Shown: one piece after another, positions 1 to 64,000 of the stretch
How the letters are laid out: each line of letters opens with the position of its first letter
Position numbering within the stretch: the first letter of the stretch is position 1
Sequence record: MT446405.1
Strand: one strand, 5' to 3'
DNA: 64,000 nucleotides
Source of the DNA: Escherichia virus TH32
Notes under the pieces: model-generated
Databases searched by the model: none
The model's input: only the letters and a program-made list of their open reading frames with translations
What the model was told of the DNA's origin: nothing
Program-made: the position numbers and the translations under genes

Positions 1-236
1 AGGCATATCTCATGAATGGTCTGGGTGGCACTTCTACCCTGACTGGCCCTTGCCCAAAGTTCAAAACGGCTATGTGACCAAATTCATTAAGTCGCGCGAC
101 TTCTGACACCAACATTCCTTCCCCACCAGTTTCTGAAGGGTATCTGGTAGAATCAAACCATCCTGCTTCAACAGTAAGACCCTTCATCGATTGAAGCGCC
201 TTTATCTGTTTTTCTATCATTTTTGATTTTGTCATA

Positions 237-818
237 TCACACCGGAATATCGCCTAAATCGTTATTAACAGCTCTTGCAACAGCAGGCGTGTCAATTGAA
301 ATTGCGTTTCTGTGAAGGATTACCAAATCAAAAGAAGGAAACGATTCAAACTGAGACATGTCGTCATAGAACTTTTCATTGTTGTTCATGTCGACTCTAT
401 ATACTGAAGCTTGATGCCTTTTAAACCAATCCCTCAAATTAGCCTTGTGGGTTATGAATCTTGCTAAATAAGTCAAAACGTCATTAGCCGTAGGCTTTTC
501 TGGATTGCCAGGAACTTCTGGAAATAAGCCGCTAATTTGAAAACGTGTTGCGTATATCTGATCTTCAATATCTTTAAATTTGCCATTAACGAATTGAGAT
601 TCATCATTGACAAATTCATTCTTTCTCATTGACCAACCGAATGGGACTGAGAATAAAAGGTTAAACCAAATCTGATCACCAGTCGGAATGCCCTGTTGAG
701 TCGGTTGGTATTTTTTCTGGACCGGAACAGCAGAAAGGTCTGCACGACTATACGCCGCCAGACCTTCTTCAATTCGCGTTGCCAGCATGTCAATCAGGTC
801 GACATCTGTCATATACAC
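237..818 (-). CDS. hypothetical virion protein (connector/neck region)
   Basis: Uncontested 193 aa ORF at distal end of minus-strand head module; no recognisable motif; position-based. Confidence 0.3.
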   Translation of the reverse strand: MYMTDVDLIDMLATRIEEGLAAYSRADLSAVPVQKKYQPTQQGIPTGDQIWFNLLFSVPFGWSMRKNEFVNDESQFVNGKFKDIEDQIYATRFQISGLFPEVPGNPEKPTANDVLTYLARFITHKANLRDWFKRHQASVYRVDMNNNEKFYDDMSQFESFPSFDLVILHRNAISIDTPAVARAVNNDLGDIPV

Positions 819-819
819 C

Positions 820-1206
820 TCAAGTAGACACTGGAAAGCTTTGTTTTACTTCCACGGCAAGGCAAGACGTCCAACCATCTTGGTCAAACCATGTCGTTTC
901 ATCTTCCATCTTGTACGTTTTGCCACCAAACACAAAATAGTCGCCGGAAGCGTCGCGGTCAAGGTCAACAATGTCTTTGTCCACCCAGATTTTGACATAG
1001 TTCTTTTGAAGCTCTAAACCAAGCTCAACGTATTGGTTTCGAAGTACAGCCTGCACCGAAGCAAGTAAGGTGATTGGTTCTTCATATGTAGTGACATAGT
1101 TGCGCATCTTATCAAGGGTGCGCCCCTTGTACATGTAATATTGAATCGGTTGGCGACCGATAACCTTTGTCGCAACTCGATATAAGTTTACGCCAGGAAT
1201 CCTCAC
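820..1206 (-). CDS. hypothetical head-tail connector protein
   Basis: 128 aa ORF, start overlaps stop of upstream gene (coupled); position in head module. Confidence 0.3.
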   Translation of the reverse strand: MRIPGVNLYRVATKVIGRQPIQYYMYKGRTLDKMRNYVTTYEEPITLLASVQAVLRNQYVELGLELQKNYVKIWVDKDIVDLDRDASGDYFVFGGKTYKMEDETTWFDQDGWTSCLAVEVKQSFPVST

Positions 1207-1667
1207 CAGAATACCCCACCAATTTTACGGAATCCTTCACGCTCTGGAAGGCCGCCGAATGACAAGCCGCCAACGGCCAGTGCTTGAAGAAGCGCCCACA
1301 GCGCCATGCCATATGGAGTGCTTGATAGCCAGTATTCCCAGCCATCACTCGCAGGCGGCGCGACTTTGTTCACTGTGATGTCACCAATTGTTGCTCCAGT
1401 CACGAAGCCGCCTTGTTCAACTCCGTCACCAGAAGACACAGACACTTGTTGGTCTGCGGCTATGCATAAAAGATGAGCCGTCATATATTCCAATGCCAGC
1501 TCCAATTTACTGCCATTTAAAACACGACAAGGACTGTCTTGTGATTCAATAAATTCACATGCCATGTCATAGAATACTTGAAGTGTTGTGTCAGGGAATT
1601 TAACCTGATCAGCAAACTGTGGAAATTTAATTCTGAACTTTTCGTAATCTAATGACATGGCATTCAC
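1203..1667 (-). CDS. hypothetical head-tail connector protein
   Basis: 154 aa ORF tightly packed after capsid-side genes; no motif. Confidence 0.3.
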   Translation of the reverse strand: MNAMSLDYEKFRIKFPQFADQVKFPDTTLQVFYDMACEFIESQDSPCRVLNGSKLELALEYMTAHLLCIAADQQVSVSSGDGVEQGGFVTGATIGDITVNKVAPPASDGWEYWLSSTPYGMALWALLQALAVGGLSFGGLPEREGFRKIGGVFW

Positions 1668-1672
1668 CTTAT

Positions 1673-2137
1673 TTAAACGCGGAACAAATCATCTTCTTGG
1701 TCGCCGCTCAATTTTACCTTGATGCGCTTGTCAGCAGTTTCGCGCGTCATAGGCGCAAACGGGTCGTCTGACATGCTGCGAACTTCTTTAGCGACGGCTT
1801 TGTGGTTGCCAACAATGTCGTGATTTACGACTTTCACCAAACCTTTTTCAAGATGCTGCTTAAACACGTGATGATCTTTCAGATGCTCAAAATCTGCATC
1901 GCTTACAACGGTGACGATTCCTTCAGGAGTCCACAAAGGTGCACCGTCAGCGCCTTTTGCCATTTCACCAAAGCCGGAAGTTGCTGAAGTAAGACCAGCG
2001 CCGCCCTTGATTAGAATCTGTTTGCGAATATTTGGAAGAGCGCCTGAACCAGCTTTTGCATTCGGGTTTTCTTTCACTTCCGTATAGAAAGTGTAGTTAA
2101 CTGACATAGACATAGTTGAAACGATGTATTTTGACAT
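1673..2137 (-). CDS. hypothetical virion protein
   Basis: 154 aa ORF immediately downstream of putative capsid gene; antisense ORF 1802..1987 judged spurious. Confidence 0.3.
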   Translation of the reverse strand: MSKYIVSTMSMSVNYTFYTEVKENPNAKAGSGALPNIRKQILIKGGAGLTSATSGFGEMAKGADGAPLWTPEGIVTVVSDADFEHLKDHHVFKQHLEKGLVKVVNHDIVGNHKAVAKEVRSMSDDPFAPMTRETADKRIKVKLSGDQEDDLFRV

Positions 2138-2252
2138 TTTGTAGTCCTATTTATATAAGCCTCAGATAAGCCCCTACAGCCCTTGAGGTCTATTGATATG
2201 GGGCGAAGCCTTTCGACCACGCCCCATGTGTTTTACTGTGTAATCACAGCAA

Positions 2253-3392
2253 TTAAATACCAGTCATACGGACGACTGCGAACGGACGCTTGAGCAGAAC
2301 GCCTGCTGTTGCGTTTGCGTAGTCTTCAACGTAGCTCTTAGCACGCTTTTCAACGCCCAGAGTCATGAACTTGGTTTGAACCAGCTGACTGAATACGGAA
2401 CCATCATCGCTTGAACCATCGATTGAGGAATCGATGTGATCGGCGTACAGGTATGCCACGTTCAAGAAAGTCGGGTCACTGCCAAGTGCGCCGTTGAGTT
2501 CCGGTGCAGATTTGATCTTCATCTTCGGATAAGTCTGGGTGATCCAGTCACGTACAGAAATACCGAAGTCAGTGGTGTTGGACAGCCAATCGATAGAGTT
2601 AGTCGGCAGCGCCAGAGTCATGTCAACTTTCTCTGGATCAATCTGGTCCTGAGAGTTCACACGAATTTGACGAACCATCAAACGGATGTCTGCAGTTACC
2701 TGTTGGAAAGTCGCAGTAGCCCAGCCGGAAGTGGTGTTGGAAGTCATCGCCGCTGGCAGGTTTGGATCATTCAGGAAGCCGAATGTGCGGTTGTTCCCGT
2801 TGTACCAGCCATAGAAGCCGATTGCGTTACGCATGATTTCCAGAGATACAGCAGCCTGCTGGCGCTTGGTTTCTGCGGAGTTCAGACGCATCGCAGACGC
2901 GCGGCCTTCTTCCAGCATACCAACTGCCATGCCCATTTCGCCACGAACGATAGAACGACGTTCAAAGTTTACGTTCCAGCTTGCCAGAGGAATAGAGGTG
3001 AAATCACCATATTCGACTGCGGTGCCAGCTGGTTCAACGATGCCCTGAACGATTTCTGCATCTTCCCACTGACCAACGGTATCAATACCAACCAGCTCGT
3101 CGATTTTACGAGCAGCGGTCATGATTTTGACGAAGCCAGGCAACCACTGCTGCAGGAACTGCAACGGGGTCGGGATTGACGGAGTGGTCTGCGGCGCAGT
3201 AAACGCGGCATCACCTACGCGGAAAGCGCCTGCACGGTTTAAGTGCTCAATCTGATCACGCACAATCGCGGAATCAAACACAATACCGATACGAGCAAGC
3301 TGGGAAACAGCCGCGTCGGTGACGGATTGCATATCAAAAGGTCGCACCTTGCTCGCTGGGAGGCGAGAGTGTGTTTGGCTAATGCGAGTCAT
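2253..3392 (-). CDS. major capsid protein (putative)
   Basis: 379 aa, size and position (terL-portal-morphogenesis-scaffold-X-capsid order); no motif verified. Confidence 0.5.
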
Positions 3393-3406
3393 TATTCACC
3401 TGCCTA

Positions 3407-4024
3407 TTAACGAGTCAATTGTACAATGGTATAAGTGGAAGACTGGACGCTTGGGCCGGAAAGGGCAATAGCAGTCGGGTCAATCACGATACCGCCTGGA
3501 ATGGCAACCATGCCAGTTGGCAGTGAGCCAGTATAGGCGATAATTGCACCGATAGGCAAGTTGTTCGGGTTGTTACCGCTGGAAATGCCTTTAGGTACAT
3601 AAGCGAGCAGGTCGCCGTAGTTCAGCGTCTGCGGACTGGTGCTTGGGTTGAATACTTCAACTACGAGGCCCGTGCACATATCGTAGAACTCGCCTTCGCT
3701 ATATTGAGGCAGAACCATGCTGGCACCCAAAGGACCAGTAGAGTTGCCATACAGAGCGTAACGCTTGCTGTTGCCAAGGATGCCATAGTAATTGGTGCCG
3801 CCCAGTTCAACTTCAAAGTCCTGCGCGCCCAAGGTTTTGGTCTGGCCAGTACCCATTAATGACACATCAGCCTTAAAACCAAACACACGGCTGATGGCGT
3901 TTACGTTTGCACCGTCGTTGGCGCTAACGATTCGGCCTGGCTTCCCACGCTGTGGGCCGTCGCGAACGATGTCGCCAGGAAAGCCAGTTGTATATTGACG
4001 GCCTACACTAGTTTGGAAAGTCAT
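3407..4024 (-). CDS. Gly/Ser-rich capsid-associated protein (possible decoration protein)
   Basis: Start moved to Met at 4024 preceded by AAGGGGA RBS; lies between scaffold and capsid genes. Confidence 0.3.
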   Translation of the reverse strand: MTFQTSVGRQYTTGFPGDIVRDGPQRGKPGRIVSANDGANVNAISRVFGFKADVSLMGTGQTKTLGAQDFEVELGGTNYYGILGNSKRYALYGNSTGPLGASMVLPQYSEGEFYDMCTGLVVEVFNPSTSPQTLNYGDLLAYVPKGISSGNNPNNLPIGAIIAYTGSLPTGMVAIPGGIVIDPTAIALSGPSVQSSTYTIVQLTR

Positions 4025-4026
4025 GT

Positions 4027-5448
4027 TTATTCCCCTTTCAACCAAGCTTCAAATGCTTCGTCAGTTGCTGCAGAATCCGCAGCGGCCTTTTGTTTTGCGA
4101 CTACACGCTGTTTTTGACCGTGCTCAACGCCGCGCAGATAATTATCCACCACGTCAAACTCAGCCCCATCAACGCACTTCAAGCCTAACTTTTTAGCGCC
4201 ATATTTCGCTACGGACTTGGAGTCCATAGTTGCATGATCAAAGGCACCAACAACTTTAGACAGGCGCTGGTAGAGGCTATTCTTACGAGCAGAATCAGCG
4301 TAGAAAGCAGCAACTGCTGAATCAGATGCCATTGAGTGTTCCCCTTTTGCTGGACCTGGCGACGCTTTCGCCGCTTTTGTCGGTTTGTCATCTTTTTCGA
4401 CCGAAGCCCCCTTTACGTTGCTGTTTTGCAGGCCGCTAACCACATCTTCAGCTTTGTCGCAAGGTGATACATCTTCAGCCTTGACTTCAACTTCTTCTTC
4501 GTCTTTGACTTCGGCTTCAACTTCTTCTTCATCACCTACCGCGCCACCTTTCAGTTTTGCAATAAGTGCTTCGATTTGGCTGATCAATTGCGGAAGTTCG
4601 CCGCCAGCGTGAGATTCAGCTTCAACTTCAAACTTCTCTTCACCTTCTGGGGTTTCTTCTGCTTCTGCCTTGACTTCTGGATCAACCATTACTTCTTCAC
4701 GATTTTCGGTTGAGTCCTTCTCTTCTGCTTTCACTTCAACTTCATCCTGATGAGCAGCTTCAGTACTCTCTTCGTTCAGAAATTGTTCGAGCGCAGGAAT
4801 CAGTGATTTCAGCTGTTCAACAGCATTATCACGCGCTTTACCTTTTAACGGTTTTGGCATGTCTAAATCCTCGTTGGATGGTGTTACAGTCGTCAAACAA
4901 AGATGGTCAAAGCAACGACCATCCAGCACCCGTGCACCTGGTACTCGACCAACGTCCACGAGAGCAATGTGGTTGCCGCGAAGAGTTGTCTGCACCACTT
5001 CATACGGCTGCCCGTCAAACTCTCCAGACTGTATGATGAATTCACAGTCATAGCCCAAAGACAAGTCAACCTTTCCAGAATCAATGGCCTTCTTAAGACG
5101 ACGGCTGAACACTTTAAGGTCGCCGCGCATCCATGGCTTGTCATAATAAACATTGCCAGTCAGAACGCCATCAACTCCATACTCTTCGGGTGCTGTGTTA
5201 TCCTCATCACCTTCAAATCCAGAAAGCATTTCGTGATTGTCGATGAAAGGGATATTTTTGAATGAATCTATCGCTTCGGGGTCTTTCACCGCTGACTCAG
5301 GGCGATAGACTTTTACGATGCGATTCGGATCACCATCAAGACCAACTTGACCAGCAGAATAATCAAAAATGCCAAATGACGAAATTGGACAACCCATAAT
5401 CGTCAAGAATCCATTTTTGTCAATTTCGCGTGCCGTTTGCATTCGCAT
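4027..5448 (-). CDS. scaffolding protein (possibly fused to prohead protease-like N-domain)
   Basis: 473 aa with long acidic Glu/Val/Ala/Lys-rich central stretch (EEEVEAEVKDEEEVEVKAED...), GAGGGTGG RBS; position between portal and capsid genes. Confidence 0.45.
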   Translation of the reverse strand: MRMQTAREIDKNGFLTIMGCPISSFGIFDYSAGQVGLDGDPNRIVKVYRPESAVKDPEAIDSFKNIPFIDNHEMLSGFEGDEDNTAPEEYGVDGVLTGNVYYDKPWMRGDLKVFSRRLKKAIDSGKVDLSLGYDCEFIIQSGEFDGQPYEVVQTTLRGNHIALVDVGRVPGARVLDGRCFDHLCLTTVTPSNEDLDMPKPLKGKARDNAVEQLKSLIPALEQFLNEESTEAAHQDEVEVKAEEKDSTENREEVMVDPEVKAEAEETPEGEEKFEVEAESHAGGELPQLISQIEALIAKLKGGAVGDEEEVEAEVKDEEEVEVKAEDVSPCDKAEDVVSGLQNSNVKGASVEKDDKPTKAAKASPGPAKGEHSMASDSAVAAFYADSARKNSLYQRLSKVVGAFDHATMDSKSVAKYGAKKLGLKCVDGAEFDVVDNYLRGVEHGQKQRVVAKQKAAADSAATDEAFEAWLKGE

Positions 5449-5471
5449 CCACCCTCAAATAAGTATTGTGT

Positions 5472-5500
5472 ATTATATCTAATGAAAAAAACTTAGGCAA
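5472..5500 (-). promoter_or_regulatory. sigma70-like promoter for scaffold/capsid genes
   Basis: Minus strand TTGCCT-N17-TATAAT about 25 nt upstream of start at 5448. Confidence 0.4.
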
Positions 5501-5558
5501 ACAATAATTATGGTTTGAATATGTATAACAACCGATATAGCCGCGCCTTTATTAGTGT

Positions 5559-5830
5559 GATACGGATGATACGGATAAAATGAGGCGTATTTTTATCCGT
5601 ATCGGTGTATAAGCCGCGCTATCACTGGTGTGCTACGGATGATACGGATGATACGGATACTTTTCATATATAAGAGTTTATAAAAAAATAAAATTAAATT
5701 AGATATATAATTTTAAATTAATTTATTTGAATTCCTATATAGTACTGCGGCAACGCGTATCATCCGTATCATCCGTAAGATTCTTTTGAAAACAACAACT
5801 TACTTGATACGGATGATACGTCATTATACG
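5559..5830. repeat. iteron cluster flanking AT-rich core (copy 1)
   Basis: GATACGGATGATACGG-type repeats in both orientations at 5559-5577, 5634-5660, 5756-5779, 5806-5820 around a >85% AT core at 5660-5745. Confidence 0.7.
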
Positions 5831-6011
5831 TATAAAACTCGCAGCAATCCTTTGCCGATGAATTCAGTGAATATTAAATAGCACTCCTGCCACTAAAACG
5901 CCAATCAACATCGAGTCATAAACAGCCCATTTCCAAGAAAGCAAAGAGTTGCAATTAATATTTCGCACTTTAACATAACGTGACTGAATAATCTTTTGCA
6001 TAACTTCCTCT

Positions 6012-6932
6012 TTAGTTCAGCTTAATTGCGGTGATCTGTCCGTAAACGGTAGATGTCAACGCGTCGGTGCACTGATAGTTTAAATACACATTACCAGGCG
6101 CGGCAAGAGTAATTACTTTTGTTGGGATGTTGCCGCCGAAGCGACCTGCAGCCCGAATGCCAGCTGACATGGCAAATGCATCATCCGTAATATCTGAATT
6201 GCTTGTTGACAATTTGACTGTAATTCCGGTATTCGCTTGAACGCCTGCTGTCGCGACAGTCAACTGACTTGCTGTTACAAGCCATTTCCCTGCAGGAAGG
6301 TTTAAGGTTGCCAGATTGACCAAAGTTGTTGGAGGATTGCTGACGCTATTAGTGGCATTCTGGACGGTACTTGCTGCTGCATTAAGCACACCAGACCCAT
6401 CAATTGATAGAGTTGTACCGACCTTTACGCCGCCTAAAGTAGATGCTGAGGCAATCGGCAATGAGTATTGGGTGACGCTGATTGTACCATCACCTGCTAC
6501 GCTTATTCCGGTGCCTATTTTGACGCCACCAAGAACGGAAGCTGTTGCCGCTGGTAACGTGTATTGGTTGCCGCTGGTTTTCACAACTTTGACTGCGACA
6601 GCGTTTTTCGACCCTCCAGACTCCATACCTATGATCACTGCTTCACCAAAAGCAATGGTGATTGTTGATGCAGTCAAGCCAGTTTGAACGTCTGTGATGT
6701 TCATCTTAGGCACAGACAATGTCAGGTTAGGCTTGCTGGTCGAATCGCCATCATTGCCAATCATAAAGAATTGACCTACTGAGTTATACCCTGATGCAAG
6801 CGGCGGGCTCAGTGGAACAATCAAGTTTTTATCAGAAGTGAATTCTGAGACAATTGCCAAGCCATTAGCATACACCGCAGGCAAGACTGGAGTTTGTCCA
6901 GATAGAGGGAATGTGTTGATTGGTATCGTCAT
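6012..6932 (-). CDS. fibre-like repeat protein (head fibre/decoration or receptor-binding candidate)
   Basis: Internal duplicated motif ASVLGGVKIGTGISVAGDGTISV / ASTLGGVKVGTTLSIDGSGVLNA typical of phage fibre repeats; start set to Met at 6932 with GAGGT RBS. Confidence 0.4.
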   Translation of the reverse strand: MTIPINTFPLSGQTPVLPAVYANGLAIVSEFTSDKNLIVPLSPPLASGYNSVGQFFMIGNDGDSTSKPNLTLSVPKMNITDVQTGLTASTITIAFGEAVIIGMESGGSKNAVAVKVVKTSGNQYTLPAATASVLGGVKIGTGISVAGDGTISVTQYSLPIASASTLGGVKVGTTLSIDGSGVLNAAASTVQNATNSVSNPPTTLVNLATLNLPAGKWLVTASQLTVATAGVQANTGITVKLSTSNSDITDDAFAMSAGIRAAGRFGGNIPTKVITLAAPGNVYLNYQCTDALTSTVYGQITAIKLN

Positions 6933-6939
6933 AATGACC

Positions 6940-7791
6940 TCAGATAATTGGTATTTTTCTGCACTTGCAGTGTATTGCCCATCCAGGAGGACCGATGTCA
7001 CCCTTTTTGAACTTAAGTTCTCCACCTACTTCCCATAAGCGTTTGTCATCAAGCTTGAATCTCATGCCGTCGACGTGCTCATGTGATATTCGCGGCTCTT
7101 TGCCTGCTCCTGAATGCGCCCACTCAAATTCCTCAACGCCATTCTGTCGCATCCTTTCATCACTTAATACGCAATAAAGTTTGCTCGTTTGGTCTTTGGC
7201 GATAAGGTCTACGCGTTTTGCAGAGAATTGTTTTACATTCCTTAGTGCCGCCTGAATGCCGGATGTGCCTTGCTGCGCTGGGTCTGGCGAAGTCAGCGAA
7301 AGCATCACCGCTTCGTACACCCTGTTGTGAATATCCTCGCCAACCTTAGTCACTAGAGTCGTGTTGAACGTCTCGCTTGTTTTAAGAGTGTTCTCAACGA
7401 ATTTATTATATGTGGCTTTTGGCGCTTCTATTCCTGCAGATTTAAGACTTGCGAATGTAGCAGAAGTCGCACCCTTTTCAACTGACTTGATGAAATCTGC
7501 GGCAATCTTTGACCCAACACGGGCGAATGCTTTTGCCCATTTCAGTTGAAGGCGCTTCATCAAGGTCTGAAAAGTTGAATCAGCAGAGTCTTGCGCAAAG
7601 AACTTTTTCACCTGCTTCTTTTCAAGCCACTCAGCAATGCCTGCCTGATAGTCATCAATCATCGCATAGCAAAGACCTTTCATCTCACGACGATAGGCCA
7701 TCGCAATAGCGTTGGATGGGATTATCGGACTGCCGCGCCCGATTCTATCGGGTGAGCGGCGTTCGCGTTTTTTCGAAGCTTTAAAAGCCAT
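6940..7791 (-). CDS. head morphogenesis / minor head protein (putative)
   Basis: Basic N-terminus, position directly downstream of portal gene; start chosen at Met abutting portal stop. Confidence 0.35.
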   Translation of the reverse strand: MAFKASKKRERRSPDRIGRGSPIIPSNAIAMAYRREMKGLCYAMIDDYQAGIAEWLEKKQVKKFFAQDSADSTFQTLMKRLQLKWAKAFARVGSKIAADFIKSVEKGATSATFASLKSAGIEAPKATYNKFVENTLKTSETFNTTLVTKVGEDIHNRVYEAVMLSLTSPDPAQQGTSGIQAALRNVKQFSAKRVDLIAKDQTSKLYCVLSDERMRQNGVEEFEWAHSGAGKEPRISHEHVDGMRFKLDDKRLWEVGGELKFKKGDIGPPGWAIHCKCRKIPII

Positions 7792-7792
7792 A

Positions 7793-10168
7793 TCAACCTT
7801 GCTTCGGTGAATTAGTAGGATTATTGAGTGCTCCATATGCTTGAGAGCAATCACCCTTCAACCACTCCTTGAATGAGTTTACATCCAATTCGTGGATTGA
7901 GTCAAATCCATTCCAACCGTTACCAAATGATGCTTGATAAGCTTCTTTCGCTTCTTCTGCTGAATCAAATCCAAGCATACACTTGTGTTCATCAAATTCG
8001 CCAGAATAATTATCATTTTGGTTAACGATAAAGACTTTCGGCGACTTCATATTTGGACCAACAAAGCAGTCGACTTCATCGTCGTCTGCACCCTTGGTGC
8101 CTTTGATGAATCCGTAGTGGTGCGACATCTTCACTGCCCATTCACCGTCAAGGCTGTTCCCTCTACGGATGCTGTTGCGAGGATTCTCAATACCAAGAAT
8201 CATCCCGTGCAACTTCATCTTAGGTAATGATGCTGCGTCCATTTTACCAACGTTATGGCGTAAGTTTACGACGTTCCCTTTGACGCTTGGAAGGGTAGAC
8301 GGTTGCACCGACCGTGAATCTTTTTGAGGGTCAAAATCCACATCCTGCCCTTCTTTCAGGTAGTAATCAGCAATGCCCTCCAGACCTTCTTTCAACTGCG
8401 TTAGGACATCAACCTGATGGCTTGATTCATCATCGGTATCGTCCATGTTGATTTCGACAGGTGCTCTGTCAGGGTTTTCCGCCAACTCACCACGCGCGGC
8501 ACCTTCTGGCATAATACCTGTTTCGCTATAGAACTGGCCGCCCATCTTAACGACATCAGCTTTCGCCTGCTCAATATCGGCCTTACCTTGCAGGACTTCA
8601 CCAGCAGACTTGCCAAGCAATGCCATATTCTCTGGAGACATTCCTGGGGTTTCTTCTGCTGCGTCTTCCGGCAGACGGTTGTAGCCGCTGTTTTTGTCGT
8701 CTTTGATGCGGTCGCGCTCTTCATCAGGAGAAATGACGCCAGCATCAATAAGAGTTTTGCCAGTGTTAGCTCGCTTGTCGTTGATTTCTGCAAGTTGAGT
8801 AGCAGTAAGTGAGCCAACTGGTTCCCATGCAACCTTAACGTCGACTTCCACCCCTTCTGATTTGAGAAGGATTTTATAATGGCGGTCGAGAATTTTTGTC
8901 AGGTCATGCTGCTGGCACGTTTCCAACTCTTCGTGATAGCTGACCATCTCGAATTCACCAGTGGCGTTAAAGCCTTTTGGCGAAGTACCAAGCAGTTTGG
9001 TCGACGGAACTTTTGCGATTGCGGCCACCAGCTGGTACTGGTTCATGATGATGCTGTCGAAGTCTGACAAGTTAATGTCGAACTGGTCCATCTCTTCTTT
9101 TTGGCCAAGCACTTTGACTGCATAGTTGTCGCGATACTTGATCCACATCATCAGACGTTCGGCAAAAGACCGCTCATTGGCAATCGCCTTGTCAACGTCG
9201 GTCCGCAGCGTGGTTGTACGCTTGGACATCGCCAGCAATGGCGCTTCGTTAGCGGTGCGTTCAGCGGCATAGATGCGTTCATAAATCTGCTGAGTCAGAG
9301 GAATGCCGCCGTAAATATAAGTCGGCTTTAGAATATCAGCTGGCTCATCGTTGCGCAAGATGATTAGGTGGCTGCGATGATAACGCTGGCCGCTGATCAC
9401 CCAGTATTCTGGATCATAGAAGTGCTGTGATGCAGGGTCGGCGGTGTTTTCAGACGTCAAGAATGGCATCATCCAATAAGGGTCAACCTGAATAATTCCC
9501 TTATAAGACCCTTTTGTCACACCATCGATGTTAAAAGGTTTGCTATAATATTCTGGGTCATCGCTGCGCACGTCAAATATGATGACGCGAATGCCAAAAA
9601 TATTCTTGAATCGTTCGGCTTCAACTAAGTGCTCTTTGATATTAAATTCTTTATCAATTTGCTTTAGGCGTTCGCTGGCCTGTACTGACAATTCCGACTC
9701 AGAACTGGATTTGACTTCCCAGCCTTTACGGACCGCATCGCGGCCTACCATGGAACAAGCCTTGTTCACCAGCCAGTGCTGCGCGATGATGGCGCAAGCT
9801 TGATATCCGATAAATGATTGCGATAAGTACCAGTTTTGCAACTGAATAGGTACTGTGTATGGATTAACCTGCCCTTCTGAACTGATGTTCTTCAAGGCAT
9901 TGTCCATAACTTTTTTGGATACGGTTGCTGAATCTACTGAGCGACCTTTGATGATTGCAACACCGTCCCCGTTGATATCAGGCTCATATAAAGGAAAGTC
10001 ATCAACGGTTTTAAAGGTCGGGCGGTTGCTTTCGGTCTTATCCCAGCGTTGACCGCTGCCGCGCCTTTCCAGGCGTTCAAACGGTGCCAATGGGTCGCCT
10101 GGCGGCATCTCCGCTTGTTCGGCTTCTGGTTGCGTCTTCTCCCAGAGTTTTATGCCAAGAATTTTCAT
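7793..10168 (-). CDS. portal protein (putative)
   Basis: 791 aa ORF immediately downstream of terL block; start at Met 10168 with AGGTGG RBS; no motif verified. Confidence 0.5.
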   Translation of the reverse strand: MKILGIKLWEKTQPEAEQAEMPPGDPLAPFERLERRGSGQRWDKTESNRPTFKTVDDFPLYEPDINGDGVAIIKGRSVDSATVSKKVMDNALKNISSEGQVNPYTVPIQLQNWYLSQSFIGYQACAIIAQHWLVNKACSMVGRDAVRKGWEVKSSSESELSVQASERLKQIDKEFNIKEHLVEAERFKNIFGIRVIIFDVRSDDPEYYSKPFNIDGVTKGSYKGIIQVDPYWMMPFLTSENTADPASQHFYDPEYWVISGQRYHRSHLIILRNDEPADILKPTYIYGGIPLTQQIYERIYAAERTANEAPLLAMSKRTTTLRTDVDKAIANERSFAERLMMWIKYRDNYAVKVLGQKEEMDQFDINLSDFDSIIMNQYQLVAAIAKVPSTKLLGTSPKGFNATGEFEMVSYHEELETCQQHDLTKILDRHYKILLKSEGVEVDVKVAWEPVGSLTATQLAEINDKRANTGKTLIDAGVISPDEERDRIKDDKNSGYNRLPEDAAEETPGMSPENMALLGKSAGEVLQGKADIEQAKADVVKMGGQFYSETGIMPEGAARGELAENPDRAPVEINMDDTDDESSHQVDVLTQLKEGLEGIADYYLKEGQDVDFDPQKDSRSVQPSTLPSVKGNVVNLRHNVGKMDAASLPKMKLHGMILGIENPRNSIRRGNSLDGEWAVKMSHHYGFIKGTKGADDDEVDCFVGPNMKSPKVFIVNQNDNYSGEFDEHKCMLGFDSAEEAKEAYQASFGNGWNGFDSIHELDVNSFKEWLKGDCSQAYGALNNPTNSPKQG

Positions 10169-10274
10169 TGTTAACGCCACCTGACAGTGAAAGGGAATCA
10201 ATCTATATTATAAATATTCATGTGTTTGTAAGCAAATGATATGTATAGTAATCATAAATAGTTCATAAAATATT

Positions 10275-10302
10275 TTGCTTTTGTATCATTTTGAGTTATA
10301 TT
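10275..10302 (+). promoter_or_regulatory. sigma70-like promoter of moron cassette
   Basis: TTGCTT-N16-TATATT in AT-rich region upstream of 10331. Confidence 0.4.
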
Positions 10303-10330
10303 TTAGTTAACCAAACGAAAGGAGATTGAA

Positions 10331-10747
10331 ATGAGCACAACAATTGTATTTGTCGTCCTTCATCAAGGCGAAGTGGTAAACGTATGCGAATATGAAGAGC
10401 TGGCAAAAGCCACTGCTGCGCGATATGAAGGTGCCACAGTTGACCCTTGGATTTTGGATGCGCGAAACGTGTTGCAGGCGACCATGGATGAGTGGCTTTT
10501 AGGTCGCAAGGTGTATCCGGTTGAAAACATCGAATCCATTCAAGGTGAAACAGTATACTTTGAAGATGAATGCGTTCGCGGCATTGGTAAATTTATTGGA
10601 TTGTGCCCATCTTCATCCAAAAATAAATTTTATCGTATTCAAGTTGAAGAGAACGATATGTTCGACAAAGTAACGCGCTCGATTGTTCCTGGCGGCGGCA
10701 CTCCAATCTTTATGGCAGAATCAGACATCAAGGGGATCATCAAATGA
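10331..10747 (+). CDS. hypothetical protein (moron gene 1)
   Basis: 138 aa, strong AAGGAG RBS 7 nt upstream; opposite strand to flanking terL/portal. Confidence 0.6.
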   Translation: MSTTIVFVVLHQGEVVNVCEYEELAKATAARYEGATVDPWILDARNVLQATMDEWLLGRKVYPVENIESIQGETVYFEDECVRGIGKFIGLCPSSSKNKFYRIQVEENDMFDKVTRSIVPGGGTPIFMAESDIKGIIK

Positions 10748-10983
10748 GAACGTTAACCGAACTCGATGTTTTGAAAGACGTTGCAGCCGCGCTGGGCGTA
10801 GAATTATCCGAAAAGGCGACACTAGGTGCTTTGCGTCGGGATTTACTCGAAGCCGTTGACCGCAACGATTTTGACCGTAAATGTATGCAAAAGAAGATTC
10901 GGCAGGCGGTGAGAGCGGGTAAGCGATTCCGTGCCAGGTCGTTTGCCGCAAGAAAGCTTGACCTTCAGCACGGAATGCTTTGA
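10744..10983 (+). CDS. hypothetical basic protein (moron gene 2)
   Basis: 79 aa, ATGA overlap with gene 1; Arg/Lys-rich C-terminus. Confidence 0.5.
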   Translation: MRTLTELDVLKDVAAALGVELSEKATLGALRRDLLEAVDRNDFDRKCMQKKIRQAVRAGKRFRARSFAARKLDLQHGML

Positions 10984-10986
10984 TTG

Positions 10987-12447
10987 TTAAAGGTTAGAGA
11001 AGAAGCCGGATGCTGCAACGATTGGTTTCATCAATGCCATGATTGCTGCGTCCGCTTTGTTAGGTGATTTGACTCCACGCTTTGCCATATCCTTTTTGGA
11101 TTCAACTTTGAACTTGCCAAGAACAGACGTATCTTTGCGCGGCGCTGACATCTCAAAAAGAAACGTCTCAATCTCTTCAGTAGTCCAAGCTGGAATCCCA
11201 AGTTCCGGTATACCATCGGTGTCGATTGAAATCAATTCATCAGTCGGATATACGGCTTGCCCAGTTGCATATTCGTATGTCTTTCTGAATCTCTCTGCAA
11301 TTTCAGTCCACTTTTGCGCTTTTATGTTTGCGAAATGGTCTTTATTGAGTATTTCAACGTGTGGTAGCTCAAGAAAAACGTCATCAGGATCATCAACAGA
11401 CCCTTGCGCGTTGAACGCATTAAATTCGATTCTTGGAAATGATGGATTTTCATGTATTGCATACTCGTTTAGTTCATCAAATTTTGAACCAGCAAAAGCG
11501 CCGACACCGATGGCGTCATAAGTTATAGAAGCGCCAAATGTAAGCGCATCTTTCCAAACTCCGCTTGCCGATTTCAACAATTCATCTTCCAGACCTTCCC
11601 ACGTCTTGATGCCGCGCAATACGTTTCCTGTAACGAATGCAGTGGCGTTAAGGTCGTCGCCATCGTCCGCTACGTCAAAGCCTATACGGTTAGACCCTGA
11701 CAAACTCCAGCCCAGCGTAGGGTGTTTGTGGAGATTAAGAGCGGCCTTAACGAATGCACGGTTGATTACAGATTTATCGCCGCCAGTCTTCGGCACGCCG
11801 CCATAAACGTGCTCTGCCTTTTTCGGGTCGCGCTCGTACATGCCTGCGATAACATCCAGCATTGTTTGCGACAAGAATGGGTTGTCTTGCCAGTTTATCT
11901 TTTTAACTATGGCATTCTTCGGCGGTCGCATAACAAAGTTTTGGTAGACGAAATCGGCCTCTTCATCAGGGTTAAAGATGATCCATATTTCTGACCCTTC
12001 TTTACGGATTGTCGGCTCAATAATGTCCCACTGTTCTTCAGTAAGTGCGTGCGCTTCTTCCAGCCAAAGAACATCAACACCTTCCGTTGATTTAATTTCA
12101 TCAACGTTACGTGCGATACCGTAAAATAGAAATTCAGATTTAGTTCTTTTATGCTCGATAGAGTTCTTTAATAAATTGAACTCATCTTTAAAATCAGAAA
12201 TCTCTATTTTATCTTTTAATAGAGTATATACAGATTCAGAAATCTTGTTCTGGAATTGTCGAACGCAAAGGAATTTTAATTTGAAGTTTGCCGCCAAATA
12301 AATAGCAAAACCAGCGGCATCATGCGATTTGGAAGATGCACGACCGCCGTATATTACTTTGTATCGCGCTTTTGTCTTCCAGACTTCTTTTAAAGCAGGA
12401 TTCAACTGGTACATGACTTTCCAATTATGTGTTAATATTTTATTCAT
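10987..12447 (-). CDS. terL: terminase large subunit
   Basis: N-terminal Walker A-like VIYGGRASSKSHD, terminase-like ATPase plus C-terminal nuclease-sized domain; 486 aa. Confidence 0.85.
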   Translation of the reverse strand: MNKILTHNWKVMYQLNPALKEVWKTKARYKVIYGGRASSKSHDAAGFAIYLAANFKLKFLCVRQFQNKISESVYTLLKDKIEISDFKDEFNLLKNSIEHKRTKSEFLFYGIARNVDEIKSTEGVDVLWLEEAHALTEEQWDIIEPTIRKEGSEIWIIFNPDEEADFVYQNFVMRPPKNAIVKKINWQDNPFLSQTMLDVIAGMYERDPKKAEHVYGGVPKTGGDKSVINRAFVKAALNLHKHPTLGWSLSGSNRIGFDVADDGDDLNATAFVTGNVLRGIKTWEGLEDELLKSASGVWKDALTFGASITYDAIGVGAFAGSKFDELNEYAIHENPSFPRIEFNAFNAQGSVDDPDDVFLELPHVEILNKDHFANIKAQKWTEIAERFRKTYEYATGQAVYPTDELISIDTDGIPELGIPAWTTEEIETFLFEMSAPRKDTSVLGKFKVESKKDMAKRGVKSPNKADAAIMALMKPIVAASGFFSNL

Positions 12448-12455
12448 ATTATAGT

Positions 12456-12484
12456 TTGCTTGTGCAAGCTATATCAAGTAAAAT
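12456..12484 (+). promoter_or_regulatory. sigma70-like promoter
   Basis: TTGCTT-N17-TAAAAT; a convergent TTGATA-N18-TATAAT exists on the minus strand at 12448-12477. Confidence 0.4.
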
Positions 12485-12523
12485 TATGATTCCAGCTTAG
12501 TAGTGGATAAAGGGTGATCTTTC

Positions 12524-12550
12524 GGCCAGATTCTTTCTGGCCATTTTTTT
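12524..12550 (+). terminator. hairpin + T7 tract in 5' leader (attenuator-like)
   Basis: GGCCAG-attcttt-CTGGCC followed by TTTTTTT, located between promoter and RBS of 12565 gene. Confidence 0.4.
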
Positions 12551-12564
12551 ATCAGGAGTAAACC

Positions 12565-12795
12565 ATGGCCCTAGTCAACATTCAACTCACTCCCTCTTAT
12601 ACTTCCGTAATCTCTGTTGCTGAAAACGTATCAGGAGCACTTATTCAAGTTCGCGGCGGTGCCGCTGAGATTTGTTTTGGGGAAAAGGCCGATGACAATT
12701 TGATCGGAATCGCAGTTGTTGGTACAGTCACAATCCCGCCAGGCGTTGAGATTTTCGCAAAGGGAAGTGGCACATTAATTGTGTCTTCACACTGA
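12565..12795 (+). CDS. hypothetical protein
   Basis: 76 aa, CAGGAG RBS. Confidence 0.45.
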   Translation: MALVNIQLTPSYTSVISVAENVSGALIQVRGGAAEICFGEKADDNLIGIAVVGTVTIPPGVEIFAKGSGTLIVSSH

Positions 12796-12883
12796 TACGA
12801 TGCCATGGACGGCATAATTCACAAAAAGTTTGCCTTTCTGAAACTCTGCGTTATAATCATATTAACTCAAAACCGGAGGTAAT

Positions 12884-13099
12884 ATGAAACTCATCGACCG
12901 CGCCATCAAAGCCATAGACAACCATTCCACGGCTATTGCATTTGTAATGGGATTCTGTTTTACTGCTGCGTTTGGCGACGTTCACACATTCAAGTCTGTC
13001 ATCTTGTGCTGGTCTATCTGGTCCCTCATTTCTCTGGTTTTGATTCTTCCGATGACGTGGCTTGTCCTTACTTGTCTGGAATCTCAAGGTGAAGACTGA
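12884..13099 (+). CDS. small membrane protein (two TMDs; holin-like candidate)
   Basis: 71 aa with two hydrophobic segments and charged C-terminus; GGAGG RBS. Confidence 0.45.
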   Translation: MKLIDRAIKAIDNHSTAIAFVMGFCFTAAFGDVHTFKSVILCWSIWSLISLVLILPMTWLVLTCLESQGED

Positions 13100-13320
13100 T
13101 GAGACTATCAATAAAAGAGCGGGCAAAACGTCCCAAAAGGAGTGAGCCAAAAGCGAAATATACATGCGTAGGCGGTCCATTCGACGGTCAAGCGATGTGG
13201 CTTTCAAAATCTAATCCATCGACGGTTGAGTTTAGCCTTCATGGAATGCGCGGCAGATACCTGCTAAACAGAGAAACAATCGGCAGCACATTTGTGGAGT
13301 GGAAAGAAAATGGCAAGTGA
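13099..13320 (+). CDS. hypothetical protein
   Basis: 73 aa, ATGA start/stop overlap with upstream gene. Confidence 0.4.
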   Translation: MRLSIKERAKRPKRSEPKAKYTCVGGPFDGQAMWLSKSNPSTVEFSLHGMRGRYLLNRETIGSTFVEWKENGK

Positions 13321-13543
13321 ATTAACTTTAAAAGTACCAAAAGAAGTGCTAGATAAGGCATATGCAGATTCTGTAAAAGAATTGGCCGTGGTGCTTGGGA
13401 TTGAAAATGAATTTAACGTTCAATTGCAATTCCTTAAGGACACGCTTCAAATTAAAGAGAATAGAGAGGCTGGAAGCGGTGCGCCTTTAGCTCTGGCAAT
13501 CCTCTATACAGGTCTGATTTTGCAATCTGGAGACGAACTGTGA
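13310..13543 (+). CDS. hypothetical protein
   Basis: ATG at 13310 in frame of listed ORF 13292..13543. Confidence 0.35.
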   Translation: MASELTLKVPKEVLDKAYADSVKELAVVLGIENEFNVQLQFLKDTLQIKENREAGSGAPLALAILYTGLILQSGDEL

Positions 13544-13739
13544 ATCGTTGGTGCAGTTGGAAGTTGAAACGTCTTGCCTGGGCCAATGCCGCCAATTCTG
13601 CTGGCGTCATCACCGCTGGCGTTGGGTCGGTATGGGATGGCGAAGGCCGTTGGGACTCGCTGTGTGGTACGCGCCTATTCTTTCGCGTAAAATAATTATC
13701 ACCCTTCCCACTTCGGGAAGGGAATTTAAAGAGGTTATC

Positions 13740-14081
13740 ATGAACAACACTTTATCACAACTGCTAATCTGGACTATCGCCGCTATCATCGGCACCGTTA
13801 TTATGATGTCAAGCGCAAAGGCTGAAACGGATATTTGCGGCAGACTGATTTCTGAAAACGGTGAAATTTACTATGGCAACTCAAAAGGCGATTACATATC
13901 ACCTGAAGTTTGCGCTCAGAAGAAAGCGGAAATGCAAAAGCAGTATCATGAAGATCAATCTATATCTCAAGCCGCGCTGATTGAATTAAGTATATCAGCC
14001 ATCATCTTTCTAATCGTTTTTATGCTCATTATTAAACCAAATAATGGCAGTAATCGTCATATTCCTCTCAAAAGAAATTAA
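13740..14081 (+). CDS. membrane protein with N-terminal signal/TMD and C-terminal TMD
   Basis: Internal Met 13740 with AAAGAGG RBS; the W/R/C-rich N-terminal extension of ORF 13548 judged non-coding. Confidence 0.45.
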   Translation: MNNTLSQLLIWTIAAIIGTVIMMSSAKAETDICGRLISENGEIYYGNSKGDYISPEVCAQKKAEMQKQYHEDQSISQAALIELSISAIIFLIVFMLIIKPNNGSNRHIPLKRN

Positions 14082-14119
14082 GGTTATAATACGGTTGTCG
14101 ACAAAAAGAGGACCGTAAA

Positions 14120-16423
14120 ATGCCAAGGCTAATATTCAAAAACAACTTTGAGGTCGCACTGGCTCAGCCAACGACGACTTCAGACACCACAATCACAATC
14201 CGCTCAGGGTCTGGCTTTCCGACCTTGGCCGCAAACGAGCGTGTAGTGGCGACAATCGTCGACGCTGCAACAGGCCTCCAATTCGAAATCGTCACAGTAA
14301 CAGCCGTGGTCGGAAACGTGTTGACTGTCCAGCGTGCACAGGAAGGTACTGCAGCGCGTGCATGGGCGGCTGGCGACATGCTCTCCATTCGAACTACTGC
14401 TGCGACTTTGACTAATACCGTCCGAAATTACGGCACAATTCCATCAGGGATGGATTTGAACGCATTAGATGGCACCTGGTTTGGGGAATATCAGCAACCA
14501 AGTGCAGGCGCGGCATCCAGTTCTTTACACTATCCTGTTTCACAAGCAGGGGTATTACTTGTCAAACAGGTGAACGAGCAAAATCCATCTCACTGCATTC
14601 AAATATACTATCCTACACTGGAAGGAATAGTATATGTCAGAAGGTACAGAGGTTCATGGACTGGATGGGTTCAAATGTTTGGTCAAGGCGATGTTATTCC
14701 AGTAGGGAATGGCGGTACAGGCCAAACAACCATTCAGGGGATGAAAGACGCTTTTGGATTTGGAACAGTTGCTGATCAGAATATAGTTCCGACTTCCATG
14801 GGCGGCACAGGTTCTGCTGATAATGCTCAAGCATGGCTCAACATTCGACCGCAAGGTTCAACGCCGCTGGCGGGTGACCCAGTAAACGATTATGACGCTA
14901 CGACTAAACGTTGGGTTGAGAACTTGATCAACACAGGCACCGTTGGCCCAAGCATGAACGGTGTCATGAATTATGGCGTTGGCGATTTCCATTTACGAGA
15001 TAGTCGTGCTTACATCCAACCGTATGAAGTTGTTGCAGACGGGCAATTGCTAAACCGTGCGGACTGGCCTGAGCTTTGGGCTTATGCGCAGATGCTGACG
15101 CCTATTGCTGATGCAGACTGGCTTGCAGACCCTTTGAAGCGCGGAAAATATTCGCTTGGTAACGGCACAACAACATTCCGTGTACCAGACCGTAACGGTG
15201 TGCAAACAGGGTCCATAGATTCATTGTATGCACGTGGCGACGGTGGAATATCAAGTTTAAACGGTAACGTGATCGAATCAGGCGCACCAAACATTACTGG
15301 ATCACTAAGGACTGTAACTTCTTATTCGGTCTTCGAGTCTGTATCAGGAGTCACAGGAGCATTTAACGGTTCAGAGTTGCAACAATACGCGGGGTTGACT
15401 GTAGCGCCTGGTTCTGCAAGTAACTATCCGAGAACGGTAACGTTCAACGCATCAAGGTCAAGTCCTGTTTACGGCAGAACTTCCACTGAAATCCGACCGA
15501 AATCATTCATCGGTGTTTGGGTGATTCGTGCATCTGGTGGATTTGTTGCTGCGAATACGCAGTGGAGTGTAATTACTGGTGACTCATCCCGTCCGTCATC
15601 AGGAGTAACAACGGACGGTGGCGAAATAATTTCAAGATATAATATTGGAACGGCACAGGAAGCCCAGATGAGCTGGCGCGTCCGAGCTTTAATCGGCGGG
15701 ACATATTATGCTCGACTTAATGTATCGAACGCAACAAAAGGCACCACCACTGTATTTGATTTTGACGACACTGGCGCAATGGCTGCTCCTGGTCCAATTT
15801 CTGCTGGTGCTGCTGGTTCCAATTTTAAAAGCACAATAGAAGTAAATAACGTTTCTTATCCAGGACTTTTGTTCAAGCCTACGTACACAAATGGAAGCGT
15901 GATACCTGATACTGTTGTTGGAGGGAATACATTTTTTGAATGCTCATTTATTCAGGGGCAAATATCAGGCGTGCAATTGTATCGTAGAAGGAAAGACGGG
16001 ATTGCCACAGGGCAAATAGCAATTTCCTTCCCTACCACTGCAGGAACGCTTGCACTTCAAGGCACATCAGGCATTGAATATAAAAAGGACGTTGTAGATG
16101 CAGATGCCAAGGAAGCTATGGAGCGAATCAATTCGCAGCGTCTTGTCAATTTCATTTATAAGGATGATGAGCAAGAGCGTGTGAGATTTGGTATAATCGC
16201 TGAAGAAGCAGAATTGATTGCGCCGCAATATATCAAGCACAATCAAGAAAACGTTTCCGACATTCTTGATGAAGAAGGAAACAAGATAGGCGAGGAAACG
16301 CGCGACCGACCTTCAGTTGACACCAACCCAATCGTAATGGACTTGATGGGTTGTGTGCAATATCTCAATAAGCAGATTGAGGATTTGAAGGCAGAGATAG
16401 CCGCGCTGAAAGCAGCGAAATAA
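14120..16423 (+). CDS. tail fibre/tailspike with C-terminal intramolecular chaperone (peptidase S74) domain
   Basis: C-terminus GIIAEEAELIAPQYI ... DLMGCVQYLNKQIEDLKAEIAALKAAK matches the auto-cleaving chaperone domain of endosialidase/L-shaped fibre proteins. Confidence 0.8.
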   Translation: MPRLIFKNNFEVALAQPTTTSDTTITIRSGSGFPTLAANERVVATIVDAATGLQFEIVTVTAVVGNVLTVQRAQEGTAARAWAAGDMLSIRTTAATLTNTVRNYGTIPSGMDLNALDGTWFGEYQQPSAGAASSSLHYPVSQAGVLLVKQVNEQNPSHCIQIYYPTLEGIVYVRRYRGSWTGWVQMFGQGDVIPVGNGGTGQTTIQGMKDAFGFGTVADQNIVPTSMGGTGSADNAQAWLNIRPQGSTPLAGDPVNDYDATTKRWVENLINTGTVGPSMNGVMNYGVGDFHLRDSRAYIQPYEVVADGQLLNRADWPELWAYAQMLTPIADADWLADPLKRGKYSLGNGTTTFRVPDRNGVQTGSIDSLYARGDGGISSLNGNVIESGAPNITGSLRTVTSYSVFESVSGVTGAFNGSELQQYAGLTVAPGSASNYPRTVTFNASRSSPVYGRTSTEIRPKSFIGVWVIRASGGFVAANTQWSVITGDSSRPSSGVTTDGGEIISRYNIGTAQEAQMSWRVRALIGGTYYARLNVSNATKGTTTVFDFDDTGAMAAPGPISAGAAGSNFKSTIEVNNVSYPGLLFKPTYTNGSVIPDTVVGGNTFFECSFIQGQISGVQLYRRRKDGIATGQIAISFPTTAGTLALQGTSGIEYKKDVVDADAKEAMERINSQRLVNFIYKDDEQERVRFGIIAEEAELIAPQYIKHNQENVSDILDEEGNKIGEETRDRPSVDTNPIVMDLMGCVQYLNKQIEDLKAEIAALKAAK

Positions 16424-16430
16424 TTCACTC

Positions 16431-16458
16431 AAGGCGCTGAAAAGCGCCTTTACTTTAT
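16431..16458 (+). terminator. rho-independent terminator
   Basis: GGCGCT-gaaa-AGCGCC hairpin followed by TTTACTTT. Confidence 0.6.
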
Positions 16459-16476
16459 GCGCTATTAAGTTATACT
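16449..16476 (+). promoter_or_regulatory. sigma70-like promoter
   Basis: TTTACT-N16-TATACT. Confidence 0.35.
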
Positions 16477-16504
16477 CATTATACGTTAACAGGTGAGGTG
16501 GTTT

Positions 16505-16792
16505 ATGAAATTCGAAGACATCGATAAGGCTCAAAAAGCAAAGGCTCTTCCAAAATATTTGATTTGCGGCATTGACCCTGCAGACAAGCGCCTTGTCTTT
16601 TTGAAAGCCGTCAAGGGTGATGAACATGGCAACGCAGTTGATTGGTGCATCCCGCTCTTTGAGACAAAGGGAGAAGCCGAACAGGCATTGTTAGAAAGCA
16701 AGATGCCTTCGCATTACAAAGTCAGGACTCAAGATGAAATTCCAACCTTGATTTTGGACAACATTAACAGCGGAGAAGACTCTAATGGATAA
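16505..16792 (+). CDS. hypothetical protein
   Basis: ATG at 16505 after AGGTGAGGTGG RBS. Confidence 0.45.
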   Translation: MKFEDIDKAQKAKALPKYLICGIDPADKRLVFLKAVKGDEHGNAVDWCIPLFETKGEAEQALLESKMPSHYKVRTQDEIPTLILDNINSGEDSNG

Positions 16793-16883
16793 AGAGGCAC
16801 GACGCTTTGCATTTTGGGGAACGGTTTGTGTTGTCGCCCTGTTTGGAATCGTTTACGCAATCATCCACGCTGCTGCGGCATAA
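16785..16883 (+). CDS. small hydrophobic peptide (single TMD), candidate
   Basis: 32 aa ORF MDKEARRFAFWGTVCVVALFGIVYAIIHAAAA bridging two genes, overlaps upstream stop. Confidence 0.25.
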   Translation: MDKEARRFAFWGTVCVVALFGIVYAIIHAAAA

Positions 16884-16885
16884 TT

Positions 16886-17281
16886 ATGATCATCGATATT
16901 GAAAAGGCGCTCAAGCGCGAATTGACGCCAGGTGCGACCCCTGGCGAGGAAGCCTACTACCGACCAAAAGCGCAGCGCACCAATGAGATTCCTGTTGTTA
17001 AGCGGACAGTGAATAAGAACGGTCAGCGGTCTAGGATGCGCTCTATCCGGTCCGGTGAAAGGCTGAAAACGATTCGCCAGTGTCTACAACGTCTCGAAAT
17101 CATGGGTTGTCGCGCTTATATCGACCCTGATGGAAAGGTTCTGGTGAGAATTGGCAATAGTACACAACTACAAGACGGATTGCCATGCGGTGAATCCAGA
17201 CCTATTACCAAGACCGACCGTGTGGCTACGGGTCGCGAGATTGAGGAAAGTTGGTTAGGTGCTTTCTTATTAAAATATTGA
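16886..17281 (+). CDS. hypothetical protein
   Basis: Internal Met of ORF 16814..17281; basic protein. Confidence 0.4.
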   Translation: MIIDIEKALKRELTPGATPGEEAYYRPKAQRTNEIPVVKRTVNKNGQRSRMRSIRSGERLKTIRQCLQRLEIMGCRAYIDPDGKVLVRIGNSTQLQDGLPCGESRPITKTDRVATGREIEESWLGAFLLKY

Positions 17282-17288
17282 GGTTGAA

Positions 17289-17537
17289 ATGAATCAAAAT
17301 GAATCAGTAGCATTCTTACAATGGCTGGAAGGTGTGGTGGAGTATTACGCTCCAAAAGACCGTTTCATCTTTCAAGGCAAAAGCTTCAAGCGCAAAGGTC
17401 AAGCACAGAAAGCAGCGCGTAAGTACTGGAAGGAAGTTTATTCAGAGTTCTTTCAGCAGATGGGCATTATCGGTGCGACCGTATCCGGCGACCCAGCACA
17501 GTTGGTATCGATTGATGAATCCAATCGTTACAATTAA
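17289..17537 (+). CDS. hypothetical protein
   Basis: 82 aa ORF. Confidence 0.4.
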   Translation: MNQNESVAFLQWLEGVVEYYAPKDRFIFQGKSFKRKGQAQKAARKYWKEVYSEFFQQMGIIGATVSGDPAQLVSIDESNRYN

Positions 17538-17552
17538 TAAACCGATTTGAAT

Positions 17553-17575
17553 GCCGCGCCATGCGGCTTTATTAT
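17553..17575 (+). terminator. terminator-like hairpin
   Basis: GCCGC-gccat-GCGGC followed by TTTATTAT. Confidence 0.4.
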
Positions 17576-17612
17576 AGTTATTGTTAATCACCCAAATATT
17601 AAAGGTAATGAT

Positions 17613-17993
17613 ATGTCAAATAAAAATGATTCTATGAGTCACACATATACTAAAGGCAGCGGCATTGCTTTTGGTTCCAGCATCAAAATTGACGCTCCAC
17701 CTTGCTATTCTGATGGATTGGAAGTTGGCAACCGTGACTTGACATGGGTTTTACGTCGCCAATCCGATTTAGAAGAGAAGTTGGAAAATATTGAGCGTTC
17801 TCTCGAAAGTTTGCGCGACCAGCTTTTTGGTTGTTCTGAAGATGATTCTAAATCTCCAGAGTATTGCGTTAATCATGGTTTGATTGATAATATGCTCGCC
17901 ACAACCGCTCGATCAATTGGTAAAACTGTGTCCATTGAGTCGTTGATCAGCCAGATTGCTGATGGATTTGGTGATGCCCATAAGAGTGAATAG
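17613..17993 (+). CDS. hypothetical protein
   Basis: Internal Met with AAAGG RBS. Confidence 0.4.
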   Translation: MSNKNDSMSHTYTKGSGIAFGSSIKIDAPPCYSDGLEVGNRDLTWVLRRQSDLEEKLENIERSLESLRDQLFGCSEDDSKSPEYCVNHGLIDNMLATTARSIGKTVSIESLISQIADGFGDAHKSE

Positions 17994-18023
17994 TGGGTGG
18001 ATGTTGCTTTAACCGTGAATCGT

Positions 18024-18050
18024 GGGTCGCTGTGGCGGCCCTTTCTTTTG
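18024..18050 (+). terminator. rho-independent terminator
   Basis: GGGTCGC-tgtg-GCGGCCC followed by TTTCTTTTG. Confidence 0.55.
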
Positions 18051-18054
18051 CCTG

Positions 18055-18640
18055 CCGCGCAGGAGTGTACTGCAAATTTCCTGTGGGTACAAAATAGTAC
18101 GGTACTGTCCAGGACTTTTTCTTTGAAAAGTTAGTGGACCAAATGTGTAGTATTTTGATTAGTGTACCGCAAATTCCATCAAGTACCAAAACGCACCAAA
18201 AGACCCATGCCATAAAAACCACACGAACGCAATAATCAATCGACGTTACAGTTTCCAGCGTTACAATTCGAAAGCGAATGATTCGACGCATAATAATATG
18301 AAGCATAATGATTCGAAAGCAAATGATTGCGTGTAGGATAATATCGGTGGGGATTATTCTAGATGCATGTAATTTCGCATGCGTACTATTTTCGGACGAA
18401 GGGTCGGCATATTCCTCGTTTTAGTTCGGAACGAAGGGAAAGTTTTGCGCCTTTATAAAACAACGACTTACGCGACCCGCCCTAACGGTCCGATATAGGT
18501 GTCTATATAAAACAAGGACTTACGCGATGTTCTCCATTTAACGTAATACCTGTTATGCGAACTAAGACGCATCTCGAAGAAGATTATGCGACGACGAAGG
18601 GAAGGATAAAGGAGTTTTCGCGTAGGAGCGCATCGAGATA
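18055..18640. repeat. repeat-rich non-coding region
   Basis: Approx. 600 bp without credible ORF; repeat families GTAC(T/C)GCAAATT(T)CC, AATGATTCGAAAGC, CGAAGGGA and TATAAAACAA(C/G)GACTTACGCGA. Confidence 0.6.
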
Positions 18641-18645
18641 GGGAC

Positions 18646-18671
18646 GAAGAAAAGCCGCGACTAAGCGCGGC
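18646..18671 (-). terminator. rho-independent terminator (minus strand)
   Basis: Minus-strand GCCGCG-cttagt-CGCGGC followed by UUUUCUUC, 20 nt after stop of 18692..18982. Confidence 0.55.
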
Positions 18672-18691
18672 CTATTAGTAACGGAAGGGTA

Positions 18692-18982
18692 TTATAAGGA
18701 GACGATTTTAAAATAAGTTACTTCGCCGCCGAGTTGCGGTACAGCGATATATTCGCCGCCGATTTCGGTAATCGTATAAACGAAGCCGTTAATCGTTACG
18801 CGATAGGATACGATGTCCTCGTCGCGATACTTGTAAAGGTCGAGGAAGTTGATCGGCTCATAAATAGACTCGATAATCGCGTCTACGTTAGAGAGATAAA
18901 CGCTCTCTAAGGTTTCGCCAAATACGTTAGAGTTTTCGGAAGTTTCGACGCGAGCGGAACGGATAGCGGCTAAAGTAATCAT
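18692..18982 (-). CDS. small acidic protein, paralog family A/C
   Basis: 96 aa, AGGAGA RBS; paralogous to 19617..19901. Confidence 0.6.
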   Translation of the reverse strand: MITLAAIRSARVETSENSNVFGETLESVYLSNVDAIIESIYEPINFLDLYKYRDEDIVSYRVTINGFVYTITEIGGEYIAVPQLGGEVTYFKIVSL

Positions 18983-19049
18983 AATAATCTCCTAGTTGGT
19001 CGGGCGGGTAGCGACCTATTCGCTACCTCATCCCCTCTCGATATAAAAC

Positions 19050-19078
19050 ATTATAGTCTTAGTGTACGAAGAAGTAAA
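19050..19078 (-). promoter_or_regulatory. sigma70-like promoter
   Basis: Minus strand TTTACT-N17-TATAAT. Confidence 0.5.
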
Positions 19079-19090
19079 GCACTTTTTTCG

Positions 19091-19393
19091 TTATTTTGCG
19101 ATAAAATATTTATAAGCTTTATCGCCTTCTACGTCGATATACTCGACGATAATTAATGCTTCGCCGCGAGGCGTAACCGTCTCGATAAGGGTAACGGCTT
19201 CGTCGTCGGTCTTCGCGAAGCGGATGGCGCTACGTTCGGCGTATTTAATTTCGTCGAAGGAAAGGCCGACGAAGGCGACGGCGCGCGCTTTAATAATGCT
19301 CGTTTCGAGTTCCGCGTTAACGGCAGCGATAAGAGAGCGAACGGTTAAGCGGTCTTCGTCGTAAGTAAGGATGGAAGAGATTAAAGTAGTCAT
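19091..19393 (-). CDS. small protein, distant member of the same family
   Basis: Start at Met 19393 with GGGAGC RBS. Confidence 0.5.
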   Translation of the reverse strand: MTTLISSILTYDEDRLTVRSLIAAVNAELETSIIKARAVAFVGLSFDEIKYAERSAIRFAKTDDEAVTLIETVTPRGEALIIVEYIDVEGDKAYKYFIAK

Positions 19394-19449
19394 AATAAAG
19401 CTCCCGATGCTAGTAGAAGGAAGGGCCATCGCCCGTCTCGATATAAACA

Positions 19450-19477
19450 AGTATACGCGAGTGTACGAAGAAGTAAA
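19450..19477 (-). promoter_or_regulatory. sigma70-like promoter
   Basis: Minus strand TTTACT-N16-TATACT. Confidence 0.5.
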
Positions 19478-19520
19478 GAAAAAGATAAAATAATTTATCG
19501 CATTTTTATCGAAAAAGTGC

Positions 19521-19549
19521 TTTACTTTTTTCTACACTATATTATAATG
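19521..19549 (+). promoter_or_regulatory. sigma70-like promoter (divergent partner)
   Basis: TTTACT-N17-TATAAT. Confidence 0.5.
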
Positions 19550-19616
19550 TACTCATATCGGGACGGGATGAGTTAACGAATAGGTCGTTAACGCCTCTCC
19601 CAACTAGGAGTTTAAA

Positions 19617-19901
19617 ATGGCTATTCTTAACGTTTCTTCTATCCGTAACGCCATCGTCGAGAACTACGGCGTAAAACAAAAATTATCCGAAGTCTACGCC
19701 GCGAACGTAGACCAAACTATCGAAGAGGGTGGGGTAACGGTCGCCGAGGCTTTTAAACTTTACGCGGCGTTACCGGAATCGGACCGCGAAGCCTTCGAAG
19801 TAAACGTTAACGGATACTTCTTCGAAGCGGTCGAAATCGGTAATATTTTACTCGTTATGGGCGAAGAAGAATTTGAGACCTTCTCCCTCGTCGAAGCGTA
19901 A
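19617..19901 (+). CDS. small acidic protein, paralog family A/C
   Basis: 94 aa, TAGGAG RBS; shares motifs with 18692..18982. Confidence 0.6.
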   Translation: MAILNVSSIRNAIVENYGVKQKLSEVYAANVDQTIEEGGVTVAEAFKLYAALPESDREAFEVNVNGYFFEAVEIGNILLVMGEEEFETFSLVEA

Positions 19902-19981
19902 GAGAGGATTTTTAGAGCGTCGTGCGCGGCGCTTTAATAAAATTCTTTCGCGCCTAGCGCCCTAACAAATAGGAGTTTATT

Positions 19982-20608
19982 ATGGTTAGCTTAAATCGCT
20001 TTTCTACTAGCGGCGACGTTATCGCAACTAAGACCGCCGACCTCGTTGCATTTTACAATGCAAATTCCGGTTCGAAGCCGATTAAAAAGTTCGCTGACCG
20101 CCGGACCGCCGAGACTCGCGTAATCGCGCTAATCGAGTCCTTAAACGCGCTCGATGAGCCGTCCAACGAATCGCCCATCCCAGACGCGAAGCCGCGCGAG
20201 GAAGTGTCCAGCGATGTAAAAACGCACAAGGCGCGTGCGGTCGTTAAAAAGGCCGAGCCGACCCAGGAAGAACTCGACGCGATGAGCGATGAAGAGTATG
20301 AAGCCTTCGTTAAGAGCGGCTTAAACGATAGTGCAAATTGCGTAGTGCAAAATGGAACTCCTTCCCATCGCCGTTCGAATAGCGAAGGTATTGCAAAAAG
20401 TTGGGATAATAAGGAAGTGGCGCAAAAGCGTCTTACCCGTAACGGCGTTATGGTCGAGGGTGTAGGCGAGTTCAAATCGGTCCGCGTAGCATTCGCCGCG
20501 CTGGGCTTACCGGATAGCAAACACATTCGCTTCCGTATGAAGCTTAAGGAAGCTGGGCGCTTGAACTTCGAGTTCGGCAACAAGTCCTACACATTCCAGA
20601 TTATCTAA
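19982..20608 (+). CDS. hypothetical protein
   Basis: 208 aa, TAGGAG RBS; CpG-rich coding; contains two copies of the ATAGTGCAAAT motif in frame. Confidence 0.5.
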   Translation: MVSLNRFSTSGDVIATKTADLVAFYNANSGSKPIKKFADRRTAETRVIALIESLNALDEPSNESPIPDAKPREEVSSDVKTHKARAVVKKAEPTQEELDAMSDEEYEAFVKSGLNDSANCVVQNGTPSHRRSNSEGIAKSWDNKEVAQKRLTRNGVMVEGVGEFKSVRVAFAALGLPDSKHIRFRMKLKEAGRLNFEFGNKSYTFQII

Positions 20609-20615
20609 TCGAATG

Positions 20616-20640
20616 GCGGCCCTTCGGGGTCGCTTTTCAT
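20616..20640 (+). terminator. rho-independent terminator
   Basis: GCGGCCC-ttcg-GGGTCGC followed by TTTTCAT. Confidence 0.55.
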
Positions 20641-20983
20641 AGTGCAAATTGGTGGCTTATGAATACGCTTATTCTCATCGCTACGTTGTCCATCGGAAGT
20701 GGTCGCACCTTATCCCTTTACGACCATAGTGCAAATTGCGCTTACCCTACGCGCGTTGCGGCAATAGTTAATAGTGCAAATCGAATGCTATTCGAAACTT
20801 GTTGGCGGGTCGATAACGAGAAAGGGCGCATCGTCTTAGGTTATAGTGCGAATCTGCTGGTGGAGTCGTTCGATTGGACGGTTGAAGGTCGTAAATTGTT
20901 ACGTAAGGTGACTAAAAGATGACTTATAATAATACACTTTCTAACGCGTTTATGGTTGTAACCTTCCCCGTCGTATTACCGAT

Positions 20984-21023
20984 GGCCCTAGAAGTGGAGA
21001 AAATGTGTTCTAGGGCCGTTTTA
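20984..21023 (+). terminator. long hairpin, terminator-like
   Basis: 10 bp inverted repeat GGCCCTAGAA / TTCTAGGGCC with 14 nt loop followed by GTTTTA. Confidence 0.35.
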
Positions 21024-21036
21024 TAGTGCAAATTGG

Positions 21037-21509
21037 CTAGTGGCGGGAGAATTGCTCGCCTTCTTTGGCCGCCTCTCCGAAATCCTTGTAGAAATCGTCC
21101 ATGGAACGGCCCATTTTACTATTGCCGTTTTCATCAATCATCGTGATGCCGTAGATGATATTCAGTTCACGAATAGCATTAAGTTTGGCTGACGCCGCGA
21201 CTTCTGGATCACGCACAAGCTTGACCAAATTGTGAATTGCACCTTTTACGCTCCACAAATCCTTGAGTGGCATCTCTTCCATACGCTTTTTGAAGCGCAT
21301 TTTGTAGTATGGGTTGCGTTGCGCGCAAAGGATTCGCTGGCCAGTGTAGCTATCCGTTGCAACTTCCATTCCAAATACTAGTGCAAAAGCTGCGCGCATG
21401 TCATGGCCCTGAATAACAAGGTCAATGAACTCATCGAATAAAGCCTGATTGTGCTCTGCAAATCGCGGGTCTTCAAAGTCTTCAGGCATCGCTACATAAT
21501 CTTGACTCA
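21037..21509 (-). CDS. hypothetical protein
   Basis: Start at Met (MSQDY...) whose ATG lies inside an ATTTGCACTATG motif copy. Confidence 0.45.
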
Positions 21510-21738
21510 TAGTGCAAAATCCCATAGTGCAAATTAATAGTGTGAATTATACAATGGATGGACATTATATTCAAGTGCAGATTGATGTTCATTATGGCTA
21601 TAAACGTACACAAATCACAGTGCTGAATGGATAACGGACCGTGGTGCGTGGTGTACTGTTTGATACGTATAAAAGAAATCCATCCCTTTTGCCGCTTGTT
21701 ATGCAAATCAATGACTTAGCCGCTGCTGGCTGGTCGAA

Positions 21739-22011
21739 GCGTATCATGACGTATCATCCGTATTGCCGCAAGTCTTTGTTTTTACTTATATCTTACGGAT
21801 AATACGTTAAATATATAAATTAACATAAGTATGAGGATGTAGAAAAAAATTAATTTAAATGATTTTAAAATGGAGTTAATTAATTTTTCAAATTATATAT
21901 ATAACGATGCCCAGTTTTATCCGTATCATCCGTAAGATTAATGTACAAGCCAGGCGCGGCAAGGGCTGTACACTGATACGGATAAAAAACCATGACGTAT
22001 CATGACGTAAG
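21739..22011. repeat. iteron cluster flanking AT-rich core (copy 2)
   Basis: Same (C)GTATCATCCGTA-type repeats and AT-rich core (21800-21905) as at 5559-5830. Confidence 0.7.
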
Positions 22012-22270
22012 GGTGTACCAATTTGGAAAGGATGAATCCAGGAACGGCGCGGCCTGTAGCCATGATACGCTTAATTTTTAACCGTATTTTAGGCGTATCA
22101 AATGTGTTCAAACACCAAGTTTCACGACACTAAAATTTCAATCCATAGACAATTCCTAACAAACACCACGGACTAATAGATACGCCCTATAAAATATATT
22201 TCTAAATATTTCCGCACAATCAATAAATAAAACACAACCTCATAATCATTCCATCGCAAAACACGACCCA

Positions 22271-22298
22271 AACAACAAAAGGCCGCATAAAGCGACCC
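22271..22298 (-). terminator. rho-independent terminator (minus strand)
   Basis: Minus-strand GGGUCGC-uuuau-GCGGCC followed by UUUUGUUGUUU. Confidence 0.45.
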
Positions 22299-22348
22299 AT
22301 TGCACACATTCCATTCTTCAAAACACGTAAACAGTGTTCGTTTATTCA

Positions 22349-22885
22349 CTATATCTTAGGCATTAATCCCTTTTCAGTTCTCCTTTTTATTTCTTCTTTT
22401 ATCATTTTATTGGTGACTTTATAGCCAATCCTCTCCAATTCCAGCAGCACTTCGTTTTGGTATTTTTTTATCTTCACAATATCGACTGTATCCCTCCAAT
22501 AAGAAAATACCTTCTGAATTACTGCTTCATCCATTTTATATCTTGCTGTCGTCCTGTATTTCGATTTGAAGATATAATTGATTGCATCAGTCTTTAACCA
22601 TTCGCTTCTCAACTCAGGGTGATCATCCCAAAGAGCTATGGCAAACTCTTGCGGGCTTTTACATCTTTTTCTAAGCTCCTTTATGTAATCAGTTATGCTG
22701 GTTTTGTCACAAAAACGTTTGCGGCAAACTTTGCATTCTTCCTTGAGTAACCATTCAGCCTTATTACTTTGCGACGCTGATTCATTATCCCTTCTGTACC
22801 TGCCGCATATACTTATTCCTTCATTATCCAAGAAGTAATGCAAGTCTTTAGAATACTTAGCTTTACGCCAAAAGCCGCCCATCAA
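22349..22885 (-). CDS. Cys-rich hypothetical protein (zinc-finger-like)
   Basis: 178 aa with CGRY...CKVCRKRFC cysteine cluster. Confidence 0.4.
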   Translation of the reverse strand: MMGGFWRKAKYSKDLHYFLDNEGISICGRYRRDNESASQSNKAEWLLKEECKVCRKRFCDKTSITDYIKELRKRCKSPQEFAIALWDDHPELRSEWLKTDAINYIFKSKYRTTARYKMDEAVIQKVFSYWRDTVDIVKIKKYQNEVLLELERIGYKVTNKMIKEEIKRRTEKGLMPKI

Positions 22886-23292
22886 CCCTCCTTAACGACC
22901 CGATAAGCAATAATCTTTGCACCAGTCGGGCTTGTGACTTTATCCCATGTCAAACTATCCGAAGGAACGGCCTCTTTTGATTTATAACCGTTGAGTAATT
23001 CAAACTCAACCATCTTCCCAGGCACCGGATTCGCGCCACCAAACCACACGGTCCACGCTTCCTCCTTCGGCGAATCCTTGCTACGGTTTATTGTTTCGCT
23101 GAAAAGTTTAACAACATCTTCAGCGGCTTTGATGCGCTCGCGGTATTGCTCAAGCTCTTCTGTTAATGACTCATTAAGTTTAAGCAGCGCGGCATAGTCC
23201 TCATATTCAACGTAGCCGCCTTCATCATCCTTTACAACTTCGCAAGTGCAAGCGTGCTGTGTGCAATAATCAACATCGTAACGTTGTATCAT
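22882..23292 (-). CDS. hypothetical protein with C-terminal domain shared with 24174..24683
   Basis: C-terminal NPVPGKMVEFELLNGY...SLTWDKV...IIAYRVV; start set to Met abutting upstream stop. Confidence 0.45.
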   Translation of the reverse strand: MIQRYDVDYCTQHACTCEVVKDDEGGYVEYEDYAALLKLNESLTEELEQYRERIKAAEDVVKLFSETINRSKDSPKEEAWTVWFGGANPVPGKMVEFELLNGYKSKEAVPSDSLTWDKVTSPTGAKIIAYRVVKEG

Positions 23293-23618
23293 AAATAGTC
23301 TGCCTTCTTCGTTTCTTTTATGCATTTGATCACTTGGCTTAAATTGACATCTACCGAAATATCGCTATACGTCATCTCTTCAATGTGTTGCTGTTCACAT
23401 CTGATCGGGTTGTGCATTGAGCTAATCTCGTAGACGTTTATTTCGCCGACAACGGGTAATAAATATTTTCTTACCAAGCTGATCAATACGTCGTGAGTAT
23501 CCTTGCCTTCTATTTCTGCTTTAAGATTATTCTCTTCACAAAAGTTCGCAATGATGTCACCGTCCATGAATCCGAATTTGCTGGCTAAATCTCTAGCTCT
23601 TAGTTTAATTGTTTTCAT
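23289..23618 (-). CDS. hypothetical protein
   Basis: 109 aa, coupled overlaps. Confidence 0.4.
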   Translation of the reverse strand: MKTIKLRARDLASKFGFMDGDIIANFCEENNLKAEIEGKDTHDVLISLVRKYLLPVVGEINVYEISSMHNPIRCEQQHIEEMTYSDISVDVNLSQVIKCIKETKKADYL

Positions 23619-23836
23619 TTCAATTTCTCCAAAATGCGAATAGCCGTTTCCGTTTGCTTCTCAAGAGCAAGAAGCAGGATGTTGATTTGCATATCACGGT
23701 AGGCCAATTCTGCGGCGATGTCGGACTTGCTGTGAAGCCCTTCATGAGTCATGGCATGGATGTGGCGCGTATAATAGCCGCCCTCGTCGAGTTGCTCGAT
23801 GTCACGTTGTCCGACTGCGTAGTATTTATTATTCAT
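23615..23836 (-). CDS. hypothetical protein
   Basis: 73 aa, coupled overlaps. Confidence 0.35.
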   Translation of the reverse strand: MNNKYYAVGQRDIEQLDEGGYYTRHIHAMTHEGLHSKSDIAAELAYRDMQINILLLALEKQTETAIRILEKLK

Positions 23837-24174
23837 TTAACCTTCTCCAGATTGAATCTTGTTTCAGGAAAGCCCGCAACAAACATGTCACGGCCCTCGA
23901 CATCACGCTTCACAAACCAACGCATTCCGCTGACTACCGTGAAGACAATTTGCCTTCCATCAATAATAAGTCCTTTTGCCTCATAAAGCAAATAGGTCTG
24001 ACCGACCTTGAAGCTTAACATATCCTTGCTTGCGCTGGTGCACTTGAGCCGCCACTTGGTGAGATTGGATTCGCTCGCCTCAATGTCAACAACCTTACCG
24101 CGCAGCGGCGATGTGCGCTGAATCTCTTTCATTTGCTCGTCGAACGTTAGCTCACGGCCTTCTTGCTCTTCCAT
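23833..24174 (-). CDS. hypothetical protein
   Basis: 113 aa; FKVGQTYLLYEA motif resembles FKIGETYELFHG in 25095..25400. Confidence 0.4.
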   Translation of the reverse strand: MEEQEGRELTFDEQMKEIQRTSPLRGKVVDIEASESNLTKWRLKCTSASKDMLSFKVGQTYLLYEAKGLIIDGRQIVFTVVSGMRWFVKRDVEGRDMFVAGFPETRFNLEKVK

Positions 24175-24683
24175 TATTCCTCCACGACGCGATAAGCAAT
24201 GATGTCTTCGCCAAAAGGTCTACCGACAATTTCCCATGTCATACTATCCGAAATTTTAGGCTTTCTTGATTCATAACCGTCTCGAAGCTTATACATAACT
24301 TTCTTACCTGGTACTGGATTCGAGTCGCTGCCGTCCCAATCAATCCAGCCGTCAGCAGTCTTTTGCTTATCCTTCAAATGCTCATGCTTCTCACCGATGT
24401 GGGCAATTGGCTGGTTGCTTTTGTAAAAGAATCCAAGCGCAACATCGTAGCACGGGTGGCTATGGGAAAGGCAAATGTCATCACACCAAAGCTCCATGGT
24501 GCGCGACTTAAGCGTCATGATGTTAGTATACCACTCGATGGTGTAGTGGTCGTTAAGGTTGCCAACGATATAGAAGTTGCGACAAAAGTGCGCGGCGTCA
24601 TCCGACTTCTCGCGATGCCAGCTTTTGATTGCGCCTGCCTTTACAGCCATTTCCAATACTGCTTCGAGTTGTTCGATTTTCAT
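24174..24683 (-). CDS. hypothetical protein with C-terminal domain shared with 22882..23292
   Basis: C-terminal NPVPGKKVMYKLRDGY...SMTWEIV...IIAYRVV. Confidence 0.45.
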   Translation of the reverse strand: MKIEQLEAVLEMAVKAGAIKSWHREKSDDAAHFCRNFYIVGNLNDHYTIEWYTNIMTLKSRTMELWCDDICLSHSHPCYDVALGFFYKSNQPIAHIGEKHEHLKDKQKTADGWIDWDGSDSNPVPGKKVMYKLRDGYESRKPKISDSMTWEIVGRPFGEDIIAYRVVEE

Positions 24684-24931
24684 TTCTTTACTCCGAGTTC
24701 AATTTGATAGCCGATTGACAATTCATTTTCGCCGATGTTGAATGCATCGACGGGTTGCGACATCACAGCCTTTAAATATACCTTCTTGCGTCGCTTCGCC
24801 TTGTACAAGCAACGGTCGCCGCTGCGGTTGTAGATGTTAAGCCAGGTGCGTTTACTAATCTTATAAGGCACATGCGGCTTGATGAATAACAAACGGGCTT
24901 TAAGATTGGATGTCATGGTTGTCTTCTCCAA
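24680..24931 (-). CDS. hypothetical basic protein
   Basis: 83 aa. Confidence 0.35.
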   Translation of the reverse strand: MEKTTMTSNLKARLLFIKPHVPYKISKRTWLNIYNRSGDRCLYKAKRRKKVYLKAVMSQPVDAFNIGENELSIGYQIELGVKK

Positions 24932-25098
24932 ACTGCGTGCAATGTTTTCTGGTCAAACTTGGAAAGCGTTTCACGCTCCGAAGCCTTAAGGAATCGCGTG
25001 CCAAAGAACAACATGCCTTGCGGCGTTTTAACTAGCGACACGCCTTTGTTTCGGTAAAAGCTTACCAGTACTGATGCGTTATGGACTTCGGTGCTCAT
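24913..25098 (-). CDS. hypothetical protein
   Basis: 61 aa. Confidence 0.3.
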   Translation of the reverse strand: MSTEVHNASVLVSFYRNKGVSLVKTPQGMLFFGTRFLKASERETLSKFDQKTLHAVWRRQP

Positions 25099-25400
25099 AA
25101 CTCACCCTCTTTAAATATGAAGCCGCTGATTATGGATTGGTAGTAAGTTACGCCTTGCAACTCTACCGCCTTGCAGCGATGAGCTTGGCCCTTGTATTCT
25201 ATCCACCAAACCTCCAGGTCAGGCAAATTGTCGCGACGTGTCAGCCATCCATGAAACAACTCGTATGTCTCACCGATTTTGAACGGCTTAAACACGCCGT
25301 TATAAGATTCATTCAACGCTACGCAGACGACATCATGGCTGTCCATCCAAACGCAGTCATGAAATAATCCGCTTCTGCCAAACCTTTCGTCGTAACTCAT
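25095..25400 (-). CDS. hypothetical protein
   Basis: Start at Met 25400 with AAGGAG RBS 9 nt upstream. Confidence 0.45.
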   Translation of the reverse strand: MSYDERFGRSGLFHDCVWMDSHDVVCVALNESYNGVFKPFKIGETYELFHGWLTRRDNLPDLEVWWIEYKGQAHRCKAVELQGVTYYQSIISGFIFKEGEL

Positions 25401-25478
25401 AATCAATTCTCCTTTGCTTGATGAATTAAGTATAATACAGACAGATAAAAAGGCAAGCACTTAGCTCACCTTTTTGAA

Positions 25479-25739
25479 TTAAATGTGATCGGCTTCTTCG
25501 TGTAGACCGACTGACCTTAACTTACGCCGCAAGTAAGCTTTCTTTTCGCACTCGCGCCCGGCTGGAGTGATGCGGTACTTTAATGTGTTCTCTCTATTCT
25601 TGCGTCGGTTGTTCTCGTCGAGTAGCTCTACCAGTGCCTTTGCGTCGTCGAGTGTTAACACCACGGGCCGCGACCCATTAACGGCCTGTCGAAGCTTCCG
25701 CGCGGCAAGGGCCAGTGGCGTCATCGGACCCTTATTCAA
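25479..25739 (-). CDS. hypothetical basic protein
   Basis: 86 aa. Confidence 0.35.
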   Translation of the reverse strand: MNKGPMTPLALAARKLRQAVNGSRPVVLTLDDAKALVELLDENNRRKNRENTLKYRITPAGRECEKKAYLRRKLRSVGLHEEADHI

Positions 25740-26128
25740 GCCAGCTCCTTATTCATCGGCGTGATAGACAACACCTTCACTTCAGTGATGTCACGGTTGT
25801 ATTCGCGCTTGATTTGTAGAATCTGAGATTGAATGCGCGCAATAAAGTGAGGCGTGATTCCTTCCTTAACGTTAATCCAGGCCGCAAGCTGAATTGAGTC
25901 GATGTCGCTTCTCATGCCTGTTGGGCGGTTAATGGTACTTGGTGCGCCGTTCGCGCCGTAAGCCAGTTGGAAATCATAAGCCGAATACTTGAACGCAACC
26001 AGAAACATGCGCTCTTCAAGTTGGCTTTCGCTTCTTGGATTCTTATCGCAACCAGACATGTGCTGCACAAACTCTTCATGAGGAAGGTGCATGACGTCGT
26101 GGCAATAAGGGCAACGTTTCATTCTCAT
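25736..26128 (-). CDS. hypothetical protein with zinc-ribbon-like CPYC...C motif
   Basis: Start moved to MRMKRCPYCHD Met abutting upstream stop. Confidence 0.4.
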   Translation of the reverse strand: MRMKRCPYCHDVMHLPHEEFVQHMSGCDKNPRSESQLEERMFLVAFKYSAYDFQLAYGANGAPSTINRPTGMRSDIDSIQLAAWINVKEGITPHFIARIQSQILQIKREYNRDITEVKVLSITPMNKELA

Positions 26129-26361
26129 TTTGCATACTCCATAGCATATTGCTGCAACTTGAATGCAGCCTTTTGTAATTGTTTGCGACGCTCGTTCAAC
26201 ACTTCCCATTCTTCTTTAGGGCAAGCTCGAGAGTCGGCCTTGTTTGTAATCTTGATTAATGATGAATATGTTTGTTGAAAACGAGACACCATGCGCAACT
26301 CATTGCGCTTATTGAATGACAACTTGCCCAGCGCGGCATTCATAATTGCACCTCGACACAC
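26125..26361 (-). CDS. hypothetical protein
   Basis: 78 aa. Confidence 0.35.
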   Translation of the reverse strand: MCRGAIMNAALGKLSFNKRNELRMVSRFQQTYSSLIKITNKADSRACPKEEWEVLNERRKQLQKAAFKLQQYAMEYAK

Positions 26362-26657
26362 GATTCACTAGCCTCGAAGCTCCAGCCATCCAGACCGACT
26401 TCGCCGCAACAGCGCACCTTTGCCCATCCAGTCATGAGCCATTCGCGGTGCATCTCGAAATACGTTGGCCTTTCTGAATAACAATGAACAAGGCCGTTAT
26501 TGTCAATGGCAACGTAACGCGTCCAAGGCGCAACTGGTACAACTACGTCGGGGTGGCCATCTGGCCAAGGCTTGATGTGTACAGCTGTGTTCAAGTCTAC
26601 GTTTAACACGCTTCCTAACCGCTCGTCTTGTTCCTTGTCGATGCCTAAGTAAATCAT
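26340..26657 (-). CDS. hypothetical protein
   Basis: 105 aa. Confidence 0.35.
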   Translation of the reverse strand: MIYLGIDKEQDERLGSVLNVDLNTAVHIKPWPDGHPDVVVPVAPWTRYVAIDNNGLVHCYSERPTYFEMHREWLMTGWAKVRCCGEVGLDGWSFEASESCVEVQL

Positions 26658-26742
26658 AATTCACCTCACTTGTTCGTCTTGATGAAAAGAGTATAAGTAT
26701 TGATAAAAGAAAAGGCAAGCATTTAGCTCACCTTTTTGATAT

Positions 26743-27075
26743 TCATTTTACATAGTGGAGTAGGTCAATCTCTATCTCGTGCCTTGTCCTTGTTATCTTT
26801 GTATCACCCGTCCGGTGGGAGAATTGATAGAAGAAAGAGTCTTTGTGAGCACCTCGTTCAAACGTCATGCTGGCAATTCTGCACCCGCATATTGCATCAA
26901 GCTTTGCTCCGTTAGACAAAAGGTTGAATGTCAATACAGTGTTATCCATCCTTGCGTTTTGTTTGATGCAAGACTTTAAGAATGCATAAGAGTCAGCAAA
27001 TAATGCGTGCCTTTTACAAATCTCTTTCACCTTCTCACGCTCATGCGCGGCGAGTATCTGATCACGGGTCATCAC
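26743..27075 (-). CDS. hypothetical protein
   Basis: 110 aa. Confidence 0.35.
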   Translation of the reverse strand: MMTRDQILAAHEREKVKEICKRHALFADSYAFLKSCIKQNARMDNTVLTFNLLSNGAKLDAICGCRIASMTFERGAHKDSFFYQFSHRTGDTKITRTRHEIEIDLLHYVK

Positions 27076-27311
27076 TGTACCTCTGTTATTCCGGTAATTC
27101 GAACGATGACTGTGTCATCCAAATTGAACTGCTGCCGCGCGACGCGTTTTATGTCGTCCTTAAGGTCCGCAATCAACTCCCTTGTTAACACTGTACGCTC
27201 TGAAACGTCATATTGAACGTCAAAGGTATACTCACCATAAAATACTGCGCCATTGGGGAGTTGCACGACATAGAATGCCATATACATAGCATTTATATAA
27301 TCTTCCATTAT
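27072..27311 (-). CDS. hypothetical protein
   Basis: Start moved to internal Met abutting stop of 27308..27655. Confidence 0.35.
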   Translation of the reverse strand: MMEDYINAMYMAFYVVQLPNGAVFYGEYTFDVQYDVSERTVLTRELIADLKDDIKRVARQQFNLDDTVIVRITGITEVQ

Positions 27312-27655
27312 ACATTCTCCACTGGTCGACGAATGAGTTTGCGTAATCCTTCGGGCCATACCTTCTTGATCACAGCTTTCGCTGGGCTGGATGAAAGCTT
27401 CTTCAGTTTCAATAGGACACATCCTTCATCATCGTTCGGTTGCACCTGGATAACGACTCGTGCTTGTCGGTCGATGACCATGACATCGCCAATGCGAATG
27501 TCTTTTACCAACACGCCCATCTCTTTCGTGCCGGATACGCCAATCACATGGTCGCATCGAACGCGCGGCGGTAGCAGCGTGCCACCGGAAGCCATCTCAC
27601 GCACGCGCTTCTTAATTTCTGCGCCATACAACGTTTCATCTTTAACATGAGCCAT
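27308..27655 (-). CDS. hypothetical protein
   Basis: 115 aa. Confidence 0.35.
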   Translation of the reverse strand: MAHVKDETLYGAEIKKRVREMASGGTLLPPRVRCDHVIGVSGTKEMGVLVKDIRIGDVMVIDRQARVVIQVQPNDDEGCVLLKLKKLSSSPAKAVIKKVWPEGLRKLIRRPVENV

Positions 27656-28136
27656 GGTCGAGTACCTTATAAAGAGTGCAAGAAGGACTGTTGAATTCCC
27701 TTAATGCATAAGCCACGTTCAAGCTGCCAGGTTCTTTCTTTGCGTTTGTCACTTCCATGTATTGGCAGCCGTTTATGCTGTATCGTCTTACTACAACAGC
27801 ATTGAAAATCTGACTGCCGTAATAGACGCAGACGATAACATCACCGACTTCTATTTTATCAGCCGGAACAGGCTTAAGGCGCGGCTTTTTATCAACATAA
27901 GTCTTGATAGGAACTTGTACGCAACGAGATTGATGGTAAATAGGTCTTGTTGCACCCTTGACGTTGCGCTTCAGCAATTCATCAATGGCATAGTCAACAT
28001 CATCACTTTCAAACTCCTTCATGATGAAGTCTCTTACCCTTACACGAAGGTTAACATCTGCTTCTGCACGTCTCAATGCGTGCAGGATTTCTTCACACTC
28101 TTCTTTCTTTAACATTAAAGGGCGATGAATGATCAT
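27642..28136 (-). CDS. hypothetical protein
   Basis: 164 aa. Confidence 0.4.
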   Translation of the reverse strand: MIIHRPLMLKKEECEEILHALRRAEADVNLRVRVRDFIMKEFESDDVDYAIDELLKRNVKGATRPIYHQSRCVQVPIKTYVDKKPRLKPVPADKIEVGDVIVCVYYGSQIFNAVVVRRYSINGCQYMEVTNAKKEPGSLNVAYALREFNSPSCTLYKVLDHGSC

Positions 28137-28138
28137 AA

Positions 28139-28294
28139 TTAACCTCTGATTTGTGACACAAAACGTTTATAATGTTCTTTTGCTAAGACGCGTGCACGCT
28201 CTTTCGTGTGGCCGCTGGCTTCAAGTACGCGGCGAAGCTGCTTGATTGCGTCTGCCTTACTGATTTTGTTATCGCTAAACTGAAATTTATTCAT
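28139..28294 (-). CDS. small hypothetical protein (51 aa)
   Basis: Unlisted short ORF filling the gap, ATGA coupled to upstream stop. Confidence 0.25.
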   Translation of the reverse strand: MNKFQFSDNKISKADAIKQLRRVLEASGHTKERARVLAKEHYKRFVSQIRG

Positions 28295-28509
28295 GCTTCA
28301 CAAGCCGCCTTAATTTGACGTGGAGTAACGATGACCACTTCACCAACAAGTGACTTGTCATCTTCTTTTACCGTATCGATTCGAACGCGGTAGTGATTGC
28401 GACCGCGCGAATCAGTAAGGTGTTGATCCAGCTCAAGGATGGTGCCTGCGCGCATATTCTGTCCTGACATCCAACGGATGCGGTCACCAGCCTTAAGAGT
28501 TTTCTTTCT
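28291..28509 (-). CDS. hypothetical protein
   Basis: Start moved to Met 28509 abutting stop of 28520..28798. Confidence 0.35.
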   Translation of the reverse strand, partial: RKKTLKAGDRIRWMSGQNMRAGTILELDQHLTDSRGRNHYRVRIDTVKEDDKSLVGEVVIVTPRQIKAACEA

Positions 28510-28519
28510 CATCTTCAAC

Positions 28520-28798
28520 TCACTTATAGTATTTAAACATAGCCGCGCAAAAGTCTTGCATGGCATTCTTAATTTGCTTCTTGAACAACGGATCATGCAT
28601 CGTCTCAACATTCGTCTTAATCCGAACGTGACCGATAACATCAAACGCAGTCGCTGGCATCGGCTCATAGATTTCATGATCGTTCAAGATTATATCTAGC
28701 TTTGACTCAGAAATCACGGGATAATTCTTGCCAGCAGTAAATTGGTCATCAATAGATGATGTGCATTTGACAAAGAATACTTTGTATGTAGTAATCAT
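28520..28798 (-). CDS. hypothetical protein
   Basis: 92 aa. Confidence 0.35.
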   Translation of the reverse strand: MITTYKVFFVKCTSSIDDQFTAGKNYPVISESKLDIILNDHEIYEPMPATAFDVIGHVRIKTNVETMHDPLFKKQIKNAMQDFCAAMFKYYK

Positions 28799-29004
28799 AG
28801 AGAATCCTTCGGGCCGCAGTAGCGCCCGTCCAGGTAGCGGTCGTATTGGATTAAAGCGAATGTTTTCAACGAAAGGTTACGGCGCTTAAACAGGTGACCC
28901 GTTGATGGATTCTGCTCGTGCGCCGTTGGATAAAGGCGTGAAAGGTAGTGAATGAGGACTTGTAAAGCCCTACGTTGATTTGTTATTCTCCCCTGTGTAT
29001 TCAT
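28795..29004 (-). CDS. hypothetical protein
   Basis: 69 aa. Confidence 0.3.
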   Translation of the reverse strand: MNTQGRITNQRRALQVLIHYLSRLYPTAHEQNPSTGHLFKRRNLSLKTFALIQYDRYLDGRYCGPKDSL

Positions 29005-29194
29005 GGCTGAATCTACCCTCTGTCAATATCCGGTCATGGATGACTATACCAGTGCAGCGCAGGCGGTTGGCATTGCTTCGCGCCTCTGCTGCTTGATGAG
29101 GATTGAACAAGCCGAACAAACTAGCCTTAAAAGCAAACTGGTAATATTTGATTAAGGTGCTAAGTGCTAACTCAATCCTGTCTAAATTAATCAT
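28970..29194 (-). CDS. hypothetical protein
   Basis: 74 aa; overlaps neighbour, start uncertain. Confidence 0.3.
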   Translation of the reverse strand: MINLDRIELALSTLIKYYQFAFKASLFGLFNPHQAAEARSNANRLRCTGIVIHDRILTEGRFSHEYTGENNKST

Positions 29195-29233
29195 AATATC
29201 ACCTCGTCAGAAAAGCAAATATTTTGATGATAA

Positions 29234-29881
29234 TTATCCTGTGGCCTGCATATTGCGTACATACTTCTGCTCTAATGAATAGATGAAGTCGGCGACAGTC
29301 AATCCCTTCGTGTGCCATTCATACATGGTGAAGCCTGTATTCAGGAAATAGCCGCGCACCTTGTCCATCGCTTCAGCTTCCTCCATTGAAGCCATCAGCG
29401 CCGCGACATTGTCATAAGAAGGCACAAATCCCTTCTTGCGTAGCGCATTGCGCAAATCCTTAGTTCGGAATCCAATCTTGCAGGGGTCATCACGACCCGT
29501 GGATGATGCGACCTTTGGAAGAGCAAGGAACTCTTTAAGGAACATTGCAATGTTCAAGTCGCCTGCGTCATCAAGCTTCTGGATTCGGTTGCGACCGCGA
29601 CCCTTGAATTCACTCGCACGAGGGTGAGAGCCAAAACAGTGCGCCCCTTCCAGTTTAGGGTCAATGATCATTACATCTTTCCCAATGCGCAACTCTACGT
29701 AGTAAAGATAAGACTCATCGACAAGCTTTGTGCGCTTGCAAGTGATTGAGTCCTTATCATAACCAAAGCCACGCAACACGGTTGAAATCATCCGGTTCAT
29801 TTCTTCGCCGTGAACATCACTTTCTTTGTTCAGTTCACCAAGATGTTGAAAGAATTTAGCGATGTTGATTGCTTTATTCAT
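29234..29881 (-). CDS. hypothetical protein
   Basis: 215 aa directly downstream of helicase gene. Confidence 0.4.
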   Translation of the reverse strand: MNKAINIAKFFQHLGELNKESDVHGEEMNRMISTVLRGFGYDKDSITCKRTKLVDESYLYYVELRIGKDVMIIDPKLEGAHCFGSHPRASEFKGRGRNRIQKLDDAGDLNIAMFLKEFLALPKVASSTGRDDPCKIGFRTKDLRNALRKKGFVPSYDNVAALMASMEEAEAMDKVRGYFLNTGFTMYEWHTKGLTVADFIYSLEQKYVRNMQATG

Positions 29882-31551
29882 CAGAATTCATCCTTATCTC
29901 TTCCCAAAGAACGTTTACGCTCAATAACCTTCTTCAAGAATTCAATATCTTCAGGGTCAGACTCATCGCGGATAAGATACGCTAAGATGGTCATCAAATC
30001 AGAAATGTATTCTCCTGCTTCATTCTTAATCAGCGGCGTAAAGTAACCGCGCTGGTTGCGATAGGTTGCAGGCTCAAAACCAAGCTTCGACATATGCGGC
30101 GCAAGGGTACGAGAGAAAGGCGACTTGCCGCACTTCGCTCTGAATCCCATAGCAATAGCACCACTGGTGATGTGCCAGCGTCCGCTGTGATGTCGGTCAT
30201 AAGGCGCGGTGATGACGACTTCAACAAGGTCGTTGTCCACCATCTCATCACGAATAACGCCGCGCGCACGTTCCATTTCGTTCTTACTAAACTCAGTAAG
30301 CATGCGAGATGTTTCACCAACAAACGCGTTGTAACCTGCTTCGCCGTGTTTTTCCATCCACGCAGCACACTCAGCCATCAACTGCCAAACGTCTTCTTTC
30401 AAAGTGGAAAGGTCAGCTTGGAAATCTTTCGACCAGTTCGGTTGCCCGTCCTTGTCAGCGAGTTGGCCAACAAAGATAGGGTACACACGACGGTTGCCCG
30501 TGTCGTCACGCTGCATGCCTGCGTATTCGTTGCCGTCCATGATCGCAATCCACTGGCGTGGTTTAACCTGAGTATCTTCAAATTTGAAGTCCAGGTCATC
30601 TTCCGTCTTAGTCAGGAATGCTTTCATGTTTTCGATGTCGGCCTTTTTAAAGCCTGTCATCTCGCCAACGTTCGCGATAATTGAGCGACCCGTAATAGCT
30701 CGCAAGAACGGGTTGAAGTTCTGCGCGGCTAAGTTCAACGGAATCGGTGTTGCGTGGCGGTCGTTCATAATAGCTTCGCAAAGCAGCTTGCTAAAATAAC
30801 TTTTCCCTGCGTTCTGGCCGCCGATGAGCGCGATAGAAATTGGCGCTTGACAGCCAGGGTTGGTCAGGCGGTTATAGAGCGATAGCCAAAAATACACACC
30901 GATTTGTCGGTTTAACTCTGTATCGAACGGTCGGAATAGCTCGATAAGGTATTTCTCGATGCGCGCAGTACCGTCCCATTCAGGCAGCTTCTTGTAGAAG
31001 AAGTCCATCAGGTCGTCGCGCTGATAACGCATGGCCCATTCCTTATAGGATTGAGCGACCTGACGTGAGTTTGGGTTAGACAGCCCTGCTGCGTCGACAG
31101 CGGCAACTATCTCTGTGACTTCCAAGGTACGGTCAGTGAATGTTTCGCCGCGATGGTCGACTAAGCGCCCACGAAAAGTATCTTTGTGAGGGAATGGAAC
31201 AATGCCACTTCCCTTATCAAACAACGCGTCGAAAACCGCATAACGGTTCATGTCACTCGTCCGGTCTGCCTGTAGAACGAAGTCATCTTTGGTAGGCTTG
31301 TAGTGAGGGAACTTGATTACCTGAAGTGAGGCGAGCAAGCGTGCTCTTTCAACCAAGTCTTCTTCACCGTAGCATTCCATGCGCTCTGAATCTTTTTCAA
31401 CAGCTTTATGTTGAAGGCTGATTTTAGCTCTGGTGCCTTGCTGCTCTGCTGCCTGCATTTCTTCCGAAACGCCTGCATCTTGAATTTCGTCAAAGATTGC
31501 ACCAAATTCATCACCTGTATCCTCTGGAAGATTGTCATTATTAATTGACAT
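29881..31551 (-). CDS. P-loop NTPase, D5/VirE-like primase-associated helicase (putative)
   Basis: Walker A IALIGGQNAGKSYF in C-terminal half, 556 aa; occurs with an AEP primase two genes upstream. Confidence 0.5.
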   Translation of the reverse strand: MSINNDNLPEDTGDEFGAIFDEIQDAGVSEEMQAAEQQGTRAKISLQHKAVEKDSERMECYGEEDLVERARLLASLQVIKFPHYKPTKDDFVLQADRTSDMNRYAVFDALFDKGSGIVPFPHKDTFRGRLVDHRGETFTDRTLEVTEIVAAVDAAGLSNPNSRQVAQSYKEWAMRYQRDDLMDFFYKKLPEWDGTARIEKYLIELFRPFDTELNRQIGVYFWLSLYNRLTNPGCQAPISIALIGGQNAGKSYFSKLLCEAIMNDRHATPIPLNLAAQNFNPFLRAITGRSIIANVGEMTGFKKADIENMKAFLTKTEDDLDFKFEDTQVKPRQWIAIMDGNEYAGMQRDDTGNRRVYPIFVGQLADKDGQPNWSKDFQADLSTLKEDVWQLMAECAAWMEKHGEAGYNAFVGETSRMLTEFSKNEMERARGVIRDEMVDNDLVEVVITAPYDRHHSGRWHITSGAIAMGFRAKCGKSPFSRTLAPHMSKLGFEPATYRNQRGYFTPLIKNEAGEYISDLMTILAYLIRDESDPEDIEFLKKVIERKRSLGRDKDEF

Positions 31552-31687
31552 TTAATCCTCCTGATACGGCTTTGTTATATTGTTGCATGGATATATCCTT
31601 TCAGGGTGCGGTAAATAAACGCCAGAAATCTGGCGTTGTATATTAATATAGTAAAACTCAATTTAAAGCAATATAACTGGTGAACTA

Positions 31688-31978
31688 TCAGCAAGGAAAT
31701 TGGTTGGCGTATGCCTTTCTCAATTTGTTTACTGATTGAACAGCATGAAGGTATTGGCAATCGGTGAAGATGCGGCGCAAATGATCCATAGAAGACAGGT
31801 CATCGTTAGTAACCACCAGAATCTCTTCCGAAGGACAGCCAGCCTCTTTGACAATCTCATTGAGATTTGCGCCACTAATTTCTTCAACACGTTTCACCTC
31901 ATCGATACCGTAAACATCAACGGCAACTTCGATGTCGTCATCGCTGATATTTTCACCATAAAGAATTACAATATTCAT
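31688..31978 (-). CDS. small acidic protein
   Basis: 96 aa, D/E-rich. Confidence 0.35.
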   Translation of the reverse strand: MNIVILYGENISDDDIEVAVDVYGIDEVKRVEEISGANLNEIVKEAGCPSEEILVVTNDDLSSMDHLRRIFTDCQYLHAVQSVNKLRKAYANQFPC

Positions 31979-32097
31979 CCACTCACCCCTGCCAAATAAT
32001 ATGCCATATCCAATACATATAATAGCCCCAGGATGATGACAAGGGAAATGATTAATGTGTATTTCTTTACGGCTTTCATAAGTATCTATACCTAAAT

Positions 32098-32361
32098 TTA
32101 CTGTTGAGGATCACCAATGGAGTCTGTTGCATCCCATTCAACGCGTGCTGTGCGTTCTGCTGGTGGGCAACCTTCGCCAGCGTAAAGCTCCACAACACCT
32201 TCATGAGAGCAGCACTGGCACTCTACAAGGTCGCCATCTTCCCAGGCACCTTCCTCCGCGTTGCGATGTTGCCGCACCTTGATAACATCGCTCGCACAGT
32301 TAGGACAAGTCGAGAGATTGCTGGTAACGTTCCAGATGAACTCGTTACGGAAAGCACCCAT
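32098..32361 (-). CDS. Cys-rich small protein (zinc-ribbon-like)
   Basis: CPNC...CQCC motif; start moved to Met abutting upstream stop. Confidence 0.35.
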   Translation of the reverse strand: MGAFRNEFIWNVTSNLSTCPNCASDVIKVRQHRNAEEGAWEDGDLVECQCCSHEGVVELYAGEGCPPAERTARVEWDATDSIGDPQQ

Positions 32362-32362
32362 G

Positions 32363-32653
32363 CTACACCTCTTGATCTCTTTGCTGTTGAATCGCGGCTG
32401 AAGCTTCGTCAAAATTGACTGGCTCAACGGTGAACGTTGCACTGACTGTAAGGTCTTTAATAGTCAGCAGCGTGTTGAATCGCTCGGCCTGAAGATTCAT
32501 AGCTACATGCGTGGATACGTTAAGGATTGCACCAACAACTTCCTCCACTGCGTAGCCTGCAAACAAGGGGAGAATCTGGTTGACAAGCTTAAGCTCGTTT
32601 TCAACACGAAGCTTTTGTGCTTCTTCAACGGTCATCATTTTTGGTTCGTTCAT
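32363..32653 (-). CDS. hypothetical protein
   Basis: 96 aa. Confidence 0.35.
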   Translation of the reverse strand: MNEPKMMTVEEAQKLRVENELKLVNQILPLFAGYAVEEVVGAILNVSTHVAMNLQAERFNTLLTIKDLTVSATFTVEPVNFDEASAAIQQQRDQEV

Positions 32654-32655
32654 CT

Positions 32656-32802
32656 TTATTCCTTAACAAATTCAGAGTAGTGTTTGGCCGCAGCCGCTTG
32701 ATGGTGAGCCATGACTCCTTGAAGGGTCGGAAGCTCTGCTGGTTTAGGTTCTAACGACTTTAACAGACATTCAACCTCGATGTTCAATTCTTCGCTTTGC
32801 AT
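32656..32802 (-). CDS. small hypothetical protein (48 aa)
   Basis: Unlisted short ORF with GAGGTG RBS. Confidence 0.25.
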   Translation of the reverse strand: MQSEELNIEVECLLKSLEPKPAELPTLQGVMAHHQAAAAKHYSEFVKE

Positions 32803-32860
32803 GAATCACCTCTGCTTCAGTTCATAAAATGATTATAGTTGCTATGAAAATAAAAGCAAA

Positions 32861-33943
32861 CTATTTTATGCCACCTGCACGACGATTTATCATGTCAAGT
32901 TGATTCTCAATATAAGGCATGACGATTGCTTCAACAAAAGCAGTCCAACCTTTCTTGCCTTCCCCTTTCCGGTGACAGTCGTGGGCGCAACCGAACACAA
33001 ACTCATGTTCTGCACCAGGGATAGGGCCGCGAAAGTAAGCGCCATACGGGTCGCCGTTGGTGTGTTCTTCACCCCAAGGACAGATTATGCGGCACTTGCC
33101 TGACATATTCTCGATGACGTCGCCATCAGACCCTTCACCCATCTTGTTGCGCGCTAGAATTTGCTGGGCTATTTTATACCAAACAGCATCATACTTGTAT
33201 TCATCGACGTCAATTTGAATCTCACGCTTTTGCGGCATGACGACGTGAAAGCCAAATGCCTGACAAATGTCTTCGATGGTGTAGCGCAAGGAGTAGTCTG
33301 CATGGACAAGTCGGCAGCGGAACGGGTTGCCGTTCTCATCGACATATTTATAGGGGCCGTCGTGAGTCACACGCTTGTTGTTGATGCACCCAGGAACACG
33401 GCCCACGCGCGTTACGTCTTTAATCGTGTTGTCGCCGCCCTTCTTGAGTACCATGTTTACGAAAGACCCAAGGAATGCTTTGAACTGAATAAGATGGTCA
33501 ATCGGTTCTTTAAAGAAGTACCAAAGCTGGTGGTTGTTCGGTGAAGTCTCGACGATGACAGTCGGCTTCAGTCGCTCAAAAAAGAATTCCAAATCTAAAT
33601 CGCCTTTGGACCCTTTACCGTGACCGATGTCGTCGACCATCATCGCCATGCCGTGACCAAAGGCCGACTCTGTACGCCAGTATCGCATCTCACCCGTCTT
33701 TGGGTTGGGAGACTTACGCATTGAACTGATGCACGCATAGCCGTTTTGGTGCTGCATGAGCGGCTTGCCCAGCTTCCAAGGCTTAGGCCAAAAGCTACTG
33801 TTAATCTTCTTGCCGCGCTCATCGGTCTGCACCGTTGCTTCAGGCGCAAACACCGTCATGACGCGTTCATCTTCTGGAATGCCTCTTTGGAGTTCTGTTA
33901 AAAACTCTTCGATTATTTTTGCTTCTTCTCTTAAACTAGCCAT
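32861..33943 (-). CDS. archaeo-eukaryotic-type primase (prim-pol) domain protein
   Basis: Motifs MAMMVDDIG (DxD), SPNNHQLWYFF (sxH) and RVPGCINNK resemble AEP motifs I-III; first gene of early operon. Confidence 0.55.
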   Translation of the reverse strand: MASLREEAKIIEEFLTELQRGIPEDERVMTVFAPEATVQTDERGKKINSSFWPKPWKLGKPLMQHQNGYACISSMRKSPNPKTGEMRYWRTESAFGHGMAMMVDDIGHGKGSKGDLDLEFFFERLKPTVIVETSPNNHQLWYFFKEPIDHLIQFKAFLGSFVNMVLKKGGDNTIKDVTRVGRVPGCINNKRVTHDGPYKYVDENGNPFRCRLVHADYSLRYTIEDICQAFGFHVVMPQKREIQIDVDEYKYDAVWYKIAQQILARNKMGEGSDGDVIENMSGKCRIICPWGEEHTNGDPYGAYFRGPIPGAEHEFVFGCAHDCHRKGEGKKGWTAFVEAIVMPYIENQLDMINRRAGGIK

Positions 33944-33972
33944 CTTTCTTTCCTTCGGTGATCAATACCTGC

Positions 33973-34000
33973 AGTATAATATTGAGTGATACAAAGTCAA
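33973..34000 (-). promoter_or_regulatory. sigma70-like early promoter (minus strand)
   Basis: Minus strand TTGACT-N16-TATACT, about 30 nt upstream of 33943 start. Confidence 0.45.
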
Positions 34001-34036
34001 CAATATTTACCATTTAGTTCACAATTTCGATTTACT

Positions 34037-34065
34037 TTGCTTTATACTATATCTGCAATTATACT
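34037..34065 (+). promoter_or_regulatory. sigma70-like promoter (plus strand, divergent)
   Basis: TTGCTT-N17-TATACT. Confidence 0.45.
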
Positions 34066-34103
34066 ATCAGAAAATATTTCCGCACTAACAAAGGTCGCCT
34101 GAA

Positions 34104-34430
34104 ATGAACGAAAAAGATACGAAGCAACGCGAACGTGCAACACACGTCGGCATCGTTGAGTCCTTCCTTAATACCCGAATGAACTCAAGCCTAACAATCA
34201 TGCGATTCCTGGGTCAACCAGACAGAATCAAATTTATTTTTGCCGCAAATCCGGTATCGCTGTACATCCCTGTTGAATCCATGGCGTACTTAGTGCGCGA
34301 CGAGAAAGGATGGAAGATACCAAACACAACTGTTTTCTTCAGCCATGTTGATGGTGAGATGTTTGAACGAAAAGAAGATTGCCATTTTATTCCAGTATAT
34401 CTGGACCTTGACAGCGTAGTGGAGTTATAA
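34104..34430 (+). CDS. hypothetical protein
   Basis: 108 aa. Confidence 0.4.
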   Translation: MNEKDTKQRERATHVGIVESFLNTRMNSSLTIMRFLGQPDRIKFIFAANPVSLYIPVESMAYLVRDEKGWKIPNTTVFFSHVDGEMFERKEDCHFIPVYLDLDSVVEL

Positions 34431-35614
34431 TGAACATTCCAGAATTTAATGATGAGCCAGTGATTCAGTTTAACGCGCAACAAATCGATGCCATCGAGAA
34501 GGCCGTTGCATGGTACAAGCGATTGCAGGACGGTAAAACGACGAAGCGTGTGTTTTTCATTGCTGGCTATGCAGGGACTGGTAAAACTTCTATTGCTCGC
34601 GAGATTGTGCGCCGCTGTGTCGGTGAGTACGGAGCTATCTATATTGCGCCGACCGGAAAGGCTGCAAGCCGATTAAAGCAAAAAGGCTGTCGTGGCGCTA
34701 AGACCCTTCACCAGTTCATCTATAACGTGCGCGGCGTAAATGACGACAATGAGCCAATCTTTTCGAGGAAGTCAAAGCTGGATGAAAGGCCGCACCTTGT
34801 TGTCCTCGATGAAGCGTCGATGGTTGGCGAGTGGGACACAGAGCGCCTTCTTGATCACCGCATCCCTGTGCTGGCATTAGGCGACATTGGACAAGTCCCT
34901 CCGGTAAAAGCCGCCGCCTACTTTACTGAAGATGCCGTTGACGTGCTGTTAACCGAAATCATGCGGCAAGGGAAAGAGTCCAATATAATCCGCGCCTCCT
35001 TCTTCGTGCGCCAAGGCAACCGCCTTCCTCCGCGTGAATACGATGACGTCAAAGTATTGGCAGAATCGCCGCGCGTTACTGCATTGAAGAAATTCATGGG
35101 CGAAGATGATCAAATTATTTGCTCCTATAATAGCACCAAAGATAAATGGAATTCATTATTACGGCAAGTGAGCGGACGTATAACGCCAATGCCAGGAATC
35201 GGCGAGAAAGTTATTTGCACCTTCAACCAGCACGGGCCAGGATTCTGTAATGGCGAGCAAGGGATTGTTATTAGCTATGAACCAGTGCCGGACTTTGAAA
35301 GGGATGAAGACGAGTCGAATGAAATAATGTATGTCAACTTGCGTTCATTAACTGATGGTAAAGATATAAAGGTGAAGATCAATCCTCTTTCCTTCTCTAC
35401 TGATCAGGAAGTGCGCAAAGAAGCGCAACGCGCTGTTGGCGGGATGGACTATGGCTATGTAATCACGGTGCACAAATCGCAAGGCAGCGAGTGGGACAAT
35501 GTGTGCGTGCTGGAAGAAATCTTGCGCGGCGTTCCGTACTCCAAGATGATGTACACCGCAATCACCCGCGCTAAGAAGAATCTGACCGTGTACCGTGATT
35601 TGAAAGCGCGTTAA
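34430..35614 (+). CDS. RecD/Dda-like superfamily 1 DNA helicase
   Basis: Walker A GYAGTGKTS, Walker B VVLDEASMV, motif VI VITVHKSQGSEWDNV. Confidence 0.85.
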   Translation: MNIPEFNDEPVIQFNAQQIDAIEKAVAWYKRLQDGKTTKRVFFIAGYAGTGKTSIAREIVRRCVGEYGAIYIAPTGKAASRLKQKGCRGAKTLHQFIYNVRGVNDDNEPIFSRKSKLDERPHLVVLDEASMVGEWDTERLLDHRIPVLALGDIGQVPPVKAAAYFTEDAVDVLLTEIMRQGKESNIIRASFFVRQGNRLPPREYDDVKVLAESPRVTALKKFMGEDDQIICSYNSTKDKWNSLLRQVSGRITPMPGIGEKVICTFNQHGPGFCNGEQGIVISYEPVPDFERDEDESNEIMYVNLRSLTDGKDIKVKINPLSFSTDQEVRKEAQRAVGGMDYGYVITVHKSQGSEWDNVCVLEEILRGVPYSKMMYTAITRAKKNLTVYRDLKAR

Positions 35615-35774
35615 TGTTGACGTAAATTTACGAAAAATAAAACTGAAAATCAGTTTAATTAAAGTGGCATTGCCGCCATAGTTTTTAGTTGCTACTGGCG
35701 GCGACTGAAGGCATAATTAAGTTATCCCAAACGGGGGAATATAAAATAAACTAATTTATTTAAGGACTGTGAAC

Positions 35775-36614
35775 ATGGCCGAAGCAATCAAAGTATTATC
35801 TAAAGAAGAAAAACAAGCAGCTGCAGCAGAACGTCGTCGCGTGGCTGAAGAGAAACGCCTGGCTAAAAAGAAAGAAGCCGAAGAAAAACGCCAGAAGCGT
35901 GAGCAGGAAAAACAAGCCAAGCGTGAAGAAGCTGCGCTGAAACGCAAGCAGGCTGCTGATGAGAAGGCTCAGAAGCGTGCTGAAGAAGCGGCTAAGAAAG
36001 CTAAAGAGCGTGCAGAAAAGGCTGCTGCTAAGAAAGCAGAGCGTGAAGCCGCTAAAGCAGCAAAAGAAATCGAAAAGGCAAAGGCTAAAGAAGAAGCCAA
36101 GCGCCTGAAAGCTGAACAAGCTGCTGCTAAGAAAGCAGAGCGTGATCAAGCCCGTGCTGCAGCGAAGGCCGAAAAAGAAAAGGCCAAAGAAGAAGCTAAA
36201 GCGAAACGCAAGGCAGAGCGTGAAGCTGCTAAGATTGCGGCGAAAGAAGCTGCAGAACAGCAGAAAGAACAGCGCAAGAAAGAAGCTGAAGAGCGTCGCA
36301 AAGCGATTGCAGAGCGTAAAGCCGCCAAGAAAGCTAACGGTCAGCGTCGCGCTAAAGCAACTCACTTTGTTTACACCGGAAACGGCCTGAGCCAGCCGCA
36401 AGAGCATTCCACCCGTGGACGCGTTCTGGCGGCGATCAAAGAAGGCGAAATCGGTCAGCCGCAGTCTATCGACGAGCTGGGTGAAAAAGTTAAAGATCAG
36501 CTGTTTGGCGCTTCCGTTCGCTCTTACCTGAGCAAGCTGGAAGAGATGGGCCACATCGAGTTCATCGATGTTGAATCCAATGACGATGCCGAAGACGGTG
36601 ATCAAGCGGAATAA
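35775..36614 (+). CDS. Lys/Ala/Glu-rich repeat protein with globular C-terminal domain
   Basis: About 190 aa of KEEAEEKRQKREQEKQAKREEAALKRKQ...-type low complexity, then a 90 aa non-repetitive tail; antisense ORF 35796..36605 judged an artefact. Confidence 0.6.
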   Translation: MAEAIKVLSKEEKQAAAAERRRVAEEKRLAKKKEAEEKRQKREQEKQAKREEAALKRKQAADEKAQKRAEEAAKKAKERAEKAAAKKAEREAAKAAKEIEKAKAKEEAKRLKAEQAAAKKAERDQARAAAKAEKEKAKEEAKAKRKAEREAAKIAAKEAAEQQKEQRKKEAEERRKAIAERKAAKKANGQRRAKATHFVYTGNGLSQPQEHSTRGRVLAAIKEGEIGQPQSIDELGEKVKDQLFGASVRSYLSKLEEMGHIEFIDVESNDDAEDGDQAE

Positions 36615-36642
36615 CCTGTAGGACGGTTATGTAGCGGTAATT

Positions 36643-36669
36643 GACCCACACTTGTTGTGGGTCTTTTTT
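36643..36669 (+). terminator. rho-independent terminator
   Basis: GACCCACA-cttgt-TGTGGGTC followed by TTTTTT. Confidence 0.7.
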
Positions 36670-36748
36670 CGTCTGTACTAAATAAAAATGACTTGTTGCT
36701 GTAAGATAATTTAGCTATTATACTTCTCATATCACCCACAAAGGACAA

Positions 36749-37744
36749 ATGAACATGAAACAACCTGTAATGATTATCGGCGGCGGACTGGCAGGACTTA
36801 TCACCGCTTGCCACTTCCCAAACTCCATTGTGTACGAAGCAGGGGAACGAGCGCCACAGCACAAGGCGCTACTACGCTTTCGCGGCGAAGAAGTAAGCCG
36901 TATTACCGGAATCCCTTTTAAGGCCGTGACAGTTGACAAGGCTGTGTATTTTCGCGGCAACTACTACCACGACCATTGCCCAATCAACCTTGCCAATATG
37001 TATTCCATGAAGGTCACCAATCAGTTTGGCAGCCGTTCAATCATGAAGCTTAAAACTGCAACGCGTTATATTGCGCCTGATGACTTTTATGATCAACTTG
37101 TCGATAAGCTTGGCGACCGTATATTCTTCAATACTCCGGTCGACACCCTCTGCGGCTATAGCGAGACGCCAATCATCAATACATCGCCGCTGCCCGTCAT
37201 GATGAAGCTTGCTGGTATTGATCAAAAGCTCGACTTCTCGTTTGATAAGGCAAATATACGCGTTTATCGTTTTAAGATTAAGCGCAAGTGTGAACTGTAT
37301 CAAACAATTTACTTCCCTGACTATTCTGTAAGGACTTACCGCGCATCAATTACTGGTGACACGCTGATTATCGAAACAATTCCATTGGTAAGCGTCAGCG
37401 CGGCAGCAGTTGAAGCCGCTGGCGGCATTACCCGTTATCGCGACATGAAGTTGCGTGCAGAAGTGGACGAAGTTCTGACCGCTTTTGGTCTTTCATGGAA
37501 TGACATCTCTTTGGAAGAAGTTGAAAAGGTTGACCAGAAGTATGGCAAGATTGTCGACATTCCTAAAGACTTGCGCCACGCCTTACTGCTCCAGCTGACC
37601 ATGGATTTGAACGTATTTAGTGTCGGTCGCTTTGCTACTTGGCGAAACATTTTGCTTGATGACGTTGCTCATGACCTTGTTGAAGTTGAAAAACTCATCA
37701 AAGCAAATAACTATCAAAAATTTGCTTATATTGCTAATAAATAA
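36749..37744 (+). CDS. FAD/NAD(P)-binding Rossmann-fold protein
   Basis: N-terminal VMIIGGGLAGLITA (GxGxxG dinucleotide-binding motif); 331 aa. Confidence 0.5.
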   Translation: MNMKQPVMIIGGGLAGLITACHFPNSIVYEAGERAPQHKALLRFRGEEVSRITGIPFKAVTVDKAVYFRGNYYHDHCPINLANMYSMKVTNQFGSRSIMKLKTATRYIAPDDFYDQLVDKLGDRIFFNTPVDTLCGYSETPIINTSPLPVMMKLAGIDQKLDFSFDKANIRVYRFKIKRKCELYQTIYFPDYSVRTYRASITGDTLIIETIPLVSVSAAAVEAAGGITRYRDMKLRAEVDEVLTAFGLSWNDISLEEVEKVDQKYGKIVDIPKDLRHALLLQLTMDLNVFSVGRFATWRNILLDDVAHDLVEVEKLIKANNYQKFAYIANK

Positions 37745-37745
37745 T

Positions 37746-37773
37746 TTGCTTTCTGCTTCAATGGGCGTATACT
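37746..37773 (+). promoter_or_regulatory. sigma70-like promoter with dyad symmetry around -10
   Basis: TTGCTT-N16-TATACT; 12 bp inverted repeat arms 37752-37763 / 37779-37790. Confidence 0.4.
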
Positions 37774-37809
37774 TTAATCATTGAAGCAGAACTCATAGAG
37801 GAAACGAAA

Positions 37810-38256
37810 ATGAAACGAATCACTGGAATCGCGCTTGCCGCGACTGCTATTCTCGGAACCATGTATATGGAAGCGACTGAAGCCGCTGTCCGTACTTCCG
37901 ATTCAATCGCCGTGTATGATTGCGAAGCGATGGACGGTAAAACCGCAGCAACCACTGGCGCAACTATCACAGCTTACATCGGCGTGAACGAGCAAGAAGG
38001 TTTGAACATTCAGATTCAAGGATTCACAGGGAAAGGTGCCAACCGTACTCCGTGGATGCAACGTTTCACTTTCGTTCAGCCTCGTTCAACTGGCGGCTTC
38101 ATCAACCTCATTGGTGAAAACCGTTCTGGTGCAGAAATCTTTACATCAATGAGTTCTAATGATGAACCAAAGAAAAGTTTTCAGTTGCTTTATAACGCAC
38201 AATTCGTTTATCATTGCACCTTCTCTGGTGATCAGCAACTAGTGAATTACCGTTAA
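37810..38256 (+). CDS. secreted/periplasmic protein (signal peptide)
   Basis: N-terminal MKRITGIALAATAILGT... signal-like sequence; AGAGGA RBS. Confidence 0.45.
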   Translation: MKRITGIALAATAILGTMYMEATEAAVRTSDSIAVYDCEAMDGKTAATTGATITAYIGVNEQEGLNIQIQGFTGKGANRTPWMQRFTFVQPRSTGGFINLIGENRSGAEIFTSMSSNDEPKKSFQLLYNAQFVYHCTFSGDQQLVNYR

Positions 38257-38269
38257 TAGGATAATTAAA

Positions 38270-39100
38270 ATGAAAGTTGAATTAATTCGATACACCCAAA
38301 ATGCACTTGACCTTTTGCTGGAAACAAAGAACACGCGCATGACTGGCAAGCCCGTCTCTGAGATGACAGAATCAGAGAAGCAAGAGCACTGGCGCTACAT
38401 GCTTGACACCATCAAGTCACCTTTCGACTTTGTTGACTATATCTTTGACATCACTGATGTATCAAAGAATATGACTCATCAAATGGTGCGCACACGAACA
38501 GGTGCATATCAAGAACGAACAAGCCGCGCTCAGGAGTCTTCTGCCTTTGATGCGATTCGTCCGAAGGCATTTTCACACCAAAATCCAGAGTTGATTGATC
38601 ACTGTGAAGCATTTGGAACTGATGAAGAGCAACAATCTTTACTTCAAAAGCAATACTTAGCAGAGAAGTGGGATGACGCAATGGCGACTATCGATGCTTT
38701 GTATCAAGAACTTCGCGCGGCTGGCGCAGAGATTCAAGATGCACGTGCCGTGTTGCCTTCTAATATGCAAACGCATATCATGGCAAAGTTCAACTTGCGC
38801 ACCCTGCAGCAAATGGCCTCTAACCGCTTGTGCACGCGCACTCAAGGCGAGTATCAAGAAGTATTCCGTGCAATGGTTGCGGAAGTCCTTAAGGTGCACC
38901 CGTGGGCTAATCCTTTACTACAGCCGCAGTGCATCGGTATGGGTAAGTGCGCATTTCCTCGTCACGGTAAGGCCCATTGCCCTTGGTATCGTGATTGGAT
39001 GGATACCACGGCACAGCAAGAAGAGTTGCGCATCCAGTTTTGGAGTGCAATGCCAATCACCAACAATCCAGTTGCTAAAGATGGAGTATCAAAAGGATGA
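38270..39100 (+). CDS. ThyX-like (flavin-dependent thymidylate synthase family) protein, divergent
   Basis: VRTRTGAYQERTSR aligns with the ThyX signature RHRxxSYNExSxR but with His replaced by Thr. Confidence 0.4.
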   Translation: MKVELIRYTQNALDLLLETKNTRMTGKPVSEMTESEKQEHWRYMLDTIKSPFDFVDYIFDITDVSKNMTHQMVRTRTGAYQERTSRAQESSAFDAIRPKAFSHQNPELIDHCEAFGTDEEQQSLLQKQYLAEKWDDAMATIDALYQELRAAGAEIQDARAVLPSNMQTHIMAKFNLRTLQQMASNRLCTRTQGEYQEVFRAMVAEVLKVHPWANPLLQPQCIGMGKCAFPRHGKAHCPWYRDWMDTTAQQEELRIQFWSAMPITNNPVAKDGVSKG

Positions 39101-39969
39101 GCATTAAAAACAGCGAAATCTTAAACGTATTCGACCTTGACGGAACGCTGTTTGATGACCGTTGGCGCTTAGACCGCATCAAGGTGGCAGGTCCGTTGTC
39201 AGACTATGATGACTATCACAGCGGTATTGGTTATGATCAGTTCTATCCTCACATTGCATCAGCAGTAGAGGCTGCATCTCTTCGCGGTGAGGCGGTTGAA
39301 TATTGGACTGCAAGACCAGAAAAATACAGACAAGTGACTTTTGAGCGTCTGGACAATGTTTTCCCTTTTGATGAATTTACAATCAAGATGAGAGACTCTG
39401 GCGACAAACGTCCATCAACTATTATGAAATCTGCATGGCTATCGCACGCTTTGCGGCACGGCGATTATCGAATCATCAATGTATTCGACGACCGACAAGA
39501 CGTACTCGCGCGGATGCAAGATGAAGCATTGTATTATAACTCCGTTGCTCAAAATAAAATCGCTTTTACATTTAATCTTTGCAAAGCAGGTGAAGTGGTG
39601 CAACAATTAGCAATTGATCCAAGCGCAACAGGGCAAGAAGATACTAAGGCTGTGGAAGTTGAACAATCTCCGGCAACTGCCGCCGATATTCTTGATGCGA
39701 TGGCCGCGACCTTCCGTGAGCGCAACGCCGTTTATGGCGATAACGCTGTGATGGTGGGCCAGGTGATGCAAGTTCTCTTCCCTAATGGCGTCACGTTGAA
39801 AACGCCGGAAGACTACCACATGTGGCACCTCTTCGAGCTTAAGATTGTCAAGCTTACACGCTTCGCAATCAGCGGCCTGAAGCACGAAGACTCTATACAC
39901 GATGATGGTGTTTACAGCGCCATGTGTGAACGTCTTGTGAACACCCATAATATTAATTTCAATAAATAG
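39097..39969 (+). CDS. HAD-superfamily phosphatase domain protein (nucleotidase candidate)
   Basis: Motif I VFDLDGTLFDD; motif IV-like INVFDDRQD; extra C-terminal domain of about 120 aa. Confidence 0.6.
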   Translation: MSIKNSEILNVFDLDGTLFDDRWRLDRIKVAGPLSDYDDYHSGIGYDQFYPHIASAVEAASLRGEAVEYWTARPEKYRQVTFERLDNVFPFDEFTIKMRDSGDKRPSTIMKSAWLSHALRHGDYRIINVFDDRQDVLARMQDEALYYNSVAQNKIAFTFNLCKAGEVVQQLAIDPSATGQEDTKAVEVEQSPATAADILDAMAATFRERNAVYGDNAVMVGQVMQVLFPNGVTLKTPEDYHMWHLFELKIVKLTRFAISGLKHEDSIHDDGVYSAMCERLVNTHNINFNK

Positions 39970-39970
39970 T

Positions 39971-39998
39971 TTACTTGTGCGTTTCGATGAGTTATATT
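39971..39998 (+). promoter_or_regulatory. sigma70-like promoter with dyad symmetry around -10
   Basis: TTACTT-N16-TATATT; inverted repeat arms 39980-39991 / 40002-40013; downstream TCATCGAAACGAA box. Confidence 0.4.
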
Positions 39999-40034
39999 TA
40001 TCTCATCGAAACGAAGTCCAAAAAGGATAAATAA

Positions 40035-40718
40035 ATGAAAAAGGTAATTGTTGTAACAGGTGCCAATTCCGGTCTTGGTAAATCTATTTTTGACACCCTT
40101 GGCGCTTACGGTCACGAAGTCGTCGGAATCGATTTAGAGAACGGCTATGACATTCGTAACGCAAAACAGATGAAAGAACTTCTTAGCGGTTACGACGTAG
40201 AAGGCTTGATCAACTGTGCTGGCGTAAACTCTAACAACTGGTTTGAAGACGTCGATTATGAAGAGTTTAATCGCGTTATGCATACTAACGCATTCTCTTT
40301 CGTCAACACAACACAGGCTGCGTTGAAAAGTCTTGTCGATAATAAAGGCTTTGTTATTAACATTGTCTCTAACGCCGCGCATATTCCTATGACGTCCAGT
40401 TTGTGCTATAATGCATCCAAGGCCGCTGCGCTTATGATCACTAAGCAGATGGCGCACGAGCTTACGCCTAAATACGGTATTACGGTATTCTCTATTAGTC
40501 CGAACAAGTTGCGCGGCACTGGCATGTCTAAACAGATTGAAGATGCTGTTTGTGCAACTCGCGGGTGGACCCCTGAGTATGCCGCTGAATACCAGAAAAA
40601 GGCATTGATGAACGGATTGGAGACTGAGCCGCAAGTAATTGCTGACTTCATTCGCCATATCTTAATTACGGGCGCATGGCGCTTTATGTCTGGTACTGAT
40701 ATTCCATTTGGGAAATAA
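40035..40718 (+). CDS. short-chain dehydrogenase/reductase (SDR)
   Basis: TGANSGLGKS cofactor motif, NAG-like segment, catalytic YNASK (YxxxK). Confidence 0.8.
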   Translation: MKKVIVVTGANSGLGKSIFDTLGAYGHEVVGIDLENGYDIRNAKQMKELLSGYDVEGLINCAGVNSNNWFEDVDYEEFNRVMHTNAFSFVNTTQAALKSLVDNKGFVINIVSNAAHIPMTSSLCYNASKAAALMITKQMAHELTPKYGITVFSISPNKLRGTGMSKQIEDAVCATRGWTPEYAAEYQKKALMNGLETEPQVIADFIRHILITGAWRFMSGTDIPFGK

Positions 40719-40721
40719 ATC

Positions 40722-40937
40722 ATGAACAAAGCCTGGTTAGCGGTGATTGGTCTGGTCCTTCTGGTTGTATTGGGATACACTATCAAATTTGAAGTTCCAA
40801 ATCCTGCTGAGCCTGACAAAAAGATTGTCGTTGAAGTACCAGGCGCGAAAGGGGAATTACCAAAACCTAAATTCGAAGTGGTAACGCCTGCGCCTGAAAA
40901 ACCGCAGGACTCTGATAACACCGTAATCAATAAGTGA
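40722..40937 (+). CDS. small membrane-anchored Pro-rich protein
   Basis: N-terminal TMD (AWLAVIGLVLLVVLGY) then Pro/Lys-rich tail. Confidence 0.4.
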   Translation: MNKAWLAVIGLVLLVVLGYTIKFEVPNPAEPDKKIVVEVPGAKGELPKPKFEVVTPAPEKPQDSDNTVINK

Positions 40938-41070
40938 GATTATGGAAGAAGAATTTAACATCCCTGGTCTGGATGAAGAAAAAGACTATGCTGCTGAAGT
41001 AGTCAGCAAAGAAGAAACTCATGAAGCCGACAACGTTTGCGGCGATGCTTGTAAAATCTAAGGAAACAAA

Positions 41071-41622
41071 ATGCCACATTTTAAAATTGAACAAATCGCC
41101 CTGTCAATTCCAGATGCTCAGCGCGCACAGGATTTCTTGGCTAAAATCGGCCTGACAGAATGGTTCCATGATCATGTTGTTGCTACTGGTCGCGTATTTG
41201 AAGCTGATGACTTTAAAGGTCGTCGCGACGATTGCACCAATGAAGCTGACTTGCGCTTCAACTATCAGGCTGGCAACGGTACTGATGGCAGAGCTGGTAA
41301 GCCTCTTGAGCTTGAAATCCTTGACTACACAATGGGCTGCAACTGGATTAACGAAAACATCGAATATATCGATGCGCATGACAATCAGGTCAGCCACCTT
41401 GGCATGCACGTGACTGCCGCTGAACTTGCTGAATGGCGTAAGTTCTTTAAAGAAGAAGGTATTCAGGTTGCACAGGAAGTTGTAACTGACTCTCATACCA
41501 ACCCGAACATTGCTGGTCAACGTCGTTACAACTATGTGATCTTTGATACGCGTGAAATCATCGGCGTTGATTTGAAGTTTATCGTGCGCTTGAATCAAGA
41601 CGGTACTCCGTACACCGTATAA
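41071..41622 (+). CDS. VOC/glyoxalase-like fold protein (putative)
   Basis: N-terminal IEQIALSIPDAQRAQDFLAKIGL resembles the first beta-alpha-beta unit of glyoxalase/bleomycin-resistance proteins; weak. Confidence 0.3.
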   Translation: MPHFKIEQIALSIPDAQRAQDFLAKIGLTEWFHDHVVATGRVFEADDFKGRRDDCTNEADLRFNYQAGNGTDGRAGKPLELEILDYTMGCNWINENIEYIDAHDNQVSHLGMHVTAAELAEWRKFFKEEGIQVAQEVVTDSHTNPNIAGQRRYNYVIFDTREIIGVDLKFIVRLNQDGTPYTV

Positions 41623-41638
41623 CGAATCGTGAATCTGT

Positions 41639-41663
41639 GGCCGTCCTAATGGGCGGCCTTTTT
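41639..41663 (+). terminator. rho-independent terminator
   Basis: GGCCG-tcctaatgg-GCGGCC followed by TTTTT. Confidence 0.55.
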
Positions 41664-41676
41664 GTAGGAGGCTAAT

Positions 41677-42219
41677 GTGTTATTTCTCCCTTATGACTTC
41701 GAAACAACCGGATTGACCGTGCACCCGAAAGCGCCGCTTGGGATGCAGCCGCGCCCTATTGAATTTGCAGGTCTGTTGACAGACGGCAAAGAGATTCTTG
41801 AAACGTTTGAATTCATAATTAATCCTGAAATCGTGATTGAAGAAATTATCACAAAGATTACCGGATTAACAAATGAAGATATTGAGTGCAATCCACCGTT
41901 CATCAATTTCGTCCCGCAGCTAAAAGAAATATTCAAGAAGACTGATGCAACTATCGCGCATAACCATGCGTTCGATAAAAACATTCTTGATTATGCACTA
42001 CAGCGCGAAGGACTTACGCTTGATGATGTTAATTTTCCAGAAATAAACATATGTACAGTTGAGCAAACCTTGCCTATTTTTGGCCGAAGAGTTAAGCTTC
42101 AAGAGCTGTATGAATTATATTTCGGAAAATATGAACAGAAGCACCGTGCATTAGACGACGTAATATTACTGCACAAAGTCTGCCAACAAATTGGTGTATA
42201 TGACATCTGGAGTAAATAA
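41677..42219 (+). CDS. DnaQ-like 3'-5' exonuclease (DEDDh)
   Basis: GTG start; Exo I YDFETTGL, Exo II IAHNHAFDKNIL, Exo III HRALDDVILL. Confidence 0.75.
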   Translation: MLFLPYDFETTGLTVHPKAPLGMQPRPIEFAGLLTDGKEILETFEFIINPEIVIEEIITKITGLTNEDIECNPPFINFVPQLKEIFKKTDATIAHNHAFDKNILDYALQREGLTLDDVNFPEINICTVEQTLPIFGRRVKLQELYELYFGKYEQKHRALDDVILLHKVCQQIGVYDIWSK

Positions 42220-45116
42220 TGTTTCCACAATTGAGAGTTCGCAGCGGTTACACGTTCAAAGAAGTTTATGGACGGCACCCTGAAATTATAGCACGGCTCA
42301 AAGAGTTGGGCTGCGAAGTCGCGGCATTAGTTGATAACAACACATGGGGTCATGTCCGCTGGGAAAAGGAATGCCAGAAAAATTATATTAAGCCTATGTT
42401 TGGGATGGAGATTCCAATCATCGACCCTGATGCGGACCCGAAAAAGGGATTCAAACCGAAGGCTTGGATTCTTGCGCTTGATTTAAAATCTTTCTACAAC
42501 GCAACCACGCTTGCAACCAAAAAGGGCGGCTTAACCCGTGCAGAGTTCGGTGCGCTTGATGGCGTAGTTAAATTCTGTGGCGGTGCCGTGGAGCTGTTGC
42601 GGCCAGAGGACTATGACTATATAGACGTCAACCCATCATCGTTCCTTTTGGCAAAGCGCCAGGTATTGGCTCATCGCGCAGGAGGAAGGCCGCTGGTTTT
42701 AACCGGATACAATCACATGCCTTCACCTGAGCACGTTGACTTTGCTTATGCTTGGGAAGTGCGCGACACGGTTAAGCCGCACTGCATCGTAAGCGATGAA
42801 GAGTTGCGGAGTCAACTAAAAGGTATTCTTACAGAAGACGAGCTTGCACAGGCAACTTCAAATGCCATTGACATCGCAAATGGCATAGTCGGGCTTGACC
42901 TTAAACTGCGCAAGGCTCCGATTATTCACCTTGCAGGCGACATGGTAAAACTTGCTCGTGAGGGGATGGAGTACCGTCTAAAAGCAGGTCACATCAAAGA
43001 ATGGACTCAGGAATATGAGGACCGCTTCAACGAAGAAATTCATCAGATTCAGCTGAAAGATTTCGACTCATACTTTCTGGTGGTAGCGGACCTTGTACGA
43101 TTCGCAAAAACAAAAATGCTCGTCGGTCCTGCGCGCGGCTCATCGGCTGGTTCACTGGTTTGTTATTGCTTAGGCATCACGGAAGTGGACCCAATCCCGT
43201 ATAAGCTGCTGTTTGCCCGATTCATCGACGTAAGCCGCGCCGACCTTCCTGACATCGACATCGACTTTGAAGATACCAAACGCTATATGGTGTTTGATTA
43301 TCTTAAAGAGAAATACGGCGAAATGAACGTTGCAAAGCTTGGCAACATCAACACGCTTAAGGCCAACTCAGTAATGGCTCAAGTTGGTAAGAAGTTCAAC
43401 ATTGGATACCACGAAACAGCCAACATTAAAAACGCACTGCTTGAATACTCATCCGGTGACGCCCGTTATGGTCACGGCCTGGAGGATACCTTTGCAACAA
43501 CGACCACGGGTCAAGAGTTCGTGGCTAAATATCCTGATGCCGCGCGTTGCATGGGTGACCTTGAGATTCACCCGTCCCACACAGGTGTTCACGCAGCGGG
43601 AATCATTGTGTGTAATGACCCAATCTCTGATTACTGTACTGTAACTGCAGAAGGGATTGCGCAAATCGATAAGCCTGACAGCGAATACCTCAACCTTTTG
43701 AAGCTTGATGCGCTGGGCCTTCGTACTCTCGGCATTATTTCTGATACAGGCGTTATTGATGCTGAAACGCTCTACGGAATCAAGCTTGATGATCAAAGCG
43801 TCCTTGACATTCTTAACGAAAACAAGATGTCAGGCATCTTCCAGTTTGAAGGTGATGCTGTACGTTCAGTAACAAACTTTGTGCACGTCGACAACTTTAA
43901 CAAAATCGACAACCTGACGGCTTTGGGTCGACCTGGCCCGTTGTCATCCGGTATGGCCCAGAAATACATTGAACGCGCGGCAGGGCGTGCGCCGATTGAA
44001 TACGACGTGCCGCAGCTTGAGCCGTACTTAAAAGAGACTTACGGCGTGTTTCTTTACCAAGAGCAAATCATGGCCGTGGTTAAAGAGATTGGTTCATTTG
44101 ACTGGGCGAAAACGTCAGCTGTACGTAAGGCGATGTCAGGCCGTAAGGGTGAGGAATACTTTAACAAGCTTGGCGAGGACTTTGTTGCAGGCGCAATCAA
44201 TAACGGCGTACCGGAAGCGGATGCAAGAAAGCTTTGGCAAGCGATGGCTACGTTCGGGTCATGGGGCTTTAACAAGTCACACTCCGTGTCATACGCGGTC
44301 GTGACCTACTGGACCTTGTGGCTTAAGCGACACTACCCGTTGGAATTTGCCGCTGCCTGCTTACGCGCTGCTAAGGACGAAGACCAGACGATTGCGATAT
44401 TACGTGAACTTGCAAAGGAAGGCGTGGATTATGTGCCAATCGACCCTGATCACTCTTCGATGAACTGGACCATCGCGAACGGAAAGCTAATCGGCGGCAT
44501 CATGAACGCGAAAGGGTACGGCATGGTGAAGGCGATGAAGTACATCGAAGCGCGTGAAGCCGGAACCTTAACGCAGAAACAAAAGGACGCATTGGCCAAT
44601 GCTGAAGTAAAATACGGCGACCTTACAGAGATGCACACAAAGTTCGGCTGGGCGTATAATGACCCGTATCTGATTGGGGTGACGTCCGGCGCTTCAATAC
44701 GCCAGATGAAGGAAGTCGGTGATGACGAGCGCGCAATAGTAATCGGCAAGTTGACAAAGAAGGTGCTTGCGGACGAGAACGAAGCAACACGCATCCGTAA
44801 ACGACTTGAGCGCGGCATCTATACAAAGCACGGCAAGCTTAAAAAGGGTCTTCAAGCTGATGGCCGCTACGCAGAGTTTGACCAGTACGGGAACAAGCTT
44901 GAGACTCAGTTCATCGACCTTATGTGCAAAGACGACTCGACCGACTCGCCAATGCGCTTCAGGATTCGTCCAGAGAAGTTCCAGAAGTACGGGAAGTACA
45001 TCGCTGAAAACGTCGGGAACGGCGCATTCTTCCTGATGAAAGGTCGTAAGCTTGAAGGCATTGACATGTTCATCGTTGACGTGATCAAACAGGTGTATCC
45101 AGATGGCAACAAATAA
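42219..45116 (+). CDS. DNA polymerase III alpha-type (C-family, DnaE-like) catalytic subunit
   Basis: GPARGSSAGSLVCYCLGITEVDP...PDIDIDF matches the DnaE palm signature GPGRGSxAGSLVAY...PDxDxDF; degenerate N-terminal PHP-like region; 965 aa. Confidence 0.9.
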   Translation: MFPQLRVRSGYTFKEVYGRHPEIIARLKELGCEVAALVDNNTWGHVRWEKECQKNYIKPMFGMEIPIIDPDADPKKGFKPKAWILALDLKSFYNATTLATKKGGLTRAEFGALDGVVKFCGGAVELLRPEDYDYIDVNPSSFLLAKRQVLAHRAGGRPLVLTGYNHMPSPEHVDFAYAWEVRDTVKPHCIVSDEELRSQLKGILTEDELAQATSNAIDIANGIVGLDLKLRKAPIIHLAGDMVKLAREGMEYRLKAGHIKEWTQEYEDRFNEEIHQIQLKDFDSYFLVVADLVRFAKTKMLVGPARGSSAGSLVCYCLGITEVDPIPYKLLFARFIDVSRADLPDIDIDFEDTKRYMVFDYLKEKYGEMNVAKLGNINTLKANSVMAQVGKKFNIGYHETANIKNALLEYSSGDARYGHGLEDTFATTTTGQEFVAKYPDAARCMGDLEIHPSHTGVHAAGIIVCNDPISDYCTVTAEGIAQIDKPDSEYLNLLKLDALGLRTLGIISDTGVIDAETLYGIKLDDQSVLDILNENKMSGIFQFEGDAVRSVTNFVHVDNFNKIDNLTALGRPGPLSSGMAQKYIERAAGRAPIEYDVPQLEPYLKETYGVFLYQEQIMAVVKEIGSFDWAKTSAVRKAMSGRKGEEYFNKLGEDFVAGAINNGVPEADARKLWQAMATFGSWGFNKSHSVSYAVVTYWTLWLKRHYPLEFAAACLRAAKDEDQTIAILRELAKEGVDYVPIDPDHSSMNWTIANGKLIGGIMNAKGYGMVKAMKYIEAREAGTLTQKQKDALANAEVKYGDLTEMHTKFGWAYNDPYLIGVTSGASIRQMKEVGDDERAIVIGKLTKKVLADENEATRIRKRLERGIYTKHGKLKKGLQADGRYAEFDQYGNKLETQFIDLMCKDDSTDSPMRFRIRPEKFQKYGKYIAENVGNGAFFLMKGRKLEGIDMFIVDVIKQVYPDGNK

Positions 45117-45525
45117 CCGTGAGCAGAAATACATATTCGTGCCTTTGAAGAAGCATTCAGAATCGGTATTGAAGCTTCAACGAATCGAGTCGATGACTGG
45201 TGATGGCGTGCCGGACGTAATCGGCACCAACCGGAAAGGGCGCGGCTTTTGGCTTGAAATGAAGTTCTTTGAATCGTGGCCTGCAAGGGCCACCACTGCA
45301 CCTTTCAGAAATGCATTTGAGAAAGGCCAATGCAGCTTCCTTTCTTCGTGGAATGATTGGCGATACCCATCATTCGTTTTGCTTAAGGTTGATTCTGAGA
45401 AGATGTTTTATTTAGTCCACCCTTCTATTGAATTAAAGCGTTATAATACTGCAGACGTTCAACGTGAGATAATCGTGAAGGGAACTATTCATCACATCAT
45501 CAAGTATTTAGAGGAATTGTCATGA
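45103..45525 (+). CDS. VRR-NUC domain nuclease
   Basis: GVPDVIGTNRKGRGFWLEMK (PD-(D/E)xK-like) plus downstream QCSFLSSW pattern. Confidence 0.6.
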   Translation: MATNNREQKYIFVPLKKHSESVLKLQRIESMTGDGVPDVIGTNRKGRGFWLEMKFFESWPARATTAPFRNAFEKGQCSFLSSWNDWRYPSFVLLKVDSEKMFYLVHPSIELKRYNTADVQREIIVKGTIHHIIKYLEELS

Positions 45526-47045
45526 AAACACAAGGAATGCGCCACCAATTATTGGCGCTTGATAAAGCAGGCCGCAGAAAATACTTTGCTTATTTTATGG
45601 AACAGGGTCTTGGTAAAACCTGGACTGCTTTGGCAGAGTTTGAAAAACACTTCGCCGCTGGCGCATTTGATGCCATGGTTGTCATCGCTCCTAACGGTGT
45701 CCACTCGAACTGGATTCGTCGTGAAGCACCAGAACACCTTTCCATTAAATGGATTGGTCATTACTGGCGCGGAAATGACAAGATGAAAACTAAAAAGGGT
45801 AAAGCCATTTGGGAGAAGATGTTTGCTGATCACTATCCTGAAGGTGAAGTGCCTGCGCGCATCTTCTCATTCAACATCGATACTGTCAACACACCAGTCG
45901 GTTATCAACACATCGAGTCTGTCCTGAAGAAGTACCGCTGTTTGATGATCATTGACGAATCGACGCGTATCAAAAATAACACAGCCAAACGCTCCATCAA
46001 GGTTGTAGAATTGGGACGGCTGGCAAAGGCCCGTCGCATACTTTCCGGCACGCCGCTGCCGCGCTCGCCTGCTGATATTTACATGCAGTATCACTTCCTT
46101 GAAGCTGGCTTGCTCGGCACCAAATCGTTCCGTGCATTCAACTCTGAATTCACAGTGCTGCTTGAAGCGCACGACCCAGAGATGCAGGCCATTCTCAAGA
46201 AAATCGGCGGCAACGGTTATGGCATTCCGCAAGTGCCGCGCAAAGACCAGTTTGGCCGACCGATGTACAAGAACCTTGACAAGCTTATCCGGCTGATGGA
46301 ACCGCACTATTTTCGTGCAACAAAAGCAGAATACTTGCCTGACCTTCCAGAGAAGGTGTACAAGTTTATTGACTTCGAGTTGTCGCCTAAGCAGCGCGAT
46401 GTATACGATGAACTCAAGAATGAGTACAACTATTTGATGGAATACAAGGGCGAAGAAGAAAACGTCAAGTTTGAGATGATCGCGTCGCGCACCAAGATGA
46501 AGCAGGTTACATCCGGCTTTGTCAAGGTGTATGATGAGATGGTCTACATGGAAGACAACCCACGCTTCACGGCCTTTAAGGATTATGTGGAAGGGGTGTT
46601 GGAAGACGACCCAGAGCGCAAATTCATCGTTTGGGCCATCTTTAAGGAAGAGATGAACCAGATTAAGGAATGGCTTGAGTCTGAAGGCGTGGTCACTGGT
46701 GTATACAACGGTGAAACATCAAAAGAGCAGCGCGAGTTCTTGATTGATGACTTCCAGAAAAACACAGTCGCGAATGGTGGAACACAGGTATTGGTTTGCC
46801 ACGCTGCAGCGGCAGGCATCGGCATCACACTTACCGCTGCTGACTTGGCAATCTATTATTCTTGCAACTATGACAATGAGTTGCGCAAGCAATCCGAAGA
46901 CCGAAATCACCGCATCGGCACCAAATCAAGCGTGTTGTATGTTGATTTTATTGGGGTTGATACCATCGACGAAGAAATTCAGCGTTCATTGAGTATGAAG
47001 TCTATGCTTGCTGATCACATCCTCGACGGCAAAAAGATGAATTAA
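45522..47045 (+). CDS. SNF2-family helicase
   Basis: Motif I EQGLGKTWT, motif II LMIIDESTRIKN, C-terminal helicase domain. Confidence 0.85.
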   Translation: MKTQGMRHQLLALDKAGRRKYFAYFMEQGLGKTWTALAEFEKHFAAGAFDAMVVIAPNGVHSNWIRREAPEHLSIKWIGHYWRGNDKMKTKKGKAIWEKMFADHYPEGEVPARIFSFNIDTVNTPVGYQHIESVLKKYRCLMIIDESTRIKNNTAKRSIKVVELGRLAKARRILSGTPLPRSPADIYMQYHFLEAGLLGTKSFRAFNSEFTVLLEAHDPEMQAILKKIGGNGYGIPQVPRKDQFGRPMYKNLDKLIRLMEPHYFRATKAEYLPDLPEKVYKFIDFELSPKQRDVYDELKNEYNYLMEYKGEEENVKFEMIASRTKMKQVTSGFVKVYDEMVYMEDNPRFTAFKDYVEGVLEDDPERKFIVWAIFKEEMNQIKEWLESEGVVTGVYNGETSKEQREFLIDDFQKNTVANGGTQVLVCHAAAAGIGITLTAADLAIYYSCNYDNELRKQSEDRNHRIGTKSSVLYVDFIGVDTIDEEIQRSLSMKSMLADHILDGKKMN

Positions 47046-47058
47046 TATCAAAAATAAT

Positions 47059-47087
47059 TTGACTTGTCACGGAAGATGAGTCATAAT
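47059..47087 (+). promoter_or_regulatory. sigma70-like promoter
   Basis: TTGACT-N17-CATAAT followed by conserved TCATCGAAACGAA. Confidence 0.5.
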
Positions 47088-47119
47088 TACTTCATCGAAA
47101 CGAAACAGAGGAATACAAA

Positions 47120-47383
47120 ATGGTACGCATCCTTGAACGTTACAAAAATGAAGCTACTGGCGCAATCGCTTTCAAACGTCTTTTGGTCAAAGAAATTGAC
47201 GGAATGTTTCGCATTGTTAAAGAGTTTGATTATGGCAACGGTGCTGGGGTGAATACCGTTATCATGCCTGGCATCAAGGCGTATAAAACCTTAAAAGGCG
47301 CTGAGAAGGCTTTGGCGGCTTGGAAACCTGAACGTTATCAAATGACCCGTGTTGAAGGGCTAATGCAAGAAGGTAAAATTTAA
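47120..47383 (+). CDS. hypothetical protein
   Basis: 87 aa, AGAGGA RBS. Confidence 0.45.
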   Translation: MVRILERYKNEATGAIAFKRLLVKEIDGMFRIVKEFDYGNGAGVNTVIMPGIKAYKTLKGAEKALAAWKPERYQMTRVEGLMQEGKI

Positions 47384-47631
47384 TGAGTAAAAAAGTTCTG
47401 TTAATTGGGCCGCGTAACTCCGGCAAGACTACCAGTGCAAATAAAATTGCCGAAGTCATGGGACTTGCAGAAATATTTGAGCTTGACGGATTCAAAGTGC
47501 CAAACGGTTATAAGTTGCGCGATGACGTTGATGCCCTGTTTATAGCATCAAAACTTCCTCGCGGAATCCGTCGAGAACATTTTGACATAGTCATTGAAAT
47601 TAATAAGGGGTACATAAATGTCAACTATTAA
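47383..47631 (+). CDS. small P-loop protein
   Basis: Walker A-like LLIGPRNSGKTT. Confidence 0.45.
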   Translation: MSKKVLLIGPRNSGKTTSANKIAEVMGLAEIFELDGFKVPNGYKLRDDVDALFIASKLPRGIRREHFDIVIEINKGYINVNY

Positions 47632-48175
47632 CTGGGAAGATGATCTGCCGCAAGTAGCTCCTGAAAGTATTCAAGAGCGCCTTGCGCGCTTAGTATCTGA
47701 ACTGGCAGAACGCCAAGAAGCTTTGACAGAGCTTGAAGATGAAGCTGATATGCAAAAGCAGCGCATCAGTGAAATCAAAACTGTTCTGCTTCCTGGCGTT
47801 ATGGATGAGCTTGGTGTGTCCGAAATCAAGCTTGAGGACAAGACCAAAATCAAGGTCGAGTCCAAGGTGAACGCTTCAATCAAGAAAGAAAACGAATTAA
47901 AAGTTTTCGATTGGCTTGTAAACAACGGTTACGGCGGCTTGATCAAGTCCAGCGTCACGGCTGAGTTCGGTCGCGAAGAAATTGAACAGGCGCAAGAGAT
48001 TGTTGCCGCGCTGCGTGAAGATGGTGTTGAAGCCACGTTGAAACAAGGCGTTCATTCTGCTACACTGAAGTCGTTTGTAAAAGAACAGCTGGAAGCAGGC
48101 AATCCAGTTAGTGAAGATATTAGCGTTTTTGAATACAAAGAAGCTAAAATAACCTTGCCTAAAAGCAAAAAGTAA
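47618..48175 (+). CDS. hypothetical acidic coiled-coil protein
   Basis: 185 aa, AAGGGG RBS. Confidence 0.45.
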   Translation: MSTINWEDDLPQVAPESIQERLARLVSELAERQEALTELEDEADMQKQRISEIKTVLLPGVMDELGVSEIKLEDKTKIKVESKVNASIKKENELKVFDWLVNNGYGGLIKSSVTAEFGREEIEQAQEIVAALREDGVEATLKQGVHSATLKSFVKEQLEAGNPVSEDISVFEYKEAKITLPKSKK

Positions 48176-48234
48176 TTTAACCTTTATCTTGAAATCAGGT
48201 TGCCACGAAACTTGATACTATAGGAAAATATCAA

Positions 48235-49095
48235 ATGTCTAAGAAAGAAACTACCGAAGTTGCAGTGAAAAACACCCAGATGTCCGCTATGGCTGATTTT
48301 GTCGACATGACCGATTTTGGCGCTGGTTTTGAAGGTGCCGATGCCGATGCGTATGCCATTCCTTTTATCGTCGTCCTGCAGAAGATGTCTCCTATGGTCG
48401 ACGAAGATGATCCAAAACACGTTCCTGGCGCAAAAGCCGGAATGCTTTACAACACCGTTACTGGTGAGTTGTATGACGGTAAGAAAGGCGTGCAGATCAT
48501 CCCTTGCGCATTCAAACGCACCTTCATTCTTTGGGGCGGTCGCGAGTCCGACGATAAAGGCTTTAAAGGTGAATTTACCAAAGAGCACGTTGATGCAGAA
48601 GTCGCGGCAGGCCGCGCTGTTGAGATCAACGGTAAGGTATTCGTGCCTGACGAAAACGGCAAGGTGCACGAGAAGAAATCGCCTTACTACGCAGATACAC
48701 GCAACCACTTTGTGATTCTGTTGAACGAAGAAACTGGTGAATTTGGTAGCGCAATGCTGTCTCTGACTTCTTCCATGATCAAGCCGTCTCGCATGCTGAT
48801 GACCGCTCTGCAGCAGAAGAAAGTTCAGACTCCGCAGGGTCTGAAAACGCCGCCGACCTTTATGAACATCGTTCGCATGGGTACTGCATCCCAGTCCAAA
48901 GACGGCAACACATGGTCAGTTCTGAAGTTTGAGCTGGAAGGTCTGGTGCAGGACAAAGGTCTGTACGAAGTCGCCAAGGCATTCCACAACGACGTGGTTG
49001 GCGGCAACGTTAACATTGACCGCAGCAAGCAGGAAGAAGCAAGCGGTGCCGCTGGTCCTGTCAATGAAACTCCGACCGACGCAGAAGAGTTTTAA
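48235..49095 (+). CDS. single-stranded DNA-binding protein candidate (gp2.5-like)
   Basis: 286 aa ending in acidic tail with terminal aromatic residue (...ETPTDAEEF), located in replication block; inferred. Confidence 0.35.
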   Translation: MSKKETTEVAVKNTQMSAMADFVDMTDFGAGFEGADADAYAIPFIVVLQKMSPMVDEDDPKHVPGAKAGMLYNTVTGELYDGKKGVQIIPCAFKRTFILWGGRESDDKGFKGEFTKEHVDAEVAAGRAVEINGKVFVPDENGKVHEKKSPYYADTRNHFVILLNEETGEFGSAMLSLTSSMIKPSRMLMTALQQKKVQTPQGLKTPPTFMNIVRMGTASQSKDGNTWSVLKFELEGLVQDKGLYEVAKAFHNDVVGGNVNIDRSKQEEASGAAGPVNETPTDAEEF

Positions 49096-49114
49096 TCGAC
49101 AATCAAATCAACAA

Positions 49115-49140
49115 GGCTGCCGATTGGCGGCCTTTTATTT
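49115..49140 (+). terminator. terminator-like hairpin
   Basis: GGCTGCC-gatt-GGCGGCC followed by TTTTATTT. Confidence 0.45.
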
Positions 49141-49152
49141 ATCTGGTGCATC

Positions 49153-49671
49153 ATGATAGAAAGAATTGTACCGCTCCTGAAGATTCTTGCCCTTGTTGGC
49201 GCGTTTGCCGCTGGATCATACGTTGAAGACCTGCAGCAAACCAACGCATCACTGACCAAGGATAATCAATATCTGAAATCGCTTAATGAGCGTAAGGACA
49301 AGATAAATGCACTCGAAGAGCAAATTGCATCTTTACAGGTTGAATCGGCATCGGCATATGAGAAAGGTCGCCAGGAAGCGCAACTGGTTGCTGATGACAC
49401 TATTGCTCGTTACAAGTCTGGGAATATCAAGCTGCGCGCGCAACTCAGCTGCTCCCGTGAGTTACTCAGGCGTGTGCCCGACTCTGCGACCACTGGACGC
49501 CTCTCTATCCCAGAAGGAAACTGTGGACTATCAGAAGATGATGTCAGATTTCTTGTTCAGTTCGCCGCAGAAACAAATCGATTAAAAGAGAAAGTTAATA
49601 GCTTGATTGATACTTATAATCAGGCTAAAATAAAAATCGATCAATTCAATGCATCAAAGGAAAATAAATGA
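49153..49671 (+). CDS. Rz: i-spanin (Rz-like)
   Basis: N-terminal TMD (IVPLLKILALVGAFAAGSYV) followed by coiled-coil periplasmic domain; contains embedded out-of-frame lipoprotein ORF. Confidence 0.6.
   Translation: MIERIVPLLKILALVGAFAAGSYVEDLQQTNASLTKDNQYLKSLNERKDKINALEEQIASLQVESASAYEKGRQEAQLVADDTIARYKSGNIKLRAQLSCSRELLRRVPDSATTGRLSIPEGNCGLSEDDVRFLVQFAAETNRLKEKVNSLIDTYNQAKIKIDQFNASKENK
49358..49585 (+). CDS. Rz1: o-spanin (Rz1-like lipoprotein), embedded
   Basis: In +1 frame inside Rz: MRKVARKRNWLLMTLLLVTSLGISS-C lipoprotein signal with lipobox, Pro-containing mature part with second Cys; alternative start 49394. Confidence 0.6.
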   Translation: MRKVARKRNWLLMTLLLVTSLGISSCARNSAAPVSYSGVCPTLRPLDASLSQKETVDYQKMMSDFLFSSPQKQID

Positions 49672-50261
49672 AACAGATTTATGCAAACATTCGCCAGTGG
49701 GCTTCTGACCGTAACATCATCCAAGGTTGCGACCTTAAGGACCAATACCCGAAGCTTATCAGCGAGTTTGGGGAGTTAACCGACCACGTTGATCAACTCC
49801 ATGACCTTGTGTTCTTTGACCCTGAAATTGGATATACAGAGCAGGCCATCTGTGACCTGCAGGCCGCAATCAAGGACGACATTGGTGATTGTCTTGTTGT
49901 GTTAACCATCCTGGCAGCGCAAAACGGTGCTGAAATCGAAAGCATCAATGGCGGCGGTTGTGCCGATAAAGGGGCGCACCCTCATTCATTCATTCTGCGT
50001 TTGGCAAAGACCCTTGGCCGACTTGGTGATGCGGTCGCTAAGAATCAGACCATGGATATTGATGTCACTATCATGGCCGCAGTCGATTATCTTTCTGGTG
50101 TTGCTCACGATTACGGCCTGCGCCTTTCGGACTGTGCCCAGGCGGCTTATGAAGACATCAAGGACCGTAAAGGCGTGATGTATAACGGAACGTTCATCAA
50201 GTCGACTGATTCAACCTATGCTTATGCCATGGAACAAGTAATGAATGAGGGGAAAGAGTGA
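49668..50261 (+). CDS. MazG-like nucleoside triphosphate pyrophosphohydrolase (putative)
   Basis: EFGELTDHV and DIGDCLVVLTILA resemble MazG ExxE / DxxD metal-binding helices. Confidence 0.5.
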   Translation: MKQIYANIRQWASDRNIIQGCDLKDQYPKLISEFGELTDHVDQLHDLVFFDPEIGYTEQAICDLQAAIKDDIGDCLVVLTILAAQNGAEIESINGGGCADKGAHPHSFILRLAKTLGRLGDAVAKNQTMDIDVTIMAAVDYLSGVAHDYGLRLSDCAQAAYEDIKDRKGVMYNGTFIKSTDSTYAYAMEQVMNEGKE

Positions 50262-51235
50262 TGGCAGGAGAGATCAAAGCGCTTAAGCCAATGAAAGGCT
50301 GTCAACGTAAGCAAATCATCGAACGCGGTGAAGACGTTCCGTTACCTTGCGGATTGTCATTTAAGGTTGATGGCATACGTGCTATGGCTTATGACAAGCT
50401 TCCTATGGGTACGTCTGGAATGCCGCTGCGAAACGTTCAAATCAAGAAAGAGTTCCTTTTCTTGGGCGATTTGATTTACGGCCTTGATGGTGAACTCATC
50501 GACGGCAATCCTAATGACAAGAACGTCATGCAGCAGGCATATACTGCGTGCATGAATACTGATGCAATAACTAACTTTACATGGTGGGTGTTTGATGACT
50601 TCAGCGACCCCGATTTACCTTTTGAAAAGCGTTATGCGAACTATCGGGCTAGAGTTGCTGAGGTCAATCAGTATCTCTTGGGCCATGGCCACAGACCATT
50701 CCTTCGCGCCCTTGAATACCGAAACATTGAGAATATGGATCAATACGCGGCAATGCAAGTCGAAGCGGACCAGCTTGGATATGAAGGCTTATACGGCAAA
50801 TCGTGGACGGGCAAATACAAGCATGGCCGCGCAACGCCGAAGTCGCGTGATGTATGGAAAGACAAGCCGTGGACCGACGAAGAAGGACAGATCATAGATT
50901 TCGTCGAGATGATGGAGAATAACAACGAAGCGTTCATTGATGAGCTTGGTCGCACAAAACGATCAAAGGAAGCTGAAGGACTCGTTGCCAAGGGTTGTCT
51001 CGGATCATTTGTCGTAGTCAATCCAAAGTATGTAGATGAGAAGGGTGAGATGATTCCTTTCCGTGTGTCCGCAGGTTCAATGCCTATGGCAGAGCGGAAG
51101 ATGCTTTGGGATAATCGCGAAAATTATCGCCACAAATACTTGACGTATAAATTCTTTAACTTTGGCATCGTTGACGTGCCGCGCTCTGCGCTTTATAAAT
51201 GCTTCCGTGATATTACTGATATGGAGTATTTTTAA
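50261..51235 (+). CDS. ATP-dependent DNA ligase
   Basis: Motif I FKVDGIR (KxDGxR), motif III GLDGELI, motif IV EGLYGK, motif V LVAKG; ATG at 50261 overlaps MazG stop. Confidence 0.8.
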   Translation: MAGEIKALKPMKGCQRKQIIERGEDVPLPCGLSFKVDGIRAMAYDKLPMGTSGMPLRNVQIKKEFLFLGDLIYGLDGELIDGNPNDKNVMQQAYTACMNTDAITNFTWWVFDDFSDPDLPFEKRYANYRARVAEVNQYLLGHGHRPFLRALEYRNIENMDQYAAMQVEADQLGYEGLYGKSWTGKYKHGRATPKSRDVWKDKPWTDEEGQIIDFVEMMENNNEAFIDELGRTKRSKEAEGLVAKGCLGSFVVVNPKYVDEKGEMIPFRVSAGSMPMAERKMLWDNRENYRHKYLTYKFFNFGIVDVPRSALYKCFRDITDMEYF

Positions 51236-51307
51236 CACACTGAATAAATAATTGGCGCGGATAATCTATCCAGCCGTTTTATAGAATTTAATATACAGTG
51301 TGTACAT

Positions 51308-51338
51308 AAAGCCGGTTAATCCGGCTTTTCTTTTATTT
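51308..51338 (+). terminator. rho-independent terminator
   Basis: AGCCGG-ttaa-TCCGGCT followed by TTTCTTTTATTT. Confidence 0.65.
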
Positions 51339-51351
51339 ACCTTTCGTCGTA

Positions 51352-51379
51352 TTTACTTTCAAAACCTTCGGCCTATACT
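51352..51379 (+). promoter_or_regulatory. sigma70-like promoter
   Basis: TTTACT-N16-TATACT. Confidence 0.4.
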
Positions 51380-51410
51380 ATTACTATTCATAATCAAAAG
51401 GTGAATTATA

Positions 51411-51953
51411 ATGAAAGCTAACAAATTAAAGATTGTTTTGATCATCATCATGGCCATGCTGACAGTAATATTCTTCACCAAAACTGCATCTGCTGAAAAT
51501 ATGTTTACGCCGCCGAATAGTAATGCAAAGGTGCTGACAAGATACTTTAACAACGGTCAATCTTTTGAGTTCTGCTGGAATAAATATGACGTTGTAAAGA
51601 GCAAGTTCGGCAAAGAAAAGATGTGTGTAATGAATGATCGCGGTCGACAGGTCGTGTCATTTGTTTTCGGAATGTCCATGGCAAAAGTTGATGCCCCTGA
51701 AATCGTTGTCAGGTATAATACATTGGACAGCGGCCTTGTCGACAAGACATACCCTGTTGCAGTAGACAGCAGGACAGGCGGCGCACTCATACTTACTCCA
51801 GAAGATAAATCAGATGTCGTTAACATGCTCATCAACAGCAAAGACGTAATCGTGTTTTATCATGTTGAAGGCGTATCAGACTACCAAATGGCCTACTATC
51901 CACTGCCCTTAAGAGATGCTTCAGGTAATGTTAAGACACAGGACGTGCGTTGA
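51411..51953 (+). CDS. secreted protein (Sec signal peptide)
   Basis: MKANKLKIVLIIIMAMLTVIFFTKTASA then ENMF: n/h/c regions with AxA cleavage site. Confidence 0.55.
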   Translation: MKANKLKIVLIIIMAMLTVIFFTKTASAENMFTPPNSNAKVLTRYFNNGQSFEFCWNKYDVVKSKFGKEKMCVMNDRGRQVVSFVFGMSMAKVDAPEIVVRYNTLDSGLVDKTYPVAVDSRTGGALILTPEDKSDVVNMLINSKDVIVFYHVEGVSDYQMAYYPLPLRDASGNVKTQDVR

Positions 51954-52180
51954 CATGGGTGGTAGTTATGCAGAAAGATTTGGAAGAAAACAAAAGGCTG
52001 AAAAAGGCTTTGACGTCTCAAATCTTGTCCCTGTTGGTAAAGCTTATTGGGGAGTCAATTAGCAACAAGGTGGCACGGGCCGCGATTGTTGGCGTGATTG
52101 GCATGGCGGGGTATTACTTCGACTTGCCAGACATTGATACAAGCTCCGCGCCGCCCGTCCAGGTTGAAGCCGTAAAATAA
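51950..52180 (+). CDS. small protein with C-terminal hydrophobic segment
   Basis: 76 aa; AAIVGVIGMAGYYF hydrophobic stretch. Confidence 0.35.
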   Translation: MTWVVVMQKDLEENKRLKKALTSQILSLLVKLIGESISNKVARAAIVGVIGMAGYYFDLPDIDTSSAPPVQVEAVK

Positions 52181-52183
52181 ACA

Positions 52184-52207
52184 AAGGCCCATATGGGCCT
52201 TTTCTTA
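52184..52207. terminator. bidirectional rho-independent terminator
   Basis: Perfect palindrome GGCCCATATGGGCC flanked by A-run and T-run between convergent genes. Confidence 0.7.
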
Positions 52208-52849
52208 CATAACTGCTAGTGCATCCTTGTAACGCTTCCGTCGCAAATCCCCATGGTTAGCCGTATTCGGCGCGGCCCCGTTAATCCGCTTAACAGTCGA
52301 ATCAAATGCACCCGCATCGGCAAGAGGAATACAGCCGCTATTCTTAAAGAACCATGCCGCGCTGTCAGCGATGTATTTTGGTTCAGTCAGAATATCAGGA
52401 TTGTTCAATGCGTCATAGCCTGATTGCTTTGAATAATCTGCATAGTTATCCTTTCCAGTCAGCTGAATGGCACCACGGCCACGGTACTTCCAACCGTCTC
52501 CCGATGCTACCGAACCGTTGCCCATGCGGTTTGCATATGTATTATTGGCGATTTCCATTGGTTTACGGGCAATCGACAATGCCAAGGAGTTGGGTGCACC
52601 GCCGAAACGACCGCTGGCGCTGTAACGGCTAGGCCATGTATTAGCAAGACCTTGAGCGGAATAATTCAAGTTTTCCACAAATGTCTTCAGACTGCCTGTT
52701 TCCACTCCTACGTTTGCAAGCAACGCCGCGATGGCGTTCTTGCTTTTGATTCCGTAGTGCTCACAAGCCTTCTTGAAAGGGTCCACCCATTTCTCTGCGA
52801 CATCCATGCTGCATCCGGTCCCTTTAGATATTACGTTTGCATTAATCAT
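52205..52849 (-). CDS. endolysin, glycoside hydrolase family 19 (chitinase-like)
   Basis: GH19 signature GRGAIQLTGKDNY and upstream ANVGVETG; AAGGTGA RBS. Confidence 0.8.
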   Translation of the reverse strand: MINANVISKGTGCSMDVAEKWVDPFKKACEHYGIKSKNAIAALLANVGVETGSLKTFVENLNYSAQGLANTWPSRYSASGRFGGAPNSLALSIARKPMEIANNTYANRMGNGSVASGDGWKYRGRGAIQLTGKDNYADYSKQSGYDALNNPDILTEPKYIADSAAWFFKNSGCIPLADAGAFDSTVKRINGAAPNTANHGDLRRKRYKDALAVM

Positions 52850-52857
52850 AAATCACC

Positions 52858-54645
52858 TTATGCGCTTCTGTACCAGCCGTTCAAGACGACATATCGCGGC
52901 AGGGTTGAGACAGCCGTTGGAACAGACTGCCCTGCGTTGCCAGTGTTACCGACCACATCGTGAGTGTGAGCGGGAAGGGTATAGCTATGGCTGTGATTGC
53001 CAGCGTAATTTATATTCAACCCATGGGTGTGTGACCCAGAAGATTGGATATTGTGGACGTGGTTGCCGTTAGTCGAGGTGTTGTATTTGTAGTTATCCCA
53101 GTCGCCGCCCTTTCGACTGCCGAAGTTGTTGTGCGTATTGTCATACACGCCATACCGCGCATCATTCGTATTCGCCTCACCCCAGCTACTGTCATGGTGG
53201 TGGTTGCCTGCCGAATCCATTCCGTGCACGTGAGCACCGTTTTGACTGGTATCGCCTGTGTGGTTATGGCTGCCCGCATCTCCAGTGGTATTTGACCATG
53301 GACCGCTTTGTCGCGTAGTAATGTTCACGCTGTGATTGTGCAGAGGAAGCATGGCGGCGGTAAGGGTGACGGAGTCCGCGCCGCCAGTGGCAAGACCGTT
53401 TCGTGCCGTGCCGGATGTTCTGATGACCATGTTATCAGGCAATCTGGTCCACACCTGTCCATAAGCGCCAAGCTTGGTGTTTGGGTTGGTGCCATTAGTC
53501 AAGAATCGAGTCTCACCGACTTCGAATACATCACCCATAGTGATCAACTTAGAAGCCAAATCATCGAGTTGACGCTTTGTCACAAACTGTTGCGGCTCAC
53601 TAGCATCAACACCGATTTGCGCCGCGCCGAATGCTTGAAGAAGACGCCAGACTGTTCCGTCATAAATAATGGTGAAAGGCAGCAGACCGACGATGGACCC
53701 TGCTGGCAACTCGCCGCCGTCGAATCCAAGGACGGCAACCTTGTTTGCACCAATGGTCACGGTGACAGGCCCAGTGGTCGTGACATCATTGACGATGGTC
53801 AGGCGACTACCTGCTGACGGAGGCCATGAATAACCTGCTGGAACGGTAAGGATTATATCTTGTGCGCCTTTACCTGATGCAAGATTCGGCGTTCCAATTT
53901 GCACGTCTTGAACAGTAGCATTTTGAATCCAGGCACTCCAAGCACCAGAAGTATAAGAGCGGGTGAAAACATATCCGTTCATTGACGTGTATTGTTGCAG
54001 GGCGAAAGTCTGCGCATCAACCTGCCAAGCGCAAACCTGGAGGCGACCTGCAGCCTTCGTCGCACCAACCGCGTTCGGGATGTTAGAGCAGAGAGCGGCA
54101 ACGGCGTCAGATTGAATGACAATAGTTGTGGAAGTCGTGATATTATCAAAGTCCACAAAGTTTGAAATCAGTCCGCGAACAAAATACGGGTTTTGCGCAT
54201 CGCCGCCAGCAGGCATAGGAATATACTTTCGCGCTTCGCTAGGCAGCGTTAATTCCTGCCAAGATTCCGTTTCGCCGTTGGCTGGTACGGCGCTGGTGTT
54301 GCCGTCAACCACGCTCTGGAAAATGCGCCACTCAGGCGCTGAAGGAGTTCCAGAGTTGCTTACCACGATGGCGTTTTTCGGGTATCCATCTGGCTTCAAG
54401 TCAGACGAGAAATACTGTTGAGCGCCGTGGTCCTGGATGAACATCAGGTTGTCGGTGATCAGATTCAACAACCAGTTCATCGACTCACGTTCAACCGCTT
54501 TCGCGGCGACGTTTCCAGCTTCCAGAGCAAGTGCATAGTCAGGGGTGTAGCCGCGCTGGAAGTTCACATAACCGCTTGGGCTTGCATCCGGCACCACGGA
54601 TACATCACCGCTTTGCGCGAAAGGTCTGTTAATAAGTGTTGGCAT
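52858..54645 (-). CDS. tail fibre protein with His-x-His repeat tip (gp37-like distal fibre)
   Basis: C-terminal cluster of HxH motifs (HNHSVN, GSHNHTG, AHVHG, NHHHD, NHVHN, SHTHG, NHSHS, AHTHD); start at Met 54645 with GAGGAA RBS. Confidence 0.65.
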   Translation of the reverse strand: MPTLINRPFAQSGDVSVVPDASPSGYVNFQRGYTPDYALALEAGNVAAKAVERESMNWLLNLITDNLMFIQDHGAQQYFSSDLKPDGYPKNAIVVSNSGTPSAPEWRIFQSVVDGNTSAVPANGETESWQELTLPSEARKYIPMPAGGDAQNPYFVRGLISNFVDFDNITTSTTIVIQSDAVAALCSNIPNAVGATKAAGRLQVCAWQVDAQTFALQQYTSMNGYVFTRSYTSGAWSAWIQNATVQDVQIGTPNLASGKGAQDIILTVPAGYSWPPSAGSRLTIVNDVTTTGPVTVTIGANKVAVLGFDGGELPAGSIVGLLPFTIIYDGTVWRLLQAFGAAQIGVDASEPQQFVTKRQLDDLASKLITMGDVFEVGETRFLTNGTNPNTKLGAYGQVWTRLPDNMVIRTSGTARNGLATGGADSVTLTAAMLPLHNHSVNITTRQSGPWSNTTGDAGSHNHTGDTSQNGAHVHGMDSAGNHHHDSSWGEANTNDARYGVYDNTHNNFGSRKGGDWDNYKYNTSTNGNHVHNIQSSGSHTHGLNINYAGNHSHSYTLPAHTHDVVGNTGNAGQSVPTAVSTLPRYVVLNGWYRSA

Positions 54646-54655
54646 TGCCGTTCCT

Positions 54656-57394
54656 CTACACGATGTATTTAATTTTTGATAAAAGGGTCGATGCCCAATC
54701 ACCAGTTAAGTCAGTTATGTTCATGCTTGAAACATAACCACCAGCAGCACTTCTCGGAAAGTTTACTGTTGCTACAACATCACCATTAGAAGCAATCAAT
54801 TGAACTCCAGTGGCAAGTGATCCTGGGTTTTTGATGTATATAGAAGTCGCAGTTTTCTTTGCGAAATCTTCGCTTGTTGAAATTGCAAGCGCATTCATCG
54901 TATCGCCAGACACAAGCATTAAGCTCAAAATATCAAGGTCAAGAGTCGTACCAACTTCGGTCGGCAAATCTTTTCCTGATATCAAGCCGATGCTGATGCC
55001 GCCAGTTGATCCATCCCAGGTAGCGCCTTCAACAATCTCAGCGGCAAGGTCAATTTCGATACGTTGCAAATCACCTGCGCCTATGTTGTAGAATTTAGGG
55101 ATATAGCCACCCATCCCATCCGGTACAGTTACAAAAAGTTTTTGACCGTTAACCGTGTTGTTTTTGACTATTGCGATAAATGACAAAGGGCCAGTCAGGG
55201 TGCCAGTGTATTTAGTAGCAAGTACAGCACGTGCATAACCGGATGCTGGCACAGTCCCTATTGTAGCGGAAAGCTTGAATGATGGGAACTGGTTGGGCAC
55301 ACCGCTGATTGGCGTCGCTGTGACAGTGTTTGCGCCGTCCTTAACGATATTGCCAAATGAAGTTCCATCATTAGGCCGAGTATATCGCCAATAGTTAGTG
55401 ATTGCCGCGCGTGGTATTTCACGACCAAAGTCATCTCTTGATGCTTTTGAGATTGAATAGTCGTTGACGAGCGCGCCGTCGACGACCTGGTTTACACCTT
55501 TCAAAGATTCAAGCTGGCGTATCACACCGTTGAAGTTGTTCAGCGGCCACTCGTTAATGCCGCCAACTCTGATGATACCGTCAGTGTTAATCCACGCAAC
55601 ACCTTCCGTTTCAAATCCTACGCGCGTGTCTGTTATGTCGCTGACAGTCAAATCGATATCAGATAAGTCTGCGACTTCTTGGTAAAGCTGCCAGCGTATT
55701 CCGGCATTTGCTGGCAAGAATCCTTCATTCCTGTCGCCAACTAGCGTCTTAAAGTTGTCAGACAGGTTGTTGGCGAAATAAGGTCCGATGACGTATTCCA
55801 TGTAATAGTCGGCGGTCGGCGGCGGCGGTACTCCATCAAGCCTGCTAACGTTCCATGAGCGTCTGATGCCGTCAGTCTCTGCAATCAATGTGGCGTTCCC
55901 TGGGTACGGGTAGCCGCCGATTGAGCCAGAGTATGCAAGTGATGAGCCAGGTTGCATGAATGACTCGCCAACCACACCGTTTCTTGTCGTCAGCGGTCCG
56001 TTTGCACAGGAGATGTTGTTGAGCGTTCCCGCCGTTACAGACAGTATTGCTGTTCCGTCAGAAGGAGGGTTTTGCGTTCCATAAAAATAAGGCTCAGGTC
56101 CATTTGGATTCTGAACAGGGTCGCAGACGCAAATCGAGTATCCAAAAAGAAGTGCATCAGACCCTTCAGGCAATTCACGAGTTTGAGTTGATCCAGCGGC
56201 AGTCGCCTTCAACTCTATTGAAAAGCTGGTACTTACTCCAGACGCAGCGGTTGCCGTCTGCTCTACAATCCAGATTCGATACCAATCGCCGCCGATTGCT
56301 TTGATGCCACCACGGCTTGATTCCCTTCTTACTCCATCGAATTTGCCTTTGATGAAATAGCTCAATGACGGGTCCAAGTTGAACTGGCCAGTGACGGGGT
56401 CAAACAACTTTCCATTGCTCGATGCATCACTATTCTCTGTAACAGAAACAGAAGCGACGTTTTCAGAAAGCACCTTTATGTAGAAGCTATAGCAAACGTT
56501 AACGCCAGCCTGCGAAGGAAGGGCAATTGACTGTGCGCTTGGATTATTGGCCAAAGAATACACAGGCTCACCGCTTGAAGCCGTCTTGACGACCCTTACT
56601 GCGTTGGCAAAATTCTCTATTGCCTCACCTGGGTAATCGCCACACAACTGCCCATAGTAATCAGGACCACCATACTGTCTGGTGTCGCCGCCGACAAGCC
56701 CTGTGCCGGAACCATTTCCCCATGAGTACCAATCTGGGTGCGCCATCCGTGACACGGTGCCTGATACTCCGCTGATGGTCAGTCCGGCGTTGTTGCCATG
56801 GCTTAAAAGTATCTGCTTATAATCGTGCTGAATCTCAGTTGACCCCTGCCAGTCGTACAGAAGGAATGAGCCATTGGTTGATTCAGACGAAGACACCGCG
56901 CCTTGAGTATTGTCGGTCACATATGCGTAGCGTGATGAAGAGTAATCCCAAGCCTCTCCACGGTTGAAAATCCACTTAAGCATGCGGTTGATACTTTCGA
57001 TGCGGCCATCACTTGTAAGCGTCAGATAACGAAGCTTAAGAAGTATGCGCGCTTCTTCGATATTCTTTACAACCTTACCGCCAGCACCAAAGAAGTTGCC
57101 GCCGATGTTGTCCGCACCTTCAAAGTTGTCACGCGTCGGTCCAAACGCCCAGTTGTGCTCATAATTGCTTAAGTCCACAAAGTCTCTTGGTATGCAAAGA
57201 ATGTCGCACCAAATATAAATGCCCATTGCATCACAAGTGTCAATGTTGAAAATGTTGTTGTACCAGTCAGTCCAAAACTGATCTTGGTATCTTTCATACC
57301 AGTCACTTTTCTTTTGCACCAAAGACGTGATGTTTGGTGCATTGTTCTGCATCCACTTAAGGTTTTGCAACAGGTTTGTGTCAAACTTTTGCAT
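54656..57394 (-). CDS. large tail fibre/baseplate protein
   Basis: 912 aa between baseplate and fibre genes; position-based. Confidence 0.4.
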   Translation of the reverse strand: MQKFDTNLLQNLKWMQNNAPNITSLVQKKSDWYERYQDQFWTDWYNNIFNIDTCDAMGIYIWCDILCIPRDFVDLSNYEHNWAFGPTRDNFEGADNIGGNFFGAGGKVVKNIEEARILLKLRYLTLTSDGRIESINRMLKWIFNRGEAWDYSSSRYAYVTDNTQGAVSSSESTNGSFLLYDWQGSTEIQHDYKQILLSHGNNAGLTISGVSGTVSRMAHPDWYSWGNGSGTGLVGGDTRQYGGPDYYGQLCGDYPGEAIENFANAVRVVKTASSGEPVYSLANNPSAQSIALPSQAGVNVCYSFYIKVLSENVASVSVTENSDASSNGKLFDPVTGQFNLDPSLSYFIKGKFDGVRRESSRGGIKAIGGDWYRIWIVEQTATAASGVSTSFSIELKATAAGSTQTRELPEGSDALLFGYSICVCDPVQNPNGPEPYFYGTQNPPSDGTAILSVTAGTLNNISCANGPLTTRNGVVGESFMQPGSSLAYSGSIGGYPYPGNATLIAETDGIRRSWNVSRLDGVPPPPTADYYMEYVIGPYFANNLSDNFKTLVGDRNEGFLPANAGIRWQLYQEVADLSDIDLTVSDITDTRVGFETEGVAWINTDGIIRVGGINEWPLNNFNGVIRQLESLKGVNQVVDGALVNDYSISKASRDDFGREIPRAAITNYWRYTRPNDGTSFGNIVKDGANTVTATPISGVPNQFPSFKLSATIGTVPASGYARAVLATKYTGTLTGPLSFIAIVKNNTVNGQKLFVTVPDGMGGYIPKFYNIGAGDLQRIEIDLAAEIVEGATWDGSTGGISIGLISGKDLPTEVGTTLDLDILSLMLVSGDTMNALAISTSEDFAKKTATSIYIKNPGSLATGVQLIASNGDVVATVNFPRSAAGGYVSSMNITDLTGDWASTLLSKIKYIV

Positions 57395-57400
57395 AGTTCC

Positions 57401-58672
57401 TCACACAAATTTAACGTTGATGAAGCCGCGCATAGTATTCGCCTTATCCCAAGGATTGGCAATCCACTCGCTGCCGTAATCGGATGGATAATTTGGCGCT
57501 GCCTGTCCGCTTTTCACTGCTGCAATTTTGCAATCTTTAATATACAAGCCTGGATACTCGCAAGACACTGCTGAAGCAATTTCAAAAGAAGATTGAGATT
57601 GACCTACTGTATATCCTTGCTCACCGTTAAAATTGCCATTGCCGTAATTCAACACAGCGGCAATAATAGATTCCGCATCGGCGGTTGCTGTGCCTCTTGA
57701 AACAGTAATGTCAACATACAAGTCATATATTACTGCAGTGTTGAACTTCACAAAATAAGACAGTTGTGATTCTTCGTCTACAACTTCTATTCCATCAGGC
57801 GAGTTGACTGGATTGCCCTGATTTGTCGCACCAAAGTCCCACGGCTGGCCGCCCATTTTCGCTTTGAAAATAGTCTCAGCAAAAACTTGCTTATCGAAAG
57901 TTCCGCTTGCGCACACCCAAACACCGTTAGGCGTTGAAAAGGTGATGCCGCGTACCGTTCCAGGCAATCCCGTGTCGTTCTCCACGACCATCACAGATTC
58001 CACGCCGTCGACCGACATGGCGCGAGCGCGAATGGCACCAAGCGATGCAATGCCCTGCTGGTAAAGACGCTTAACGCGAGCGGCCTTTAATGCTCCGTCG
58101 CCCATGTATTGCGTTCCTGGCACAGTCGTCGTTGCTGATGTTGAATACGTTCTTGACCATCCGATGACGCCATAACCTTGCACCACTGTAAACTCTTCAT
58201 CAGGGGCAACAGTAAATGAGCCATAATCTTTTGATGCAAGAGTCATGTTGCTTGTCTTGCCAGTCGAAGTGATTTGAACGTCTTCAAGAACATACCAGTA
58301 TGTGCCGTTTGAATCCGTCAGCAAACTTCCAGCAGGAATTTCCAACAGCGGCGTTCCTTCTGCGGTAATTCCTTTCAACATCGTGCTGATGTTTTTCGTT
58401 CGCTCAATACCAAGCAATGCCGCGATGGCATCAAGGTATACGCCATATGAATAATTAGGGTTGATGAGACTTCCCAGCTCGGCGTTGTTCTTCATGACTG
58501 AAGTTCTTGCCAAAGTCTCTGTCGCGATTAGGGTGCCTTGCGGTGTCGATGCATCAACGTCAAGCCCGACCCCTAATGACTCAATCCATTCATTCTGAAC
58601 GTCAGCCAGCAAATCGGCTGTGTCGATGGTTATTACACCAGTGCTTACTATGTAAGAATATTGTGCACTCAT
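57401..58672 (-). CDS. baseplate wedge protein (J-like), putative
   Basis: 423 aa, position after spike-like gene; ATGA overlap with upstream gene. Confidence 0.35.
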   Translation of the reverse strand: MSAQYSYIVSTGVITIDTADLLADVQNEWIESLGVGLDVDASTPQGTLIATETLARTSVMKNNAELGSLINPNYSYGVYLDAIAALLGIERTKNISTMLKGITAEGTPLLEIPAGSLLTDSNGTYWYVLEDVQITSTGKTSNMTLASKDYGSFTVAPDEEFTVVQGYGVIGWSRTYSTSATTTVPGTQYMGDGALKAARVKRLYQQGIASLGAIRARAMSVDGVESVMVVENDTGLPGTVRGITFSTPNGVWVCASGTFDKQVFAETIFKAKMGGQPWDFGATNQGNPVNSPDGIEVVDEESQLSYFVKFNTAVIYDLYVDITVSRGTATADAESIIAAVLNYGNGNFNGEQGYTVGQSQSSFEIASAVSCEYPGLYIKDCKIAAVKSGQAAPNYPSDYGSEWIANPWDKANTMRGFINVKFV

Positions 58673-59397
58673 TCTATCATATCCCCAGTTCTGTTTCCAG
58701 GTCCGTTACCTATGTGACCGTGAGTGGATACATTTGTGCCGCCGATTGTTGTGCCAGTCGGAAGCGTTGCCGTCGTTCCTTCTTTCCCTTCTATACCACC
58801 ATTGAACGTTGCCTTTCCATTCACTATCAATTGTTGGTCGATAGTGGTTATTGGTGTTTTCACATTTACTCCAGCCGATGCAGTTATGTTTATCGAGTCA
58901 TCACTTAATGCAATGCGGACAGCGCCGCTGAGTGACTGGATTACCATTGAGCCTGCATCCTCTCCGCTTATGGTGTATTTTCGAAATACATCCGGTATGA
59001 ACAGTCCATCAGCGAAAGTTTTCGCGCGACCATTGGTAGGCGCGGTCGGCTTCAATTCTTCAAGGAATGTCGACAACTCGCGGTCGCCAGCGAATATCCA
59101 GCCCAAATCACCCTCTTTCAGAGGAAAGTTGATTACGAAGCCGCCGCCGCCGATTGCCAATACAGGAATTGACACCAAAGGTTGACGCTCCACTGGTTTA
59201 TCATCAAGACTTACGAAGTGAATAACAGGCTTTATGACTGCTAAATTCTGTTTGCGGTCATAAGATATTACTTGTGCAGGAATCATGCCGTCAGTGGTAT
59301 ACTTGCCACGGTCCAGCATTCCCTGCAGCGCGGCAAACATACTTGATTTGTCAGTTTGGTTGGGGCTTGTAAGTTGGGTTAACTTTTCTGCCATCAT
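58669..59397 (-). CDS. baseplate spike/assembly protein (V-like), putative
   Basis: Start at MMAEK with AAGGAG RBS; Gly-rich C-terminal beta-strand-like repeats; position-based. Confidence 0.35.
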   Translation of the reverse strand: MMAEKLTQLTSPNQTDKSSMFAALQGMLDRGKYTTDGMIPAQVISYDRKQNLAVIKPVIHFVSLDDKPVERQPLVSIPVLAIGGGGFVINFPLKEGDLGWIFAGDRELSTFLEELKPTAPTNGRAKTFADGLFIPDVFRKYTISGEDAGSMVIQSLSGAVRIALSDDSINITASAGVNVKTPITTIDQQLIVNGKATFNGGIEGKEGTTATLPTGTTIGGTNVSTHGHIGNGPGNRTGDMIE

Positions 59398-59454
59398 AGA
59401 CTCCTTATATCTGATCAACAAATTATAATCTATAAGGAGTCTATAAGCAATATT

Positions 59455-59976
59455 TTAGCGATTTGACTTTGATTCTTTAATGGCAGCTTCGTTTGAGTAG
59501 GCTTCATTAAGTGATTTTGCTATTAGTCCATCAAACATAGCGAATGCATCACGCAATGAATAATATTCTTCCAATTCTTTTAACGAAGCAAGACCATTGT
59601 TTATTAGGCTTGCAACCATCGGCTCAAGATAATTAGGCTCTACGGTCGGAACGTCAGCCAAGAATCTATTTGGAATCTTAGTCCCTTTCCAATCGCTGAG
59701 GAATCCAAAATTGTGCTTCTTTACCGCTTCCATTAGAACTTTCAATACAAGGTTGGGCGGCAAGTGATTTGGCACACTTTTCACTTCTTCACTTATTGCC
59801 TTCTCAGAGTTTAACCTGACTTTAGTTCCGTCATATTTGATAACATGACATTCACTTAATAATTCAAGTGGAGTTAATATGCTTATCGCATCAACCATTT
59901 CAAACGCATCTATTGCGCTGAATTGATGTATTTCATAAGTGACTCCAAACAGATCAATTACTTTATTCTTTCTCAT
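59455..59976 (-). CDS. tail/baseplate protein, hypothetical
   Basis: 173 aa in tail module. Confidence 0.3.
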   Translation of the reverse strand: MRKNKVIDLFGVTYEIHQFSAIDAFEMVDAISILTPLELLSECHVIKYDGTKVRLNSEKAISEEVKSVPNHLPPNLVLKVLMEAVKKHNFGFLSDWKGTKIPNRFLADVPTVEPNYLEPMVASLINNGLASLKELEEYYSLRDAFAMFDGLIAKSLNEAYSNEAAIKESKSNR

Positions 59977-59978
59977 AT

Positions 59979-60851
59979 TTAGGCCGATGGTGCAACGCCG
60001 CCCGTCACCGTAAATATGTCATCACGACTTGCTAAATCATATTCAAGTTGCATGATGACGAATGTGGTGTCGTTCAAGCTTGGGTTTAAGACTGATTTGA
60101 ATTTCACACCTTGGGCAAGCTTCAAATCCGCGTTATACATGCAAGTGAAGTCAGCGCCCCACTCGTTCCACATCGGTATTCCGACAAATTCCTCAATCAC
60201 CGTTATCTGTTCTGGATTCAGAATTTTGTCTTTATCCTTGACGATTAGCGTATCATCATCAATATATGCCGCAATAGAGTTCCTTTGATAGTTCTGAATC
60301 TCAAGCAGCAAGGCAGCTGCAACATATGTTGTTCGGCCTGGGTTCACAAGACGTTGATTGTTAATCGACGTATCGCATATAACAGTATCAATATCCATTT
60401 GCTTTGCTGACCACTCCACAAACTCTTTGAAGGTTGGGTTTGACGGTGCAGCTTGAGTGATAAACTTAGTCCTGTTTATCTGGTTGGTGTAGCAAGTGAT
60501 GCGTATGACGATGTTCGGCGGCGGCGCTGTTATCTCGACCGTTGTGACTTGCCCCTTGTAGACTAAGTTGCTACTAACAACGTTGCCTTCTCTATATCCA
60601 GCTTCAATTGTTACGTTGACATAATTCGCCGCCAATTGGCCTTGATCACGCAGACGTTTGTTGAATGCGGTGAAGTTGGAAAGCAGGTACTCTCTCAAGT
60701 ACCCTGTCAATCCTGCGACTTCGATTGTGGCCTTATTTTGCACGGAAAGTGCTGCCTTTTTGATTCGGCATCTAAGCATCAATCCTTCATCAAGCACTTG
60801 GCTTGTGCCATCCGGCATAGATAAGGTGACTTTAAGGATTCTCTTTTTCAA
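59979..60851 (-). CDS. baseplate hub / distal tail protein, putative
   Basis: 290 aa immediately downstream of tape measure gene. Confidence 0.35.
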   Translation of the reverse strand: MKKRILKVTLSMPDGTSQVLDEGLMLRCRIKKAALSVQNKATIEVAGLTGYLREYLLSNFTAFNKRLRDQGQLAANYVNVTIEAGYREGNVVSSNLVYKGQVTTVEITAPPPNIVIRITCYTNQINRTKFITQAAPSNPTFKEFVEWSAKQMDIDTVICDTSINNQRLVNPGRTTYVAAALLLEIQNYQRNSIAAYIDDDTLIVKDKDKILNPEQITVIEEFVGIPMWNEWGADFTCMYNADLKLAQGVKFKSVLNPSLNDTTFVIMQLEYDLASRDDIFTVTGGVAPSA

Positions 60852-60855
60852 ATTA

Positions 60856-63036
60856 TCACCACTTCAAAGGTGTAGCAGTAAGGTTGTTTATGTCGTTTAT
60901 ATCATCTTGTTCAAGCACTCGTTTCGTTTCGAATGCCGTGCTGCGTGGGTCTTGAGCGCCGTTGACGTTGATGACAACGTTTTTCTGACCCATAGTAATA
61001 TCACGCCCACCAGGTCGACTATTCGCGGAAAGGTCGCCGCCGTATTTCTGGAATGCTTCAAGTTGGAATGCAGCAAGACGAGCGTTTTTCATAGCTTCGG
61101 CTTGAATGTTCGGTCTTACACCTGGAGTTGAAGCCAGTTGCATGTTTTTAATATAATCCCTTTGCGTGCCAAGCTTAAGGTAAGTTTGAGCAAAGTCAAT
61201 ATCACCTTTGTTGACTTGTCCCTGCATCAACTGCTCAACTGGTACGTTCAGGTATCCTGCAATGGCTTCTTGCAATTGCCTGTATTGCACCGTTTGGCGC
61301 GATTGACCTTGTACTGGTGCATAACGGCCCTTTGGCGCTTCCGCTCCGCTACCGCTAAGTACTGGAGTAACTGGTGCACCTTGCGGCGCTGCCGTGGCAT
61401 ACTCACCATTGGATTGTCGGTCGAGAGCGGCCATGACCTTTCCAGGATACGCGCGTGTGTTCTTGCCCCAGCCGCTTCGGTCGTAGCCGCCGTGATACAT
61501 CGTCAGCGCAAGATTCCAATCGCCGTTGGCGGCGTTCAGATACTCTTTCAAAAGTTGAGCGCCGCCCATAATGTTTTGTCGAGGATCATTACCATCTGTT
61601 ATTCCAAGACCCTTGAAGTTAGAAGGCATGATTTGCATCAAGCCAGTCGCGCCTGCTCCGCTCACAGCATTTGGATTGAATCCAGATTCGACTTCAGTTA
61701 CAGCCTTCATCATTGCTACAGGTATGCCATAGCGTTTTGAAGCTTCCTCATATATTGAGTCATATGCTGTCGGATTCCCTGACCCAAGATTATTCCCTAC
61801 GGTCGCGCCAGTATTCAATGCTGGTGTTCCAGGCATCGCGGATTGCCCTGCGCTGCGCCCGATTTCACCTGCCCATGCCGCCCAAGCTTGACGCTCATCA
61901 ATCACGCCAGCAAAGGTTGACACAGCACTTGAAAAAAGATTTATGTCACGAGTAAAAAGAGCCTGTGCAGAACGTTGTTCAGCGGCGTTCTGTTCTTGAT
62001 TCCTTTGGCGTTTAACATCGCCATCAGCCATTTGGGTGATCCATCGGTCAACCGCTCTTTCGTGACGTTCGTTGACAGCGGCCTGCTTGTCGAACGGATG
62101 TTTCAAGTCAGCGATGAAGTTGTCGACAAATTCGCTCCATCCGTCAGACATTCTCTGAAACATCATCTGGAATCCTTCGACTGTATCAGCAGTTTTGCTG
62201 ACAAGAGTCGAGAATGCAGGCATGACATTTTCACCAATTACCAACTCAATACGCCGCCAATCTTCTTGAATTTGCCCCATACTATTTCGTATAGTCTCAA
62301 GAGCAGCTTGCTGTCTTTGCAGCTTCGCGGTTTCTTCGTCGCTTATGCGCGTGCTTTCTTTCACAGACTGGTTGCGCTCACGAAGGGCGCGGACTTCATC
62401 AGCGGTAAAACCTGCCAGGGCACCAATAGCACGAGCGGTTTGCTCATTCACACTTCTCAGCTTTGTTCCAATTTCATCAAGCAGCTGGTTTGTGTCTTTG
62501 ATGCCGCCGTTACTGTTGAAAGGACTTGTCCCCATCTTGTTCAGCAACAAGTTGTCCTTGTTCATCACATCAGGGTTGGTGTATGCATTGAATGCCAAAT
62601 TAGAAGCTTTACTGATTAAATCGCGCGACCCCTGTGCGCCAAGGATGCCGCCTGAACTTTCATTCAACTGTCGTTGTAGTTGCTCGACACCCATTGGAGA
62701 GAGTCCGGCTTCAAAACCAAGCTTTCTTTGCGCTTCGTATTCTTTTCGAACATCAACGATGGATTTGACGACGACGGCCAATCCTGCGACAACAGGAACG
62801 AGCGCGGCAAAACGATATGTCAGTCGCGCAAGTATTCCGTCAATTGACCCTAGCTCACCAGTAAGCGGCTTTAGCTCGCCAAAAACATCTTTGAATGCTC
62901 CAGAGAAATCTTTGCCAGCGGATTTCGCCTTTTTGTTTGTCTGATCAACCTTATCTTGCAATTGCTCAAGACGATTGATGGACTCTTTCAAGTCCACCGT
63001 ATATTGAAGCACAAATTTTTCTAATGAGTCAGACAC
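60856..63036 (-). CDS. tail tape measure protein with lytic transglycosylase (SLT) domain
   Basis: N-terminal coiled coil + hydrophobic segment; SLT signature TEVESGFNPNAVSGAGATGLMQIMP in C-terminal third. Confidence 0.75.
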   Translation of the reverse strand: MSDSLEKFVLQYTVDLKESINRLEQLQDKVDQTNKKAKSAGKDFSGAFKDVFGELKPLTGELGSIDGILARLTYRFAALVPVVAGLAVVVKSIVDVRKEYEAQRKLGFEAGLSPMGVEQLQRQLNESSGGILGAQGSRDLISKASNLAFNAYTNPDVMNKDNLLLNKMGTSPFNSNGGIKDTNQLLDEIGTKLRSVNEQTARAIGALAGFTADEVRALRERNQSVKESTRISDEETAKLQRQQAALETIRNSMGQIQEDWRRIELVIGENVMPAFSTLVSKTADTVEGFQMMFQRMSDGWSEFVDNFIADLKHPFDKQAAVNERHERAVDRWITQMADGDVKRQRNQEQNAAEQRSAQALFTRDINLFSSAVSTFAGVIDERQAWAAWAGEIGRSAGQSAMPGTPALNTGATVGNNLGSGNPTAYDSIYEEASKRYGIPVAMMKAVTEVESGFNPNAVSGAGATGLMQIMPSNFKGLGITDGNDPRQNIMGGAQLLKEYLNAANGDWNLALTMYHGGYDRSGWGKNTRAYPGKVMAALDRQSNGEYATAAPQGAPVTPVLSGSGAEAPKGRYAPVQGQSRQTVQYRQLQEAIAGYLNVPVEQLMQGQVNKGDIDFAQTYLKLGTQRDYIKNMQLASTPGVRPNIQAEAMKNARLAAFQLEAFQKYGGDLSANSRPGGRDITMGQKNVVINVNGAQDPRSTAFETKRVLEQDDINDINNLTATPLKW

Positions 63037-63039
63037 AGT

Positions 63040-63456
63040 TTACCCCTTGTTTGGAGTCTCGCCGCTGAGGAATGGCGCGATTAATCGCATCGATTCGCCG
63101 ATGAATGCTGCAGCCATTTCGCCGCCAGCTTGTTCCCAGTAGCCTTCACGCTCGGCGTGGGTGTCTGGGTTTATACCGTTCTCCATGAGAACTGCTTCAA
63201 ATACTTCTTTAAGGTTTTCCCAGTCACCAAGATGGTTGTCAATTAGTGCACCAGTGCTTAATGGGATTTCTTGTCCCACGTCAAGCTCGACTTTTGCAAA
63301 GCTCAACACTTCCATCGTATACTCTGAACGAAAAGCAGGGTCTTTCGACATTGCAAATTCTACGAATCGACGCTGAATATTCCAGCCTTCCATCGCAGTC
63401 ATTTTGCTGATTTTAATTTCTACTGTACGACCAGTTTGTTTGTTGGTGATCTTCAT
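63040..63456 (-). CDS. tail assembly chaperone, putative
   Basis: 138 aa gene immediately upstream of tape measure gene. Confidence 0.4.
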   Translation of the reverse strand: MKITNKQTGRTVEIKISKMTAMEGWNIQRRFVEFAMSKDPAFRSEYTMEVLSFAKVELDVGQEIPLSTGALIDNHLGDWENLKEVFEAVLMENGINPDTHAEREGYWEQAGGEMAAAFIGESMRLIAPFLSGETPNKG

Positions 63457-63457
63457 T

Positions 63458-63982
63458 TTATATTCCTACTGTTGATTTTATTTTATTATATAACGAACTC
63501 ACAGTCGTAGTCAAACTGACTGGTTCTTTAATGGCAACACCATTTGATGATTCGTCTGCAGATTGTTTAGGGTCGAAGCTTCCTTGAATGCTAAATGACG
63601 TTTGCTCGAAAGTTATTACTATTGAGACTCCATTCAAGTTTTCTTCTGACTGGGTTATTTCAACGTCGGACATCGACATTTTACTGGCAATGATGCTTCG
63701 AGAAGTTATTGAAAATGTGACTTCGTCATCATCAAATGAATTTATGATATTTTCAATTGTAGACTGGTCATTGCAAATTACGTTTAACGCCATATGGGCT
63801 GGCATTACAACCTTTGCCGCCTGTAAATTGCTTACTGATGACGTGCTTGATACTTCTACAACCTGCATGGCTGTACCAGCAAGAGGGAATTGAGTTGTTT
63901 CTGCTGGGGATGTTATTTCTGCAGAAACAGGTGAAAGCCTTGTCCAGACAGGAAGGCCTGTTGACTCATTCGTTATGGTCAA
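63458..63982 (-). CDS. tail tube protein, putative
   Basis: 174 aa gene upstream of chaperone/TMP; position-based. Confidence 0.35.
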   Translation of the reverse strand: MTITNESTGLPVWTRLSPVSAEITSPAETTQFPLAGTAMQVVEVSSTSSVSNLQAAKVVMPAHMALNVICNDQSTIENIINSFDDDEVTFSITSRSIIASKMSMSDVEITQSEENLNGVSIVITFEQTSFSIQGSFDPKQSADESSNGVAIKEPVSLTTTVSSLYNKIKSTVGI

Positions 63983-64000
63983 AGATTGACCAGAAAGCAG

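Follow-up and report, generated by a model that had tools for sequence, protein, structure and literature searches.

Small acidic genes, a covarying leader RNA hairpin and a CA/TG-depleted island in the terminal repeat of Escherichia virus TH32

The sequence analysed here (the window; 64,000 nucleotides of Escherichia virus TH32, MT446405.1) belongs to a Wifcevirus, a 68-kb E. coli myovirus, and is 93–96 % identical to 28 Wifcevirus genomes. The locus of interest comprises two small acidic genes (A and B) on the minus strand and, divergently, a third (C) followed by a larger gene (D) on the plus strand, together with the following features (window coordinates, strand, description).

18199..21871, no strand: direct terminal repeat (DTR), from the PhageTerm annotation of phage Mansfield (DTR 1–3673) mapped onto the window
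18244..18654, no strand: repeat-rich non-coding stretch from the A terminator to the DTR boundary (a 43-nt repeat twice, a 25-nt repeat twice, GACGAAGGG four times)
18400..20040 (~1.6 kb), no strand: CA/TG-depleted, CpG- and TpA-enriched island, with a weaker tail to ~20950
18652..18673, minus: intrinsic terminator 3' of gene A (8-bp GC stem and T run; annotated in Mansfield and WFC)
18692..18982, minus: gene A, 96-aa acidic protein of the A/C family (open reading frame; orthologs only in Wifcevirus-size contigs; model pLDDT 71)
19007..19027, minus: type-1 leader RNA hairpin of the A transcript, GGUAGCGA-AUAGG-UCGCUACC (folding, covariation count, covariance-model match of 39.8 bits)
19050..19078, minus: promoter PA (TTTACT-17-TATAAT)
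19091..19393, minus: gene B, 100-aa acidic protein of a separate family (open reading frame, orthologs; homologs in the related loci L034 and L036, E 3e-7)
19420..19437, minus: hairpin in the B leader (GAcGGGC-GAUG-GCCCuUC), weaker than the type-1 hairpins and unlike them in sequence type
19450..19477, minus: promoter PB (TTTACT-16-TATACT)
19521..19548, plus: promoter PC (TTTACT-16-TATAAT), back to back with PB
19572..19592, plus: type-1 leader RNA hairpin of the C/D transcript, GUUAACGA-AUAGG-UCGUUAAC (folding, covariation count, covariance model)
19617..19901, plus: gene C, 94-aa acidic paralog of A (open reading frame), in a variable cassette slot
19902..19981, plus: C–D spacer, with the ribosome-binding/start box repeated at its end as ATAGGAGTTTATTATGG (compare CTAGGAGTTTAAAATGG before C), as read from the sequence
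19982..20608, plus: gene D, 208-aa basic protein with conservation reaching as far as Pbunavirus (phrog_4730, E 4e-89)
20615..20638, plus: terminator-like hairpin and T run after D, read from the sequence (a terminator is annotated there in WFC)

The divergent acidic paralogs, the duplicated promoter and the covarying leader hairpin named in the original prediction are all present, lie within 1 nt of the positions given for them and are beyond chance. The DTR location, the cassette behaviour and the CA/TG-purged island had not been part of it. The DTR is approximately 3.7 kb long in the window and 3784 bp in the WFC record, which holds both copies, and its boundary near 18120–18200 corresponds to one physical end of the virion DNA. 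In WFC, the right genome end lies 535 bp past the gene A terminator. Its position inside the DTR places one copy of the locus at a distance of approximately 200–550 bp from an end of the virion genome.

The promoters PA, PB and PC each consist of a TTTACT -35 element, a spacer of 16–17 nt and a TATAAT or TATACT -10 element, and A/T-rich DNA lies upstream of each promoter. PA and PB share the 19-nt core CTTTACTTCTTCGTACACT letter for letter, and PC departs from it at two positions; all three matches to this core in the 64 kb (0.1 expected) are found at this locus. The GCTTTACTT...TATAAT core also recurs amid diverged surroundings in distant relatives, namely L034, L036, Myosmarvirus and Kylevirus, while a scan of metagenomes with the promoter pattern returned 23 loci, six of them Wifcevirus-like; the remainder were discarded as AT-rich chance matches. 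The annotation of one complete relative lists neither a phage RNA polymerase nor a sigma factor, and all three promoters would be used by the sigma-70 RNA polymerase of the host. B would be transcribed from PB and then A from PA, outward to the terminator, while PC would serve C and D, inward to the terminator; in the PC unit, hairpins follow both C and D. The promoters are presumably strong, and their position and sigma-70 consensus suggest that they act early.

The gene C slot varies between related genomes, being occupied by C in the window, by an unrelated gene, C', in WFC, and by nothing in ECML-117 and RCIP0319, and in each case it is bordered by an identical leader and an identical 3' flank. 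The promoter, leader and ribosome-binding site may thus form a portable cassette behind which small ORFan genes are swapped by recombination. A comparable arrangement has been described in T4-type phages, whose variable regions contain ORFan genes flanked by PeSL (promoter-early stem-loop) cassettes. These are repeated composite units of approximately 100 bp in which a stem-loop and a ribosome-binding site accompany a strong sigma-70-like promoter preceded by AT-rich DNA, and closely related genomes differ by ORF insertion, deletion or replacement between them (PMC2839356, PMC4122927). [quoted passage not shown] However, the PeSL stem-loop lies upstream of or over the promoter and terminates transcription, whereas the hairpin described here is part of the transcript, lacks a U tract and carries a cap conserved in sequence; moreover, the locus belongs to another phage family and has only three copies, all in the terminal repeat. 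Gene D, downstream of the slot, was found in 355 phage records; its only match is phrog_4730 (function unknown), and a profile search of D against PDB sequences and Pfam gave nothing. A Serratia paralog of D has been labelled 'Gam-like' by one submitter, a label for which no support was found here.

The paralogy of A and C was borne out by BLASTP alignment, although the two are distant (27 % identity over 81 aa, E 1e-5; 34 % over 89 aa, E 5e-8, for the WFC allele of A). The proposal that B is a more remote relative of the same family did not hold, as BLASTP found nothing and hhalign gave a probability of 0.2 % (P 0.56–0.88); in a low-confidence model of B (pLDDT 55), only a C-terminal four-strand pattern resembles A/C. 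Distant homologs of A are P0040 (E 2e-11) and P0044, which has the same synteny, and judged from these comparisons the A/C-family proteins are real and conserved. All three proteins are acidic (pI 4.2, 4.7 and 4.05 and net charge -8, -5 and -12 for A, B and C, respectively), and relatives in other genera reach a net charge of -21. None of them has a match in Pfam, PHROG, NCBIfam or PDB, a fold match, or a match to a protein of known function. A Foldseek search yielded a 94-aa protein of phage Kyle that, judging by its length, appears to be the island protein KYLE_6. Profile–profile tests of B against A/C and among the other small acidic families gave no significant result, the best pair being A/C and the C'/Kyle_6/MyoSmar_003 family (P 0.007, global mode). 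Giant Big_13 and cadherin repeat proteins returned by an exhaustive profile search were judged spurious, reflecting summed beta-hairpin repeats. The products of the locus are small acidic proteins of fast-evolving families, which most likely act as inhibitors of host proteins in host takeover or anti-defence.

The 5' leaders of A and C are homologous, as had been proposed. Transcripts from PA and PC would start with AUAUCG(A/G)GA and enter a stem-loop at about +17 from the predicted start, with an 8-bp stem and an AUAGG loop; the two stems differ at two pairs, and both differences are compensatory. The hairpin is identical in approximately 30 Wifcevirus genomes with variable flanks, and the same cap is carried by a third stem, UCGGGCGA/UCGCCCGG, in the four Serratia Myosmarvirus phages examined. 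The 11-nt CGA-AUAGG-UCG cap shows no change across the two genera and the two paralogous leaders, unlike the outer stem and the flanks. Natural wobble variants (G.U in ECML-117 and RCIP0319, U.G in ManiWeber) pair on the sense RNA strand only. The covariation set comprised no more than five distinct sequences, drawn from the two genera and including paralogs; in it, 40 of the 40 cells were paired and five of the eight pairs had changed on both sides, a result matched by none of 500 shuffles, and pairing fell to 17–52 % in slid controls. The leaders fold stably, with modest z-scores for single leaders (-1.3 to -3.0), and the covariance model matches these leaders only, in 228 kb of related genomes. 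The cross-genus covariation and the G.U and U.G intermediates considerably strengthen the earlier claim of a functional RNA structure, and the pattern of pairing indicates that the hairpin functions as RNA. Not every version of the module carries it: the AUAGG hairpin is absent from L034 and L036 and from the plus-strand leaders of Kyle, some of these leaders having no hairpin at all. In positions 17500–22500, Rfam gave chance-level matches only (E >= 1.2). A role as an intrinsic terminator or attenuator was rejected, since no U run follows the hairpin (about +17 to +37), the next nucleotides being CCCGCCCGACC or CGCCUCUCCC, and since a terminator scan did not report it; a CsrA site was dropped by reasoning only, the loop offering GGU instead of GGA.

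The hairpin may be the recognition site of a conserved trans-acting factor, whose existence we infer, or at least a required structure, and would set the stability or translation of early mRNAs. The alternative that it is a generic 5'-proximal stabiliser, protecting the mRNA from RNase E/RppH 5'-end-dependent decay with no specific factor, is a serious one, if on balance unlikely. Most first-gene leaders with this promoter type carry a hairpin of unrelated sequence 4–11 nt past the predicted start, and those in the B leaders of the window and Mansfield and in the L034, L036, Kyle_6 and Kyle_7 leaders fit a purely structural role (the Mansfield and Kyle_7 variants retain a hairpin at the B-leader position); codon usage also suggests very high expression. 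Classical stabilisers of the ompA type have their hairpin approximately 0–4 nt from the 5' end and tolerate any loop. The leaders studied here share with them 5'-proximal hairpins, highly expressed messages and the occurrence of unrelated hairpins at the same place in several related leaders, but a plain stabiliser needs no conserved loop, whereas here the cap is kept while the outer stem and flanks change. In addition, the single-stranded 5' segment of the A and C leaders, predicted at 5–16 nt depending on outer pairing (about 16 before the inner 8-bp stem, counted from the predicted start) and at 3–7 nt in the other leaders, would exceed the tolerance of classical 5' stabilisers in the A and C leaders. 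Much less probable is a boxB- or put-like element that would equip RNA polymerase with an antitermination or pause factor on each of the two divergent early transcripts. The likeness to boxB of lambda nutL and nutR extends to a short hairpin with a lineage-variable stem and a conserved pentaloop that occurs in both leaders of a divergent early pair; a conserved UGAG precedes the hairpin. However, the loop is unrelated, no boxA-like CGCUCUUUA was found on reading the leaders (GGGAUGAG or AUUGAG precedes the hairpin), no N-like arginine-rich protein was recognised and Rfam gave no match; furthermore, the PA unit stops at a strong terminator adjoining the genome end, so that no genes beyond it need read-through. 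That the inverted repeat acts as a double-stranded DNA operator is highly improbable: its location at about +17 to +37 is one from which repressors can block elongation or promoter escape, but its arms covary with no single sequence kept, the conserved centre, AATAGGT, is asymmetric, and the two wobble variants, which on the opposite strand would give A.C mismatches, have no bearing on a DNA duplex.

The CA/TG-depleted island spans A, B and C, the three promoters and their leaders, the 5' end of D and the non-coding DNA past the A terminator. Within it, TG and CA together number 6–14 per 300 nt, versus 36–53 outside; the symmetrised observed/expected ratio is 0.45 for CA/TG (1.17 outside) and 1.96 for CpG (1.09 outside). 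The depletion amounts to approximately five- to ten-fold and CpG is doubled. The homologous modules found in Myosmarvirus, in Kylevirus and in two uncultured relatives show both features, and no island surrounds the D homologs in Pbunavirus, Xanthomonas FoX7, Salmonella PCSE1 and Aeromonas Gekk3-15. Known restriction-site avoidance in phages concerns specific 4–8-bp sites, usually palindromes, and acts genome-wide. The island is similar in its local lack of recognition sites in DNA predicted to be exposed early, but here a single dinucleotide pair is purged from 1.6 kb and palindromes based on CG and TA are enriched. Site avoidance as the sole cause was therefore rejected as insufficient, also because a 1.6-kb target seldom holds any given 6–7-bp site anyway. 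The depletion of CA/TG and the doubling of CpG, conserved in at least three genera, have no description in the literature searched and are explained by no known mechanism. Selection acting on the DNA itself probably keeps the whole module almost devoid of CA/TG.

Published observations connect Wifcevirus with restriction, as these phages resist five of six tested systems (type I, type II and one type III), all but EcoP1_I, with no known protection (PMC11990801). The census of sites in the DTR fits this phenotype: the five resisted systems have no sites or one uncleavable site, and EcoP1_I, whose AGACC site is free of CA/TG, has seven, five of them in the island. For EcoCFT_II, the recognition sequence was taken to be CACAG on the basis of a count match. 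Missing sites for four of the five resisted systems are within chance for 3.7 kb.

Two further alternatives concern the origin of the compositional signature and the role of the proteins. The CA/TG depletion might be a by-product of foreign origin, codon optimisation or acidic amino-acid content, given that CpG necessarily arises wherever an NNC codon, of the kind preferred in highly expressed E. coli genes, precedes a codon starting with G (Asp, Glu, Gly, Val or Ala), and that Met, Trp, Cys, His and Gln are scarce in the proteins. We consider this improbable. Synonymous recoding that retains the proteins and uses genome-typical codons predicts 33–35 CA/TG per gene, whereas 7–8 are observed and the lowest of 2000 trials reached 19; codon use corresponds to E. 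coli high-expression codons combined with a ban on CA/TG, such that CTG, the best leucine codon in E. coli, is never used and the rare TTA makes up 41 % of leucine codons; moreover, all three codon phases and the non-coding parts of the island, including the DNA past the terminator, are depleted, and the signature persists, between normal flanks, in modules whose proteins are only 27–35 % identical, which inheritance from a foreign donor cannot explain. As regards the proteins, A, B and C could be DNA mimics of the Ocr/ArdA type that counteract restriction, a role suggested by their small size and acidity and by the charge of their relatives in other genera, by their probable location at the leading end, by the resistance of Wifcevirus to restriction and by the distribution of sites in the DTR. 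They share with Ocr and ArdA a predicted early expression at a genome end of a restriction-resistant phage, but not sequence, profile or fold, and resemble no solved structure; A and B are only moderately acidic, with a lower charge density, and the lack of sites, as noted, is mostly within chance. RecBCD, H-NS, RNA polymerase and abortive-infection systems are, among others, equally possible targets. We regard this assignment as doubtful.

Comparable pre-early modules are the first-step-transfer region of T5, the host-takeover module of SPO1 and the class I genes of T7 (promoters A1–A3, gene 0.3), the first T7 gene encoding an acidic anti-restriction protein. The locus shares with them small and mostly unknown proteins, strong host-polymerase promoters and a position in a terminal repeat or at a leading end (here the DTR, with predicted sigma-70 promoters). 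The T5 repeat is annotated as the first-entering DNA. The locus differs from these modules in the absence of sequence homology. In addition, the T5 repeat shows no purge, its CA/TG being normal and its CpG mildly raised (1.3–1.5 versus 0.5–0.9). We know of no equivalent of the conserved leader hairpin in the T5, SPO1 or T7 modules.

The location in the terminal repeat near a genome end, the sigma-70-type promoters, the exchangeable ORFs and the restriction phenotype favour, circumstantially, an early role directed against the host, and the locus is most likely an immediate-early host-takeover or anti-defence module. Very short latent periods have been reported for Wifcevirus phages (BASEL study, PMC11990801). 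The explanation as a whole, an immediate-early module in the DTR with a hairpin acting on RNA, portable cassettes, host-inhibitory products and selection against CA/TG at the DNA level, appears to us reasonably probable. More speculatively, the island could be purpose-built as the DNA that enters first. It would have to function naked before any protection is in place, which implies selection at the dinucleotide level by an agent that reads very short CA/TG motifs, either a broad set of host nucleases or restriction specificities or the phage's own degradation of host DNA; protection of the remaining genome would then fall to the acidic proteins, and through the hairpin a conserved factor would time or boost the first burst of expression. 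This possibility, which we regard as tentative, would explain resistance to the five systems without cleavable sites in the DTR and sensitivity to EcoP1_I.

Wifcevirus phages are now joining model collections, and the locus offers handles on their unexplained restriction resistance. Genes A, B, C, C' and D behind the three promoters constitute a candidate set of early effectors, while the leader hairpin is a compact, covariation-supported RNA motif common to E. coli and Serratia phages that is suited to a search for its binding partner. The CA/TG signature gives a simple, falsifiable prediction on restriction sensitivity and, if the purge marks first-entering DNA, may allow leading regions and early anti-defence genes to be recognised from sequence alone.

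The small acidic proteins A, B and C and the basic protein D are encoded at a locus (window 18300-20700) which, in nucleotide comparison, shares 93-96 % identity with 28 phage records. All are from Wifcevirus, a group of E. coli and Shigella myoviruses of ~68 kb. In phage Mansfield, the counterpart of the locus lies inside a direct terminal repeat of 3673 bp that PhageTerm predicts and that projects onto about 18199-21871 of the window. The WFC record contains both copies of a 3784-bp repeat, and its right physical end is found 535 bp past the gene A terminator; by this geometry, the locus adjoins a genome end in one of the two repeat copies. Since the fully annotated relative ManiWeber/Bas99 has no annotated RNA polymerase or sigma factor (nor an annotated DNA methyltransferase), host polymerase should serve early transcription in Wifcevirus. 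The features of the locus are as follows.

18244-18654, non-coding, gene A terminator to repeat boundary: direct repeats (43-nt, two copies; 25-nt CTWTATAAAACAASGACTTACGCGA, two copies; GACGAAGGG, four copies)
18692-18982, minus strand: gene A
19007-19027, minus strand: type-1 hairpin of the A leader (8-bp stem and AUAGG loop on folding)
19091-19393, minus strand: gene B
19572-19592, plus strand: type-1 hairpin of the C leader (8-bp stem and AUAGG loop on folding)
19617-19901, plus strand: gene C
19982-20608, plus strand: gene D (208 aa)

The arrangement suggests an immediate-early module that would be transcribed by host polymerase as an outward unit (promoter PB, B, promoter PA, A, terminator) and an inward unit (promoter PC, C, D, terminator). 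The near-identical promoter proposed for each gene was borne out: the 19-mer CTTTACTTCTTCGTACACT has three copies in 64 kb (0, 0 and 2 mismatches; 0.1 expected), all at the locus. In each promoter, TTTACT and a TATAAT or TATACT hexamer are separated by 16-17 nt. Two uncultured distant relatives, L034 and L036, to which P0040 and P0044 led as homologs of A, retain both the core of the promoter and the AUAUCG start.

The A and C leaders align end to end, as the original prediction held, and the compensatory stem changes it described are upheld. Each type of 21-nt hairpin is essentially unchanged in a comparison of ~30 Wifcevirus genomes and contigs, while the stretch between hairpin and ribosome site varies. 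One-sided variants occur in ECML-117 and RCIP0319 (GUUAGCGA/UCGUUAAC, a G.U pair) and in ManiWeber (GGUAGCGA/UCGCUGCC, a U.G pair), and such pairs are possible on the sense RNA strand only. A small acidic gene of the Serratia phages SMP, MyoSmar, MTx and WR01 (Myosmarvirus) has a leader in which the cap CGA-AUAGG-UCG recurs, there on a third and unrelated stem (UCGGGCGA/UCGCCCGG). Across the five distinct sequences, all 40 of 40 pair cells hold standard pairs and five of the eight pairs are changed on both sides, values matched by none of 500 shuffles; with the 3' arm shifted by 1-3 nt, pairing fell to 17-52 %. When 228 kb of related genomes was searched with a covariance model of the five sequences, only these leaders matched, and Rfam contained nothing similar. 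On the pattern of its sequence changes, the type-1 hairpin is judged to be an RNA element under selection.

The hairpin is judged to act as RNA, potentially as a specific recognition site governing how stable early messages are or how well they are translated. Readings as a terminator or as a DNA operator failed on direct tests, and a boxB-like role is weakened by the lack of a boxA and of anything for read-through on the PA side. A serious rival is a generic 5' stabiliser, because other leaders carry unrelated hairpins at the same place. The B leader has a weaker hairpin of its own type (GGGC-GAUG-GCCC in the window, GAGAGGC-GAUGG-GCCUCUU in Mansfield), GAAGGGG-AAAUGAA-CCUCUUC precedes Kyle_7 in Pantoea phage Kyle, and the L034 and L036 leaders have unrelated 5'-proximal hairpins or, in some cases, none. 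A looser version of the type-1 hairpin, CGG-AAUAGA-CCG, is found ahead of KYLE_6 (94 aa), which, judged by length, appears to be the Kyle protein matched by Foldseek to the A model. However, the cap is invariant across genera while the stem covaries, and a specific recognition site is therefore favoured over a generic stabiliser.

The second property of the locus is its composition. In an island at ~18400-20040, CA and TG are depleted about five-fold (6-14 per 300 nt vs 36-53 elsewhere); the symmetrised observed/expected (o/e) ratio for 18301-20950 is 0.45 vs 1.17, while that of CpG rises from 1.09 to 1.96 and that of TpA from 0.66 to 1.17. CAG/CTG occurs at 0.06 of its genome frequency, and of the eight CAC/GTG left, five lie within the three promoters. 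When the same proteins were recoded with genome-typical codons, 33-35 CA/TG were expected per gene (minimum of 19 in 2000 trials) and 7-8 are seen. The depletion hits all three codon phases and extends to non-coding parts, including DNA beyond the gene A terminator. Met, Trp, Cys, His and Gln, whose codons necessarily involve CA/TG, amount to 1-4 % of the residues in A, B and C vs 10.4 % elsewhere; CTG, TTG, GTG, TCA, ACA and CCA are never used, TTA accounts for 41 % of Leu, and codon choice is otherwise that of strongly expressed E. coli genes. Together, these observations point to selection acting on the dinucleotide itself. The depletion of sense-strand UG and CA is equal for the two transcription units, and it reaches untranscribed DNA, which points to a constraint at the DNA level. 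Homologous modules in other lineages, with flanks of normal composition, share the signature.

L034, 5740-7130: CA/TG o/e 0.10
L036, 1970-3320: CA/TG o/e 0.35
Serratia phage SMP (L042), 5900-7600: CA/TG o/e 0.04-0.46
MyoSmar, 301-2100 of a 3559-bp terminal repeat: CA/TG o/e 0.16-0.55
Pantoea phage Kyle (L044), 3601-5400: CA/TG o/e 0.14-0.60

With only 27-35 % identity between the proteins of these modules and those of the window, the signature must, on this comparison, have been kept by selection; inheritance from a donor would not account for it. No such island surrounds the D homologs of Pbunavirus, FoX7, a Salmonella phage and an Aeromonas phage. Unlike the island, the first-step-transfer repeat of T5 has normal CA/TG and only raised CpG (o/e mostly 1.1-1.5 vs 0.5-1.0 in the adjacent genome; L048, 1-30000), which may be a mild parallel.

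A and C are genuine but old paralogs by alignment, as proposed: 81 residues align at 27 % identity (E 1e-5), and with the WFC allele of A, 89 residues align with C at 34 % (E 5e-8). The more distant kinship proposed for B is unsupported, since no alignment of B with A or C was found and profile-profile comparison gave 0.2 % probability (P 0.56-0.88 for wider families). The sole common feature of the AlphaFold models of A (pLDDT 71) and B (pLDDT 55) is a C-terminal run of four strands. The acidic character of A, B and C stands (pI 4.2, 4.7 and 4.05). All their homologs in a 5.8-billion-protein collection came from Wifcevirus-sized contigs. Only two further homologs, both small, emerged when the profile search was made exhaustive; giant Ig-repeat proteins in its output were regarded as spurious. 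Family libraries, solved structures and fold libraries gave no functional lead. A, B and C are most plausibly inhibitors of host functions; DNA mimicry is a candidate identity that nothing in the analysis shows. D is conserved as far as Pbunavirus (355 records) and is no better characterised by family and profile searches. Myosmarvirus phages have two D paralogs (L042 7078-7581; L039 4605-5639, both from SMP), one being the first gene of a CA/TG-free island, ~350 bp from the repeat boundary, and the other lying in DNA of normal composition.

The C slot is variable, while promoter PC and its leader are identical across the variants compared. It holds C in window-type genomes; in WFC-type genomes it encodes C', an acidic protein of 104 aa unrelated to C, with an unchanged 3' flank; and in ECML-117-type genomes it is empty, the leader abutting D; two copies of a ribosome-site/start box (CTAGGAGTTTAAAATGG and ATAGGAGTTTATTATGG) border the slot. 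C' is related to Kyle_6 (E 0.003) and, via Kyle_6, to MyoSmar_003 (E 3e-5). The PeSL cassettes of T4-type phages follow the same pattern, although their stem-loop, unlike the hairpin here, is a terminator before or over the promoter (PMC2839356, PMC4122927). The gene A alleles of the window and WFC (L002 3391-3681) share their first 23 residues and are 64 % identical overall, which indicates, at the sequence level, mosaicism between Wifcevirus subgroups through intragenic recombination. Downstream of gene A, ECML-117-type genomes encode one further protein, basic, 69 aa long and containing an RRRR motif (L004 1899-2108; RefSeq label 'transcriptional regulator'), which has no counterpart in the window.

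The direct repeats beyond the gene A terminator are a possible packaging or terminus signal. ATAGTGCRAAT has nine copies on one strand, all within the terminal-repeat half of normal CA/TG content (20328-21547; seven exact; 3.2 expected per whole window), spanning a doubtful ORF 'E' (20659-20922) and a gene annotated elsewhere as small terminase (21037-21525); these look like iterons for a packaging or replication DNA-binding protein.

Wifcevirus isolates resist EcoKI, EcoCFT_I, EcoRI, EcoRV and EcoCFT_II without known protection and are very sensitive to EcoP1_I, although the two type III systems have similar site numbers (BASEL study, PMC11990801). The terminal repeat has no EcoKI, EcoAI-type, EcoRI or EcoRV site, and seven EcoP1I sites (AGACC) in both orientations (18201-21468), five of them in the island. 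Counts in ManiWeber (AGACC 89, GAATTC 38, GATATC 8) reproduce the published table, and CACAG occurs 92 times, the number tabulated for EcoCFT_II (PMC11990801); CACAG is probably the EcoCFT_II site, a count of 92 being shared by five of 512 pentamers. It occurs once in the terminal repeat and never in the island (5.3 expected). Site content in the repeat agrees with the published sensitivity to EcoP1_I alone and is consistent with a model whereby sites count only in first-exposed DNA; for four of the five systems resisted, site absence is compatible with chance over 3.7 kb.

Terminal-repeat early modules, repeated promoter cassettes and leader hairpins are of kinds already known. No precedent for the dinucleotide-purged island was found in the literature searched on the subject. 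What is new is this island, together with the type-1 RNA motif, which has covariation support and is common to E. coli and Serratia phages.

Follow-up and report, generated by a model that had tools for sequence, protein, structure and literature searches.

Organization of the terS locus

The window, by which we mean the whole 64-kb stretch of DNA that was analysed, belongs to the genome of a Wifcevirus, a 68-kb E. coli myophage. The region in question comprises the terminal repeat and three genes within it, as follows.

18199-21871: direct terminal repeat, 3673 bp long by the PhageTerm ends of phage Mansfield; position 21871 is the physical end on the terS side
19982-20608, + strand: gp004-like gene (208 aa), a neighbour of terS kept in all four genera
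20659-20922, + strand: gp003-like small ORF (87 aa) with three motif copies, a hydrophobic N-terminus and an invariant Cys-Trp
21037-21510, - strand: terS, small terminase subunit (157 aa), on which the array is centred; Q64-R65 stand where helix 56-65 in its N-terminal domain ends

In the record of phage WFC the repeat is 111 bp longer and reaches to approximately window position 18088. The gene on the minus strand, described in the initial annotation as an early gene, is not a typical one of that kind and encodes the small terminase subunit. Its product matches the TerS of Pseudomonas phage E217 (PDB 7UXE; E=7e-34, 41% identity), a Foldseek search with the AlphaFold2 model returned 7UXE as the top match (E=1.5e-5) and the gene is annotated as small terminase in Mansfield, for which the annotators report an HHpred match to the SF6 TerS. 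The 87-aa gp003-like product is probably an exported or membrane protein, as its sequence suggests, and its homologues in Serratia phages are not accompanied by the DNA motif described below. The gp004-like protein is possibly a two-domain DNA-binding protein. Both the protein and its putative recognition helix are nearly invariant over 831 clusters, including lineages devoid of the array, and a search with the single gp004 sequence brought up nothing but near-identical proteins of Wifcevirus.

Positions 20328-21534 contain ten strong copies of (C)ATAGTGCAAAT(TG), ten out of ten on the + strand. According to the PhageTerm ends of Mansfield and the duplicated ends of WFC, the array lies inside the 3.7-kb terminal repeat, 337-1543 bp from the physical end. 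The sites (the first coordinate of each line is the site start) and the accompanying elements are listed with their position-weight matrix (PWM) scores where available.

20328-20338, + strand: motif copy 1, ATAGTGCAAAT, in the 3' part of the gp004-like gene; PWM score 21.9
20342-20352, + strand: motif copy 2, GTAGTGCAAAA, 14 bp after copy 1; PWM score 19.7
20639-20649, + strand: motif copy 3, ATAGTGCAAAT, adjoining a hairpin and T-run downstream of the gp004-like gene; PWM score 25.4
20726-20736, + strand: motif copy 4, within the small ORF 20659-20922; PWM score 23.9
20771-20781, + strand: motif copy 5, within the same small ORF; PWM score 21.4
20843-20853, + strand: motif copy 6, ATAGTGCGAAT, with ATAGTGCAAAT as the form in other Wifcevirus genomes; located 3 bp ahead of a Chi site
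20856-20863, + strand: Chi octamer GCTGGTGG, the sole E. coli Chi in the terminal repeat, oriented like the motif array
21023-21033, + strand: motif copy 7, right after a bidirectional terminator hairpin between convergent units; PWM score 23.9
21378-21388, + strand: motif copy 8, CTAGTGCAAAA, within terS, coding for F-A-L of helix 38-46
21509-21519, + strand: motif copy 9, ATAGTGCAAAA, overlapping the terS start codon (ATG is the complement of 21508-21510)
21524-21534, + strand: motif copy 10, in the terS 5' leader, 15 bp from copy 9
21537, following copy 10: decayed motif copy ATAGTGTGAAT, in the terS leader

Relative to the terS start the copies span -21 to +1174. Read in the direction of terS, the array consensus is AATTTGCACTAT with the core TYGCACTA; the motif is also written as ATTTGCACTAT or AATTTGCACTATG. 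The initial annotation had counted about ten copies in the same orientation, and its placement was correct throughout: two copies that code for NDSANCVVQNG within the 3' part of ORF 19982-20608, five between the gene end and 21037 (found at 20639-21033) and a tandem pair overlapping the start of the minus-strand ORF (21509 and 21524), which reads TTTTGCACTATG on the minus strand. The copy at 21378 inside the minus-strand ORF and the decayed copy at 21537 add to this count. Predicted sigma-70 -10 hexamers for terS end at 21546 and 21564, and copies 9 and 10 and the decayed copy are located between the predicted terS promoter and the start codon. Beside the array lies a non-coding stretch of 0.8 kb, the AT-richest and gene-poorest in the window (GC 0.38-0.41 at 21-23 kb).

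The array is confined and is not a product of chance

A search of both strands of the 64 kb for exact TAGTGCAAA gave nine matches, all on the + strand at 20329-21533, and none outside this interval on either strand. With up to one mismatch to ATAGTGCAAAT there were eight matches in the window, again exclusively on the + strand and inside 20328-21534. When a position-weight matrix was built from the sites, the ten strong sites scored 14-25 and every other match in the window at most 12.5, and the scan revealed no comparable strong copy elsewhere in the window. Approximately 0.04 exact occurrences of TYGCACTA are expected per strand in 1.2 kb, against 10 observed. Chance or base composition as the origin of the array is ruled out by the shuffle statistics together with the matrix scan, and the enrichment over shuffled sequence upholds the original view that the array is not accidental. 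The absence of copies from the rest of the genome (0 versus approximately 2 expected) is not significant in itself, since no more than about 2 are predicted for the remainder of the window by higher-order Markov models, and motif avoidance was dismissed.

The copies occur in three genes on both coding strands and in non-coding DNA, in one DNA orientation throughout, which excludes a by-product of protein repeats. This orientation is constant across two convergent transcription units, and 7-8 of the 10 copies sit in genes or directly after terminators. The spacings, counted from the terS side, are 15, 131, 355, 180, 72, 45, 87, 297 and 14 bp. The array, with distances of approximately 14-356 bp and no phasing, thus does not form the compact, regular or helically phased cluster that characterizes iterons; it is also not a CRISPR, in agreement with the initial annotation. 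The core GCACTA is not known to match the critical positions of the DnaA box, MotA box, P1 C1 operator, marbox, sigma-54 site or tf-type nick site, and these were set aside.

Conservation in related phages

Arrays of TYGCACTA surround terS in all eight tested relatives of one TerS clade, with 10-17 co-oriented copies versus 0-1 in reverse; summed over the eight lineages, the core occurs 103 times forward and 3 times in reverse. These lineages comprise five metagenomic contigs in addition to Wifcevirus, Kyle and PA1; their TerS identity is as low as 43%, and the arrays extend from approximately -115 to +1200 from the terS start, whatever genes occupy the region. Among the related contigs, L171 shows the motif variants CCGCACTA/TTGTACTA. 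The array is absent in at least 14 other relatives, and in the remaining 67 kb of the Kyle genome the motif was not found.

Between Kyle and PA1 the array region is 55-63% identical, and 4-5 of their 9-10 sites are found in homologous alignment columns. Site positions otherwise differ between these two phages, as they do between Wifcevirus and the contigs L168-L171, and neither Kylevirus nor PA1 has any array copy at the terS promoter or start. The recurrence of the motif at homologous positions in related phages, on which the original claim had been made to depend, is accordingly borne out with partial positional turnover. Among 14 Wifcevirus genomes, variable columns make up 5 of 88 within the sites and 145 of 1053 in the background (P=0.03). 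Judged from these alignments, the array sites are under purifying selection, yet their positions turn over. Copy 3 is unchanged in the 14 Wifcevirus genomes and the Chi site at 20856-20863 is invariant across them, while copies 1 and 2 are missing in the clade of ECML-117, Ro157lw and RCIP0319.

Presence of the array coincides with a feature of TerS itself. In all eight array-bearing lineages a Q, K or R followed by R precedes the N-P-Y-Y motif at the end of the N-terminal helix 56-65, whereas in at least 14 array-less lineages the residue-64 position is an invariant Glu. For E217 TerS, which is of the Glu form, no appreciable binding to DNA was seen in vitro (PMC9611059). The correlation between residue and array is phylogenetically confounded because the Q/K/R-type TerS constitute one clade, and any clade-specific protein would match the array equally well.

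Boundary elements and Chi sites

Two further elements related to the motif were found at the other end of the terminal repeat.

18161-18177, + strand: boundary element AGTGTACCGCAAATT, 22-38 bp outside the far terminal-repeat boundary
18064-18080, + strand: second boundary element AGTGTACTGCAAATT, oriented as the element at 18161-18177; PWM score 10.6

The element at 18161-18177 is the array motif in array orientation, split by a 5-nt insert between TAGTG and CAAATT. The two array-oriented TAGTG-N5-CAAATT elements thus lie 22-135 bp outside the other repeat boundary, and their core TTAGTGTAC is common to the boundaries of Kyle and MyoSmar. GATACG repeats near the physical end were considered as the true terminase site and rejected; they also cluster upstream of the head genes (5559-5815) and therefore look transcriptional rather than terminus-specific. 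Upstream of both terS and the head genes, the repeat ACGGATGATACG occurs as a shared element.

In relatives, 4-10 Chi sites are present in the region around terS, and in several relatives motif sites alternate with correctly oriented Chi sites. The Chi arrays of Kylevirus and Myosmarvirus occupy the same 1-2 kb as the motif array and share its orientation, the one active for RecBCD entering from the terS-proximal end. Motif and Chi counts are 10 + 9 in Kyle, 10 + 7 in PA1 and 0 + 4 in MyoSmar; in Wifcevirus and its nearest relative the motif is accompanied by only 1 or 0 Chi sites. One alignment column holds Chi in Kyle and TTGCACTA in PA1. The motif ATAGTGCAAAT is itself not Chi and has only TnGTG in common with GCTGGTGG. 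Arrays of the Pseudomonas Chi (GCTGGCGC) are absent beside terS in Pbunavirus.

A candidate packaging-recognition array

Repeated sites for a sequence-specific DNA-binding protein, as proposed in the initial annotation, is still the best general description of the array. We tentatively favour its interpretation as a candidate packaging-recognition array for TerS. The binder would be a phage-encoded DNA-binding protein acting in genome packaging, for which TerS is the likeliest candidate; we count towards this reading the location near the physical end, the centring on terS, the conservation, the selection on the sites, the correlated TerS residues and the boundary elements. In the proposed mechanism, each of the outward-facing helix-turn-helix domains of the TerS ring would weakly bind one asymmetric site, and avidity would arise from the many co-oriented sites that cover terS and the 600-700 bp beyond it, just within the terminal repeat. 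The sites would mark this concatemer end as the place of terminase assembly, the large subunit would cut approximately 340 bp from the array at the repeat boundary and the split elements, situated just beyond the opposite boundary, would signal the terminating cut. In addition, the 2-3 copies in the terS leader and start codon may let TerS limit its own synthesis.

Packaging signals at terS have precedents. The SPP1 pac consists of three sets of direct repeats over the promoters and the start of terS (PMC4737164), and the P22 pac site lies inside terS (PMC9611059). The likeness to the SPP1/SF6 pac (boxA, boxB and boxC direct repeats in pacL-pacC-pacR) is in the direct repeats at the terS start. 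SPP1, however, is a headful packager with a pac region of a few hundred bp and 2 copies per box, whereas Wifcevirus carries about 10 copies of a single motif along 1.2 kb, and its genome has exact ends and a terminal repeat of 3.7 kb. In λ cosB (R1-R3 for gpNu1) and P1 pac (seven hexamers flanking the cut), repeated TerS-binding elements stand beside the cut and terS on the packaged side (PMC9611059). Both are compact (approximately 120-160 bp) with fixed spacing and with host-factor sites or Dam methylation, in contrast to Wifcevirus, whose nearest copy is some 340 bp away from the cut and whose sites are irregularly spaced and change position between relatives. The packaging motif of adenovirus, a eukaryotic virus with unrelated packaging proteins, is bipartite (TTTG-N8-CG). 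The adenovirus packaging domain (A repeats near the left end) uses clustered, redundant short asymmetric motifs a few hundred bp from the genome end as the packaging signal (PMC5033970). The likeness to Wifcevirus is a design analogy only.

The SRL/SRR heptamer arrays of T7 reportedly are irregularly spaced, co-oriented short repeats beside the direct terminal repeat of a phage with exact ends, with a possible role in concatemer processing. T7 differs in that it is a podovirus, its repeat is 160 bp long, its terminase is unrelated and SRL/SRR lie outside the repeat and not around terS.

Several observations speak against recognition by TerS. The array of 1.2 kb, starting approximately 340 bp from the cut, is far larger and more distant than λ cosB, SPP1 pac and P1 pac, and its unphased spacing together with positional turnover argues against a fixed nucleoprotein architecture. 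Myosmarvirus, and probably Pbunavirus, are relatives that share the conserved boundary sequences yet package without such an array. The isolated DNA-binding domain of SF6/SPP1 TerS had no preference for the pac repeats (PMC4737164). Furthermore, gp004, encoded in the array region, may be an alternative DNA binder.

Alternative explanations

Somewhat unlikely, in our estimate, is that the sites serve another DNA-binding protein of the phage. They would then be operators, form a silencing platform for the genes in the terminal repeat, or bridge the two repeat copies. The candidate binders are the gp004-like protein and proteins found only in Wifcevirus and Kylevirus, of which there are several, for instance the product of window 29234-29881(-). 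Copies 9 and 10 and the decayed copy are operator-like in their position between a predicted -10 hexamer and the terS start codon; for these 2-3 copies the placement agrees with the initial proposal of operators. The agreement does not extend to the rest, which lie mostly in coding sequence rather than over regulated promoters, nor to Kylevirus and PA1, which lack copies at the terS promoter and start. As to the candidates, gp004 is a poor one for a clade-specific motif because of its near invariance, gp003 looks exported and none of the proteins common to Wifcevirus and Kylevirus only has a recognisable DNA-binding domain. Of the seven real ORFs present in Wifcevirus and Kyle and not in MyoSmar, none has a Pfam or PHROG function.

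It is unlikely, though suggested by the strict co-orientation of the sites (the 103 to 3 bias over eight lineages) and by the retention of copy number while positions turn over, that the motif acts as a polar signal akin to Chi, which an enzyme entering from the nearby DNA end would read on one strand. Candidate readers are a helicase-nuclease of host or phage and the packaging motor, and the signal would protect the terS-proximal end or promote inter-repeat recombination. The motif shares its 1-2 kb and orientation with the true Chi arrays of Kylevirus and Myosmarvirus, a Kyle Chi site stands at the alignment column where PA1 has TTGCACTA and Wifcevirus and its nearest relative combine the motif with 1 or 0 Chi sites. 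TYGCACTA could then, improbable as we hold it, be a second, lineage-specific polar signal beside or replacing Chi, of which a helicase-nuclease or the terminase motor would read one strand; with the same low probability, it would control end protection, inter-repeat recombination or the choice of the repeat boundary cut. Such a signal would explain the niche and orientation shared by Chi and the array, the conservation of copy number over position and the split version beside the terminating cut. Against this stand the divergent sequence and the motif and Chi counts, which show no compensation. Moreover, we know of no enzyme that reads the array motif and of no translocating reader for it in Wifcevirus. 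Terminal clusters of oriented Chi sites are known in lambdoid phages (LLS type) and P1, with many co-oriented asymmetric octamers near one end or the terminal repeats (PMC12315714); the Wifcevirus motif differs in not being Chi, and its repeat holds one Chi only.

Because the array is restricted to a single phage clade, a reader encoded by the phage seems likelier than one from the host. Among the matches listed in the viral-contig scan, no unrelated phage has such an array; paired copies occur only in Wifcevirus, a weak negative on which a host-factor site common to unrelated phages was set aside, and the other multi-copy loci are coding tandem repeats.

We consider it quite unlikely that the copies are replication-origin iterons bound by a phage initiator, be it the P4 alpha-like VirE primase-helicase (window 29881-31551(-)) or a clade-specific neighbour, with the adjacent AT-rich non-coding stretch as the unwinding element. 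About 10 direct repeats of an 8-11 bp motif on one strand, adjoining the window's AT-richest and gene-poorest 0.8 kb, would suit an origin, and the ori and crr of P4 contain dispersed 8-bp iterons bound by the alpha protein. A 215-aa protein is encoded beside the primase-helicase only in the array-bearing genera. However, the unphased spacing of 14-356 bp over 1.2 kb and the positional turnover are unlike known origins and classical iterons, so that the iterons of the initial annotation find little support. The array also tracks terS and no replication gene, the replication genes are 8-12 kb distant and relatives with homologous replication proteins lack the array.

Promoter elements of a phage-specific transcription system, the third early suggestion, fit a conserved asymmetric motif with two copies preceding terS but are very unlikely, close to negligible, because copies are lacking elsewhere in the 64 kb and in the remaining 67 kb of Kyle, 7-8 of 10 lie in genes or just after terminators and a single orientation is kept across convergent operons; the regions upstream of terS and the head genes share a different repeat, ACGGATGATACG.

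Implications

The mechanism of DNA recognition by small terminases has been called "elusive and controversial" (PMC9611059). With regard to our preferred interpretation, recognition by TerS, the clade offers a clean test case, with a defined 11-bp motif, approximately 10 co-oriented copies and a one-residue difference in TerS (Glu to Gln, Lys or Arg), and Bas98-101 are culturable isolates of the clade compatible with E. coli K-12. Assembly of a phage genome out of PCR fragments is feasible for vB_Eco4M-7 (PMC11074155). Should TerS turn out not to bind the motif, its shared location with Chi arrays would suggest an end-processing signal that has so far gone unrecognised. If TerS does bind it, a recognition element would be defined for the first time in a myovirus with long terminal repeats from the Pbunavirus-related group. 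Therapy phages belong to this group, and the element would be useful for phage engineering, for judging transduction safety and for the rebooting of synthetic genomes.

Motif copies and the small terminase gene

With at most one mismatch, ATAGTGCAAAT was matched eight times in the 64-kb window, on the + strand only, from 20328 to 21534. As the initial annotation had suggested, the motif was also counted across the window: on either strand, the exact 9-mer TAGTGCAAA has nine matches in the array region and none in the rest of the 64 kb. Against a position-weight matrix derived from these copies, ten matches scored 14-25 and no other in the window exceeded 12.5; extended, the consensus reads (C)ATAGTGCAAAT(TG). 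The empty remainder of the window is not significant alone, because higher-order Markov models predict only about two copies there.

Motif copies in the window
20328, 20342, 20639, 20726, 20771, 20843, 21023, 21378, 21509 and 21524 (starts), + strand, the ten strong copies by position-weight matrix

Direct reading of the region confirmed the initial placements. ORF 19982-20608 holds two copies in its 3' part, another five lie from 20639 to 21033, and two more, 15 bp apart, form a pair where the minus-strand gene starts, the first of them overlapping its start codon. This gene, 21037-21510(-), is annotated as small terminase in the Mansfield record; its product matches the solved E217 TerS decamer (PDB 7UXE, E=7e-34), which is also the top Foldseek match of its AlphaFold2 model (pLDDT 82.9). 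By homology and predicted fold, the gene is thus terS. The -10 hexamers of its predicted sigma-70 promoters end at 21546 and 21564, which would put the pair (copies 9 and 10) in the terS leader, together with a decayed copy at 21537. The plus-strand unit gp005-gp004-gp003 (19617-20922) and terS are convergent, and a predicted terminator closes each, with two motif copies directly after the hairpins. A separate repeat, (T)ACGGATGATACG, occurs in both orientations, often as 9-bp-phased tandem pairs, with nine GATACG cores in each of two clusters. As a candidate regulatory or promoter element of late genes, it would couple terS expression to the head genes.

GATACG clusters in the window
5559-5815, both orientations, upstream of the head-gene operon
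21662-22179, both orientations, upstream of terS and straddling the physical end at 21871

Position of the array in the terminal repeat

Twenty-eight Wifcevirus phages, including WFC, WFH, FEC19, ECML-117, Mansfield and Bas98-101, share 93-97.5% identity with the window. Wifcevirus comprises myoviruses of E. coli and Shigella with genomes of 66-72 kb, distant kin of Pbunavirus (PMC11990801); their terminal repeats measure about 3.7 kb (PMC6563267). The Mansfield record annotates, from PhageTerm analysis, a direct terminal repeat of 3673 bp, and the WFC record contains both repeat copies, identical over 3784 bp. The WFC-defined repeat thus extends 111 bp further on its inner side; the inner boundary of Mansfield agrees with those of MyoSmar and Kyle. 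Window 21871 corresponds to position 1 of the Mansfield and WFC records and 18199 to the Mansfield-type inner boundary; the terminal repeat therefore encloses the entire array, at a distance of 337-1543 bp from one physical genome end. The far boundary is common to three genera (Wifcevirus, Kylevirus and Myosmarvirus): it is followed by TGGTGCG(A/T)TTT and, about 25 nt later, by GTACACTAA. This conserved sequence is likely a terminase cleavage or termination signal. Just outside the far boundary, Wifcevirus carries two elements that equal the array motif with five bases inserted between TAGTG and CAAATT, and this links the motif to both repeat ends.

Features of the far boundary
Window 18150-18206; also Mansfield (L001), Kyle (L004) about 3603 and MyoSmar (L157) position 1, conserved boundary sequence
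Window 18161-18177 and 18064-18080, in the array's orientation, AGTGTAC(C/T)GCAAATT elements

Distribution and conservation among relatives

A tblastn search with TerS retrieved 358 phage records, spanning Pbunavirus, Kylevirus (Pantoea), Myosmarvirus (Serratia) and Xanthomonas, Burkholderia and Salmonella phages. In Kyle, MyoSmar and Pbunavirus E2005-C, terS starts 350-600 bp from one repeat or record end and is followed by a convergent gp004 homologue. In the terS direction, the core reads TYGCACTA and has 9-10 co-oriented copies in Kyle and 10 in PA1, at about +220 to +1150 relative to the terS start; none was found beyond the array in the 73-kb Kyle genome. No TYGCACTA array was found in Myosmarvirus, Pbunavirus or the remaining IMG/VR relatives, and de novo k-mer searches detected no other significant array downstream of terS in array-less relatives. 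MyoSmar (L005 4526-4634) has three direct AAAAATAAGCATGC copies, 29-65 bp apart, immediately downstream of terS, which could be the Myosmarvirus counterpart. Within some 400 bp directly upstream of terS, relatives at a greater distance have short repeats of their own in both orientations, CGAACTTGC at L026 and L028 and CCGTTATAT/CGTAATATC at L009 and L031; these repeats sit where the genome end is expected.

A profile search yielded 26 diverse TerS proteins, whose alignment separated two types. One clade carries Q/K/R-R-N-P-Y-Y (Wifcevirus, P0135, P0132, P0130, P0134, P0128 and P0142, as well as Kyle and PA1), and in all TerS outside it the first of these positions is invariably Glu. We examined contigs from five members of the clade (L167-L171) and one of Glu type (L172). 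All five contain co-oriented arrays, with 6-8 exact core copies in each of L167-L170 and just two in L171, where a CCGCACTA/TTGTACTA variant otherwise takes their place; with a relaxed core, each has 10-14. No array was found in L172. Across the eight array-bearing lineages, relaxed G[CT]ACTA occurs 10-17 times forward and 0-1 times in reverse within about 2.1 kb. In L168, L170, L171, Kyle and PA1 a degenerate copy, AATCCGTACTAC, lies inside terS at +200 from the start and encodes N-P-Y-Y, the peptide adjoining the Glu-versus-Gln/Lys/Arg position that marks array-bearing TerS; this overlap may be coincidence or a constraint at both levels.

The conservation in related phages that the initial annotation had proposed to check thus holds for co-oriented arrays in Wifcevirus, Kyle, PA1 and L167-L171, and holds only in part for exact positions. 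Kyle and PA1 are just 55-63% identical in this region and share alignment columns for 4-5 of 9-10 copies, the rest being lineage-specific. Among 14 Wifcevirus genomes the copy number is 7-10, and one clade lacks the gp004-internal pair, a mosaic segment standing in its place; in the eight other copies 5 of 88 columns vary, compared with 145 of 1053 in the background (Fisher P=0.03). The shared columns and low site variation together indicate that the sites are functional. What is conserved is mainly their number, orientation and neighbourhood, exact positions less so. At the mosaic segment (window 20320-20356) most Wifcevirus genomes have the NDSANCVVQNG version with two motif copies, and the ECML-117/Ro157lw/RCIP0319 clade has unrelated sequence without the motif.

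Possible function of the array

The best-supported reading, which we hold tentatively, is that the array serves packaging recognition: many weak, co-oriented putative TerS sites, grouped about terS a short way into the repeat, would form a landing pad. The design resembles SPP1 pac, whose direct repeats span promoters and the start of terS (PMC4737164), as well as λ cosB, P1 pac and adenovirus A repeats. In the AlphaFold2 model, TerS Q64 and R65 end helix 56-65 of the N-terminal helical domain, the region that in other small terminases is a DNA-binding helix-turn-helix domain (PMC9611059). The Glu to Gln/Lys/Arg change matches array presence perfectly, a correlation confounded because array-bearing TerS form a single clade. 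E217 TerS, of Glu type, did not bind DNA appreciably in vitro (PMC9611059). Several points weigh against packaging: the array greatly exceeds known packaging sites in size and in distance from the cut, its spacing is unphased, sister genera with the same boundaries lack it, and the SF6 TerS DNA-binding domain ignored pac boxes in vitro (PMC4737164).

It is unlikely, yet the next best reading, that another phage DNA-binding protein binds the sites or that they are operators, as the initial annotation had also proposed. Proteins common only to Wifcevirus and Kyle include none with a recognisable function, and gp003, with its hydrophobic N-terminus and invariant Cys-Trp, looks like an exported protein. 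The gp004-like protein (window 19982-20608, +) is part of a large family of uncharacterised proteins that falls into 831 clusters at 50% identity and whose members frequently have only the C-terminal 80 residues in common; its confidently predicted fold (pLDDT 85.7) has no clear structural relative, and it gives weak DNA-binding-type matches (SAP-like and I-HmuI-like). A 215-aa ORF (window 29234-29881, -) immediately follows the gene for the VirE-like primase-helicase (29881-31551); its product has a Kyle homologue at 30% identity, no MyoSmar homologue and no family match, and is possibly a clade-specific partner of the replication initiator.

We regard a Chi-like polar signal as improbable. 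Oriented Chi clusters at termini are a documented phage strategy (PMC12315714), and true Chi octamers, 4-10 per array, occupy the terS-proximal 2 kb of the repeat in Kyle, PA1, MyoSmar and L168-L172, every one oriented as active for RecBCD entry from the terS-proximal end. In Kylevirus, L168-L171 and Myosmarvirus these Chi arrays fall in the 1-2 kb that corresponds to the motif array. Kyle has nine in the region and, elsewhere, four co-oriented and two opposite; MyoSmar has four compared with one elsewhere. Six keep their positions from Kyle to PA1 even though nucleotide identity is about 60%, and one alignment column holds Chi in Kyle and TTGCACTA in PA1. Wifcevirus retains a single, invariant Chi at window 20856.

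Chi arrays
Kyle (L004/L155), 255-1972
PA1 (L007)
MyoSmar (L005/L157), record 2107-2447
Contigs L168-L172

Origin iterons, which the AT-rich non-coding stretch beside the copies might suggest, seem scarcely likely. The promoter alternative of the initial annotation is essentially excluded, because the motif occurs only here and in a single orientation over convergent genes.

The motif is unmentioned in the literature found on these phages. The array offers a concrete, testable substrate for asking how ring-shaped small terminases recognize DNA, and its carriers are culturable E. coli phages.

Follow-up and report, generated by a model that had tools for sequence, protein, structure and literature searches.

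In phage P4, the origin of replication, ori, and a second locus, crr, are separate cis-acting elements that have their iterons in common, and the alpha primase-helicase binds both. The two loci lie 4.5 kb apart and are structurally unlike each other, the second locus works in either orientation, and packaging proceeds from a cos site elsewhere. Phage SPP1 has two origin-like loci, oriL and oriR, with common initiator boxes, one of them in the late region, and phage T7 has secondary origins close to the ends of its terminally repeated genome. Among packaging sites, SPP1 pac (pacL-pacC-pacR), P1 pac, with hexamers on both sides of the cut, and the cosN-cosB-Nu1 system of lambda have repeats that are sites for TerS, PacA or Nu1. 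The origins of SaPIs contain 6-12 short iterons, of which at least two lie on either side of a central AT-rich region, in opposite orientation; they sit just downstream of rep, and the Reps are self-loading helicase-initiators, one hexamer per side (PMC9371898).

The DNA analysed here, a stretch of 64 kb with an overall G+C content of 46% (the window), comes from a Wifcevirus, a PB1-like E. coli myovirus. Pbunavirus, Wifcevirus and their relatives, the PB1-like phages, have found wide use in phage therapy and synthetic rebooting. The Wifcevirus group is described in the literature as PB1-like phages with a terminal repeat of about 3.7 kb; the literature on Wifcevirus-type phages yielded nothing on origins or packaging signals, and both were previously undefined for PB1-like phages. 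Window positions 21500-22400 matched 28 phage records at about 90-95% identity, all of them Wifcevirus or close relatives, and the phages concerned are E. coli and Shigella myoviruses of 66-72 kb. We propose that the window carries a replication origin module in duplicate, at loci that we call A and B, and that copy B also carries the terminase initiation cut; as a whole, this reading has in our judgement an even chance of being right.

The two copies of the 9-mer module

The consensus 9-mer NCGTATCAT clusters at only two places in the 64 kb, locus A (5557-5831) and locus B (21659-22101). Counting units with at most two mismatches to CCGTATCAT, there are 24 across the two loci, with an invariant CGTA core; ATCCGTATC has nine exact matches in the window, where about 0.5 would be expected from length alone, and all nine fall within A or B. 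Both loci are nested quasi-palindromes in which inverted 9-mer arrays surround an AT-rich core (Table 1). Units inside one array are in tandem at 9-bp spacing, and those on the two sides of each core run in opposed directions. A module copy measures 250-300 bp, with a core of about 100 bp, and the two cores are the top two AT-rich islands of the window, the minimum G+C over 80 bp being 8.75% in A and 13.75% in B. Two sets of iterons are present in A (3+3 units) and in B (2+2 inner units plus outer units). The 3+3 units of A build a perfect 22-nt inverted repeat (5634-5655 and 5756-5777) around a 100-bp AT core. B has an inverted repeat of 27 nt (I1, 21780-21806 and 21922-21948). A further inverted repeat in B joins 21805-21821 to 21890-21906, and CTGATACGGATAAAA forms a perfect 14-nt inverted repeat with 21915-21928.

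A and B align over about 240 bp, far beyond chance. The plus strand of A scores 79 against the minus strand of B, compared with 24.8 +/- 4.0 (maximum 38) for block shuffles, and 61 against the plus strand of B, compared with 33 +/- 5.8 for shuffles. The window has exactly two copies of the 19-mer CCGTATCATCCGTAAGATT, starting at 5764 and 21921. The sequences outside the arrays show that, in Wifcevirus, A and B are oppositely oriented with respect to the genes downstream of them. Among Wifcevirus records, 28 of 28 contain locus A, at 95-99% identity, and 28 records contain locus B, at about 90-95% identity. We found no third copy in the window or in the examined parts of the Mansfield genome, and an Rfam search of 21400-22400 gave no match at E values up to 1.

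The original prediction had described 21739-22011 as the second copy of an element made of iterons and AT-rich DNA, and this is correct, as the A/B alignment and the shared 9-mer units show. All four strings that it quoted are in place, at 21739, 21792, 21915 and 21973; the AT-rich core that it put at 21800-21905 has a measured G+C content of 14% against 46% for the window; and the verbatim sharing with the 5.7 kb locus is borne out by CCGTATCATCCGTAAGATT, at 5764 and 21921. Its suggestions that the loci should align beyond chance and be conserved together in relatives hold for the A/B score and for the Wifcevirus records, which keep both loci. The element is real, but the proposed span was too small, since units reach from 21659 to 22101.

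Table 1. Features of the two modules and of the genes discussed, in window positions (a slash marks the cut)
Feature	Position	Strand	Remarks
Head maturation protease gene	4027-5448	-	
Sigma-70-like promoter TTGCCT-17-TATAAT	5472-5500	-	upstream of head maturation protease gene
Module copy A	5557-5831		outer arrays 5557-5605 and 5804-5831
Direct terminal repeat (DTR), about 3.7 kb	18118-21871		inferred from relatives
TerS, small terminase	21037-21510	-	profile match to PDB 7UXE
Sigma-70-like promoter TTGAAT-17-TATAAT	21546-21574	-	upstream of terS
Outlying palindromic unit TTTGATACGTATAAAA	21659-21674		terS-proximal side; invariant in 5 Wifcevirus genomes
Outer terS-proximal array GCGTATCAT GACGTATCAT CCGTATTG	21739-21765	+	abuts TTGCCGC (GCGGCAA) box
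Inner array, DTR side of core, ATCTTACGG ATAATACGT	21790-21807	-	one arm of I1
AT-rich core of B	21808-21914		about 14% G+C; nested palindromes
Central palindrome of B core	21845-21866 and 21867-21888		the two arms
Terminase cut (predicted)	21871-21872		minus strand reads TTAACTCC/ATTTTAAAATC; left DTR boundary; from relatives' ends
Inner array, unique-sequence side, TTTTAT CCGTATCAT CCGTAAGAT	21915-21938	+	other arm of I1
GC-rich palindromic spacer TGTACAAGCC..GGCTGTACA	21942-21972		contains GCGCGGCAA
Outer terS-distal units CTGATACGGATAAAA, GACGTATCATGACGTAAGG	21973-22101		plus units at 22062-22101
VapE/VirE-like helicase	29881-31551	-	candidate 9-mer reader; Pfam PF05272
RepB-type primase	32861-33943	-	Pfam PF16793, E=3e-36; PHROG DNA primase

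The 250 bp from the B core to terS are almost invariant. Outside the repeat boundary, homology among Wifcevirus isolates breaks just past the first array; in ECML-117 and FEC19, the DNA that replaces the outer arm of B again bears 9-mer units. The stretch 21973-22101 abuts a mosaic breakpoint found among relatives. Such a breakpoint lies just outside the terS-distal array of B both in Wifcevirus (window 21940-22350) and in Pbunavirus (L017, about position 1363), which suggests recombination at the module edge.

Other sequence features were seen in and around the module. A perfect IHF consensus, AATCAATGACTTA, lies at 21706-21718, between the arrays and the terS promoter, and is invariant in five Wifcevirus genomes; across the window, the IHF consensus shows no enrichment (six matches, 4.2 expected). 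The heptamer GCGGCAA/TTGCCGC occurs 39 times in the 64 kb, for example at 5747, 21689, 21763 and 21956, where about eight occurrences are expected from length. Given that these 39 are spread across the window, we rejected the heptamer as a locus-specific signal, and its excess may be a codon effect in coding DNA. In all genera that we examined, boxes of the GCGGCA type are found in both A and B, and they stand out in the non-coding modules. Lastly, the Mansfield annotation includes a 52-aa ORF, gp001 (window 21589-21747, minus strand), that begins inside an iteron (ATGATACGC...). This ORF is truncated to 49 codons here and is not conserved in a relative whose TerS is 68% identical; it is probably spurious, and we do not count it as a gene.

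The small terminase gene and the genome end

The gene that B adjoins had been called an early gene (21037-21509), a label that finds no support: a profile of its homologues matches the small terminase of phage E217 (PDB 7UXE) with E=3.4e-66, and the Mansfield record annotates the equivalent of 21037-21510 as TerS. Between its promoter and its start codon, terS has two to three repeats of TTTGCACTATG, which overlap the ATG (21511-21545), and an inverted copy lies just past its stop codon (21020-21036); the relative with 68% TerS identity has three to four copies (L011, 9950-10010). The repeats could serve terS as an operator or in the control of its translation.

The Mansfield genome has a PhageTerm-derived direct terminal repeat at 1-3673, and the WFC record has a 3784-bp repeat at both ends. 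Both records open with ATTTTAAAA..., which corresponds to window position 21871 on the minus strand, and the physical left end therefore lies within the AT core of B. The position is transferred to the window from relatives that are 90-95% identical across locus B. It falls 5 nt from the core dyad, on the terS-distal side, and 360 nt upstream of terS. The sequence AACTCC/ATTTT is invariant in five Wifcevirus genomes while the rest of the core varies, and is retained in the metagenomic relative with 68% TerS identity. Homology to these mapped relatives makes it highly probable that the predicted terminase initiation cut lies in B between 21871 and 21872 and corresponds to the left end of virion DNA. 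This terminus, which had been overlooked, is the best-supported fact on this stretch. Copy A lacks the cut sequence CTCC/ATTTT, and physical ends do not map to it recurrently.

The right end of the DTR lies at about 18198 according to Mansfield, with which Pantoea phage Kyle agrees by homology, and at 18118 according to WFC. Mansfield and WFC are near-identical, yet their right ends are 81 bp apart; the direct repeat AGTGTACYGCAAATTYCC flanks the right-end region, at about 18064 and about 18160. The sequence CAGTACACTAATCA lies near the right end of the DTR in the window and is present beside the right end of Kyle too. The right end may be fuzzy, in a headful-like manner, or may have its own signal. 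Inside the DTR, the 390 bp or so at 18306-18692 are without an ORF of at least 50 aa and contain several GACGAAGGGA-like words, and repeats of AATGATTCGAAAGC occur just upstream, at 18260-18330.

The module in other genera and its candidate readers

TerS homologues with 32-43% identity are found in Kyle, Serratia phage MyoSmar, about 300 Pbunavirus records and Xanthomonas Carpasinavirus, and at least four other lineages likewise have A and B as a pair. The repeat words are GGAATAACC / AATATCCGAA in Kyle, TACTTTTCG in MyoSmar and GGTAATTTG / AATTTCCGG in the Pbunavirus JG024. In each of these three phages, A lies at the equivalent syntenic position and has in common with its own B the word of that phage and a long extra similarity, with direct A-versus-B scores of 125, 62 and 110, respectively, against shuffle means of 21-24. 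Of 297 Pbunavirus records, 295 contain locus A. The relative whose TerS is 68% identical has the unit ACGTATCAT at both loci, and the alignment of its A with its B is not significant.

The ends known for these phages also fall at their B loci. In Kyle, the 3603-bp DTR starts within the AT core of that phage (..ATAAATTC/ACTTAAAAAAAA..) and, as in Wifcevirus, does so on the terS-distal side of the dyad, at a distance of 5.5-9 nt. In MyoSmar, inverted repeats of the TACTTTTCG type enclose the PhageTerm boundary, which precedes terS by 387 nt, and the core is less clear. JG024 packages by the headful mechanism, and its pac cut was placed at 59,376 from the starts of long reads together with a pac fragment (PMC10913387). 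Position 59,376 borders an AT island that has GGTAATTTG / AATTTCCGG repeats on its flanks, and precedes terS by 616 nt; the records of four other Pbunavirus phages open at the equivalent base. One of the approximately 300 Pbunavirus records, that of Pseudomonas phage E215 (NC_042080.1), begins inside the AT core of locus A (L018, about position 1166), not B. Its start could be arbitrary, or could hint at occasional cutting of copy A.

In Pbunavirus (JG024 and LBL3), MyoSmar and Carpasina, the helicase gene and its terminator are followed directly by the module. Tandem CCAACCCAGCA / CAACCCCAGAA repeats adjoin the Carpasina module, downstream of the helicase gene (L025, 2600-2680). In XcP1, we found no module within 1 kb upstream of terS, nor upstream of the protease gene, and a second module copy was not seen.

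The repeat word changes between phage genera, three of which infect Enterobacterales, and is common to the two loci within a genome; hence the reader would be phage-encoded and co-evolving with the word. On this co-variation across genera, it is very probable that the repeats are read by a phage-encoded protein. No match to the DnaA box TTATCCACA (at most one mismatch) and no GATC site occurs in locus A or B, and the lack of DnaA boxes argues against DnaA as the reader. We rejected an iteron origin of the DnaA/plasmid RepA type, given that DnaA boxes are missing and that the repeats are inverted 9-mers, not direct iterons of about 20 bp.

Two phage proteins are candidates. The first is the VapE/VirE-like helicase, which (as window 29884-31551) matches the SaPI1 Rep1 initiator (PDB 7PDS) with E=4e-11 in a stretch that contains the Walker A motif (residues 190-361), and with E=1.1e-16 when a small profile is used. 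The sequence similarity to Rep1 is confined to the ATPase core. The C-terminal portion of about 115 residues is variable between lineages; a homologue search with this fragment gave no matches, and the single-sequence AlphaFold model with which we looked for a winged helix was of poor quality (pLDDT 43). The second candidate is TerS, whose N-terminal part differs between lineages far more than the remainder does and is nearly unchanged in the relative that has a nearly identical 9-mer. A stretch within this part is a putative DNA-recognition helix. The passage on E217 TerS, a homologue, in one review reports no appreciable DNA binding in vitro (PMC9611059).

Origin, terminase site or regulatory platform

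We favour the view that the module is a replication origin of the SaPI-Rep/P4-alpha type in two copies; by analogy with those systems, we regard the case for it as evenly balanced. A VapE-like self-loading helicase would bind the 9-mers through its variable C-terminal region, one hexamer would load per side and the AT core would melt, and the RepB-type primase would then prime at the melted core. In B, the terminase cut would create the left end of the DTR of about 3.7 kb, upstream of terS; copy A would have no role other than that of a second origin or partner site. The original prediction had raised dual origins, an idea that gains support from the SaPI-like architecture, the Rep1 homologue and the helicase adjacency in three genera. 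Several points weigh against an origin. B lies about 8 kb from the helicase gene in this genome, and A further, so that the location of an origin next to rep is not seen here; B is only 360 nt from terS, and adjacency in this genome thus favours a terminase role. SaPI iterons are 5-6 nt long, not 9, and two near-identical origins 16 kb apart would be unusual. We rejected GC/AT skew as an origin signal, since its sign changes track gene orientation and hold no origin information.

A pac cut within an origin also has little precedent; we found a single sentence in the literature that raises the idea (PMC6521218). A stronger version of the origin proposal, which we think improbable, is that initiation of replication and initiation of packaging are mechanically coupled, such that terminase would cut B only when the helicase-initiator has assembled on the module or melted it. 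The terminase would then work without classical pac recognition, copy A would be required, either synapsing with B or licensing the cut, and the repeat of about 3.7 kb would mean that packaging starts at origin B and stops about 105% of a genome length later. If true, this would be an undescribed, origin-dependent choice of genome end common to therapeutic PB1-like phages.

The main rival to an origin with a packaging cut is that the arrays are terminase recognition sites in the manner of SPP1 pacL/pacR, the P1 pac hexamers or lambda cosB, with TerS rings on both sides positioning TerL to cut the AT core of B, and with copy A as an uncut second TerS-binding site for synapsis, sequestration or regulation. 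This is possible but, we think, doubtful. In its favour, two genera have the cut close to the dyad that the arrays surround, the distance from B to the downstream terS gene is 360-620 nt in Wifcevirus, Kyle, MyoSmar and Pbunavirus, the 250 bp from core to terS hardly vary, and the TerS N-terminus is variable between lineages and near-constant where the 9-mer is near-constant. However, the review passage cited above reports that E217 TerS is without appreciable DNA binding in vitro, and the Carpasina module adjoins the helicase gene, 3.3 kb from terS. A pure terminase site also leaves unexplained why copy A retains a full AT core of about 100 bp with no recurrent end.

A further alternative, which we consider unlikely, is that the module is an upstream regulatory platform, whether operator or activator/silencer site, for a phage protein that times the promoters of terS and of the head protease/scaffold/capsid operon, with the end located there for unrelated reasons. 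Locus A has small head-module genes on one side and the head maturation protease gene on the other, and consensus-like promoters lie between module and gene at both loci (21574-21546 and 5500-5472). By eye, we read equivalent promoters in Kyle, MyoSmar and the genomes L011 and L012, and the annotators of LBL3 put predicted promoters inside the AT cores. However, the orientation of copy A with respect to its gene is inverted in Wifcevirus, whereas Kyle, MyoSmar and JG024 have it direct; the module is therefore orientation-independent, which is a poor fit to a directional promoter element. From the arrays to the -35 hexamers downstream there are 60-330 bp, the genome has other sigma-70-like promoters that are without a module, and neither the conserved cut nor the helicase adjacency is explained. 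The original suggestion of a regulatory element reused at an early and a late transcription unit is weakened accordingly: the promoters are present, but the orientation is not constant.

Lastly, a selfish MITE-like palindromic repeat or recombination hotspot with no role in replication or packaging would account for the palindromic structure, the two copies and the mosaic breakpoint that abuts B in Wifcevirus and Pbunavirus, but is very improbable, given that the two copies occupy matching syntenic positions in five lineages, that each lineage's word is common to its two copies, and that the replacement outer arm in ECML-117 and FEC19 again has 9-mer units.

For the origins and packaging signals of PB1-like phages, one element now supplies candidates for both, comprising a cut site, the repeat words of each genus and a candidate for the protein that reads them, and its conserved second copy, A, is absent from all annotations. 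Should the module be an origin, virulent myoviruses would join the SaPIs in having origins for a self-loading helicase, and the question would arise of why the packaging cut sits at its dyad. For genome engineering, the module indicates about 600 bp to leave intact and where linear ends should be placed.

Returning to an origin that also holds the packaging cut, SPP1 oriL/oriR and the secondary origins of T7 differ from the module in having other initiators and another architecture, and the end is not known to lie at an origin dyad in those phages. SPP1 pac, P1 pac and lambda cos resemble it in that protein-binding words flank a central cleavage region, with the small-terminase gene adjoining. 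By contrast, those systems are not known to have a second full copy elsewhere, whereas there are two copies here, and their repeats are known TerS sites, whereas the related E217 TerS was without DNA binding in vitro in the review passage already cited (PMC9611059). P4 likewise has two cis loci with common iterons and one initiator of the primase-helicase type, but neither ori nor crr is known to be a packaging site, and here copy B holds the cut. The likeness to SaPI origins includes repeats in two opposed sets around an AT-rich region, roughly 6-12 per origin, a repeat specificity that differs between elements, and a VapE-like helicase initiator, the phage homologue of which matches Rep1 (7PDS); in the relatives Pbunavirus, MyoSmar and Carpasina, it extends to a module just downstream of the helicase gene. 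Unlike SaPI origins, the phage module has units that are tandem 9-mers at 9-bp spacing, not penta- or hexamers, is present in two copies per genome, one of them holding the packaging cut, lies 8 kb from the helicase gene in this genome, and belongs to a virulent myovirus of 68 kb, not a satellite. Set against all of these systems, the module combines a pac/terminus site with what we infer to be an iteron origin, duplicated and conserved across a therapeutic phage family.
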